IMG/VR virus record: IMGVR_UViG_3300010429_001617
Length of the DNA: 64,000 bases
Source: a virus
Lineage: Duplodnaviria > Caudoviricetes
Reading direction: 5' to 3' (one strand)
This document shows, piece by piece, positions 1-64,000 of the stretch (positions within the stretch are counted from its first letter, which is position 1; each line of letters opens with the position of its first letter). The translations under genes and the position numbers were made by a program. Under the pieces are notes generated by a model. The model was not told the DNA's origin. It did no database searches and saw only the letters and a program-made list of their open reading frames with translations.

Positions 1-2
1 CG

Positions 3-2090
3 GCTATTGATGCTGGTGTTGATGTTGGATTACCTTATAGTGGAACAGCTCCAGATATAGGTGCTTTTGAATATACTGGATTCACTGGTAATATTTATTA
101 TGTTTCAAGCAGTAGCGGTGATGATAGTTATGACGGAACAATAGAAAATCCTTGGAAAACTATTAATAAAGTTAATTCTTATTCAGCAAATTATAATGCT
201 GGTGATTCTATTTTATTTAAAAAGGGAGATACTTTTATATTAACTGAAAAATTATTTATTGATAAAAGTGGTGATTCTGGCGGAACTATAACAATTAGCT
301 CATATGGAACTGGTGAAAATCCGATTCTTTCTGGGTTTGAAGTGCTTTCTGGTTGGACAAGTTATGGTGATGGTATATACTACACAAACACGTCATGTGA
401 TACACAAGATGAATATTCACAAGTTTATATAGTGATAGTGGATGGCGTCAATACTCCAATGGGAAGGTATCCGAAAAGTGATTGGTTATCTTATGATCAT
501 GCCGATTATGATGGACAATATTATTTTACTGATTCTCATTTAACTGGGGCAACAAATTGGACCGGAGCCGAAGCCGTGATGCAGAAAGTGAGATGGATGG
601 TAGATAGAAACAAAATTACGTCTCATTCCGGCACAAGAGTAAATTATTTAAAAGGATCTAATTGGTATGCATCCGATAACTATGGATATTTTTTCCAAAA
701 TGACATAAAATGTTTGACCGAGCTTGGTGACTGGTGTTACACAGGGAACACAATTTATATGTATTTTGGTGGAGTTGATCCCAGTACAAAGATTGTTAAA
801 ATTGCAACCAGGAACACTGGCATAGAGGTATATTATAAAAGCTACCAAACTTATGAAAATTTAACAGTTGAAGGAATTAATTGGTATGGTTTTAATAATA
901 GAGCCAGTTTAAATATATCTATTAAAAATTGTGAGTTTAGATTTATTGGTATGTATGGAATATTAAACAATCCGTTTGATGGTACTTCTTCTATATACAT
1001 AGATTCTAATTATTTGCATGATATTACAGGAACAGCCATCAATATTAGAGGTTATGGTCATTCTATGATTATAAAAAACAACGATTTGGAAAACATAGGA
1101 ATGCTTCCAGGTGGTGTAGCATTATCAGCAGATGACGTGTGGGCAGACGGTATTGTTGTTGTCCACGATGGCACTATTGTAGAAAATAATAGATTGATAA
1201 ACATAGGACATATTGGCATAAAGTGCATGACGGCTAGTGATTTAACGATAAGATATAATTATGTTGATGGTTTCGGTCTAACTCGATATGATGCTGGCGG
1301 CATCTATACGTGGGATGATAGTGTAACAAGATCTGGCAATACTATTGATCACAACATATTAATGAATAGTCGTCAAACAAGTGATTCTATTGGCGGTGAC
1401 ACTTATTTGGCTCTTTATGGAATATATCATGACGAGCATGGCGAAGGATGGGTAGATAGTTTCAACACATCATATAACTGTAGTTCATCTGGATTATTAA
1501 TATTAGCATCAAATAATATTACGGTGTCTGGTAACACATTTTATAATAATGGAGAATCACAACTATCGATTAGCGACTTTTGGTTCGATGTTTATGTTAC
1601 TGGAAATACAATAAAAGACAATTATTTCATATCAAGGACATTAGATCAACTATGCATGGAATGCAATTCTCAATATGACGCAATAAGAGACATCGGTTTA
1701 TTTGACAATAATATTTACGCTAGACCAATTGATGACAATCTAACCATAACAACGAATACAAATATGTATAATCCAGATCCAACTTATTTGACATTAAATG
1801 GTTGGAAAACATATAGTAGTCAAGATTCCAATTCCAATAAATCGCCTGTGACTTTAGATAATGTGAACAAAATTTTATTTTATTATAATACTGGCGCTAC
1901 ATCCAGGACTATTTCTTTATCAAGTGATTATAAAGATGTCGCCAATAATTCATATTCAACAAGTGTCACAGTAGACTCCTTTGAATCCATTGTCTTATTG
2001 GAATATTCTCCGTCAGTTTTAACCAAATCATATTCAATTGGAGGGCGTCCTTTATCTATTAACGGAAAAGTTATTATAATTTCTGGGTAA
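3..2090 (+). CDS. Right-handed parallel beta-helix (pectin lyase-like) repeat protein, 5' partial; possible tailspike/depolymerase
   Basis: The frame is open from the window edge (AIDAGVDVGLPYSGTAPDIGAFEY, then IYYVSSSSGDDSYDGTIENPWKTINKVN), upstream of the listed 342 start. Contains Asn/Gly-rich beta-helix repeats and DAGGIY / GIYHD motifs. Confidence 0.75.
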   Translation, partial: AIDAGVDVGLPYSGTAPDIGAFEYTGFTGNIYYVSSSSGDDSYDGTIENPWKTINKVNSYSANYNAGDSILFKKGDTFILTEKLFIDKSGDSGGTITISSYGTGENPILSGFEVLSGWTSYGDGIYYTNTSCDTQDEYSQVYIVIVDGVNTPMGRYPKSDWLSYDHADYDGQYYFTDSHLTGATNWTGAEAVMQKVRWMVDRNKITSHSGTRVNYLKGSNWYASDNYGYFFQNDIKCLTELGDWCYTGNTIYMYFGGVDPSTKIVKIATRNTGIEVYYKSYQTYENLTVEGINWYGFNNRASLNISIKNCEFRFIGMYGILNNPFDGTSSIYIDSNYLHDITGTAINIRGYGHSMIIKNNDLENIGMLPGGVALSADDVWADGIVVVHDGTIVENNRLINIGHIGIKCMTASDLTIRYNYVDGFGLTRYDAGGIYTWDDSVTRSGNTIDHNILMNSRQTSDSIGGDTYLALYGIYHDEHGEGWVDSFNTSYNCSSSGLLILASNNITVSGNTFYNNGESQLSISDFWFDVYVTGNTIKDNYFISRTLDQLCMECNSQYDAIRDIGLFDNNIYARPIDDNLTITTNTNMYNPDPTYLTLNGWKTYSSQDSNSNKSPVTLDNVNKILFYYNTGATSRTISLSSDYKDVANNSYSTSVTVDSFESIVLLEYSPSVLTKSYSIGGRPLSINGKVIIISG

Positions 2091-2156
2091 TTAATTTTTT
2101 ATTTATAAACAATTTCTTAATTTTGCTCTAACATATGATAAAATTAGGAAATTGTT

Positions 2157-2771
2157 ATGAACATTGGAAAATTGACAAAAAGATTAGAAGAATATCGATT
2201 GGATGATTATTTAGATATATTACTGAGCGAAAATCCGTCCAATAATAGACCTTATCACAATTTGTATCACATACTTTGTGTGGTAGATTTTTGTTATAAG
2301 ATAGGTAGGAATTGTGGTTTAACAAAATATGAATTAAGAACTTTGATGTTGGCCGCTATTTTTCATGATTTTGGTTATTATTCTAAAATTGATGCTGAAA
2401 ATATAAAAAGGGCTATAGAATTTTTTAACATCTATTCACACGAAAGCCAGCATACAAATGATAAAGTGATAAAAATAATACAAGCGACCCAATATCCATA
2501 TATCATCAGTGACAATGAATTGAATCTCAGTCAGAAAGTTATAAGGGATTCGGATCTGTTACAATGGACCAAAAAGAATTTTATTGAGCAGGTAATTCTG
2601 GGTCTGTCAAAAGAAATGGAAATCCCCATAGATAAGTTTATAGAAGGACAAACTAAATTTATGTTGGGTTTGAAGTTTTATACAGAAATGGGTCAAGAAA
2701 TTTACGATGAGAATATTGATAAAAAAATAAAAGAGGTTGAAGAATATAAAAAGAATAAAAATATTTTATAA
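2157..2771 (+). CDS. HD-domain phosphohydrolase
   Basis: YHNLYH...AAIFHDFG...IRDSDL motifs. Confidence 0.8.
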   Translation: MNIGKLTKRLEEYRLDDYLDILLSENPSNNRPYHNLYHILCVVDFCYKIGRNCGLTKYELRTLMLAAIFHDFGYYSKIDAENIKRAIEFFNIYSHESQHTNDKVIKIIQATQYPYIISDNELNLSQKVIRDSDLLQWTKKNFIEQVILGLSKEMEIPIDKFIEGQTKFMLGLKFYTEMGQEIYDENIDKKIKEVEEYKKNKNIL

Positions 2772-2847
2772 TATTTTTATTTTATATGAAAATTTTATTT
2801 AAATTTGTGAAATATATCCAAAAACAATAATCAAAAAAATAGAAAAC

Positions 2848-4005
2848 ATGAAAAACGAAGAACCATTTGTGGTTGAAGCAACTGTTGTTGAGACAACTGA
2901 AAAAAACCAAAACTCAAAGAATGATGTTAAAATTATCAAACTGGATCCAACTAAAAAATTGGATCTATCTAAGTATGACCCACAACAGATAGAGAAAGCA
3001 AAAGAGATTTCAAAATCTCTTTCTGTGGAAGATACCAATTCGATTTTAAATTATGGCATTGAGCTGCAATCAAAATTGTCAAATTACAGCTCAGAAATAT
3101 TGAGTAATGTTCGAAACATAGACACTGGTGAAATGGGTGAAGTGGTTCAAGATCTTTTATCTGAATTGAATATGATAAAAATCGAAGAACCAAAAAACGC
3201 TCTCTCCCGTGTTGTTTCTAATCTTCCTGTTATAAGGGGATTAGTAAATAAAACAAAGAAAATGCTCATTAAATATGATAAAGTCAGTGGTAATATTGAT
3301 AATATCGTTGTTAAAATTGATCAAGGAAGATTATCTCTGTTGAAAGATATTAACTTGCTCGATAAAATGTTTGATAAGAATGTTGAATATATCGATGATC
3401 TGGATTCCTATATTTTGGCTGCTCGTATGAAAATAGATGAATTAGAACAAAATATCGCTGAGATGGAAGTATCTGGTAATTTCGAGCCATTTGAAATACA
3501 AGATGCTAAAGGATATTTGGATAGGCTAAAAAAGAAATTGACAGATCTGCTTCTAACAAAAGAAGTTACAATTCAAACTCTCCCACAAATACGAATTATT
3601 CAGGGTAATAACTCCATCATGGTAGAAAAGATCCAAAGTGCTGTTACAAATACTATTCCTCTATGGAGAAATCACATCTGTATGTCTGTGGCTATAGATA
3701 AACAGAAGAGGGTGATCGAAATTCAGAAAAAAATCAATGAAACCACGAACCAAATCATATTGAAGAACTCTGAAAAATTGAAAGAAAATAGCGTTAGTGT
3801 GGCTAAATTGAATGAAGAAACCATTGTTGATATAGACACTTTGAAGAAAGTGAATCAGGATTTGATCAACACACTGGATGAAATTTTGAAAATCAAAAAA
3901 GAAGGCGACATAAAGAGAGCTACCATTGAAAAAGAGCTCGAAGTGATCGATAAAGAGATCAAAGATAAGGTCATGGAGACACAAAAATTAATCTCTACAA
4001 AATGA
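2848..4005 (+). CDS. telA: Toxic anion resistance protein (TelA/KlaA/YaaN family)
   Basis: ILNYGIELQ N-terminal part, QTLPQIRIIQGNN...KIQSAVTNTIPLW motif, coiled coil. Confidence 0.85.
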   Translation: MKNEEPFVVEATVVETTEKNQNSKNDVKIIKLDPTKKLDLSKYDPQQIEKAKEISKSLSVEDTNSILNYGIELQSKLSNYSSEILSNVRNIDTGEMGEVVQDLLSELNMIKIEEPKNALSRVVSNLPVIRGLVNKTKKMLIKYDKVSGNIDNIVVKIDQGRLSLLKDINLLDKMFDKNVEYIDDLDSYILAARMKIDELEQNIAEMEVSGNFEPFEIQDAKGYLDRLKKKLTDLLLTKEVTIQTLPQIRIIQGNNSIMVEKIQSAVTNTIPLWRNHICMSVAIDKQKRVIEIQKKINETTNQIILKNSEKLKENSVSVAKLNEETIVDIDTLKKVNQDLINTLDEILKIKKEGDIKRATIEKELEVIDKEIKDKVMETQKLISTK

Positions 4006-4649
4006 TGAATTTTAAGACTTATGAAGAATGGGCATCTGAAAAAACATCAGGTGCCCAACATAGTCCAGAAACTTGTGTTTCTGAAAATAATGTTCGTTGG
4101 ATGAAAATGACGAAAATCTATGAGCCGACTTTTATAGATGATAAAAAGAAATATGAAATAAAAAATAATATGATAAGGGTGCATGATTTATATTTTGATA
4201 ACGACATTTTATTGTTCTTGAATTATGACGACATGAATGTTTTTATCAATAATATTAAAAAATTAAAAGTTGTTGGAAAGGGAGCTGATTACTCAACCGT
4301 CTTTGAGATCATTAATGAAAAAGATGAGAAAATGTTCATCGCTCTAAAAAATAACGTTTTTTATAAATATGAAAATAAAATTGTATCGGTTATTCCAGAT
4401 ATAAATGAGGATGATATAACAAAAAATATATCCGATTTCAATGTTGAAATAGAAAAATTGAAAATAGAGTTAGATGATTTGGACGGCAACAAAGAAATGA
4501 TTATTGATAACGACACGATGGAACTATTGATGGGTTACAAAGAAAAAATCAAGAATTATTATGATGATATTGTTGAAAAACAAAATAATATAGATGTCCA
4601 AAAAGACAATCTGGAATTAATGATGGAGACAGAAATACTAAAACTATAA
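4002..4649 (+). CDS. Hypothetical protein in the telA operon
   Basis: 215 aa ORF overlapping the telA stop; C-terminal coiled coil. Confidence 0.6.
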   Translation: MMNFKTYEEWASEKTSGAQHSPETCVSENNVRWMKMTKIYEPTFIDDKKKYEIKNNMIRVHDLYFDNDILLFLNYDDMNVFINNIKKLKVVGKGADYSTVFEIINEKDEKMFIALKNNVFYKYENKIVSVIPDINEDDITKNISDFNVEIEKLKIELDDLDGNKEMIIDNDTMELLMGYKEKIKNYYDDIVEKQNNIDVQKDNLELMMETEILKL

Positions 4650-4653
4650 GAAA

Positions 4654-5490
4654 ATGATTGTTGGTAAAACTATAAAGAGTGGAATTCCTGTTACTTTGAA
4701 AAATGGTAAATATATTATCAAAAAAGAAGATAAATATTATACTATTGATCAAAAATATGTCATATTCTTATCTTCAAAAGAGATAGGAACGCTTGGCGGT
4801 GTTCCTGTGTCACAAGATAATTTTGGCACATATAAAATAGATAAAAATAAAAAGCATTATTTGACACCAGATGAAAGATCAGATATCATTTTTAATCAAA
4901 GTCCATCAAGTTTGGTTAGAGTTATGTCAAATACTACCGTTGTCAAATCAGAAAAAAGAAATCTTCTACAAAGAATCATAGAAAGAATTTTTAATATTTT
5001 TAAAAGAAAAGAAGAAACCGATATTGATTCTACTGAATTAGATATATTGAAAGTTCAGGAAAATAATTATAGAATATCCAGCGAATCGATGGCTAAAATA
5101 AACAAACTAAAGTTTTATATGGACAGTTTTAAAACTTTTCCTCTTTTACAAGACATCTATGATTATACTAAAATGTTTCACGATACAGTGATTCAAAATA
5201 ATTCGAAATTACAACTAATCGAACAGTTCCACTTATATTATACAGATCATTTTATTGAACTTTTTGATAAAATTATTGAGAATAATAAAATGAGAATATC
5301 TCTTATCGAGAAAAGGAAAGAAAAAATTAAAAAGGATATTGTTGCGATAGAGAAAAAAAGCAACGCTGAATTAAGTAAAATAGATAGAGTTAATAAAATA
5401 AAGGACGAGTCATTGAAATATGAAAATATGGTTATTAAGCAAATATTAAATGATTTCGATCAAAAAATAGCATCAGATAATACTCGTTAA
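4654..5490 (+). CDS. XpaC-like partner of TelA (tentative)
   Basis: EQFHLYYTDHFIELFDKI resembles the XpaC aromatic motif; gene lies near telA. Confidence 0.4.
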   Translation: MIVGKTIKSGIPVTLKNGKYIIKKEDKYYTIDQKYVIFLSSKEIGTLGGVPVSQDNFGTYKIDKNKKHYLTPDERSDIIFNQSPSSLVRVMSNTTVVKSEKRNLLQRIIERIFNIFKRKEETDIDSTELDILKVQENNYRISSESMAKINKLKFYMDSFKTFPLLQDIYDYTKMFHDTVIQNNSKLQLIEQFHLYYTDHFIELFDKIIENNKMRISLIEKRKEKIKKDIVAIEKKSNAELSKIDRVNKIKDESLKYENMVIKQILNDFDQKIASDNTR

Positions 5491-5539
5491 AAATTTGTTT
5501 TTTGTTTTTTTTTTCATGTGAAGAAGATCTTCTCCATCT

Positions 5540-6040
5540 TTAAGATGTGGGAAGATCTTCTTTTAATAAATCTTTGACTTGATTTGATGACACATAAGAA
5601 TATATTTTATCTTGATTTTGAAAATTATGTATGGGCAATTTTTCTACCTCTGAATACATATAATTTGAGAAATTTATCATTTCATCTATACCAATTTTAT
5701 ATTCAAATGGTGGTTTATAACTTTCTGGAAATCTGTTTTTAAATAAAGATATATCTCTTAGTATAACACTTCTTATAATATATAATTTATTATTATAAAT
5801 ATTAGATTTTTCTTTCAAAACTTCATCTATATGAAGTCTGAATCTATGCATTATGTTTGGGGTATCTACTATCTTCAAAAGCCCGATAACATAAGCACTG
5901 TCTTCGTCTATTGTGGTCGGTTTATTTTCTTCTATGATTTTATTAATTTCATCGTTTGTTTTATCTTTTAAACAGAATCTTCTATAATCGTACCACAAAC
6001 AACGTTTTATTATGTCTTCTGGAGTTATTAAAATTTGCAT
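5540..6040 (-). CDS. Hypothetical protein
   Basis: 166 aa ORF. Confidence 0.6.
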   Translation of the reverse strand: MQILITPEDIIKRCLWYDYRRFCLKDKTNDEINKIIEENKPTTIDEDSAYVIGLLKIVDTPNIMHRFRLHIDEVLKEKSNIYNNKLYIIRSVILRDISLFKNRFPESYKPPFEYKIGIDEMINFSNYMYSEVEKLPIHNFQNQDKIYSYVSSNQVKDLLKEDLPTS

Positions 6041-6078
6041 ACAAAGTGTTATTGTTTTTTTAAGAGATATATATTTAA

Positions 6079-7089
6079 TTATTTTCCATATAAATTTATA
6101 TCATTTTTCATCATTATTTCAACTAGTTCTTTAAAATGAACTTTTGGTTCCCATCCTAAAATAGTTTTCGCTTTTGTCGCATCCCCCAATAAAGTATCCA
6201 CTTCAGATGGTCTGAAATATTTTGGATCAATTTTAACTACGGTTTTTCCATCTCTGTCAATGCCCTTTTCATCTAATCCTTCACCGATCCATGTTATTGT
6301 TCCTCTATTTAAATATTGAAAAGCTTCTTCAACAAATTCTTTATTTGAATGTTGTTCGCCTGTTGCTAGTACGAAATCATCTGGTATTGGATGTTGTAAC
6401 ATCAGCCACATGCCATAAATAAAATCTTTAGCGTATCCCCAATCTCTTTTGGCTTTTAAATTTCCTAATAAAATTGGTTCTCCTTTCGCCGTCCAATTTA
6501 CTAATCCTTTTGTTATTTTTCTTGTGACAAATGTTTCTCCGCGCCTTTCGCCTTCGTGATTAAATAATATGCCATTTGAAATAAATAAATTATAAGACTC
6601 TCTATAATTTTTTGCGATATTAAATGCGTATTGCTTTGCTATACCATATGGAGAAACAGGATTAAATGGTGTTTTTTCATTTTGTGGTATTTCTAGAACT
6701 TTACCAAAAAGTTCTGATGTACTGGCCTGATAGAATCTACATTCAGGAACATGTTTTTTCATCGCCTCTAAAATTTTTAAAGTCCCTAAAGCGTCAACTT
6801 GTCCAGTGTATTCTGGTAATTCAAAAGATACTCCGACATGTGACTGTGCAGCTAAATTATAAATTTCATCTGGTTTGACTTTAAAAATTATATTATCTAT
6901 AGACAATGAATCGGTCATGTCACCATAATGAAGAATCAGTTCATTATATATGTGATCTATTCTACCTGTGTTGAAAGAGCTTGATCTTCTTCTCATACCA
7001 TGAACTTCATAACCTTTTTCTAATAAGAGATCGGCCAAATGAGATCCAGATTGACCTGTTATACCAGTGATCAAAGCTTTCTTCTTCAT
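6079..7089 (-). CDS. gmd: GDP-mannose 4,6-dehydratase
   Basis: [62 protein letters not shown]. Confidence 0.95.
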
Positions 7090-7335
7090 AAAATTTTATT
7101 ATTTTTTATGTAAATTCTAGATAGAATAAACATTTTTTTTTATTTGAACTACATCCGCAAGATATTTCAAATCATTGTAAATATTTTTTAAATATAAATT
7201 ATTTATTTTATATGGATTAATTGAAAAAAGTTTATTAAATTTGCATCTCTTTATAATATTATTTATCAACAACATAAAAAAGTTTAAAAAAATAGAGAAA
7301 AACAATAAATATTTTTTTATATCAGACAAAGATCT

Positions 7336-7343
7336 TATCTTTG
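7336..7343 (+). promoter_or_regulatory. Representative Bacteroidota sigma-A -7 element TAnnTTTG
   Basis: Also at 2118, 2800, 12713(-), 26832(-), 35401, 37670 and 38691, each upstream of a gene. Confidence 0.6.
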
Positions 7344-7391
7344 TATCAACAAACGACAAACAAAAAGTTCAACAATTAAAAACACAAAACA

Positions 7392-8006
7392 ATGGCCACT
7401 AAGGGAAATTTATTTACTAAAGCAAAACAAGCTGAAAAACCAGCCACTAAGAAAAATGATAAACTCAATGTTGTTATAGAAGATGGTGAATTCGAAAAAA
7501 GCCTTGTTAAAATGGCTGAAATCACTGAACAAATTGATTATCTGACAGCTGAATTGGCTGTTGCTCAGGGTGTTGTTAAGGAATACGGTATGAACACCTT
7601 CAATGATGTTTATGAAAAATCTGGTGGATATCCTGGTTCTTTCATAATGTCAACTCCTTCAAAGGCTTCTGTTATGTTTGTGCCAACTGACAGATATATT
7701 AAATGTGATGAAAATCGTTTTAATGAATTAAAAGAAGCTTATGGTGACGATGTAGTTACTGAAAAAACTGAATTTGTTATCAATGCCAACTTACTAGAAA
7801 AATACGGTGAAATTCTCAGCACTCTTATTGAAAATTGTGATGAAATTCCCGAGGACGATAAAGCCGCTTTATTCCAGGCAAAAACATCGTATTCAGTTAC
7901 TAGTGGAGCCATTGAAAAGGCTTTCACTTGGGGAAAAGGTAAAGTTAAAGATTTTATCAAAGATATTCAGCCAGTCTTCAGTATGAGGGGAGCCAAATCT
8001 AAATAA
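7392..8006 (+). CDS. Hypothetical protein, probably early and highly expressed
   Basis: 204 aa ORF with TATCTTTG box upstream (7336-7343) and a hairpin downstream. Confidence 0.7.
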   Translation: MATKGNLFTKAKQAEKPATKKNDKLNVVIEDGEFEKSLVKMAEITEQIDYLTAELAVAQGVVKEYGMNTFNDVYEKSGGYPGSFIMSTPSKASVMFVPTDRYIKCDENRFNELKEAYGDDVVTEKTEFVINANLLEKYGEILSTLIENCDEIPEDDKAALFQAKTSYSVTSGAIEKAFTWGKGKVKDFIKDIQPVFSMRGAKSK

Positions 8007-8020
8007 TTGAAAAAAAAAAA

Positions 8021-8054
8021 TGAAATCTTGGAGATAACGATCTCCAAGATTTCA
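8021..8054. terminator. Perfect 15-bp hairpin (terminator or processing site)
   Basis: tgaaatcttggagat-aacg-atctccaagatttca. Confidence 0.6.
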
Positions 8055-8080
8055 CTATAACAAATTAAATCTATACCACC

Positions 8081-8311
8081 ATGAAAGAAAAAAAGATTAG
8101 AATTTTGGAAAACCGCCCAAAAAAAGTTCAAAAGATCGAAAATCTTAGTGCTAAACAAGCTCAAATTTATTTATCTTTTCTCACGGACGGAAAAGAGAAA
8201 TGGGCATCTGATATTCGTCCTTTCGATGGTATAGAGAAGAAAGACAAAGAAGATAAAATACGATTCAAATTTGAAAAAGAAAATGATGTTTGGTATTTAA
8301 GAATTCATTAA
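8081..8311 (+). CDS. Hypothetical protein
   Basis: 76 aa ORF ending 1 nt before the next gene. Confidence 0.55.
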   Translation: MKEKKIRILENRPKKVQKIENLSAKQAQIYLSFLTDGKEKWASDIRPFDGIEKKDKEDKIRFKFEKENDVWYLRIH

Positions 8312-8312
8312 A

Positions 8313-8840
8313 ATGGACGATAATTTCATAAACAAAATAAGAGAGATCGCTGTCAATAAACACGATCACCCTGGTGACTCTCAAAGATATGGGACCGCTC
8401 CTTATTCAGCTCATTTGGATGATGTGGCTTCATACGCGACGAAATATATTTATTTGGTTGATGAAAGTAAGCAGGAAGTTGTACTTGGCGCCGCATATAC
8501 TCACGATCTAATTGAAGACACTGATATGGATATCAACACGTTGAGAAGATTAACAAATGATGATATAGCGGAATTAGTTTTTTTGGTTTCAAATGAAAGA
8601 GGAAGAGATAGAAAAGAGCGCAACTTCAAAACATATCCTAAAATTTGGAACAATCGTTTAGCTATCTTTTTAAAACTTTGTGATAGACTAGCTAACACCA
8701 GAAATTCTAGAAACACAGGACACCGTATGTTTGAAGTTTACAAGAAAGAATATCCAGTTTTCCGTTACGCTTTAAAACAAGACTCAGGTGATCCTTATCA
8801 AGATATGTGGAATGAATTAGATGAATTAAACGCAATATGA
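8313..8840 (+). CDS. Stand-alone SpoT/Mesh1-like HD hydrolase (small alarmone hydrolase-like)
   Basis: QRYG..PYSAHL..V, AYTHDLIEDT, KLCDRLAN. Confidence 0.8.
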   Translation: MDDNFINKIREIAVNKHDHPGDSQRYGTAPYSAHLDDVASYATKYIYLVDESKQEVVLGAAYTHDLIEDTDMDINTLRRLTNDDIAELVFLVSNERGRDRKERNFKTYPKIWNNRLAIFLKLCDRLANTRNSRNTGHRMFEVYKKEYPVFRYALKQDSGDPYQDMWNELDELNAI

Positions 8841-9451
8841 AATATATTTATCCTCCAAGACCAGAAAATAAAATTCCAAGAGCAAATTTGAATAAATTTG
8901 ATAATGGAGAATTCATGGCTGAGCCGAAATTCAACGGTTCTTGTTGCGAGATATATGTTGACGAACCAATTTCTGTAATGAACAGACACAACGAATCACT
9001 TAGTAATTTCAAAATAAAAGACGATGAAATAATGGATATTTTGAATATTGGTGAAGGAAAAAATGTTTTCTGTGGCGAGTATATGAATAAGTCAAAAAAA
9101 GATAAAAATGGAAATATATTTAATCACAAGTTTGTTATCTTTGATATCATTGTTCTGAATGATGTTCATTTGTTGGGAACTACTTTCATTGAAAGATATG
9201 AAATGTTGAAGAAGATGTTCAATTTTATTGATGAGGATGAATTTACTTATAAAATAACAGATAATTTGTTTTTAACGAAAATGTATGAAGATAACTTTTG
9301 TGAATTGTGGGATGAATTTATAAAAACAGATATGATAGAAGGATTTGTATTGAAAAGGAAAAATGCTAAACTTGAGCCTGGTGTGCGCGAAAAAAACAAC
9401 ACGCTATCTCAAATTAAATGCCGAAAAGAAACGAAAAATTATAGTTATTAA
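8837..9451 (+). CDS. ATP-dependent ligase, nucleotidyltransferase domain only
   Basis: Motif I EPKFNG, III GEY, IIIa FDII, IV EGFVLK, V IKCR; no OB domain. Confidence 0.75.
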   Translation: MKYIYPPRPENKIPRANLNKFDNGEFMAEPKFNGSCCEIYVDEPISVMNRHNESLSNFKIKDDEIMDILNIGEGKNVFCGEYMNKSKKDKNGNIFNHKFVIFDIIVLNDVHLLGTTFIERYEMLKKMFNFIDEDEFTYKITDNLFLTKMYEDNFCELWDEFIKTDMIEGFVLKRKNAKLEPGVREKNNTLSQIKCRKETKNYSY

Positions 9452-9480
9452 AAAATATTGTTTGTGTGTTTTAATTGTGA

Positions 9481-9510
9481 AAAAAAGGGAATCATATGGT
9501 TCCCTTTTTT
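9481..9510. terminator. Bidirectional intrinsic terminator
   Basis: aaaaaagggaa-tcatatgg-ttccctttttt between convergent genes. Confidence 0.75.
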
Positions 9511-9512
9511 TT

Positions 9513-9827
9513 TTATTTCAATTGGTCTGGTGATGTGATTCCTTCGACTGTTGTTTGTTCACTGAACAAATCAGCTGGTGGCTCATCAACAATTTCAACA
9601 TCATCGAATGAGATGTCATCCAGACCACTCAAATCTATGCCAACATCGGAAGCATCAACAACGTTTTCAACTTTACCCTCAGCTTGCATTTTTTCTAATT
9701 GCTCTTTTTGCAGAGCCTCAAAAAATTCTTTTCGTCTTTTTTCGACTAATTTCTTATCTTCTTCTAATCTGACTTTGAAAGAATGAAGACGTTTCTTGTG
9801 ATCTTTTCTGTGTTTTGATTTTGGCAT
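9513..9827 (-). CDS. Hypothetical protein (basic N-terminus, acidic C-terminus)
   Basis: MPKSKHRKDHKKR... 104 aa. Confidence 0.6.
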   Translation of the reverse strand: MPKSKHRKDHKKRLHSFKVRLEEDKKLVEKRRKEFFEALQKEQLEKMQAEGKVENVVDASDVGIDLSGLDDISFDDVEIVDEPPADLFSEQTTVEGITSPDQLK

Positions 9828-9860
9828 ATTATTAAATGTTTTTTATTTATACTTAAATTT

Positions 9861-10403
9861 TCATAATTTGTTTTTATTTTTTATCATTTCTCTCATTTCT
9901 TCAACAAATTTAACAGCTTCTAATTCCAAATCTATTTTATTTCCATTATTTTGAACGATTTTATCATAATTATAATCATTCACATTTTTGTCGGAATCGT
10001 TATCTGGCACCTTTCTATCATCTCTTTTTATCAATAAAGTAAAACACTCGTCTCCATACTTATCTTTAAACTTTTGTATTTCTTTTGGCTCGCGACAGTG
10101 AATGAAATATATTATGGATTGTTTATTTTTTTTATTTAGTTTATTATAATGAGCTTCTATTTGTTTTACCATATCTTCAAAGGGTCCATTATTAAACTCA
10201 GCCCAAACTCTTTTTATTTCTGATAGAAATTTTCTAGCTGGTTCTGTTTTCTTTCCATTCCAACCAAAATCTTTTAGTGCTATCTTTTTTACTTTATCTA
10301 TTGTTGACAAATTCAAAGCTTTTTTGTCATAATGTTTTATGAAAAAATTGGCAAAATTGTCTTTACCGGTCTTACCTGAGCCGTTGATCATAATTATCAT
10401 CAT
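9861..10403 (-). CDS. P-loop kinase (dNMP kinase-like)
   Basis: Walker A-like GSGKTGKD, IHCREPKE, YDKIVQNNG. Confidence 0.65.
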   Translation of the reverse strand: MMIIMINGSGKTGKDNFANFFIKHYDKKALNLSTIDKVKKIALKDFGWNGKKTEPARKFLSEIKRVWAEFNNGPFEDMVKQIEAHYNKLNKKNKQSIIYFIHCREPKEIQKFKDKYGDECFTLLIKRDDRKVPDNDSDKNVNDYNYDKIVQNNGNKIDLELEAVKFVEEMREMIKNKNKL

Positions 10404-10490
10404 ATCAATTACATATGTTATTTTTTTAAATTAAAAAATTTATTGTCATATATAAATTAAAAATCTTTGTGAGTTTTAAAAATTTTAGCA

Positions 10491-10521
10491 AAAAAAAAGA
10501 GGTCTAAAAAGACCTCTTTTT
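10491..10521. terminator. Intrinsic terminator
   Basis: aaaaaaaagaggtc-taaaaa-gacctcttttt directly after the SPFH gene. Confidence 0.75.
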
Positions 10522-10522
10522 G

Positions 10523-19190: not shown

Positions 19191-21896
19191 TTAAATAGAA
19201 TTAATTATTTTTTCATTAACAAATTCTTTTGATATTAAATATCTGTGTTGTATATCACTGGTGTCACTTTCATCTACTCTTAAAATATTGATTTTCATAC
19301 CTTTATAATAATGGACTTTTGGTGTTCCTCTTAGAGTTATATCCCATCCAGCAGTATTCCATTCAAGTACAGCATTGAGTCCTGTGATTTTTATTATTTT
19401 ATACAATCCTGAATAATCAGAATAACTGACATATCCGCTGTTTGTCGAGCCACTTTGTAGATATAAATTTTCTATATAGACGTAATCGTTTTCATAGAAT
19501 AAATCATCTTTCAAGTCTATTGTTGTGTAGTTTGGATATCCAGCCCACGTTGCCCCAGTTGTCAGCCTATCTATAAATGTGAATATTTCCAAATAATAAG
19601 ATGTGTTGAAAGTTGAGCCAGTTGGATTAACCGAATTATAGCCATCAGGATAAACAAGATCTACAGGCATATCCAATAATGATATTAAATTTTTCTCTGT
19701 TTTTGGAGTTGGTGTTCCATCGTAGTATAAGATATTGATGTTCATTTCATTTGAGTATAAAGCTATATCCGGTCTTATTAATATGTCCACAGATTGTTTG
19801 AAGGTTAAATCATTGTCCAGTGTCACACTTAGAACAAGATCACTATGCTCAATCACCATATCATTTAAAATATTAACTAAAAATCTACCAGATTCTGGAA
19901 CCTCAATCATTTGAGCATAAGATGATTGTGATTGTCCAGACATTGTTAAATTATAGTTAGCTATATCTGTTGTCCTATAAGTATATATTTCGTTATAATC
20001 AACATCAACAGCATCAAAACTTAAAGCCGGATAATTCTTAGTATAATCTATTGATAGTTTAACTGTATCGGAATCAACAAATTGATTCGTCTTATACATC
20101 TTCAAAAGTTGTTCTTGATTTGTTAAACGATTTTTTATGTCATTGATATCTGTTTGTGAATATATTAAACTTTTTAATTTAACTATTTCATCGTTCAAAT
20201 CAATATATTGCCCGATGACAGTGCTGAATTGCTCGGAAAGTAGAACGTAATTACTTAAAACTTTATTATATAAATCAAAACTAAAAGCGTTATATATGGA
20301 TGTTGGATCATATCTCAATGGGAGCATATCATTATCCACTTTGAAATCTAAATTCAAATTATAAATATAAGAATATCCATCCTGCTCTGAGTTTGTAACA
20401 AGTTTTGTGGTCGCTGATATTAAATTGTCATCATCAATTCCAAAATCATTGTCAGGATTATCTAAAAATTGTATGCCATATAAATTGGTATATGTTTTAT
20501 CTATGGTATTATCGTGTATAGTATAGTACCATAAAATAGCATTAAATTCAAAATCTGCCGGCGGCTCTTCGTTGATAGATATAGTATTGAATTCATCAAA
20601 TGTGTTTAATGTGGCACTGGCTGTCAGTGCTTTATAATAATGTTTTAAATTAAAATCTATAGAAAGCCCATCTATATTATCAGAATTGAAATCCGATAAC
20701 TGCTCAAAATAATCATCATTGGCTGTGGCGTAGTTATCTGCTTTTAGGACACCATAATAATCTCCACTATATCTTATAGCGTCACCCGTACTTGTATTAT
20801 ATGTTTTATCATAGGTGTCAAAATATCCAAAATAAGAACCAGGATAATCTTCTGGGTTAGTTCTTATTGGGGATGTCAAATTTTCCGAGCCAATGATTTC
20901 ATCTTGTATCTGCTCATCCAATATAGGTATCTGTAATCCTGGATAATAATTTGTGTTTCTCACGGTTTCGAATAAAACGGATGGAGACTCACCAGCGTGA
21001 GCTGGTATCATCGCCGAAAACTCTGTGAACGTTTGTTGTGAAGCTTTTACTTTACTATTATATTGAACCTCACCTATATATTCAACCAAACGATGATAAT
21101 CTAAATAACATATTCCGTTCCAAGAAGAATCAGTATATTCAGTGGATAAAATTAAAGTTGTTTGTTCGGTCCCAACAGTAACAGATGTTATCTCGTGTGT
21201 TATACCACTTAGCTCGGGTGGTACAGGGGCTAATGTGGCGCCAGTTGAAAACATAATTTCATCTCCGACTTTAAACTTACTATAACTGTTTATTGTCACC
21301 TCGGCATATGTGCCAGAAGACGGATCTATTTCGACCGAACATTCATAATTTCTCACCTCGCGCTCTTTCCATAAATATTTTCTAAAATAATCTGGATTTG
21401 TTATGGTCGAAGCATTTGGATTATCGAACTCTGACATATTTTTATCCCAATCTATTTTATGCTCGGCTGGCTCGAAATCAATAATATTATGTAATCTACA
21501 CCATTTCCAGAAAATCATTTCTGTTGGATTTTTTCTTTCCAGCGGATTATAGAAATCTTTATTTGTGGATATACGAGTTTCACGAAAACAAGCATCTTGA
21601 TTAGCCACATAATTTCTTAATGATTCAATAAGTTTCTCTGAATATTTTACAGGACTAGATGTGTTTGGATCAAAATTATAGGAGCTTATTCCATTTTCAG
21701 GATCCACTGTATCAGTTTTTGTAAAATTTAAAACCTTGCCATCGCTTTTTGGTATATTCAATAAAACAAATTTTGAAATATACATATCATATTGATCTTG
21801 AAACGAATATACGTTAAAGTCATTTGAACTGCTTGGCATGGCATAAAAACTTGTGCCTTTTGATTTCATTCTCTTATAGAGTGGTGTTGATGCCAT
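19191..21896 (-). CDS. Large putative virion structural protein
   Basis: 901 aa, D/N/T/Y-rich, TTAATATATA box at 21923-21932. Confidence 0.55.
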   Translation of the reverse strand: MASTPLYKRMKSKGTSFYAMPSSSNDFNVYSFQDQYDMYISKFVLLNIPKSDGKVLNFTKTDTVDPENGISSYNFDPNTSSPVKYSEKLIESLRNYVANQDACFRETRISTNKDFYNPLERKNPTEMIFWKWCRLHNIIDFEPAEHKIDWDKNMSEFDNPNASTITNPDYFRKYLWKEREVRNYECSVEIDPSSGTYAEVTINSYSKFKVGDEIMFSTGATLAPVPPELSGITHEITSVTVGTEQTTLILSTEYTDSSWNGICYLDYHRLVEYIGEVQYNSKVKASQQTFTEFSAMIPAHAGESPSVLFETVRNTNYYPGLQIPILDEQIQDEIIGSENLTSPIRTNPEDYPGSYFGYFDTYDKTYNTSTGDAIRYSGDYYGVLKADNYATANDDYFEQLSDFNSDNIDGLSIDFNLKHYYKALTASATLNTFDEFNTISINEEPPADFEFNAILWYYTIHDNTIDKTYTNLYGIQFLDNPDNDFGIDDDNLISATTKLVTNSEQDGYSYIYNLNLDFKVDNDMLPLRYDPTSIYNAFSFDLYNKVLSNYVLLSEQFSTVIGQYIDLNDEIVKLKSLIYSQTDINDIKNRLTNQEQLLKMYKTNQFVDSDTVKLSIDYTKNYPALSFDAVDVDYNEIYTYRTTDIANYNLTMSGQSQSSYAQMIEVPESGRFLVNILNDMVIEHSDLVLSVTLDNDLTFKQSVDILIRPDIALYSNEMNINILYYDGTPTPKTEKNLISLLDMPVDLVYPDGYNSVNPTGSTFNTSYYLEIFTFIDRLTTGATWAGYPNYTTIDLKDDLFYENDYVYIENLYLQSGSTNSGYVSYSDYSGLYKIIKITGLNAVLEWNTAGWDITLRGTPKVHYYKGMKINILRVDESDTSDIQHRYLISKEFVNEKIINSI

Positions 21897-21980
21897 AATT
21901 AAATTATTATTTTTTTTTTCATTATATATTAAAATATGAATGTTGTAAAAAATTATTTTAACATTTTAATATATAGATTT

Positions 21981-22733
21981 ATGAAATTCTTGAAAATATA
22001 TGAGCAATTTGAACTGGATGATGATCCTTGGGGTGAAGACTCACCAAGAAAATATACATTTGGAGAGTGGTTTAAGGAAAATTATGGAAATAAAGATCCA
22101 CTGACAATAAAGACAATTGATTGCTATAATAATTCTCTGACCAGTCTCGATGAAATAGAAAACTTGATAAATCTTAGGGAGTTATCTTGTCATCATAATT
22201 CTCTCACCAGTCTCGATGGAATAGAGAACCTGATAAATCTTGAAGAGTTATATTGTTCTAATAATTCTCTCACCAGACTCGATGGAATAGAGAACTTAAT
22301 AAATCTTAAAGTGTTATATTGTTATAATAATTCTCTCACCAGTCTCGATGAAATAGAAAACTTGATAAATCTTAAAGCGTTATCTTGTCATCATAATTCT
22401 CTCACCAGTCTCGATGGAATAGAGAACCTGATAAATCTTGAAGAGTTATATTGTTCTAATAATTCTCTCACCAGACTCGATGGAATAGAGAACTTAATAA
22501 ATCTTAAAGCGTTATCTTGTTCTGATAATTCTCTTGTCAGCCTTGCGGGAATAGAGAACTTAATAAATCTTAAAGTGTTATATTGTTATAATAATTCTCT
22601 CACCAGTCTCGAGGGAATAGAAAACTTAATAAATCTTAAAGTGTTATATTGTCATAATAATTCTTTCTCTGATGAATATAAAGTTCATTTAAAAGATCAT
22701 TGTAAAAAAAGAAATATAAAATTGTACATATGA
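21981..22733 (+). CDS. Leucine-rich-repeat protein (22-aa units) with leader and DDPWGED tag
   Basis: MKFLKIYEQFELDDDPWGED followed by (NNSLTSLDGIENLINLKxLxCx)n; the real start is probably 21981. Confidence 0.9.
   Translation: MKFLKIYEQFELDDDPWGEDSPRKYTFGEWFKENYGNKDPLTIKTIDCYNNSLTSLDEIENLINLRELSCHHNSLTSLDGIENLINLEELYCSNNSLTRLDGIENLINLKVLYCYNNSLTSLDEIENLINLKALSCHHNSLTSLDGIENLINLEELYCSNNSLTRLDGIENLINLKALSCSDNSLVSLAGIENLINLKVLYCYNNSLTSLEGIENLINLKVLYCHNNSFSDEYKVHLKDHCKKRNIKLYI
22122..22667 (+). repeat. Eight near-identical 66-nt coding repeats plus a partial copy, with 198-nt higher-order periodicity
   Basis: Units start at 22122, 22188, 22254 ... 22650; units 2 and 5 are identical. Confidence 0.9.
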
Positions 22734-23509
22734 ATCACCTGAAACTATATGAACAATTTAGATATGGTAGAGAACCAGATCTTCGTAGAATGACAAATAT
22801 TGTTAGATGTGTCAAAAGAAATTATGAGCCATATTTTACACTAAACAGATATTATGACGTTAAAATATGGGGAAATCCACAAAGGGCAATAGAAGAATTT
22901 CATATAAATGATTATATTCCAGTTGAATGCGTTTCAAAAATCAGGATAAAATCAAATAGAAGTGATTCGCTGGAATTAGATTTATCTAAAAAACAAGATT
23001 ATAATTTCTTTTTCGATTACTTTGAGTTAGCTGATGGAAAAAAGATGAAAAGAAAACAAAATTTGGAAGATGACCCTTGGAGCGAAGAAAATTGGGGATA
23101 TGAGGAGATAAAAGAAAATTCACAAAATGGTGTGATATCATATAATACCACAAGACATATGAATGATAATGAATTATTATCATTATTAAAGAAAAAAATT
23201 ATTGGAAGAACCATAGATTTTCACGCTTTATGTGAAACTGGTAGAGGAAAAAATATAATACACTATAGAATTAAAGATATAAGAGATTTTTATGTTAAAG
23301 ATGTTTATATTGGTGACGGCGATTTTATTTTCATAGAAGGCGTCGGCAAATATGATGACGATAAGAAATATGAAGCCAGTTATATTTTGAGTAAGACGGC
23401 AGATATATTTTATTCACTAACGAGCGAAGAAATAGAAAAAAGAAGGCAATTAACAGATTTACATAAAGAAGAAGATCCTTGGGGTGAAGAAAATTGGGAA
23501 ATCAATTAA
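22730..23509 (+). CDS. Two-module protein with leader MNHLKLYEQF and two DPW tags
   Basis: EDDPWSEENWG and EEDPWGEENW. Confidence 0.7.
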   Translation: MNHLKLYEQFRYGREPDLRRMTNIVRCVKRNYEPYFTLNRYYDVKIWGNPQRAIEEFHINDYIPVECVSKIRIKSNRSDSLELDLSKKQDYNFFFDYFELADGKKMKRKQNLEDDPWSEENWGYEEIKENSQNGVISYNTTRHMNDNELLSLLKKKIIGRTIDFHALCETGRGKNIIHYRIKDIRDFYVKDVYIGDGDFIFIEGVGKYDDDKKYEASYILSKTADIFYSLTSEEIEKRRQLTDLHKEEDPWGEENWEIN

Positions 23510-23530
23510 AAAAAATTAAAAAAAAAAAGA

Positions 23531-23917
23531 ATGAAAACAAAATTTGAAAATTTCTTGAACGAGAGTATCTTTGTCGAAAAAGATGATAAAATATTGAGAG
23601 AAATTATATTTATTATCAAAAAATATAATCTGATACCAACATATGAAAGTCAGACAAGATATTATAGAAAGTTTGAATATCTCATAAAGTTGAAAGATAA
23701 GACATTATCAGTTATTTGTGAAAGAGGTGGTTTGGATGACGAGCCTTTTAATGAATATATAATATCTCTAAATAATGAAAAATTAAAGTGCTCTAAATTT
23801 CTGATGTCAAAGATGTGGAGGCTATCAAAACATTTATATGAAAATCAGGATGGTGAAAAAACTAAAAAAGAGATTGATCAAATTGATCAAAAAGAATTGA
23901 TCAAAAGAATAAAATGA
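23531..23917 (+). CDS. Hypothetical protein with leader MKTKFENFLNE
   Basis: 128 aa ORF. Confidence 0.65.
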   Translation: MKTKFENFLNESIFVEKDDKILREIIFIIKKYNLIPTYESQTRYYRKFEYLIKLKDKTLSVICERGGLDDEPFNEYIISLNNEKLKCSKFLMSKMWRLSKHLYENQDGEKTKKEIDQIDQKELIKRIK

Positions 23918-24927
23918 TTATTGATTTTATAACATATATTAACGAACAAATTGAGGATGATAGAAAATACTACATCTATACATTATCGGATCCGATTGAT
24001 GGTGAAGTAAAATATGTTGGCAAGACAAAGGATTTAAAGGATAGGATGTGGAGACATATGGAGCCATCAAATTTAAAAAATGCTTGGACATCTAAAACAA
24101 AATGGATTTTATGGCTTAAAAAACAGGGACTAAAACCAATAATGGATATTTTAGATGAAGGAGATGCCAATAATATAAATGATTTGGAAAGATATTGGAT
24201 ATCTCAAATAAAAACGTGGGGGTATAGATTAAAGAATGACACAAGTGGTGGGCAAGGCGCAGATTATTGGAAAGGAAAAAAATTGTCAAACGAACATAAA
24301 TTGAAAGTGAAAATGAACAATCCTTTGAGAAAAGATATTTGTGAATATGAAATAGGAACAGATAAATTATTGGCTGAATATATATCTGTTCGTGAAGCTA
24401 GTAAAAAAACTGGACATACTGAGTATGCGATCATAAGTAGTTGTAAAGGATTATCAACGCCGGATAAATTTGGTGTCTATTGGAGATATAAAGATAATTA
24501 TTTTCCATATGAAGCTAGAGATTTGAAACCAAGTGAGGAAACTATTCAAAAAATAAAATTAAAACAACATAGAAATAATATTTGTCAGTATGAAATTGGA
24601 ACAGATAGATTATTATCGACATATGAATCGAGTTATGATGCCGAAAGAATAACTGGAATAAATAGATCCCACATAATGAAATGCTGTAGAGGAATAAAAA
24701 ATTATAACTCTGTTGGTGGATATTACTGGAGATTTGAAGATAATTATTTTCCATATGAACCACCAGCAAATAGACCCATAAAAATAGAACAATATGATAA
24801 AAATGGAAATTTAATTAAAATATATAACTCTACATACGAGTTGAGAAAAGAATTAAAAATAGATTTTAGAGCCATAATTAAAAATAATTATGATTATCTT
24901 GGATATGATTGGAAAATTAAAAAATAA
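23914..24927 (+). CDS. GIY-YIG homing endonuclease with NUMOD1-type repeats
   Basis: YIYTL...KYVGKT...R...ERYWI...LKN; three ICxY/IEQY...Y.S..EA repeats. Confidence 0.85.
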   Translation: MIIDFITYINEQIEDDRKYYIYTLSDPIDGEVKYVGKTKDLKDRMWRHMEPSNLKNAWTSKTKWILWLKKQGLKPIMDILDEGDANNINDLERYWISQIKTWGYRLKNDTSGGQGADYWKGKKLSNEHKLKVKMNNPLRKDICEYEIGTDKLLAEYISVREASKKTGHTEYAIISSCKGLSTPDKFGVYWRYKDNYFPYEARDLKPSEETIQKIKLKQHRNNICQYEIGTDRLLSTYESSYDAERITGINRSHIMKCCRGIKNYNSVGGYYWRFEDNYFPYEPPANRPIKIEQYDKNGNLIKIYNSTYELRKELKIDFRAIIKNNYDYLGYDWKIKK

Positions 24928-24939
24928 ATAAATAAAAAC

Positions 24940-26541
24940 ATGAAAAAAATGAATTTAATAAATTTAACGGAATTTGATAAATTTGTCGAAATGATGAACG
25001 AAAGCGTAAGTGGTTCAGTACGAAGCCGTTTTGCCCCTTCGCCTACAGGCGCACTTCACCTTGGGGGGGTGCGAACCGCGTTATATAATTATCTTTTCGC
25101 AAAAAAACATAATGGTGTGTTTTATTTAAGAATTGAGGATACTGATCAGGTTCGTTTTGTGCCAGGCGCCGAAGAATATATTAGAAAGTCTTTAGAGTGG
25201 TGTGGAATTTCACCGGATGAATCTCCTTGGCAGGGTGGGCCTTACGGTCCTTATCGTCAATCAGAAAGATATGACATATATCCAAAATATGCTAAAGAAT
25301 TAGTGGATAAGGGTAAAGCCTATTATTGTTTTGACACACCAGATGATATAGAAAATATGAAATCTAAACTCTTAGAACAGGGAGTTGCTTCACCTCAATA
25401 TGATGCTAACACCAGAATGATGATGAAAAATTCTCTAACTCTTTCAGCAGATGAAGTTCAACATTTATTGGATTCAAAAGCTCCTTTTGTCATTAGAATA
25501 AAGTTTCCAGAAGACACACAAATAGTTGTTAATGATATAATTAGAGGAACTGTTGTTGCCAACACAAACACATTGGATGATAAAGTTTTATTCAAATCAG
25601 ACGGACTACCTACTTATCACTTGGCTAATGTTGTTGATGATCATTTAATGAAAACATCGCACGTTATACGTGGAGAAGAGTGGTTGCCAAGTGCTCCGCT
25701 TCATTTCTTTTTATATGAGGCATTCGGTTGGGATACACCAGAATTTGCTCATCTTTCATTAATATTGAAACCAAGTGGGGCTGGAAAATTGAGTAAAAGA
25801 GATGGGGACGCTTTAGGATTTCCAGTTTTTCCTTTAAAGTGGACGGATCCTAAAAATCCAGATGCCACATCAAAAGGATATAAAGACAGCGGTTATTTGC
25901 CTGAAGCTTTCATAAATATGTTGGCTTTTCTTGGTTGGAATCCAGGAACAGAGCAAGAAGTTATGACAATGGACGAGCTCATACAATCTTTTTCATTAGA
26001 AAGATGTGGTAAAGCTGGAGCTCGTTTTAATATAGAAAAAACGAAATGGTATAACGGACAATATATTAGAAAAATGTCTGATGAAGAGGTTTTTGATGAA
26101 TTAAAAAAATCACTGGATGAAAGAGGAATAGATTTACCAGATGGAACTATAAAGAAAATGATAGAAATGAATAAGGGTAAAGTTAATTTTGTTTCAGATA
26201 TATATGAAGCTTCTTTATATTTATTTGAAAAACCAGAAACATATGATAAGAAAACTGTCGAGAAGAAATGGACAGAAAAAAGCCCTGAGGTAATTTCTAA
26301 TTTGAGAGAAGTTTTAGAAGGTGTCCACGATTGGTCAGGTGAAAATATTCAAAGAGCATTTGAAAAATATGTTAATGAAAATCCTGATTTGAATTTTGGT
26401 ATGGTTGCTCCGGCATTGAGACTTGTTTTAACTGGTATGGGTAATGGTCCATCACTATTTGATATTATGGAAATCATCGGTAAAGAAGAAACGTTAAATA
26501 GAATGACAAATTATAATATACAAGTTAAAAAGAAAAAATAG
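24940..26541 (+). CDS. gltX: Glutamyl-tRNA synthetase, Bacteroidota-type, with an N-terminal extension
   Basis: RFAPSPTGALHLGG, LRIEDTD, HVIRGEEW, KLSKRDGDALGFPVFPL. Confidence 0.97.
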   Translation: MKKMNLINLTEFDKFVEMMNESVSGSVRSRFAPSPTGALHLGGVRTALYNYLFAKKHNGVFYLRIEDTDQVRFVPGAEEYIRKSLEWCGISPDESPWQGGPYGPYRQSERYDIYPKYAKELVDKGKAYYCFDTPDDIENMKSKLLEQGVASPQYDANTRMMMKNSLTLSADEVQHLLDSKAPFVIRIKFPEDTQIVVNDIIRGTVVANTNTLDDKVLFKSDGLPTYHLANVVDDHLMKTSHVIRGEEWLPSAPLHFFLYEAFGWDTPEFAHLSLILKPSGAGKLSKRDGDALGFPVFPLKWTDPKNPDATSKGYKDSGYLPEAFINMLAFLGWNPGTEQEVMTMDELIQSFSLERCGKAGARFNIEKTKWYNGQYIRKMSDEEVFDELKKSLDERGIDLPDGTIKKMIEMNKGKVNFVSDIYEASLYLFEKPETYDKKTVEKKWTEKSPEVISNLREVLEGVHDWSGENIQRAFEKYVNENPDLNFGMVAPALRLVLTGMGNGPSLFDIMEIIGKEETLNRMTNYNIQVKKKK

Positions 26542-26542
26542 T

Positions 26543-26673
26543 ATGAAGTATATAAAATTATACGAGCAAAAGATTTTGAAAATGATTCCTGGGGAGAGGA
26601 TACACCTCGTGAAAATAGTTTAATAGACATACTTAGAATGATATTTTATGGCATTCATATTTTTTTAATTTAA
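26543..26673 (+). pseudogene. Frameshifted remnant of a leader-plus-tag gene resembling the LRR gene start
   Basis: MKYIKLYEQ, then in the -1 frame DFENDSWGEDTPR (compare MKFLKIYEQFELDDDPWGEDSPR). Confidence 0.55.
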
Positions 26674-26808
26674 GGATTCAATTTTCATTTTCTCATCTAC
26701 TACACCATAATCAACTGGCTGATCAATATCAACCAAATTGTTGGCAATCAACCAACTAAAAAACATGTCAGAAATAATCTGTTCGATTGGTTTGTCAAAA
26801 TTTTCCAT
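26665..26808 (-). CDS. Small hypothetical protein (47 aa, not in the ORF track)
   Basis: MENFDKPIEQIISDMFFSWLIANNLVD...; TATTTTTG box at 26832-26839. Confidence 0.45.
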   Translation of the reverse strand: MENFDKPIEQIISDMFFSWLIANNLVDIDQPVDYGVVDEKMKIESLN

Positions 26809-26869
26809 TTTTGTTTGTTTTAAATGTTATACAAAAATAGAAAAAAATTTCAGAAATAAAAAAAATAAA

Positions 26870-28234
26870 TTATAGATTTACTGTTTTATTGGTTGGTTTT
26901 TTTCTCATTCCACCAGGCTTTCCTTTACCTTTTCCTTTCTTCTTTTCTTCACCGCCTTCACCTTCTTCGCCAGCAAAATGATTATAAATATCTGGATAAA
27001 GTCTTTTATCAGCTCCTATGTTATAATTCAGTTTAAAATAATCGTTGAAATCTAAAAGATCACTTTTTTGTAAATTATACTCACGATTTATATTTAATAA
27101 TCTATCTACTTGAGAATTAAGTTTTTCTACAAACTGATTGAATATTTCTACTGTCTGCTCATTGAAAACTCCAACAGGTTTTTTTCGTTTTTTACTGAAC
27201 GATCCCAACAAAACTTTAAACATATATTCTATTTTTTTACTAGACTTTAAATTTTCTATCGTTTTTCTATTACTCAACAAGTCTAAATTGATTTTGAATT
27301 TCTCATCCATAAAGAATGGTGGTATATTGATCTCCCATTTATCAATATCACCTTTTATGTTTTCTATATAGTCATTGAAAATTTGGCACATCAACTCTAT
27401 ATAAATCTCATCTTTTATATCGGCTCTAATTTTATATTTGCTTATATCTACGAGCTGACAAAATTCTAGAAAATTCAATAATATTAAACTATACATTTCT
27501 ACATATCCAGTATCATTATAATATGATAATCTTTTATAAAGAGGGTTTAATATTTCGAAACTATATTCATCATTACCGTTTATTTTAATAACTATTTTCT
27601 CAAGATTATCATTGAAATTTCCAGTGTCCATTAAAAATGAATTCTCAACTTGCGGATTTAATATATCATAGAAAAATTTAGCGAAATTACTTTCACCGAA
27701 GACGTATTCTAGATCATTTTCAGATGTGTTTAAGAAAAGTCCTATTATTTCGATTTGTTTTTCATTTAATTTTCCCATATAAATAACTGGCAAAAAATCA
27801 CAATCAAATAAATTAGCATATTCTTTTATTTCATCATAATTATAAACATATCTGCTTCCTTTTATTATACACGTCAATATCAATCCATTTTTCGGAATTT
27901 TACTATATTGTATGTTGCCTGGTTGAGCATCATAAGGTGGAAAATATTCAAAACAAAACCACCAATTCATATTTAATAAATTCGTTATGTAGCTTGGTAA
28001 AGTGTGAAAATAAGAAAATGCCGAATTATAAAATTTCTGAATAGCTAAGTCTATGAAATTCAGCGGATCGTTTTTTACGCTTTTTGGTTTGATTACAAAT
28101 TTATCACCGTCCCATTTTACAAATATTCTTGATCCTTGAACATCTTCATAGATTAAAAGATCTTTATCTTTAATTATTTTTATAAATTCAGAAGATGTTT
28201 CGATGTCATTATTTAATTTTACTAACTTTGTCAT
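26870..28234 (-). CDS. RNA-ligase-fold-like protein lacking the motif I lysine
   Basis: IYEDVQGSRIFV, FCFEYF, LPVIYMG, LEKIVIK. Confidence 0.45.
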   Translation of the reverse strand: MTKLVKLNNDIETSSEFIKIIKDKDLLIYEDVQGSRIFVKWDGDKFVIKPKSVKNDPLNFIDLAIQKFYNSAFSYFHTLPSYITNLLNMNWWFCFEYFPPYDAQPGNIQYSKIPKNGLILTCIIKGSRYVYNYDEIKEYANLFDCDFLPVIYMGKLNEKQIEIIGLFLNTSENDLEYVFGESNFAKFFYDILNPQVENSFLMDTGNFNDNLEKIVIKINGNDEYSFEILNPLYKRLSYYNDTGYVEMYSLILLNFLEFCQLVDISKYKIRADIKDEIYIELMCQIFNDYIENIKGDIDKWEINIPPFFMDEKFKINLDLLSNRKTIENLKSSKKIEYMFKVLLGSFSKKRKKPVGVFNEQTVEIFNQFVEKLNSQVDRLLNINREYNLQKSDLLDFNDYFKLNYNIGADKRLYPDIYNHFAGEEGEGGEEKKKGKGKGKPGGMRKKPTNKTVNL

Positions 28235-28329
28235 AATATATTCTTTTGTTTTTTGAATATTTTATTTATATATATAAAAAATATTGAGTCAAAAATTTAA
28301 TATATAACATAACAAATAACATCAATTAA

Positions 28330-29115
28330 ATGATCGATAAGTTTATACAATTCAATGAGTCAAGGAGATCTAAAAAAAGAAGATTTCATGGAATAGAAAG
28401 AAATTATAATAGATATAATAGAAGTTTAGAGGAATCTTCACCAGAAAATGGCATGAAACTTGATGTTTCTCCACGATTTAAGGCTGTTGTAGAAAAGATG
28501 GTCGGAATTGGTGGCCTGATAGCTAAAAATCTTTTAGAAGAAATAAATAAAAAAGAAAGACTGTTTAAAATATCTTATATAGATATATCTAGAAATCTAG
28601 ATATGTTGACATATTTACCTTTATCTGAAAAAAACTCTGGAACCGATCCTTATAAAAATCCAAAAAGAATTGGTTCTAAAATATATAAGGTCATAAGAAT
28701 GCTTTTCGAAAATAGTGTCACAAAAGAAGAAATTCAAAAATTTGTATCTGTTTTTAAAAAGGTTTGTAGTTCCGATCCAGAACGACCTTCTCCAAAACCA
28801 AAAACTGAAGTTTCAGGTGTCAAAGAAGACAAAAAAACAAATAATGAGATAATATTCAAATTAATTGAAGACACTATAGAAAATAAAATTAAGTGGGAGA
28901 CAGTACAGAACACAGATAATCTAGAAAGTTATAGGACCATTGTTAATATAACAAATAATAAAAAATTAGAAATTGATGTGTTTATAATGAAAAAAAATAT
29001 TGATCTCAGTAGTTTATCTATATTTTATATAATTAATAAAAATAATAATTTTATAAAAAGTATAAAATTTTCTGAAATAAAAGAATTTGAAGATTTGATT
29101 GAATTAATTAGATAA
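28330..29115 (+). CDS. Protein with leader MIDKFIQFNE and an SPRF/SYID domain
   Basis: Paralogous to 29452-30105 and to the N-terminus of 35461-36738. Confidence 0.7.
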   Translation: MIDKFIQFNESRRSKKRRFHGIERNYNRYNRSLEESSPENGMKLDVSPRFKAVVEKMVGIGGLIAKNLLEEINKKERLFKISYIDISRNLDMLTYLPLSEKNSGTDPYKNPKRIGSKIYKVIRMLFENSVTKEEIQKFVSVFKKVCSSDPERPSPKPKTEVSGVKEDKKTNNEIIFKLIEDTIENKIKWETVQNTDNLESYRTIVNITNNKKLEIDVFIMKKNIDLSSLSIFYIINKNNNFIKSIKFSEIKEFEDLIELIR

Positions 29116-29152
29116 AATATTTTGATTAAAATTATTTAATATATAAATCTAT

Positions 29153-29470
29153 ATGGAAAAATTTAGCAATAAGTATATAGAGCAGTTTGATATTTTAAAA
29201 AAGGCTATCATAGGATTTGAGTTTGAATTTTATGCTGAAAGATCTTATTATAAATTATTGGAATTATTGAATCGTGAACTCGAACCAATTAATGTCTGGG
29301 GTCGTAGAAAATATCACTCTGATTTAGAACCGGATTCGAAAAATTTTAAAATTGAACCTGATTTATCTGGTGGCCCCAATATGATTGAATTGATCACAGG
29401 ACCAATGCCTTACCATAACGCCAAACTTATTCTTTTAAAAATTTTAAAGAAGTGTCCCCTAGATTTATAG
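29153..29470 (+). pseudogene. Truncated duplicate of the amidoligase 5' end
   Basis: About 99 aa closely matching the N-terminus of 32333; similarity stops at LILLKILK. Confidence 0.75.
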
Positions 29471-30105
29471 CAGCCGTTAGAAAAATGTCAGAAGTTGGTG
29501 GGTCTATCGTAAAGAAATTATTAGATGAAATAGAAAATAAAAATAATCTATACAACATATCTTATATTGATTTGTCTAGAAATCTTGATATGCTAACATA
29601 TTTGCCATTGTCGGAAAAAGATTCAAAAATAGATCCTTATAAAAATCAGAAAAGAATAGGTTCAAAAATATATAAGGTGATAAGAATGATATTTGGTAAT
29701 GAAGTGACAAAAAACGAAATACAAAAATTCGTATCTGTTTTTAAGAATGTTTGTAGTTGTGTGCCAACAACGCGACCAAAAACAAAAACCGAAAACCGAA
29801 AACAAACGGATAAAGAAATTGTTGACACTTTAATAAAAAATACCGTAGAAAATAAGATTTCGTGGAAAAATAATCAAAAAACTGAAAATTTAGAATCTTA
29901 TGTTGCTGTATATGAAATAACCGATAACAAAGAATTAGAATTCAATTTATATATATTCCCAAAAGAAGAACATATAAGTAACATGGCTATATCTTATAGG
30001 GTTAATACCACCAAAATCCTTAAAAGAGATTTTATCAAGAATATAAATTTTAGTGGCGCTGGATTATTAAGCGAGTTCAACGATCTGAAAGAATTAGTGA
30101 AATGA
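29452..30105 (+). CDS. 5'-truncated paralog of 28330
   Basis: SPRF...SYIDLSRNLDMLTYLPLSEK...KRIGSKIYKVIRM. Confidence 0.6.
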   Translation: MSPRFIAAVRKMSEVGGSIVKKLLDEIENKNNLYNISYIDLSRNLDMLTYLPLSEKDSKIDPYKNQKRIGSKIYKVIRMIFGNEVTKNEIQKFVSVFKNVCSCVPTTRPKTKTENRKQTDKEIVDTLIKNTVENKISWKNNQKTENLESYVAVYEITDNKELEFNLYIFPKEEHISNMAISYRVNTTKILKRDFIKNINFSGAGLLSEFNDLKELVK

Positions 30106-30113
30106 AAAATGAA

Positions 30114-30257
30114 TTATTTTTTCCAAACGAATTTTAAATTTCCGGAATCATAGATTCTATATATGCCGTTTTCTAACATTATTTCGTGTTCTGTTTTATT
30201 CGGATCCGATCCTTTTTTTACCAATCTGTCTTTTCTAAAATTAAATCTATTTTTTCG
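30114..30257 (-). pseudogene. C-terminal remnant of a KKYG-repeat phage endonuclease-like gene
   Basis: RKNRFNFRKDRLVKKGSDPNKTEHEIMLENGIYRIYDSGNLKFVWKK*; no start, in-frame stop just upstream. Confidence 0.65.
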
Positions 30258-30289
30258 TCGCCGCCCCTAAAAAATAAATCACAGAAACA

Positions 30290-30508
30290 ATGGAAAAAAC
30301 CTTTGAAAGATTTCTGAATATTTTTAAGGAAAAATCTTGTGACGACGATGATATCGCTGAAAAAATATATAAACACATTCAGGAAAATGATATTTTTGTG
30401 AATAAAGATATTCGTGGTTATCATTTTCATATTTTGTTAAATGAGACGGAAAATGATAGGGAAGATCCGTTTAATGAAGACTCAGCAAATTCTATTGAGA
30501 TTTCGTAG
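30290..30508 (+). CDS. Short, possibly fragmentary protein with a REDPFNEDS tag
   Basis: 72 aa ORF. Confidence 0.45.
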   Translation: MEKTFERFLNIFKEKSCDDDDIAEKIYKHIQENDIFVNKDIRGYHFHILLNETENDREDPFNEDSANSIEIS

Positions 30509-30546
30509 ACTCTCATTTTATTCAATTAAACTACAGGACCTCTATG

Positions 30547-30618
30547 TGCGACTGGATGGATTCGAACCACCGACGAATTGCATGTAACACAATCACTCTA
30601 CCCCTGAGCTACAATCGC
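30547..30618 (-). tRNA. tRNA-Val(TAC)
   Basis: GCGATTG TA GCTC AGGGGTA GAGT G ATTGT GTTACAT GCAAT TCGTC GGTGG TTCGAAT CCATC CAGTCGC A. Confidence 0.85.
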
Positions 30619-30629
30619 TTATATATGTG

Positions 30630-30700
30630 TGTTCCCGAATGGAATCGAACCATTGCCATTTGAATGTGACTCAAATATTCTCCCTTTAAACCACAGGAAC
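30630..30700 (-). tRNA. tRNA-Val(CAC)
   Basis: GTTCCTG TG GTTT AAAGGGA GAAT A TTTGA GTCACAT TCAAA TGGC AATGG TTCGATT CCATT CGGGAAC A. Confidence 0.75.
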
Positions 30701-30729
30701 AAAAAATGACAAAAAATGATTAAAAAGTA

Positions 30730-30739
30730 TTAATATATA
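30730..30739 (+). promoter_or_regulatory. Representative TTAATATATA box (candidate phage late promoter)
   Basis: Recurs shortly upstream of about 20 starts on both strands; see findings. Confidence 0.6.
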
Positions 30740-30759
30740 GAATAAAAATTATTTTTATT

Positions 30760-31134
30760 ATGAAAACATATTTAGAATTTTTAAATGAACAAGCCGCTCC
30801 AGCACCCGCTCCAGCACCCGCTCCAGCACCCGCTCCAGCACCCGCTCCAGCACCCGCTCCAGCACCCGCTCCAGCACCCGATCCAGCACCGCCCGCTCCA
30901 GCCACACAAATCCCAAAAAGAACAACTTCTTATGGTGGGAATTTAGCGAGAGCTAATGATGATAAGGTTCATGAAATAATATATAAATTAACACCTCAAA
31001 CAAAAACTGATCTTCAAAATGTTTATAAGAAAGTATTAGACGAAATCCATAAGACATTTAAAGATGATCCATCTATGACTACAAGAGATATTGCAACTGC
31101 TGTAGGAAGTATAATGTATAATCAGCAGGGATAA
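30760..31134 (+). CDS. Pro-Ala linker protein with leader MKTYLEFLNE; putative internal head protein
   Basis: Leader is close to the T4 internal-protein CTS MKTYQEFIAE; TTAATATATA at 30730-30739. Confidence 0.75.
   Translation: MKTYLEFLNEQAAPAPAPAPAPAPAPAPAPAPAPAPAPAPDPAPPAPATQIPKRTTSYGGNLARANDDKVHEIIYKLTPQTKTDLQNVYKKVLDEIHKTFKDDPSMTTRDIATAVGSIMYNQQG
30794..30889 (+). repeat. 12-nt tandem repeat ccgctccagcac x8 (last copy has one mismatch), encoding (PA)n
   Basis: Read directly from the sequence. Confidence 0.95.
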
Positions 31135-31136
31135 TT

Positions 31137-31472
31137 TTAATTCTTCAACCTATTGAATAATTCCATTTTTTTATCAGGGAATATTTTAATAAAAATTTCA
31201 CAAGGTGAAAATCTATTATCCCCTCTCAAATTATAATCCGACTTTCTTAAATTAGATAAGTCGGATTTTTCATTTATAATTTCGTCAGATGTTATTGTAC
31301 ATGGACAACATCTCAAATCCAATTTTATTACTCTTTTCGTATATCCAATAGATTTTAAATCTCTATAAATTTCCGAGTTTTCATTTAATGCGTTTCTTGT
31401 GACTTCGTTTGCGTAGTATCTCAACCATTGCAATTCTAGGTCAATAAATTTGTTCAATTCTTCTAATTTCAT
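31137..31472 (-). CDS. Hypothetical protein
   Basis: 111 aa ORF. Confidence 0.6.
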   Translation of the reverse strand: MKLEELNKFIDLELQWLRYYANEVTRNALNENSEIYRDLKSIGYTKRVIKLDLRCCPCTITSDEIINEKSDLSNLRKSDYNLRGDNRFSPCEIFIKIFPDKKMELFNRLKN

Positions 31473-31611
31473 TATTATTTTATTTCTGGATATTTTTTAA
31501 TCATATCATTATCTAGTATATAATCCTTTGAATCCCCCAACCATTTTCTTAATATATTCTCTATTATATTTATATCTAAATCTGGATCAAAACAAATAAT
31601 GGATTGATCTC

Positions 31612-31731
31612 GCAGACAAGGGCATTTTTGCCGCTAAACTTATATCAAGCAATGAAAAGATGTTTAAATATGATTTGATTTGGAAAAAAGGGGAAAGGAT
31701 AAGTGGTTTCTTGAATTCTAAAAGGCAACCA
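31612..31731 (+). pseudogene. Internal fragment of an N4/N6 DNA methyltransferase gene
   Basis: GIFAAKLISSNEKMFKYDLIWKKGERISGFLNSKRQP; no catalytic motifs present. Confidence 0.6.
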
Positions 31732-32239
31732 AATTTGTTTCCTTTATTTTATCTCTAATGAGATCTATCTTTAGGGGGGATGTGACACCATATTTTTTCA
31801 AATTTGTTTCCTTTATTTTATTTTTTATTTCATTATTTTGAGTGAAGTGTTTACACCCGTATTTCTTCATGGATGTTTCTTCAACAGATTTCTTGTATTC
31901 ATCGGTTTTTGTATAATGATCCACCCCGTATTTTTTTAGAGTTGTGTTTTTCACTTTATTGTTCGCACAAATAGAAGAACACGCATAAAAACCACCGTTT
32001 TTTATGTTCTTGTAATATTTCTGAAACATTAATTTTTTTTGTTTTCCACACACATCGCATTCAACATCAATGATGGTGTGTGAACCAGGATTAAGATCTA
32101 TGGTTTTTATTTCAACGAAATCATTTAAAAATATGGAATTATATCCCCTTAATTTTAAATATTCTATGTTTTTTTTTGTTACTTTTATTTTCATTTTGTC
32201 GTTTATTATCATAAAATGTTTTATTTTTTTGTTCCACAT
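31718..32239 (-). pseudogene. N-terminal part of a KKYG-repeat endonuclease-like gene, truncated
   Basis: CDVCGK...CSSIC zinc site, repeated KxTxLKKYGV; ends abruptly at ETNLVAF. Confidence 0.7.
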
Positions 32240-32332
32240 CTAAGTAATGGATCAATAGGTCTAATAGTATATATAAAAATTATCCATCATTATTTTTTTA
32301 TTTTCGTAAAAAAAGTTTAATATATAGACTTA

Positions 32333-33733
32333 ATGGAAAAATTTAGCAACAAATATATTGATCAATTTGACGTTCTAAAAAAAGCTGTTCTCGGGTTTGA
32401 ATTCGAGTTTTATACAGACAGATCTTATTATAAATTATTGGAGCTGTTGAACAGGGAATTGGACCCAATTAAAATTTGGGGGCGTAGAAAATATCACTCG
32501 GATTTGAAACCAGATGCCGAAAATTTTAAAATAGAACCAGACTTGAGTATGGGAAATCAGGGTGTTGAATTAATCACAGGACCAATGCCATATCATAACG
32601 CCAAACTGATATTGTTGAAGATATTAAAAATTTTACAAACTCACGCTAAAACAGACGAAAAATGTTCTCTCCATATAAATGTTTCTTTTGATAAAAAACA
32701 AACAGATAAAACAATAGACAAGTTAAATCGATTAAAAATTATTTTAGCTGTTGATGAAAATAATATTTACAAATACTTTCCAACAAGAAGAGATAATTTT
32801 TATGCCAAAACAGTAAAAAGGCTCGTCCCATTTAAAGGGTATGATTATACTAATGACGCCATAAATATACTTGTTCAAAATTTGCAGTTACCAGACACAA
32901 AATATTATGGTATAAATGTTAAGGAAATTGGTGATGGTAGATTGGAATTTAGATATATTGGTGACACTGATTATCAATTCAAAACCAAAGAAATTATCGA
33001 ATTAATGGACTATTTTATAATGTTGGCTTGGAACAGCATAAGTGAGGAATTGAATGATGATGAAATTGATTCCTTAAGAAAATATCTTGACGAAAACATA
33101 AATAACTTTAAGAACTTTAATAAATTTGAGAATTTTATTGCCGAATTTCCAACAATTCAATTAGAAATTGACAAAAACGATGAGTTTGTTGTTGTTAAGT
33201 CACATTACGGCCAAATATACCCGAAGATATATGATATGATTAAAAATATTGACAATTTAAATAATTGTATTATAAACTACGATACAAATACCAAAAAACT
33301 GGAATTGGTTGACGCTGATTTTAAAACCATTTTTGAATTAAAATACATGACTATTATAGATAGTTCACCAAACGGCGGAACATACTTAAATTGTAGATTT
33401 ATAGGGTGTGATATAAAAAATAGTCATTTATATAATTGTGAAATAATTGGAACAGAGGTATTTAATTGTAAGTGTGAGGATTGTAATATTGATCAAACCA
33501 GCGAACTGAAAAAGGTCTATTTCAACGGCGGAAATATGGATGGTGATTTTGTCTCGGGAGTATTCAGATCCGGAAAAATTGGCGAATTTGGCGAATTGAA
33601 AGATGGTGTCAAAATAATATCTGACACAGACAGCTATTTCAATACCAATTTAGAAGATGACAACAAAGAATCCAGCAAACCGAAAGAAACAATTAAGAAA
33701 TTAAACCCCTATACGAATACAGCTAAGTTTTAA
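32333..33733 (+). CDS. Putative amidoligase (COOH-NH2 ligase type) with a C-terminal repeat region
   Basis: GFEFEF, IEPDLS, GVELITGP, CSLHINVS, KYYGIN, RLEFR. Confidence 0.7.
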   Translation: MEKFSNKYIDQFDVLKKAVLGFEFEFYTDRSYYKLLELLNRELDPIKIWGRRKYHSDLKPDAENFKIEPDLSMGNQGVELITGPMPYHNAKLILLKILKILQTHAKTDEKCSLHINVSFDKKQTDKTIDKLNRLKIILAVDENNIYKYFPTRRDNFYAKTVKRLVPFKGYDYTNDAINILVQNLQLPDTKYYGINVKEIGDGRLEFRYIGDTDYQFKTKEIIELMDYFIMLAWNSISEELNDDEIDSLRKYLDENINNFKNFNKFENFIAEFPTIQLEIDKNDEFVVVKSHYGQIYPKIYDMIKNIDNLNNCIINYDTNTKKLELVDADFKTIFELKYMTIIDSSPNGGTYLNCRFIGCDIKNSHLYNCEIIGTEVFNCKCEDCNIDQTSELKKVYFNGGNMDGDFVSGVFRSGKIGEFGELKDGVKIISDTDSYFNTNLEDDNKESSKPKETIKKLNPYTNTAKF

Positions 33734-34191
33734 TCTAACATAAAAGATATTGTTTCGAGATCATTGGCTGTTTTGAAATCTGCCGGAACATCATTTAATT
33801 GAACTTTAACGAGATCTATGTTCGCTGTTTCATTCATTCGATCGTTAAAAATTTTTATTTGTTGTTCCCTTTTTTCCAAGTGATCTTTGTAATCTTCGTT
33901 TAATTTTTTCATTTCATTTTCGAACGTTATTCTATCTCTTATAACATATAAATCTTTGTCTATTAATGGTTTACCATTATCATCCTTATCACTGAACGTT
34001 TCGCAAATCTCTATTCTTTTGTTTTCATATTCAATAACTTCTGGGTCGACATTTTTTATAAAATCGACTTCTTCTAATTTTTTGTCAATAATTTTTTTGT
34101 TTTTAAAAACGGCGTAAGCAAACTCAACGCCCTCGTATTTAGATAATTCATCTAATTTTTTTCTTATTTCAACAAGTTGATATAATATCAT
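33730..34191 (-). CDS. Hypothetical protein
   Basis: 153 aa ORF. Confidence 0.6.
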   Translation of the reverse strand: MILYQLVEIRKKLDELSKYEGVEFAYAVFKNKKIIDKKLEEVDFIKNVDPEVIEYENKRIEICETFSDKDDNGKPLIDKDLYVIRDRITFENEMKKLNEDYKDHLEKREQQIKIFNDRMNETANIDLVKVQLNDVPADFKTANDLETISFMLD

Positions 34192-34247
34192 AATTTTTAA
34201 TATTTTTTTGAATATTATAGATGGTTAAAAATAAAAAGTTTATAGAA

Positions 34248-35348
34248 TTATTTCTTTAATTCTTCTAACGACAATTCGGGTATGAATTCCAATAAATCAT
34301 TTCTAGACAATTTTGTTATTTGTCTGTCGTGATATATGTCTAATATTAGTCCATCCCACAATATTTTTTCAAATGATATTTCTGCATTTTCAAGGTAATC
34401 TCCAATTACATCGAGCTCATATTCACATCTTTTTTGACACAAATTTATATCAACTATTTCATTGTTATAATATGATATATTTGATATGAAATTAAATTTA
34501 TTATCTTTAAAATAAGATATTTCGGCATCCGACATATTTACTTCATATGGATGTGTGTCTAAAACATCTTGTGGAAGAGTTGGAGCTTTATAATATGTAT
34601 CTGAGTATTCTACCTTTTTAGGATCTCTGACAGCTGGTAAAGACTGCCAATCTATTTTACAACAAGCGTCTGCGATCTTTGTTAAAAAATCAATATCTTG
34701 TTTTTCATTGACACTGTGTTGATCAAAATAACCAACAGATATATTTGTGCACTCTGATATGATGTCTCCAAACTCGGCTGAGTCACAGTACATACCAGTT
34801 GGATCTTTTTTATATGTGAATCCGTGTATCCCGAGTTCTTTTATTAAAGCGTCAGCAAAAACATCCGAGCAGCATCTTTGTTCCATTTGATGAGTAATAA
34901 CACAGTCATAGCCCTTTCTATCAAAAGCCACTACTTTTTTAATTTTATCATATCTATGTTCTTGTTTGTCTTGTATTTTTTTGGATAATTTGCTTGAACC
35001 AACACAGCCTTTTTCTTCTCCGACAGTAAAAAGATACGCCCCCGTGACACCTCTTTCTATCATTTCTAACATTATAACAACTCCAGCTTTATCATCGGCT
35101 CCCAATATTGTTTTTCCATCTGTTTTCACCATATTATCTTGTATGACGTGTGTGACTGCCACAGAATTGACCGGTCCAACTGTATCTAAATGCGCACAAA
35201 AAAGAGTATCGGACTCACCAATGTTGAAATATAAATTACCAAATTGATCTTTTAATAAATTTTCTGGTAATAATTCATAAACATTTTTTTCTGTTCCGAG
35301 AGGATATGTTACCTTTGTTAGTTCAATAAATTTTTCTTTTATGTTCAT
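34248..35348 (-). CDS. M20/M28 zinc peptidase
   Basis: AHLDTV, LGADDKAG, GEEKG, AFDR, NISVGYFDQHSVNE. Confidence 0.85.
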   Translation of the reverse strand: MNIKEKFIELTKVTYPLGTEKNVYELLPENLLKDQFGNLYFNIGESDTLFCAHLDTVGPVNSVAVTHVIQDNMVKTDGKTILGADDKAGVVIMLEMIERGVTGAYLFTVGEEKGCVGSSKLSKKIQDKQEHRYDKIKKVVAFDRKGYDCVITHQMEQRCCSDVFADALIKELGIHGFTYKKDPTGMYCDSAEFGDIISECTNISVGYFDQHSVNEKQDIDFLTKIADACCKIDWQSLPAVRDPKKVEYSDTYYKAPTLPQDVLDTHPYEVNMSDAEISYFKDNKFNFISNISYYNNEIVDINLCQKRCEYELDVIGDYLENAEISFEKILWDGLILDIYHDRQITKLSRNDLLEFIPELSLEELKK

Positions 35349-35460
35349 TTTTTATTTTTATTTTTTTGTTGAAAATATTTTTTAAATAAGAAATATTATC
35401 TAAATTTGCCAGTTGAATATTATATATTAAAATAAATTTTCACGAAAATAAAAAAAAACA

Positions 35461-36738
35461 ATGAAAATTGAAAATACTACGGTGTGTTATTCCCCCAGGT
35501 TTAGGGAAATTTTGATAAGTATAAATAGTGGAATATCAATGTTCCTTTTGAATGTGGAAAATAATTCTGATTATCTTTATCCATTCAGTTATATTGATCT
35601 AACAGATAATGGAGATATGCTTTCTTTTTTATCATCTGATAGAATGTATGACTATGAAGAACGTGAGCATTTTTGGTCATCTAAAAAAAGAAGTGTTGCT
35701 AGAGTCGGTAAATTGGTTGGCAGATTACTTCCAGTTTTATCTTCAAAAGATATTGAAGATTTTGTTAATGCCTATCGATCGGAGTTTAACACTAATAATG
35801 ACATATCGTTTGAAATAGTAAATGGTAATGATATTATAAAATATTACAATGGATCTACTTATGAACAAGGCAATGGCTCCTTGAATCGTTCGTGTATGCG
35901 GCACGATAAATGTTGTAAATATATGGACATATATCGTCAGAATTCAAATATTAATATGGTTATACTTTTGAATAAAAAGAAAAGGAGAATTCTTGGTAGA
36001 GCATTATTGTGGAAATTGACTGAGCCATCTGGCATCTATTTAATGGATAGAATATATACAGTCGATGATTCAATTGTTCATTTGTTCAAAAAAATAGCAA
36101 AGAAAAACGGATGGTTGTATAAAACTAAGCAAACTTTTGATTGTGTTGATGTAATAGATACTGATGAAAAAGAGAAATTTATCAAAATGAAAGTCCAACT
36201 TGAATGTGGCTCAGATTATTATCCATATTTGGACACTTTGTTGTATTTCAATAGAAAAAATCTATATTTAACAAATGATATTGAAGATTTTAAAACCAAT
36301 TCTGATATTATAAAGCTTCGAGATATAAATGGAGGAAATCAAGATAATGAAAATTTTGTTTATGATAGTATCAATGATGCGATGATTCATATAGATGATT
36401 CGATATATTGTTATTATGGCGACATTTACACACATAAAAATTTGGCTTTTTTCTCAGAGTCAGATAAAGAATATATATCTCCAAATAATTTGAGATATTC
36501 CAAGACAGAAGATAAATTTCTTCATAAACGTAATAGTGTTTTTTCTTATTTTTTAAATGATTTTATACATACAGATAATGCTGTGAGAGTTTATTTGAAC
36601 AAAGAGAAAGAATTTGATTTTATGCCAGTTTCTATGAAAGATAAAGAATTTATGAGAGATGAAATGAGTGGAGATTTTTATATCAGTGAATTATTGAGGA
36701 AAATAAAAAAAGGAAAATATGTTTTAAATGAAAGATAA
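35461..36738 (+). CDS. Conserved phage protein (SCM...GRALLW...MDRIY...YPYLDT) with an N-terminal SPRF/SYID domain
   Basis: Motifs as listed; TAAATTTG box at 35401-35408. Confidence 0.65.
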   Translation: MKIENTTVCYSPRFREILISINSGISMFLLNVENNSDYLYPFSYIDLTDNGDMLSFLSSDRMYDYEEREHFWSSKKRSVARVGKLVGRLLPVLSSKDIEDFVNAYRSEFNTNNDISFEIVNGNDIIKYYNGSTYEQGNGSLNRSCMRHDKCCKYMDIYRQNSNINMVILLNKKKRRILGRALLWKLTEPSGIYLMDRIYTVDDSIVHLFKKIAKKNGWLYKTKQTFDCVDVIDTDEKEKFIKMKVQLECGSDYYPYLDTLLYFNRKNLYLTNDIEDFKTNSDIIKLRDINGGNQDNENFVYDSINDAMIHIDDSIYCYYGDIYTHKNLAFFSESDKEYISPNNLRYSKTEDKFLHKRNSVFSYFLNDFIHTDNAVRVYLNKEKEFDFMPVSMKDKEFMRDEMSGDFYISELLRKIKKGKYVLNER

Positions 36739-37186
36739 AATTGTTATAAAAAATAAAAAAGCTTTTTTTAACTATGATATAGTAGAAAAAGAAGTGGCTG
36801 GAATAATTCTCCTTGGGCCAGAGGTCAAATCTGTTAGAAATTCTAATGTGAGTTTTAATGATTCATATTGCCTATTCATAAACAATGAGTTATGGATAAG
36901 AAATCTTCATATATCAGAATATGAAAATTCATCATCTACAGATAAATATGATCCAAAAAGAGATCGTAAACTCCTTATTACAAAAGAACAAATAAGAAAA
37001 TTTAAAAGAAAAATAGAAGAAAAAGGATTTACCATTATACCTCTAAACATATTGGTAAATGAGGAAGGGATCATAAAAATTGAAATCGCTCTGGCTAGAG
37101 GAAAGAAAGAATATGACAAGAGAAATGATATAGATGAAAGAGACAATAAGAAAAAATTAGATAGAATATTAAAAAATTATATATAA
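36728..37186 (+). CDS. smpB: SsrA-binding protein
   Basis: NKKAFFNY, AGIILLGPEVKSVR, RDRKLL, IALARGKKEYDKR. Confidence 0.95.
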   Translation: MKDKIVIKNKKAFFNYDIVEKEVAGIILLGPEVKSVRNSNVSFNDSYCLFINNELWIRNLHISEYENSSSTDKYDPKRDRKLLITKEQIRKFKRKIEEKGFTIIPLNILVNEEGIIKIEIALARGKKEYDKRNDIDERDNKKKLDRILKNYI

Positions 37187-37216
37187 TATTTTAATATATA
37201 TAAATAAAAAACTTAT

Positions 37217-37645
37217 TTGAAAAAATTTTTATTTATTTTATTTCTATTATTTTTTACTATTTCTTGTGAAAAGAGCGAATCAGATGATTATAGGGACACA
37301 TTTTGTTATAAATGGGTTGGAAAAGTTTATATAGATACTCCAACTTGGAGCACAGAGCGAGAAAATACGATTTTTATAGTCAATGCATACAATCAAGAAG
37401 ATTTGATGATATCGACTATGGGTGGTGTTGGACAAGCTTCTGTGACAAATCAGAACACTTATGATTATTATATTTTTGAAATAGGCTCACCTTCAAATAG
37501 TTGTGGTGTAACATCTAGTGTTGAATATAGAGGATCTGGCGTGGTGAAAGGTGACAGTTTATTTGAAAGCGGCACTGTAATAATTGGTCAAAATGGCGTT
37601 ATAACAAAAGGAAATTGGAAAAGTGCTTCAAAGAAAATATTATAA
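37217..37645 (+). CDS. Predicted lipoprotein
   Basis: TTG start; KKFLFILFLLFFTIS-C lipobox followed by EKSESDD. Confidence 0.65.
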   Translation: MKKFLFILFLLFFTISCEKSESDDYRDTFCYKWVGKVYIDTPTWSTERENTIFIVNAYNQEDLMISTMGGVGQASVTNQNTYDYYIFEIGSPSNSCGVTSSVEYRGSGVVKGDSLFESGTVIIGQNGVITKGNWKSASKKIL

Positions 37646-37695
37646 TTTTTTTATATAATAAATTATTATTAATTTTGTAAAAATAAAGAAAAATT

Positions 37696-37872
37696 ATGAA
37701 AGAAGATTTTTCAGAAGAAAGAGAAGCAAGAGAAAAACGTATGATAAAAGCAAAATTAATCATCGCTAAAAAGAAATATAAATTGCTTCAAGAAAGATTA
37801 TTAACCAATAAAATCCTTTTTGATTATGTTCAGAAAAGGGATGTTGATCCATTTGATGTAGATGAATGGTAA
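37696..37872 (+). CDS. Small protein ending DVDPFDVDEW (not in the ORF track)
   Basis: 58 aa, translated by hand; TAATTTTG box at 37670-37677. Confidence 0.55.
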   Translation: MKEDFSEEREAREKRMIKAKLIIAKKKYKLLQERLLTNKILFDYVQKRDVDPFDVDEW

Positions 37873-37884
37873 ATTTACTTTGTT

Positions 37885-38652
37885 ATGATTTTTGAATATA
37901 CTCCAGAAAAAATAGTTTCTTTGAAGCCAAATGAAATTTTTGTGTTTGGATCGAATGCTGAAGGCCGCCACGGAAAAGGAGCAGCTTTAGATGCTTTAAA
38001 ATATTTTGGGGCAGTCTACGGGCAACCAGATGGATTACAAATGCCTGCACATAAATTCGAAGGAAGAATGGTATATGCTTATGGGAAGCAGAAAAGAGAT
38101 GACATAAAATCAATTAATACTATAGACGCGGTTGAATGTGGGGAAAGAAAAGCTACAACTCGTTTTTATTATGACGGGCATATCGATTATTGGGCTTCGG
38201 TAAATATAGGTGACATAATAAAATGGGTTGGGGAACACAAAAACGTGTTGGTTAAAGTAACAAAACCACTGACAAAATTAGATGAAAATATTGATGCTGA
38301 AACTTGGAGTAAATTGGAAGGATGGAACGTAGAATATTTTTATAAAAACATAAAACCAAGAATATCATTAGCTTATCAAATGGAATTTGAGGTTCTCCCA
38401 CAATCTTATGCTATAATAACAAAAAAGGATTTTAGAAAAGAAAAATCATCTTCAATTGAAGAAATAAAAAACGGTATTATAAAAATGTTTCTCTTTGCTG
38501 ATAAAAATCCCCATAAAAAACTGTTAGTGACTAAAATAGGGAGTTCACTAGCTGGATATACAGTGGATGAAATTAAAAATATCTTCGAAGAATTAAAAAA
38601 TAAAATACCTGATAATGTTGTTCTACCAATAGAATATGAAGTGAGAGATTAA
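37885..38652 (+). CDS. FVFGSN-family (A1S_2505-like) phage protein interrupted by an ASCH-like domain
   Basis: FVFGSNAEGRHGKGAA...GLQ | 120-aa insert with GERKATTR | QSYAI...VTKIGSSLAGY. Confidence 0.7.
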   Translation: MIFEYTPEKIVSLKPNEIFVFGSNAEGRHGKGAALDALKYFGAVYGQPDGLQMPAHKFEGRMVYAYGKQKRDDIKSINTIDAVECGERKATTRFYYDGHIDYWASVNIGDIIKWVGEHKNVLVKVTKPLTKLDENIDAETWSKLEGWNVEYFYKNIKPRISLAYQMEFEVLPQSYAIITKKDFRKEKSSSIEEIKNGIIKMFLFADKNPHKKLLVTKIGSSLAGYTVDEIKNIFEELKNKIPDNVVLPIEYEVRD

Positions 38653-38731
38653 TTTTCCTCATTTTATTTTTTTATTTCTAAATGTTTCTTTAATTTTGTT
38701 TCTAGTTTAAAACAATAAAATATAAAAAGAT

Positions 38732-39271
38732 ATGGTAACAGTTGCTGTAAATCTCGAAACGGTTAAAAATGATTATCCTGAAAAATTCGATGAATATGTT
38801 AGAATTCTTCGCTCAAGCACTAGCAAAGATAAAGATGCTCCAGAGGAAAAGTTCAATTTTATTTATTCTTTTAGTTATTTTTTAAAAAAGGGAAGAGCTA
38901 ATGAAGAATATTATGAAAATTTGGTTCATATGAAATTCGATGAAAGACTCGAAGAAGAGATGAATAAAGTGAGAGTTACTATGACAATGGCGGCTGGTAA
39001 TTTTTATATTTCTGATAGAGTGAGTGGTGTACCAGAAATAATCAAGTCGATTGTTAAAATGATAACTGTAAAGAAAATGCTCAGCGAGCAAGAAATGATA
39101 GAAGATCTCGATGTAATTAATTCTATACCTGAGGACGATTTGAAAAATGCCAAAACTGAAGAGGAAGCTAAACCACTTTCACTAGACGATCAATTGAAAC
39201 ATGCTATTGATGTAGAGGATTATATGGAAGCAGCTAGAATTCGAGATCTCATAAACGCTCAAAATGAATGA
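38732..39271 (+). CDS. Protein with a C-terminal UVR (UvrB/C) motif
   Basis: LDDQLKHAIDVEDYMEAARIRDLI. Confidence 0.7.
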   Translation: MVTVAVNLETVKNDYPEKFDEYVRILRSSTSKDKDAPEEKFNFIYSFSYFLKKGRANEEYYENLVHMKFDERLEEEMNKVRVTMTMAAGNFYISDRVSGVPEIIKSIVKMITVKKMLSEQEMIEDLDVINSIPEDDLKNAKTEEEAKPLSLDDQLKHAIDVEDYMEAARIRDLINAQNE

Positions 39272-39286
39272 CATGGCAAAACTTGT

Positions 39287-39541
39287 TTATTTGCCAATTT
39301 TATTTAGTAACTCTTGAATTTTTTTATCTATTTGATATTCATATTGCGGATATCTATCTTTAATTTTTTCTAATTTTTCAATAGTGACATATACAAAATC
39401 AGCCATTTCAACACCTATTCCATCAAATATTTCATCATAAGACTCGTCTTCAATATCTTTAATGATTTTTTTTATATCTGGTTCATTTATTGATGATGCC
39501 ATCTGTTCAAATTTTTTTAAATGTTTGAATTCTTTTTTCAT
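39287..39541 (-). CDS. Small protein with leader KHLKKFEQ
   Basis: 84 aa; AATATATA box upstream. Confidence 0.6.
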   Translation of the reverse strand: MKKEFKHLKKFEQMASSINEPDIKKIIKDIEDESYDEIFDGIGVEMADFVYVTIEKLEKIKDRYPQYEYQIDKKIQELLNKIGK

Positions 39542-39582
39542 GTGAATTTTTATTTTTATATATTATTATTTTAATCTCATTT

Positions 39583-42500
39583 TTAATAATAAGTAGATGT
39601 GCTTTTTGTTCTTATGAAATAATCTTTATCCCAAGAAGATTTGAATATAAATCGATCTGAATATCCATATCCATATTCATCTATTCTTGGATATATTAAA
39701 TATGCTTCCAGCATATTGTCCAAAAAGTTCTTGTTCTCATTCACTTTTGAATAGATGATTTCATCTATTTTACCAAAGTTTGTCAGAGATGTATCAAATT
39801 TATAATTGTTATCAAAATAAACTTGATTTGAATAAGTGTATATTCTGTTTTCGATTTCATAATAAGCCGTAATAGTAATATAATCTATAGCAGCAATAGT
39901 TATACCATTTTGATCAGAATCATTATGTATTTTTAACTGTAAGTCTAGAGCAAAATTATCACTTAATAGATCATCAATAGTAATTGGATTTGGATCATCC
40001 CATAAATCGGTTGGTCCTCCATAGACTATTTCTGTTTTACCTGTTCCCCAGTTATCTGATAGGGCTTTATTAGAATAATATTGTAATCCATTTTTTAACA
40101 TAAATTGATTATCAGAGCAATATATATTGGATGTGTTGTAATTAGCTTTTCTCATCATTTTAACTTCAACTCCCAATAGTGTTATTATTGATGTGGCGCC
40201 AGATGGCATTGAGCTGAAATTTATGCCAGACAAACTTAAAATTGGTGTTAAAAATTCATTTGTTGATGGCGGGGCTTTAAATTCTATAGGATAATCTACA
40301 GGGCTTCTATTTAATGATCCTATTATGGTGTTATTATAATCTTCACTGGCAATCATTCTACCTGGCGCTATTTGTGGTGTTGAATATTGATATCCAGATT
40401 CGGCACTATTTATACAACTAAAATATATTTTTAATTTGAAATCATCTATCTCGCACATAGGAGCAATGGAATCCTCCCCTTCATTGTGAATATCAAACAT
40501 TAAGTTCAATCCAAAATTTGAATCTATTAAATCATTAACAGTTATTGAAGTGCCCCATAGATCATCTTGGCCACCATATGTTATTGTTTCTTCAGTGGTT
40601 GACCAATTATTTGGGTTAGCTTTATTTAATCCGCCTATTGTTAGTTCAACAATTTGATCCACACAAAAATTTGTTGCTGAATCATTAGAAGATTTTCTTT
40701 TTAATTGAATTTCAATTCCAACTATTTTTTTATTGTTTCCACCAATAGTTTCTGGACCAGAGCAAGGAAATAGAATTGGATCTACAAAGTTAGATAAAGC
40801 TAATCCGAATTCTTTGAATGTCAGTGTGGGCGAGTTAAAATCAGACACTCTATTTGGCACAGTACAAGTTATAAATTCATATGCCCCAGATTGGTTAGAT
40901 GCTATATTTACATCAAAAACTATTTCACCATTTATATCTTGTTCGTATTCTTTTGGAACAGATGTTAAATATCCATCGACAAAAACAGAAGAATAGTCGA
41001 TGTCAAAATAGAAATATCCACCCTTGAAAAGATCAATATCTTTAAATATTGGTTCATAGTACCCTAAATATCTATAAATTTGAACTTTATATGACGATGA
41101 TTCATCAAATGTTAAAACAGTCGCACCATAATCATTATCTATGGAATCAATGTAAAAGGGATCAGTCCAATAACAATCGTTATTTAATTCGATTTCAGTT
41201 GGAAATTCAGCATTTATAACAAAATTCGTATAAGCGTAAGGCCAATCTGGTATTTGTGTCATTGTTGAGTTGGTTGTATCATTGATATATGTTCCACCAT
41301 TATATAGCTCGTCGTTTATTTCTCTTATACAATAATATTTTACTTTTATTCCATAATCCCCATTATAATCATTTAGAGCCATAATAAAATTGGATGCTAT
41401 AAAAATATTTGGGTTATAGTAATTTGTTATGCCGGTATCTCCAAATAGATCTTTACCATAATACAGACCGTCTTTTTGTTCGTATAAAGACACATCATTC
41501 AAACGGTAAGTGTCACCAAAATGTATGCTAGTATTTAATATTATTAGGACATTTTTATATTTCTCGTTTAATATTACATTGATACAATTTTCAGATGTGT
41601 TTATTAGATTATTTGGATCAAATATTCCAAAAGTTGGAGATGGATTATAATTTTCATTCAGAACGATAGAAAATTTATAACCATTAAAATCTTTGTTTCC
41701 ATACAATATCTTTTTAACTACACCACCTTCAATATAAATGTTTTTAACTTCTTTTATTTTAAATTTAATACCTTTAAATAAAGTGTTTGAATAAACATTT
41801 TCATCTCCACCATTAAAAACTGAGTATTTATCGAAGTTTTTAAAATATATTATACCATTGTCTTCGTATTTCATTTTATTTTTGAAAAAATAAGTAAAAT
41901 AGTCAAATGACAAATTAAAATATGATTCGACATCAAATCTTTTTACACTATTATCCAAATAGTCGTCTTGTTGTATATTGGTTGATTGATTTTTATAATA
42001 AACATAGTTTGATGTGTCTCCACTATAAAACGTTCCCAGCCTATAAAAATAATCTAAATTTTTAGATAATATTTCTGGATAAGTCAATAAAGGATTTGAT
42101 GTTCTGTTGAAAATTCCACCAGCTTCATTATTATTATTTAACTTATATGGATAATCAGAATGACTTATTGATCCAACAAATCCCCATTTCACAATAGATT
42201 GATTTTTTCTCCATATTTCATTTAGATCGTATATGTCTTCAACCGTGCCATCCTCTAATGTCATTTTATTGTTTGAGCCCGTACTCACTATTTCATATAA
42301 CTCATCATCCGCAATATACTCTGATGATACATTTTCAATTTTATCTTGATTTTCAGATCCATATCCACCTAACCTTTTTTCTGGTGGAATCGAATTATCG
42401 TTATAATCATAAGTGTACAATTTTTCTTCTGTCGTGTCAACGTATTGTGTTTGCTCGTAATCAAAATCAGAGTATTTAGTATTCACTCTATCATAATCGA

Positions 42501-44403
42501 AATCTTTTATATCAGTAAATTTCAATCGATAAACAGGAAATGTTGTTGGAGTGCTGCCAGTTAAATTGACATAAAGTTTCTTATAATATTCTGAGTTTTT
42601 CCCAACTATCCAATATTCAATATATGTGTCACTTAAATTGATTCCATAATCACTTTGTATATAATAACATTTTCTATGTTTTCCGTTAGAGTCTTTCATT
42701 AAAGTTTCTATACTATCTCCTTCATAATATTTAATGACGTGATAATTGCCATCTATATTAATTAAATATAAATCGCCATACATATATTTTATTTGTCCGC
42801 CAATTAAATATATGTCACATCCTTCTTCATATTGATCACTAACTTCACCATTAATATTTGTTATAAGTAGCTCGAAAACACCACTAATAGCATCATATGA
42901 TATAATTTCAGCTGTAAAACTTTTCGTTTTATCCTTTCTACTAACAACTTTAACAAACTGACCAGCTTGAAATATGTCTCCTACTGTATCACCAGTTATG
43001 AATATTGTTGTGCCTGTGTCTGAAACAGTTACACCAGTATCAGTTGTATATCCCGAGTAAGTTATTCTATATTTATCTATGAAGAAAGTGTCATCTGTAA
43101 CACCAGTTGAATCAACTATATGAGGTCTTATGACATTGTAATTATCTTTATATTCTATATTGACTGTTTTGATGTTTGTATATCCTGTGTTCCAAAATTC
43201 ATCCATTATGTCATCGCTGATAATCTTATACATCCACCTGTCGTGTTGATATATTCTTTTAACGGGATATAAACCAGATATCACTTTTTTTCTTTGAAGA
43301 TCATTTGAGTTATCAAAGAAAATGTAATAATCTTTTGTATCATCCCATTCCTCAATAAAAGGATTTACTGATATGTATTTTGTGTTACCCGAGAAATAAA
43401 TGTTGTAGAAATCTTCCAATATACAATTCTCTTCAGTAACGCCAGTTCCTAATATTATATTATTTAACAAAGTAGTTCCAGAAGCCATCGTTGGAGTTAC
43501 ATATGAAGTTAGTGAACAAACGAAATCTAAATTATCTATATAGAATCCATAATAACGATTCATCGAATATTTCCTTAGAGACGTTGGAGTGGCTGGCGTG
43601 TCATCGAATAAGAATTTTAAATTTAATATGTTTGGAAAAATTAGGTCGTTTCTTCTAAATCCTTCGGTTATAAATTTTTCAAATCTAAAATGTGGAGTTT
43701 CAATACTATTTCTATCCTCCATATACAATGTTTTCTGAGTGTATATTCCTGTATTATAATCCATTCCATACCAACTAGATAACTCGGTTTTCTCTGGATT
43801 ATATTCAAATGGAGCCTTTGGAAAACGATTGTTGTTCAAATAATTATTATATAACCACACACCCAGATTGGAGCTATAATTCATATCGAAATATTTTACA
43901 CATTTCCATTTATCAATTATCTCTGTTTTAAAATTATCTTTGTTCAAACTATTTAATTGATAATTATTTGTCACATCAGAACCATAACTAGACGGGTCGT
44001 CCACTCTCAATATAATAAAACCACTTGGCAAATAATTTTTTCTAATATAGAGTGGGGCAAAATATTCAAATTCTTCACTATACCATTTATCTTCAATATA
44101 AGCGGCTCCAGCTTGATACATAGTATCAAATTGTTTAGCGAAATCAGTTTGAACAACTTGATTATCTTTATCATATTTTACATCATATGCTAATTCTTTT
44201 GGAAGTCTTTTATAAAAATATGGTATTCTGCTTTCGAGTAACGAATTTTTATTTAATTTATAATGTTTATAATTAATGTTACTCAGCTCTGTATTTGTAT
44301 TAAAACTTTCCATAAAAAGTTCATACTTAGAGTTGACAACCACTTTAAAATTAGTTGTTAGAAGAGGATTTGTTCTAAGTAATTGAAAACTTTTATTTAT
44401 CAA
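39583..44403 (-). CDS. Very large putative structural protein with a C-terminal tandem domain duplication
   Basis: 1606 aa; two YGGxxDLW repeats; many [ST]GxT motifs. Confidence 0.6.
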   Translation of the reverse strand: MINKSFQLLRTNPLLTTNFKVVVNSKYELFMESFNTNTELSNINYKHYKLNKNSLLESRIPYFYKRLPKELAYDVKYDKDNQVVQTDFAKQFDTMYQAGAAYIEDKWYSEEFEYFAPLYIRKNYLPSGFIILRVDDPSSYGSDVTNNYQLNSLNKDNFKTEIIDKWKCVKYFDMNYSSNLGVWLYNNYLNNNRFPKAPFEYNPEKTELSSWYGMDYNTGIYTQKTLYMEDRNSIETPHFRFEKFITEGFRRNDLIFPNILNLKFLFDDTPATPTSLRKYSMNRYYGFYIDNLDFVCSLTSYVTPTMASGTTLLNNIILGTGVTEENCILEDFYNIYFSGNTKYISVNPFIEEWDDTKDYYIFFDNSNDLQRKKVISGLYPVKRIYQHDRWMYKIISDDIMDEFWNTGYTNIKTVNIEYKDNYNVIRPHIVDSTGVTDDTFFIDKYRITYSGYTTDTGVTVSDTGTTIFITGDTVGDIFQAGQFVKVVSRKDKTKSFTAEIISYDAISGVFELLITNINGEVSDQYEEGCDIYLIGGQIKYMYGDLYLINIDGNYHVIKYYEGDSIETLMKDSNGKHRKCYYIQSDYGINLSDTYIEYWIVGKNSEYYKKLYVNLTGSTPTTFPVYRLKFTDIKDFDYDRVNTKYSDFDYEQTQYVDTTEEKLYTYDYNDNSIPPEKRLGGYGSENQDKIENVSSEYIADDELYEIVSTGSNNKMTLEDGTVEDIYDLNEIWRKNQSIVKWGFVGSISHSDYPYKLNNNNEAGGIFNRTSNPLLTYPEILSKNLDYFYRLGTFYSGDTSNYVYYKNQSTNIQQDDYLDNSVKRFDVESYFNLSFDYFTYFFKNKMKYEDNGIIYFKNFDKYSVFNGGDENVYSNTLFKGIKFKIKEVKNIYIEGGVVKKILYGNKDFNGYKFSIVLNENYNPSPTFGIFDPNNLINTSENCINVILNEKYKNVLIILNTSIHFGDTYRLNDVSLYEQKDGLYYGKDLFGDTGITNYYNPNIFIASNFIMALNDYNGDYGIKVKYYCIREINDELYNGGTYINDTTNSTMTQIPDWPYAYTNFVINAEFPTEIELNNDCYWTDPFYIDSIDNDYGATVLTFDESSSYKVQIYRYLGYYEPIFKDIDLFKGGYFYFDIDYSSVFVDGYLTSVPKEYEQDINGEIVFDVNIASNQSGAYEFITCTVPNRVSDFNSPTLTFKEFGLALSNFVDPILFPCSGPETIGGNNKKIVGIEIQLKRKSSNDSATNFCVDQIVELTIGGLNKANPNNWSTTEETITYGGQDDLWGTSITVNDLIDSNFGLNLMFDIHNEGEDSIAPMCEIDDFKLKIYFSCINSAESGYQYSTPQIAPGRMIASEDYNNTIIGSLNRSPVDYPIEFKAPPSTNEFLTPILSLSGINFSSMPSGATSIITLLGVEVKMMRKANYNTSNIYCSDNQFMLKNGLQYYSNKALSDNWGTGKTEIVYGGPTDLWDDPNPITIDDLLSDNFALDLQLKIHNDSDQNGITIAAIDYITITAYYEIENRIYTYSNQVYFDNNYKFDTSLTNFGKIDEIIYSKVNENKNFLDNMLEAYLIYPRIDEYGYGYSDRFIFKSSWDKDYFIRTKSTSTYY

Positions 44404-44419
44404 TCTATTAAATTATTTT

Positions 44420-47400
44420 TTATGCCAAAACATCAGTTTCCCCATTAATTGTTAATGTTGATGCATTACCTTTTAAGAAATTTCTAAATCTATTTATTTT
44501 AAATGTTATTGTAAATTGATAAACACTATTATCAGATAGCTCCATCCAAGATTTTATTTTTCTTGTTACTGAAGTTGAGCTACTTGATGGAGTATATGTT
44601 GAATCACTAGTGCTTTTAAATTTGAAATATATTCTCAGTCCTATATTAAATTTAGATTTTGGTGTTAGTACTTTTGTTTTATCTTGACCGGTTTCAACCA
44701 AAACATTTAAATCTGGTAAATATGGAAAAACTGCCGCCATGAGATAATTGTTTATTAATTCATCATCATCCCATATAAGATCATTTACACCCACATTATT
44801 TGTTGTTCCAGATGAACCGACATTCCAATTACTGCTCGATAATATTCCAAATGTTTGATTCATATTTGTGGATGTGAACCCACTTGATAAAAATGCCCCA
44901 GCATCTTTATCTGAGAACCATATGAATTGATTGTCTTTTTGAACGTGTAGTGTGCTATCTGAATCCACCATAAATATCTTATGTTGGTCTCCTCCAGTGG
45001 CGGTGTAATATGGCGCAGTAGTGGTGCCTGTATAACTTCTTTGTGATAAGAATCCGAGATTTCCACTTTGAGCTGTATTTTCTATTGATATAACATAATC
45101 ATCTATAATATATTTATTATTTAAATAAGTTCTCGTTCCAGTTGTCGCTATGCCATAATCTTCACATTCAACAGTGACAATTGTAGATGAATTATTTGTT
45201 ATATCTTTAACTAAAGTTGATTTTTTAAATAATGACACTTTAATATTGCCTTTAACACCAGCAATGGTTTCTTCGAGTTTTATGATTCTGTTCGTGAGAA
45301 CAGTAAGATATTCATATAAAGTTTGATTTAGATTTGATGAATCTTTAAAACTAACCTGTATAGCATGATCTGTGTGAGCATAATAGTCTTGATTCAAGTA
45401 GAAACTGTCTTCGATGTGTTTGTATACGCCTTTACTGTTCAGAGTATTATCCATATTTACCATTGTTGTGTCTTGTTCGGCCTCTTTGGATATAAAATCT
45501 TTATCTGAAAATGTATCTTTTAAATCATCTGGAAATTCTACAGTTAACACGTCACTCCAATCCGATTCGATTAATGAATCGGGCCAACCTACTTCAGATA
45601 TAGATTTTATTCTTATTTCGACCTTTTCGTCTGGTTGTATTGGTATGTCCAGTTGGTTGATATTCACTGTATCAGCATCAGAAACATCCTCAACCATCCA
45701 ATACCATTGTTTTGATTGTGCGTCCCAATGTCTTTTTCTAACATCAGTTAATATAGATACCCAGTTTGAAAAATTAGCATATTTTGGCGTGGTTGTTGGG
45801 TTCTCAGTTGTTGTTGAAACATTTGTTGCTATAACGGGTGTGGATTTACCAGTGTAAACATTTGCTGTTGATGCGGCTGATTGAGATGATGATATAGCTG
45901 CTGTTGCCCCAGCTTGATTTTCAGTAAATGTGCCAGTGTTTCTAAAAGGGTATGGCATAGGATTTATTGTTGTCGTGTTAGATGTTGCTGGTTTTGATGT
46001 AACAGTGTAAGTAAATGTCTCTGTGTTATTTGAATTGCCAGTTTTAGAAGCATATCTATATTCTATTCTAAATTGTATAACGTGTTGTGGAACACTTTTA
46101 TCTGTTAATATAGGCTCGGGTATAGACCAAAAACCTCTGACTCTGTATTTTGGAGCAACATCATTATTAACATTGCTATTTATTTCGTTGATTTGTGATA
46201 AACTGGAAGATAAACTTTTCGTAGCTACATCTAAATCTGATTTTAATTTATTTATTTCATCAACAATAGATTGTTTTTCTGTAACTGTCAAACCACCACT
46301 ATATAATTTTGATGTCTTTGATGTGATGGCTGTATTTAATTGAGATATTCTGGTTTTTATGGTGCTCTTTTCAGAATGTAATTTTTTCAATGAATCTTGG
46401 TCCACACTATCAGTTAAGTGTCTATTTATCTGAACAACTTTAAAATTGTCCTGCACTAGAACAGGAGCATTTGGTGGATAACCATAACTCGATGGTATCA
46501 CTTTTTTTATCATATCTTTTAAAAGTGTGCCATAATCATAGACTTGCTCGACATAATAATTGGCTAAATTTATGTTATTATTAGAGTCTAACAACAAGTC
46601 ATTTGTATATAAACATATTCCTTTGCTCCAAATGTTACCAACTATATTATCATCAGTATTTATTGGCTTGATGAATATGATGATATATTCATCAAAACCA
46701 ACATTTATTTGAACTTTCTTATCGTTTGATATATCACTATAATATTTCAAGACATTTGTGCCAACAACTACTGGATCATATCCTTCAACTACTTCGAGTC
46801 TTATTTTTGTGTTGGATGAATCAGTATTTACTTCAACCACTCTATATCTCGATGATGCGTTTAATTTGTTGATTATCAATTCATCTCCTATAACTAGAGC
46901 TTTTATTGTGCCATCTTGTCCATAATATTTTATGTCATTGAGATGATACCACATTTTATTATTTATATCGTCTATTTCAACTTTGATGACTGAAAAAACG
47001 CCATAATAATTTAGATTCTTTAATTTTAAATCATATATTTGCTCATCATAAGGCTCTACGGTATCAATATAAATACCATCATTACTTGGATTATTATACC
47101 AAGCTATGAAGTCTGTTATATTTATATCCGAGCGATTTAAATATGTGGATATGAAACTATTATAAGATCTCAAACCAGCCTCAGTTAAAGAATTATCATC
47201 GTTCCTGACAAATCTCAGGATATATCTACGGGATAATACTTTATTTACTTCTTCAGCCACTTTATCGGTTAGATCTATTGTTACAGCGAGCATTGGATTC
47301 ATCAAAGATTCAAAGAAATGGTTGTTTATGGGTGAGAATGTTGATACTTGATTTATACCAGATACTGGCATTGGCTCACGATTCAAATCCGATGTCATTA

Positions 47401-47674
47401 TTCTTTTGTAAGACTGACCGTCTCGCAAATATGTATATCCATCTATAGACGCTAAACGTTTCATATTTTGATTCAAGGCATCTATCTGGGTTTTCAAATT
47501 ACCAACTGTTGGCATAGAATAAGATCTGACAACGCCATTATCGTCATAAGCCACTTTAACAGAGGAATCTGTGCTCTCGACGAGGTCGTTTATTTTTGTT
47601 AATATTTCAACACAATTTTTATTTAAAATTGTCACCTTTTCGGCTAAAGAAACAAATGAGTTAATAGGCTCCAC
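44420..47674 (-). CDS. Large putative structural protein
   Basis: 1084 aa, GTG start, coiled coil plus an Fn3-like segment; TTTATATATA box at 47720-47729. Confidence 0.55.
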   Translation of the reverse strand: MEPINSFVSLAEKVTILNKNCVEILTKINDLVESTDSSVKVAYDDNGVVRSYSMPTVGNLKTQIDALNQNMKRLASIDGYTYLRDGQSYKRIMTSDLNREPMPVSGINQVSTFSPINNHFFESLMNPMLAVTIDLTDKVAEEVNKVLSRRYILRFVRNDDNSLTEAGLRSYNSFISTYLNRSDINITDFIAWYNNPSNDGIYIDTVEPYDEQIYDLKLKNLNYYGVFSVIKVEIDDINNKMWYHLNDIKYYGQDGTIKALVIGDELIINKLNASSRYRVVEVNTDSSNTKIRLEVVEGYDPVVVGTNVLKYYSDISNDKKVQINVGFDEYIIIFIKPINTDDNIVGNIWSKGICLYTNDLLLDSNNNINLANYYVEQVYDYGTLLKDMIKKVIPSSYGYPPNAPVLVQDNFKVVQINRHLTDSVDQDSLKKLHSEKSTIKTRISQLNTAITSKTSKLYSGGLTVTEKQSIVDEINKLKSDLDVATKSLSSSLSQINEINSNVNNDVAPKYRVRGFWSIPEPILTDKSVPQHVIQFRIEYRYASKTGNSNNTETFTYTVTSKPATSNTTTINPMPYPFRNTGTFTENQAGATAAISSSQSAASTANVYTGKSTPVIATNVSTTTENPTTTPKYANFSNWVSILTDVRKRHWDAQSKQWYWMVEDVSDADTVNINQLDIPIQPDEKVEIRIKSISEVGWPDSLIESDWSDVLTVEFPDDLKDTFSDKDFISKEAEQDTTMVNMDNTLNSKGVYKHIEDSFYLNQDYYAHTDHAIQVSFKDSSNLNQTLYEYLTVLTNRIIKLEETIAGVKGNIKVSLFKKSTLVKDITNNSSTIVTVECEDYGIATTGTRTYLNNKYIIDDYVISIENTAQSGNLGFLSQRSYTGTTTAPYYTATGGDQHKIFMVDSDSTLHVQKDNQFIWFSDKDAGAFLSSGFTSTNMNQTFGILSSSNWNVGSSGTTNNVGVNDLIWDDDELINNYLMAAVFPYLPDLNVLVETGQDKTKVLTPKSKFNIGLRIYFKFKSTSDSTYTPSSSSTSVTRKIKSWMELSDNSVYQFTITFKINRFRNFLKGNASTLTINGETDVLA

Positions 47675-47804
47675 GCGATTTAAAATTATTTTTTTATAGG
47701 AAAAATCCTAATTTCTTATTATATATAAAATTTGAGCAACTCCTTTTTTAAAAAATTCACAAAAAATATTAATATATACATTTACAAAAAAAAATCAAAA
47801 AATT

Positions 47805-48605
47805 ATGAAACATTTGAAATTATATGAGAATTTTAGATTAAATGAAGAATTTAGTAGTGATACAGCATCATTGATCGCAGTAATTATTCAGACTGGACTT
47901 TTAGCTGGAGTTGCAACTGGGCTTAGTATAGCAGCAATCAAAACAGCGATATCTAATTTTATTCATAATAGAAAAGTTAATAAAATATACAATAATTTAA
48001 TGAAATATTTAAAAGATCCTGTCATCAAGCCGTTGATAGTCGAATATAGTTCTTTGTGTGTTGTAGGAGAAAAAGAGGTAGGTGATAGAAAACAGGATTA
48101 TTACAGTTATGAAAGATTAAAAGAATTGTCATTGACCATAAATAATAGATTAAAAGAATTGATGACTCCAAAAGAATATGATGAACTTGAAAAATTTAGA
48201 ACATATATAAAAAGTAAATTGAAAACGAAGTATTCAGAAGAAGAACCAGAAGAATATTTTAAACCTCGCAATTATGTTCCAGAATGGGATAAAGATACTA
48301 TTGTTGATGTTTTTTTGAGAAATGCCAGTAATTGGTTTGATTATGAAATGAAAGCTATAAATTGGAGAAGACACGCGAGAGATATAATAGAAAAAAGTTG
48401 GATTATAAAAAATGACAATATTATTTTGGAAGCCGAAGAAGAGGAAGGTGATGATGATGTCATTTATGGAGATAATGAAATTATAAATGAATTTGTAAGA
48501 GATTTAACAGAAGAATGGTTCGAAGAGGGAGCTTGGGCTCGTAATTTTAGAAGATATTTAACAGATATGATAATAGAAAAAGGATATGAAATAAGTAAAA
48601 AATAA
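47805..48605 (+). CDS. Protein with leader MKHLKLYENFRLNEE and a hydrophobic segment
   Basis: TTAATATATA at 47769-47778. Confidence 0.7.
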   Translation: MKHLKLYENFRLNEEFSSDTASLIAVIIQTGLLAGVATGLSIAAIKTAISNFIHNRKVNKIYNNLMKYLKDPVIKPLIVEYSSLCVVGEKEVGDRKQDYYSYERLKELSLTINNRLKELMTPKEYDELEKFRTYIKSKLKTKYSEEEPEEYFKPRNYVPEWDKDTIVDVFLRNASNWFDYEMKAINWRRHARDIIEKSWIIKNDNIILEAEEEEGDDDVIYGDNEIINEFVRDLTEEWFEEGAWARNFRRYLTDMIIEKGYEISKK

Positions 48606-48615
48606 ATAAAAAGAT

Positions 48616-49638
48616 ATGGAAGAACTCAAAAATTTAAAAAATTTCGGTGAATTTAAAGATTCTTTAAATGAAGAACTTTTATGGGGGGCAATTAAAAATC
48701 TTTTCAACAAATTATTTAGTAATATGGATAAAAAACTCGCTGATCAAGTAAATAATTTCACAAAAAAAATTGACGCGGCTAAAACTTGGGACGAATCTGT
48801 TAGGGCATTTGAAGCTGATATGGCGTCTATGAAAACAAAAGTTGAAACAAATGTGAATGCTGCAACAGGTCTATTGGGATTCAGAAAAGCATTGGCAGAT
48901 CTTAGTGAAGCTCTTTTTGTTGAATTACAAGTCTTATCAAATAAATATCAAGTGCCAGAATTAACCGCAGCTAAAGTTTTTGCAGGGACACCGGAAGCTG
49001 AAATGTTTAACAAAAAAAATTCAGAAGAATTTAAAACAAGCCTTGTGACGCCATTAAATGCTAAAATAATAGAATTAAATAAAACTGGAGCAGCTGGATA
49101 TGATGAAGTAGCTTTGAAAACTTATCTAGACGCACAAAATAATATAGATGCAACAGAACAAGCGACAACTGGCGGAGGATCCCCAGTTAATGCGAGTCAC
49201 CTTTATCAGTCGCCAAATAAATTATTTGAGGCGACACCTGTACCATCGACGCCAGCAACGCCAGCAACTCCAGCGGAGCCAGCAACTCCAGCGGATCCAG
49301 CAACTCCAGCGGCGCCAGCAACAGGGACTCCACCTCAAGGTGACATAACAAAATTAAAGGCGCCAGCAATAAAATGGATTACTGAAAATTTATCAGGTAT
49401 AGCTTTAAAGAAAGTTAAAGAAGTTCAAAAACCAAAAGGAAATGCCGCCACTGATCCATTTGATCAGGCAGCTTTAAATACAAAAGCGACAGGTAATACA
49501 CAAAACTTAGCAAAATTGCTCAGAAACATAGTTCAATTACCGACAGCTGCTGATCTAGCTAAAGTGAGAGATAATTTGGCTACTTTGGGTAAAAACCGAG
49601 AAAATCCAACTTTTAAAGATGATATTGGAAAATTTTAA
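48616..49638 (+). CDS. Ala-rich protein with leader KNLKNFGEFKDSLNEE and PAT repeats
   Basis: 340 aa; ccagcaactccagcgg-type repeats near 49250-49320. Confidence 0.7.
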   Translation: MEELKNLKNFGEFKDSLNEELLWGAIKNLFNKLFSNMDKKLADQVNNFTKKIDAAKTWDESVRAFEADMASMKTKVETNVNAATGLLGFRKALADLSEALFVELQVLSNKYQVPELTAAKVFAGTPEAEMFNKKNSEEFKTSLVTPLNAKIIELNKTGAAGYDEVALKTYLDAQNNIDATEQATTGGGSPVNASHLYQSPNKLFEATPVPSTPATPATPAEPATPADPATPAAPATGTPPQGDITKLKAPAIKWITENLSGIALKKVKEVQKPKGNAATDPFDQAALNTKATGNTQNLAKLLRNIVQLPTAADLAKVRDNLATLGKNRENPTFKDDIGKF

Positions 49639-49639
49639 A

Positions 49640-49671
49640 AAAAAGGTGAGAATTTTTTCTCACCTTTTTTT
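49640..49671. terminator. Bidirectional intrinsic terminator
   Basis: aaaaaggtgagaa-tttt-ttctcacctttttt between convergent genes. Confidence 0.8.
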
Positions 49672-49673
49672 GT

Positions 49674-50117
49674 TTAGTCAATGTTTATTTTTTTCGATTC
49701 TTTCTTTGGCACGACTTTCTTTTTTAGATCCAAAGTCAATATGCCATTATCTAGTTTAGCAGCGAGGCTATCTTCATTATAATCTTCAGTTAGAGGGAAA
49801 GTTCTTTTAAAAGAAACTTTTGAAAATTCTCTTTTTGAATAATTTTTTCCATTGTCAGATTTTTCTGTTTTACTTTCGCCGCTTACACAGACATATCCAT
49901 CTTTAACACTGACGTTTAGCTCATCCTTTGAAAATCCTGGAGCCATAATTTCAATTGTTGCCCCCTCAGGCGTTTCAATAACATTTACATTACCAATTCT
50001 ATTGGTTGCTAATTTTGTGGGATAATAATTTTCAACATTTTCCCAAATTGTAGGAAGACTTTCAATCATTCTTCCAAAATTGTCAAATAAATCAATACCA
50101 TTGTTTTTCATATTCAT
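49674..50117 (-). CDS. Small heat-shock protein Hsp20/alpha-crystallin
   Basis: VNVIET, APGFSKDE, FKRTFPL, AKLDNGILTL. Confidence 0.9.
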   Translation of the reverse strand: MNMKNNGIDLFDNFGRMIESLPTIWENVENYYPTKLATNRIGNVNVIETPEGATIEIMAPGFSKDELNVSVKDGYVCVSGESKTEKSDNGKNYSKREFSKVSFKRTFPLTEDYNEDSLAAKLDNGILTLDLKKKVVPKKESKKINID

Positions 50118-50226
50118 TTTCTCCTTATTATTTTTTTTTTCTTATAATAGTCAATTATTGTGCCGACATGTTTTATATGACATTATGACAAAAATGTTGT
50201 AAAAAATATGACATATTAACAAAAAA

Positions 50227-50631
50227 TCATTTGATTATGTTGACATTTTTTCTACCATCAGACCAGTAATTATCACCACCGTAATAAACACATATCTCTT
50301 CATCCTTTTCTATATCACGCACAGCAGAAAAAATAAAGAGGCTGTTTTCCTCATCTGTTTCCCATTTAGCATTTGGTGTATCAGAATGATTATATAGACA
50401 ACTGAAACCAAATGGTATGACTTGATTTCTGGCTTCTATTCTTGGATAATTAAATCTATAATCAATAAATATAGAAGAAGCTTCACCAGTTTGCAAAGGA
50501 ATGATAAGAAATGGATTTTCTTCTAATATTTCACCGCTCGAAATAAATTCTTTTGCGAATATTCCCCAACCGTGTAATGGCGATTTCCTTACTTCTATTT
50601 TTTTATTGAAAAATAATGTACTTTTTTTCAT
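50227..50631 (-). CDS. SET-domain methyltransferase
   Basis: SPLHGWGIFA, YNHSDTPNA, RDIEKDEEICVYYG. Confidence 0.9.
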   Translation of the reverse strand: MKKSTLFFNKKIEVRKSPLHGWGIFAKEFISSGEILEENPFLIIPLQTGEASSIFIDYRFNYPRIEARNQVIPFGFSCLYNHSDTPNAKWETDEENSLFIFSAVRDIEKDEEICVYYGGDNYWSDGRKNVNIIK

Positions 50632-50653
50632 ATTAAATATATATGAAAAATTA

Positions 50654-51130
50654 TCATAAAAGTTCTAATTCCTCTAATATTTTTTCATATAATTTTCTGT
50701 GTCCAAGCACGTGTTGAAAGGTGGTCAACTTTTTATTATAAAGTTTTTTAACTGTGTATATATCAGTGTAATTTATTACCTTCTCAACAACAATATCATA
50801 GTTATAGAAAGAAAATTGCATCATGTTCCCTTTTATGATAAAATTAACTTTATATGTTAATGTATCTAAAAAATTCAATATATTTTTAACAAGGCTATCA
50901 TCAAAAATGTGTTCTTGTATATTTTCATATCCCCCTCTTATTTTAGATATCAATTCATCAACTTTAGTTTTATTCTTATCTTCAAAAAAATAAAATCCAT
51001 AACTCGAGTTATATCCCACTAAATCTTCAGTATACAATTCATCCAATTCTTCTTCTGATATGTTCAGAGCTTCACCGCTGGGCATACCCACTATCCAATA
51101 TCTCTCTTTTGTTCTTATTGGTGTTAGCAT
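50654..51130 (-). CDS. Hypothetical protein
   Basis: Start is probably MLTPIRT rather than 51196. Confidence 0.55.
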   Translation of the reverse strand: MLTPIRTKERYWIVGMPSGEALNISEEELDELYTEDLVGYNSSYGFYFFEDKNKTKVDELISKIRGGYENIQEHIFDDSLVKNILNFLDTLTYKVNFIIKGNMMQFSFYNYDIVVEKVINYTDIYTVKKLYNKKLTTFQHVLGHRKLYEKILEELELL

Positions 51131-51184
51131 ATAGATATATATAAAATATTTTTTTTTATTTTGGGCCAAATTAATATTATATAT

Positions 51185-51601
51185 ATGAAAAAACAAACAA
51201 TTTTAATGGATTTCTATTTAGTTTTGTGTAAAAATCGAAAGAAGATTTATAAGTTTATGAAAATTAATAGAATAAAGAATAAAGACATAGTAGATATAAA
51301 ACTGGCTTTAGAAGAATCCGACGCATCAGAGGATAAATATTCAGATTATTTTAATTTAATGATATACACAAGAATAGTTCATTCTTTAAATAAGGGTAAA
51401 AGTGTTTATTATATACCGAATTTCGATAATGAAAAATTAGACATCAATGAAATTTTAAAAATTAAGAAAATATTAAAAAGCGGCACAAACTTTAATCTTT
51501 TAATGTTTTTTGATGAATTTAAGGATGATTCTAGGATTCAGAATGATATATTTACAAATATATCGATTTTCGACAACACACAATTATTAAAAGATTACTG
51601 A
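51185..51601 (+). CDS. Hypothetical protein
   Basis: ORF; start uncertain. Confidence 0.55.
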   Translation: MKKQTILMDFYLVLCKNRKKIYKFMKINRIKNKDIVDIKLALEESDASEDKYSDYFNLMIYTRIVHSLNKGKSVYYIPNFDNEKLDINEILKIKKILKSGTNFNLLMFFDEFKDDSRIQNDIFTNISIFDNTQLLKDY

Positions 51602-51661
51602 AAAATTTCATTTTTAGCGGGACGACATTTTTATATATAGTTAAAAATAGACATATAAAAA

Positions 51662-53341
51662 ATGCATTCAGAGATAAGATTTATATTCGACACAACCATA
51701 ACTAGTTCTAATGGATTGATGAATAATAGTGATAAAGGAAGTATTTATGGACGAGCTTTAAAAATTAGAAAAAGAAAGCAATTTCCAAATAATAAAGATG
51801 TCAATCCACCACCTCAAACAGATAGCGCAAATGATGGTAAAGGGGCTCCGCCAACAAATACAGAGCAAAAAGTAGAAACTTATAGTGATAGATTATCAGG
51901 AATATATGAGGAAAAAACTGATGCTTATTTACTTTACAAAACCAATGATTCAGCTTTTGCTGGAAATATTCCAAATTATTTAAAAACAAATAATTATAGA
52001 GAGGACACGGATGAAGATCCTTATATAGCTTTGATTAGAAATTTTGGTGTTCATAAGCCTCTTCTTCTAAGAGCTGCAGATTTTGCTTATTTAAGGGATT
52101 TAGGAGTTTATCCAATTAATAGGTTATGGATACTTAGAAGATTTCCAGAGAATGTAGTCGTTCCAAATAATTTGATCTCTTGGTCTAATAAGAATGGCGT
52201 AGAAGCCATATCAACTGTTGTTGGGTGGATAAAACCAAAAGAAGATTCAGAAATGTTTAATCTGTCATTTAATGAAAACTGGATTGATCAATCAGATTGG
52301 ATAGATAAAGTTTTTTCAACAATATTACAAAACGAGTTTGGTATGACACAAAAAGCATTCGTTCCAGTGCCCGGTTGGAGTCAAGGTATATTATTTGGTA
52401 TATTAAAAGCAATGGGGTTAACATCTGATTTCGATGCCTACAATCCACCAACTGGGGATCCAAATGTTCTAAGACAGGCAAAAATGAGGGATATTACTAG
52501 GCAAGGGTTGGAAACAGATTTGAGTATGACGTTAGAAACATCTTATGAGCAAAAATATATTAACGGAATAGATCCAGGTATGGCGATGATGGATATACTG
52601 ACAAATTTATTTAAGATGGGCACATCCGATCAAAAATTCTTACTTGGTAATAGTCCAGCTTTACAAAATTTATTGTCTGGTATAAATAATCCAAATTGCC
52701 AAGCTTGGTTGGAATTAGGTAAGGAATTGTTGAGAACTTTTATTCAAGGTCTTCAAGATTTTTTAAAACAATTAGGAGATTCAAATAAAGTGAGTGTGGA
52801 CACTAGTTCTTTGACATCTCAAGCCAAGGATGAGGAAGGTAAAATAACAGGTCCTATAACAGGAGTTGATACTAGCGTCATTCAAAATGCTATTGGAAAT
52901 ATAGCTGAGATCTTATTGGCGGGCACAATATCCAAATATCGTTGGCTTATAAGAGGATCAATTGGAGCTATGACAGGAATGAATACAACACCATGGCACT
53001 TGACAGTCGGAAATCCATATTCACCGATATTAAACATGGGAAATATTTTAGTTAAAAGAGTGACGATATCGCCTAGCAATGAACTTGGGTTTAATGATAT
53101 GCCAATGAATATAAATGTTTCTATATCAGTTGAACTCGGAAGACCACTTGGAAAAACTGAGCTAGAAAGAATGTTTAACAATGGTTATGCTAGGGTTTAT
53201 GCCAGCTCTTCTCCGACTGTTCCTTTACCAAGTACAGTAACTGGAAATGGGGTACCAGCTAGCACAAATGTAAGTGAGGCAGAAAGAGTTTTACCAACTT
53301 TACCAGGTACAATGGGCAACTTGATAAATAATAAACCATGA
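51662..53341 (+). CDS. Putative baseplate/tail-tube-initiator-type protein
   Basis: First gene of the baseplate operon; PWHLTVGNPYSPILNMGN...ELGFNDMP. Confidence 0.45.
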   Translation: MHSEIRFIFDTTITSSNGLMNNSDKGSIYGRALKIRKRKQFPNNKDVNPPPQTDSANDGKGAPPTNTEQKVETYSDRLSGIYEEKTDAYLLYKTNDSAFAGNIPNYLKTNNYREDTDEDPYIALIRNFGVHKPLLLRAADFAYLRDLGVYPINRLWILRRFPENVVVPNNLISWSNKNGVEAISTVVGWIKPKEDSEMFNLSFNENWIDQSDWIDKVFSTILQNEFGMTQKAFVPVPGWSQGILFGILKAMGLTSDFDAYNPPTGDPNVLRQAKMRDITRQGLETDLSMTLETSYEQKYINGIDPGMAMMDILTNLFKMGTSDQKFLLGNSPALQNLLSGINNPNCQAWLELGKELLRTFIQGLQDFLKQLGDSNKVSVDTSSLTSQAKDEEGKITGPITGVDTSVIQNAIGNIAEILLAGTISKYRWLIRGSIGAMTGMNTTPWHLTVGNPYSPILNMGNILVKRVTISPSNELGFNDMPMNINVSISVELGRPLGKTELERMFNNGYARVYASSSPTVPLPSTVTGNGVPASTNVSEAERVLPTLPGTMGNLINNKP

Positions 53342-53375
53342 TTAAATGGGTAAATAAAAAATAGAAAAAAGTTAT

Positions 53376-53846
53376 ATGAGTTATTTATATACAATAGAAA
53401 ACCAAATTCGTAAAAGCAATCAAAATTATTTACTGGATCTTTTAACTCCAATAGTAAATATAAGCGACGAGCTTTATTATTATCCATATCTGGTGTCAGA
53501 AGCCGAAGAAATGAGAATAGATTTAATATGCCTAAATATATATGGACACACTGGATATATTGATGAAATTTTAACTCTAAATAACATTATAAATCCTTGG
53601 TCAATAAAAAGTGGAAGCATTATCTATTATGTTGATGAGGAGCAAATATTATTGATGCAGACTAAACCAAAAGCCGACGAGCAAACAATACTGAACAATT
53701 TGGTTAACCCAAATAAAGATACCAAAAAAGATCCAAATCGTCAAACTGGTGAAAATTTAACTCCAACAATAAAACCAGCTGGCTTAAAGGATGTTGAAAT
53801 AAATTATGATAAAAAAACTGTAAAAATTATTGATAAACTGAAATGA
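53376..53846 (+). CDS. Baseplate wedge protein, gp53/LysM-like
   Basis: EEMRIDLICLNIYG...ILTLNNIINPWSIKSG. Confidence 0.7.
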   Translation: MSYLYTIENQIRKSNQNYLLDLLTPIVNISDELYYYPYLVSEAEEMRIDLICLNIYGHTGYIDEILTLNNIINPWSIKSGSIIYYVDEEQILLMQTKPKADEQTILNNLVNPNKDTKKDPNRQTGENLTPTIKPAGLKDVEINYDKKTVKIIDKLK

Positions 53847-55294
53847 TAGAAGTAATAGACAGACCAAATAAAAAGTTAAAAGAACTAGTATTTGAATACA
53901 AAGAAACTGTAAGTGATGAGTCTATAGACAATTATGCATCAACAATTGGAAAATTTCCATATGTTGTTATAAATGGTGTGACTGTTGAAAGTACGGATAT
54001 AAATTATTTAAAATTATATAATAACGCATTTTTACCTGAGATAGAAATATCATTCAGAGATCCAACGAACAAACTACATGATTCAAACTATCCACTGGAT
54101 CAGCAAATTGTCTCAATATTGATATCAGCAACATCAGATTTATTGATGCCAATAAGAATGGATTTTTATATTACGGTTTTTAATTCCGTAAAAGGAAAGT
54201 CCGATGCCGAATCAAATTTATACTTATTGAGAGGAATTCTGGATGTCAAAAAAATTATCAAAAATTATAGTATAAATGGAACGAGTTATGAAGCTTTAAA
54301 GAAAATTTCTAATATATTGGATCTAGGATTTGCTTCGAATATCAGTGACACGAACGATTCAATGAATTGGTTGAACACTGGAGTTGATTTCGCTACAGAT
54401 TATATAAAAGATATAGTGAAGCATTCATATATGAGTGATAATACTTTTTTGTGGGCATATGTTGATTTTTATTATAATTTAAATTATGTGGATATTGAAA
54501 CCCAAATGAAAGAAGACATAAGTAATATTCAAACTGTTGTGAACTCGGAAACAGTAACTGGTGAACAGACAACTATTCCACTCATTTTATCAAATCATCC
54601 TGACAAAAGCTCAACAAACTTATTTATAGATAAATATAATTTATTGAACGAATCATTCAATGTCAATTTAAAACAAGGATACAATCCGCTTTTGATATAT
54701 TATGATACCAGTAATAAAAAAATTCTAAATTATCATATTGATCCAACTTCGACAAAAGGAGATAAAGGGAATCAGATAGTTATGAAAGGACAACCGAGTG
54801 ATAATAATTATTTAAAGGAACAGGAAAAGAATTATTATGTCGGTAAAATTGATACGGATAATATGCATGCTAATTACATATATGCTGAGATGCTCAACGA
54901 GCACAATTTGAATTTTTTACAGAAAATAAGAATGAGTATAATTTTAAAAAATCCAAATTATCAATTGTATCGATTTCAAAAAGTAAGAATTGAGATATAT
55001 AAATTAACTGAACTGGATCCAAAAATAGTTATAGTAACAAAATCTGATTTATTGAACAGCGCCAATATTGATAAATATAAATTAAATGAAAGACTAAGTG
55101 GAGAATGGCTGATAACGGGTATAAATTTTACTTTCAAAAGAGGAAACCAAAGAAATATGGTTCAAGAAGTAACTGTTGTTAAACGTGAATTGACAGCCAC
55201 GGAAGGTTTAGTAGAGGGAGACAATGCTGAAATGAATTCAAATAAAACAGCATCTACAGTGAATGATATAAAAAATATTTTGATGAAAAAATAA
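53843..55294 (+). CDS. Baseplate hub protein, gp27-like
   Basis: Position between gp53-like and gp5-like genes; ERLSGEWLITGINF. Confidence 0.55.
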   Translation: MIEVIDRPNKKLKELVFEYKETVSDESIDNYASTIGKFPYVVINGVTVESTDINYLKLYNNAFLPEIEISFRDPTNKLHDSNYPLDQQIVSILISATSDLLMPIRMDFYITVFNSVKGKSDAESNLYLLRGILDVKKIIKNYSINGTSYEALKKISNILDLGFASNISDTNDSMNWLNTGVDFATDYIKDIVKHSYMSDNTFLWAYVDFYYNLNYVDIETQMKEDISNIQTVVNSETVTGEQTTIPLILSNHPDKSSTNLFIDKYNLLNESFNVNLKQGYNPLLIYYDTSNKKILNYHIDPTSTKGDKGNQIVMKGQPSDNNYLKEQEKNYYVGKIDTDNMHANYIYAEMLNEHNLNFLQKIRMSIILKNPNYQLYRFQKVRIEIYKLTELDPKIVIVTKSDLLNSANIDKYKLNERLSGEWLITGINFTFKRGNQRNMVQEVTVVKRELTATEGLVEGDNAEMNSNKTASTVNDIKNILMKK

Positions 55295-55312
55295 TAAAAT
55301 ATATAAAAAATA

Positions 55313-58300
55313 ATGAGTAATGATCAACCAAACATATTAGAACAGAAAGCGTATCTACCTGGCTATGAAGGATATTTAGTGGATCCAATCACAAAGAATA
55401 CTTCAACAAAAGATATAATATCGGAGTCTTTTCCTAGGGTTCAGACCGTTTTGGATAAGGATTCTTATGATTTTAAATATGGCTTGGAAGATTATGGTTA
55501 TTATAGTGAAGATTTTTTCTATCAAGATCCGCTTTTTCTCAGTTTTGATATAGTTTTAGATACTTATCAGTCTCCTCTATTTGGAATGGAAAATTCTTTA
55601 TCTAGTTTTCTAGATAAGTATGGTGAGATACCATCAATAAAAAATAGAGTAGATATTTATAATGAATTTTACGATATTGTTAAAAGACTTTTTAATGTTG
55701 GAAATTATTCAATTGATAAGAATAAATCATATTATATTGCCTCTATAACCGGTTTGGATAAAATAACGGCTAAAATGGTTGATTATCAGAAAGATAAAAT
55801 AACCATAACTTTAAGTGAAGATGTTTCTATGGTCTCTTCTTATATGGCACTTTTATATAACAATCTGTCATATTCTTATAAAGATCAAAAATATATTATA
55901 CCATATAATCTATTGAGATTCAATATGTATATAAGGGTATCGGATCTAAGAAATATGCCAGTAATAAAAGAAAAAGATGGGACAACAACAAAAAACTATG
56001 ATAAATCATCTATTGTATATTATTTAAGGGATTGTAATTTTAATTTTTTTGATTCAAAACCATTTGAGGCTGATCTATCAGCTGGTGGATGGGGAGCTTC
56101 GCCTTCATACAATCCATCTTCTATAAAGTTTGATGTTTATTATAAATCCATAGATGTTGAAATATATAATCCTTTATTAAATAAATCATTACAAAATAAA
56201 GGAAATTTGAATAACAAGGCAACTTCTTTGATATTGGATCCAGATAAAGGAGATCTTCATAGCGTTTTTTCCAATAGTTTGAAAAATGCTGGCAGCGAAG
56301 ACAATGATAAATTGAAGAAAATGATCAATTCTCAAAATAAAGTTAGTGGTGATGATATAGATGATCCTATTAAAAAAAGACAATCAAATATAGATGAAAC
56401 ATTATCATCGGCTAGCTCATCTTTAAAAGGTATAATTGATGGTGAAATAGGAACATATTATAATAGAAGAACTGGCGAAATGCTAGATTTTGAATCATTC
56501 ACTGAGGCTATGAAGGACACAATAAACAATGAGGTGGAATTATATAACGTACTAAGAGAACAAAATTTATCTGATTTTCAAAGCTCGACATCGACTATGT
56601 TTGATACTATATCCGATCAAGTAGAAAGAAGTGATCAGTTAAGAGAAAAAACATTGAATGATATAGCCATCGGTAATTCTTATATGTTACCAGATCTGTA
56701 CCAGGATTTCTTGAAAAACTTTTTACAAGATAGATTTATGGAATTAACAGGTCTTCCAAAAATAACGTTGATGGATCCATATGGTAATTTGATAAATCAA
56801 GCCGAGCTCGATGCTCGTAGAAATGAACGAGCTTATTACGCTTTAAATGGTGTGTCTGTTATAAATAATAACAATTTGACAAGAAACGGGAGTGGAACAA
56901 CCACACAAGATATGAATTGGAAAATAGATGTTTCATATAAATTAAAACCGCAGGAAAACTTGGGTAGCGTTCCTTTTGAACAACCAACAATAAATCCTGT
57001 CGTTTTAGGTAGTGTTCCTTTTGAAGAGCCAATAATAAATCCAGTTGTGCTTGGAAAGTTAAATCTGACACCACCAATTGAAGAGCCAGTGAATCTTGGT
57101 GAAATATATTTAGAACCATTCATAATAAAACCACCTGAACTTGGTAGTGTTTCACAATTCACAAAACCGATTCAACCCATTGTAAAATTGGATTTGATGC
57201 CCGACTCTCCGACAATAGCTCCTCAACCAATGGGATCAATCGACACATCATTTACACCAAAACCAGTAGAAGAACTTGGCGATTTGATGCCAGATGTCGA
57301 AGCTCGACCCGAGCCCGATCTAGGGAAAGTTAATACGACTCCAAGGCCAATAAGTCAAGAAGAACTTGGTAATATAGCTTTAAATCCACCGGCTGAAGGG
57401 GAAGTAGATCTAGGAGTTTTGCCAATAAATGTAAAAGAAAAAGAAGAGCTTGATTTCGGCGTTATAGATCAAACAGTTAAAGAAAGGGAAGAAACATCAT
57501 TGGGTAATATTGATACAACACCAAGAACAATAGAAGAAGTTATTCTTGGAGATTTATATTCAAATGATGTCGAGCCTCGTGAAGTCGATCTTGGTTATTT
57601 GTATAGAGGATTAACTGAAAAAAATATATTGGAAATAATCTATTTGTATACACGAGATGATAGTTTTAAATTATTGGATAATGTAAAATTATATGATAAT
57701 TCTGTTTCAGTAAAAGAAATATTAAATGAAGATAAGATAGATTTATCCACAAGAGAAAAAAGTCCTTTTGAACTCGTATATTCTTATGATAATAAAGTAG
57801 ATATAAAAAAGACTATTGAAAATGCTGTTCTATATAATAATGAAATAAACAAGATAAATAATTTGGAATTAGAAAAAATTATTTCTGAGATAAAAGAAAA
57901 GAAATTAATGGAAACAGTAAAACTTTATTCTCCAGATGATACAACGGCTAAAAGATTGGATGAAAATGAATTATTATATGAACCAGTGGATAAACAACCC
58001 GTTGGAAATTTGGGCGTAATTGAGCAAGAAGTTATAAAATCCGAGGAGAAAGAAACGCTCGGAAAATTATATTACAATGACGTTAATAAAAAATTGTTAG
58101 AATTAGAATATCTATATAGTAATGAAGTAGATAAGAAATCTATTGAATTGGGTAAATTATATGATAATACTGAAGCTTTCGTCAAGAATTTGGATGACGG
58201 CAAACGAGTATATGATCCGCAATCAGCCAGAGCGATATATGAAGCAGAATATGATATAAAATATAAACATCAAGATATAGATATCTTTAAGATAGAAAAA

Positions 58301-64000: not shown

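Follow-up and report, generated by a model that had tools for sequence, protein, structure and literature searches.

Why would a phage glutamyl-tRNA synthetase (GluRS) begin with about twenty residues that are not present in cellular GltX? The question is raised by the gltX gene at positions 24940-26541 (+ strand) of a 64-kb stretch of phage DNA, hereafter the window. The window has a G+C content of about 29%. It encodes a gp5-like baseplate hub that includes a muramidase domain, two tRNA-Val genes and many ORFs without a family match. Its closest database record is LR756501, a 735 kb sequence described as 'uncultured phage'. The two GluRS are 74% identical over residues 1-524. According to Al-Shayeb et al. 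2020 (PMC7162821), LR756501 originates from that study and belongs to the Mahaphage clade, with Bacteroidetes as predicted host. The window itself being 64 kb long, the full LR756501 genome was used as a stand-in for the phage it comes from. To our knowledge, the clade of phages with a leader-bearing GluRS has no cultured member.

Judging from its full-length family match and its class I signatures, the ORF is an intact GluRS of the bacterial type. It has 533 codons plus a stop and matches TIGR00464 with 476.2 bits (curated cut-off 289.95), residues 27-524 covering positions 2-465 of the 470 in the model. Pfam identifies the catalytic domain (PF00749, residues 27-370) and the anticodon-binding domain (PF19269, residues 401-523). 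The HIGH-type signature is H-L-G-G (residues 40-43, 25057-25068, + strand) and the KMSKS-type loop is KLSKR (residues 283-287, 25786-25800, + strand). H40, G42 and G43, as well as K283 to R287, are invariant in an alignment of 46 GluRS homologues (A3). The AlphaFold (AF2) model has a mean pLDDT of 89.9. From the family and the intact motifs, the enzyme is predicted to charge tRNA-Glu. LR756501 contains three ordinary tRNA-Glu genes and a single PF00749 gene. The nearest solved structure is 6b1z, a Flavobacteriales GltX (589 bits, residues 26-523), which also has all the catalytic signatures. Cellular Flavobacteriales GltX differs from the window protein at both ends, having neither the 21-residue leader nor a short Lys-rich C-terminal tail (26509-26538, + strand). 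This tail belongs to the consensus of the phage clade (A4), in which K526 is nearly invariant. It has a low pLDDT and the alignment with 6b1z stops at residue 523. The tail was seen in phage-clade GluRS only and cellular homologues are devoid of it.

The leader corresponds to the first 21 codons of the gene (24940-25002, + strand). In the window protein, 29 residues precede the R-F-A-P-S-P-T-G strand, as compared to 5-8 in cellular GltX from Flavobacteriales/Cryomorphaceae, which makes 21 extra residues. The leader has the shape L-x-N-L-x-x-F-x-x-F, followed by a 3-residue spacer and by M-N-E. Its occurrence was surveyed in the best 120 database matches. Among these, 58 metagenomic sequences carry the leader, and 62 are leaderless and of cellular type, including sequences named Cryomorphaceae, Cryomorpha and Halocola. 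In a tree calculated on leader-trimmed GluRS, all 58 tagged sequences fall in one clade (support 0.999) and the 62 leaderless ones lie outside. For three of the 58, the source contigs were identified; they are phage-like, one being 616 kb long, and adjoining genes there carry the same tag. The leader persists while the enzyme core diverges down to about 58% identity. The original prediction, made from the window sequence, held that about 21 residues precede the normal GluRS start, and the comparison with cellular homologues bears it out. We consider it confirmed by these sequence comparisons that the extension is real and phage-specific. In the AF2 model, residues 1-20 have pLDDT values of 46-52, and residues 10-19 form a short helix. 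The leader is thus modelled as a flexible helix appended to a confident enzyme core. The leader is not common to phage synthetases at large, since the three other aminoacyl-tRNA synthetase-like genes of LR756501 have no tag and start straight at their catalytic cores. The GluRS of LR756502, a related Mahaphage, has no leader. That of LR756504 has a canonical core followed by a longer linker.

An artefact of annotation was considered, with translation beginning at the Met-Met pair of codons 18-19. Such a start would yield an N-terminus of near-normal length, and one homologue (P0032) is indeed called from this position in the database. However, no methionine occurs in homologue P0027 between residue 1 and the enzyme core, and P0022 lacks one where the window protein has its Met-Met pair, so that the downstream pair cannot be a general start. 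Leader residues 5-17 are also among the best-conserved positions of the clade, with L6, F12 and F15 invariant (A4). The closest relative, P0002, has an isoleucine at position 4, which designates Met1 as the conserved start. In addition, the reading frame opens directly after the upstream stop in both the window (12 nt past it) and LR756501. The downstream start, which the original prediction had named as one of the findings that would overturn it, was therefore rejected on these comparative grounds, and we regard it as extremely improbable.

All 58 GluRS leaders end with aliphatic-x-Glu. The antepenultimate residue (P3) is M in 28 cases, L in 23, I in 6 and V in 1, and the last residue (P1) is always Glu. 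The next residue is Ser, Asn or Gly in all 58. The prohead protease of T4 cleaves after L/I-x-E, a specificity that agrees with the T4 N-termini inspected. From the comparison of leader ends, a protease site is predicted in the window protein between Glu21 and Ser22 (25000-25005, + strand), with Met at P3 and Glu at P1. In most of the sequences, a cut after the leader Glu would leave 8 residues ahead of the first strand, which is the length of the N-terminus in cellular GltX.

The leader of GluRS is not isolated. Four tightly packed genes with leader-like N-termini are located immediately upstream (21981-24927, + strand), as seen from ORF calls, N-termini and Pfam matches. One encodes an LRR protein and another (23914-24927) a homing endonuclease of the GIY-YIG/NUMOD type, while the products of the other two match no family. 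Starts in this run are at 21981, 22730, 23531, 23914 and 24940. Gaps or overlaps between the genes do not exceed 12 nt, which suggests one transcription unit including gltX. Downstream of gltX, translation shows what is left of another leader-bearing gene, 26 codons closed by stop codons (26543-26620, + strand). gltX is thus the last intact gene of a leader-bearing run, as originally predicted. In all, the window contains about 10 tagged genes, the four upstream of gltX included. In a distant relative (L051:3512-4369), a GIY-YIG/NUMOD endonuclease gene also stands directly upstream of gltX, without a leader-like N-terminus. In LR756501, another GIY-YIG gene adjoins a LeuRS-like gene (191952-194245). 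Many small proteins of the window (17384-23509) and of L001 (2810-7961) share a D-P-[WY]-G-E-E-x-W motif, often found a few residues past the leader.

In order to count the tag, we used a strict core, aromatic-x-x-aromatic-aliphatic-[N/K/Q]-Glu, and the 953 called ORFs of LR756501. The core occurs at 56 sites in this proteome, 45 of which are within the first 15 residues of a protein (0.7-1.1 expected). The 11 internal sites correspond to the chance rate (9.3 expected). N-terminal enrichment extends to variants of the core that have 1-3 spacer residues, and GluRS carries the long form, with a 3-residue spacer. The long-form prefix, L-x-N-aliphatic-x-x-aromatic-x-x-aromatic, starts nine LR756501 ORFs (0.29 expected) and the window ORF at 48616. 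Altogether, about 66-70 ORFs of LR756501 are tagged, that is about 7% of its genes. A Pfam scan of 59 of the tagged proteins left most of them without a family, the exceptions being a PPK2, a methyltransferase, a nucleotidyltransferase and a DUF7919 protein. No capsid, tail or replication protein was found among these 59. The conserved positions of the tag are encoded by many different codons and substitutions stay within chemical classes (F/Y, I/L/V, N/K), which argues for selection on the peptide and not on the RNA. From these counts, the tag is a short, strictly N-terminal peptide common to unrelated phage proteins. No leader-type tag was found in the first 50 kb of Tenacibaculum phage PTm1, a cultured relative with a related protease.

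The upstream regions of genes in LR756501 and in the window were also compared. An ATATATA motif peaks 11-30 nt ahead of start codons, an interval that takes up 179 of the 297 copies lying within 120 nt. It probably represents the -10-like element of a single class of promoters. Tagged genes have it about twice as often, in 30 of 66 cases as against 188 of 887 for the others (p=2e-5, uncorrected for the many 7-mers tested). The motif is also found ahead of the portal, protease-scaffold and capsid genes. This pattern fits with late co-expression of the tagged and head genes. No ATATATA motif stands directly ahead of the window gltX itself. The T4 late promoter TATAAATA is not enriched ahead of the tagged genes of LR756501, being present in 3% of both sets.

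LR756501 has head genes of the T4 type, with a portal (PF07230, 236 bits) and a capsid protein (PF07068, 83 bits). Between the two lies an ORF of 807 residues (LR756501 73913-76336; L009:13913-16336) in which a gp21-type prohead protease is fused to repeats. The N-terminal domain shows 26% identity with T4 gp21 over 149 residues (E=4e-7), and the catalytic His and Ser motifs are matched. The ORF has 1608 metagenome homologues, many with a precomputed Peptidase_S77 match. With the N-domain as query, tblastn retrieved 750 records from phages. Some of these carry the annotation prohead protease, or 'prohead core scaffolding protein and protease'. A phmmer search of the protease domain against solved structures gave nothing at E<=1. 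After the protease domain come 14 tandem repeats of 14 residues, a Q/P-rich linker and a C-terminal domain. Each of the 14 repeats contains a core aromatic-x-x-aromatic-I/L/V-x-Glu and most end with IAE. They account for 14 of the 70 internal sites of aromatic-x-x-aromatic-I/L/V-x-E in LR756501. The repeats are conserved in the 120 fusion homologues compared, with a median of 14 per protein. The fusion looks like a hallmark of this group of huge phages. Because the repeats share the core of the leader and the same T4-type cut site, the leader looks like one unit of the scaffold repeat. A complex prediction with scaffold repeats (A5 residues 290-500) and the LR756501 GluRS (A4) gave a score of 0.00 and carries no weight either way. 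The N-terminus of the LR756501 capsid protein aligns weakly with the propeptide of T4 gp23 (E=0.02), so that its putative M-N-E cut site is only a suggestion. The gp21-type protease and the scaffold are present in LR756501, the genome with 74% GluRS identity; for the phage of the window, the search covered 64 kb. A second, weak Peptidase_S77 match (23.6 bits) was found in LR756501 in a 178-residue ORF (11314-11850, - strand). This ORF may encode a paralogue that has diverged from the prohead protease, as reported for SPN3US.

Taken together, these observations lead us to propose, at roughly even odds, that GluRS begins with a capsid-targeting propeptide like those of T4 and that the enzyme is packaged, cut and delivered with the DNA. 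The gene would have been taken from a Flavobacteriales-like host lineage, and a T4-type propeptide of 21 residues would have been grafted onto it. GluRS would be made late, alongside the other tagged proteins. Its amphipathic leader (aromatic-x-x-aromatic ... aliphatic-x-Glu) would dock the enzyme to a prohead scaffold core made of repeats of like shape. The gp21-type prohead protease would then cut after Glu21, giving a GluRS with an N-terminus of native length. The cut enzyme would stay in the head and enter the next cell with the DNA, where it could charge phage or host tRNA-Glu ahead of any phage gene expression. Docking, cleavage, packaging, injection and benefit are all deduced here from sequence. 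The original prediction had called the leader packaging-type, and this idea now has circumstantial support from the N-terminal tag family, the T4-type protease motif and, in the relative, the head genes and leader-like repeats. More tentatively, with clearly less than an even chance, a clade of huge phages of Bacteroidota might use an expanded T4-like tag to load a working synthetase together with dozens of other tagged proteins and inject them with the genome, the tag mimicking a scaffold repeat. Some of the translation machinery would then reach the new cell ready-made.

Targeting tags of the T4 type are textbook knowledge. In T4 (IPI-III, Alt, gp24) as in the phages studied here, short N-terminal peptides aromatic-x-x-aromatic-aliphatic-x-Glu are carried by unrelated proteins and end in a protease motif, and both T4 and LR756501 have T4-type portal, capsid and gp21-type protease genes. 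The tagged set resembles Alt and T4's internal proteins in that it groups unrelated proteins and has no capsid, tail or replication members. Alt, an enzyme of 682 residues, provides a precedent for a cargo of the size of GluRS. There are also differences. About 70 genes per genome carry the tag here, but a handful do so in T4. At P2, Asn or Lys is the usual residue, whereas it is Ala in T4, where the capsid-targeting sequence is a 10-residue peptide ending with I-A-E (10.1101/2021.01.19.427310). In GluRS, the leader departs from the canonical short tag in being a 21-residue long form that includes a 3-residue spacer and in having Met at P3. Unlike in T4, the protease is fused to the repeat scaffold, and packaging is a prediction here. 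Giant phages of the phiKZ/SPN3US type offer a second comparison, since many of their head-internal proteins have N-terminal propeptides removed by a gp21-related protease (PMC5694885). These propeptides, however, are 80 to more than 100 residues long and cut at A/S/G-x-E (PMC5694885), whereas the present tag has 10-21 residues and is of the T4 type. In the window, the start of a small ORF (30760-31134, + strand) nearly reproduces the T4 targeting peptide, 7 of 10 residues being identical, and a long Ala-Pro dipeptide repeat comes directly after it.

Translation genes of huge phages have been assumed to act only once expressed. In the parts of Al-Shayeb et al. 2020 (PMC7162821) that deal with huge-phage GluRS, synthetases are proposed only to charge phage tRNAs, the phage GluRS genes nest near Bacteroidetes sequences (Extended Data Fig. 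7), and neither an N-terminal leader nor a link to head assembly is mentioned. Two things appear to be new here. A tRNA synthetase carries the tag, in a conserved and monophyletic way, and the tag matches the protease-scaffold repeats. From a narrow literature search, we know of no tRNA synthetase described as a phage virion protein. If our proposal is true, a virion-delivered synthetase would mean that takeover of translation starts at injection. As far as we know, how T4-type targeting signals are recognized is still unclear, even for T4. The leader-repeat match suggests a testable rule for this recognition. The tag would also supply a sequence rule by which candidates for injected proteins could be listed in uncultured huge phages; in LR756501, the list has about 66 ORFs.

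Two other readings of the leader keep the enzyme in the cell that makes it or deny the peptide a role. In one, which we see as possible but rather unlikely, the tagged proteins share the leader as an N-terminal handle or address with another purpose, such as recruitment to a non-capsid structure or factory, marking for a modifying enzyme or timed proteolysis, and GluRS acts only in the producing cell. The breadth of the tag speaks for it. About 7% of the genes carry the tag, including a homing endonuclease, the PPK2 and the methyltransferase, for which there is no obvious need for injection, and a tag so much commoner than in T4 may serve another use of a shared handle. Nevertheless, a non-capsid handle leaves unexplained why every leader ends with a T4-type protease motif, why the cut restores a native-length N-terminus, and why the prohead protease-scaffold fusion is the only protein rich in internal cores. 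In the other reading, the leader would have no role in the protein and would be a translation-initiation feature, or a conserved DNA block promoting recombinational shuffling of genes. The genome is AT-rich, without obvious Shine-Dalgarno sites, and the tagged genes are clustered, as might be expected in this case. The varied codons and class-wise substitutions described above point instead to selection on the peptide, and the GluRS leaders of the window and of LR756501 differ at synonymous positions. Moreover, most genes, those for capsid and portal included, have no tag, and GluRS retains the leader even where core identity has fallen to about 58%. We therefore find this second reading quite improbable. 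A capsid-targeting propeptide remains the explanation that we prefer.

For a packaged GluRS, the original prediction had suggested a more specific benefit. The injected enzyme would serve to defeat kinase toxins of the HipA type, possibly together with a tRNA-Glu-like RNA encoded at 12571-12653 (- strand). The target serine of HipA in E. coli GltX, Ser239, is presumably the serine within the KLSKR-type loop. The proposal has some basis, as HipA does inactivate GltX by phosphorylating this conserved residue (PMC6581861), and the window does contain a tRNA-like RNA (Rfam tRNA, 37.5 bits, threshold 29). The acceptor, D and T arms of this RNA are similar to their counterparts in the LR756501 tRNA-Glu genes. 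However, the KLSKR serine does not vary within the phage clade, so that nothing suggests resistance to HipA, and we found no HipA link for the window GluRS. The recognition of tRNA by GluRS includes anticodon bases. The RNA is aberrant, with a 19-nt insertion in the D-loop and almost no anticodon loop, and it is located 12 kb from gltX on the other strand. The three ordinary tRNA-Glu genes of LR756501 are simpler substrates. Nothing ties the tRNA-like RNA to the window GluRS, and the HipA rationale is unsupported by these data; the combined proposal seems very doubtful to us. The tRNA set of LR756501 has another particularity. At about 690.6 kb (L040:10585-10738), two adjoining tRNA genes have the anticodon CUA of amber suppressors, a pair that hints at read-through or recoding of TAG during part of the infection cycle.
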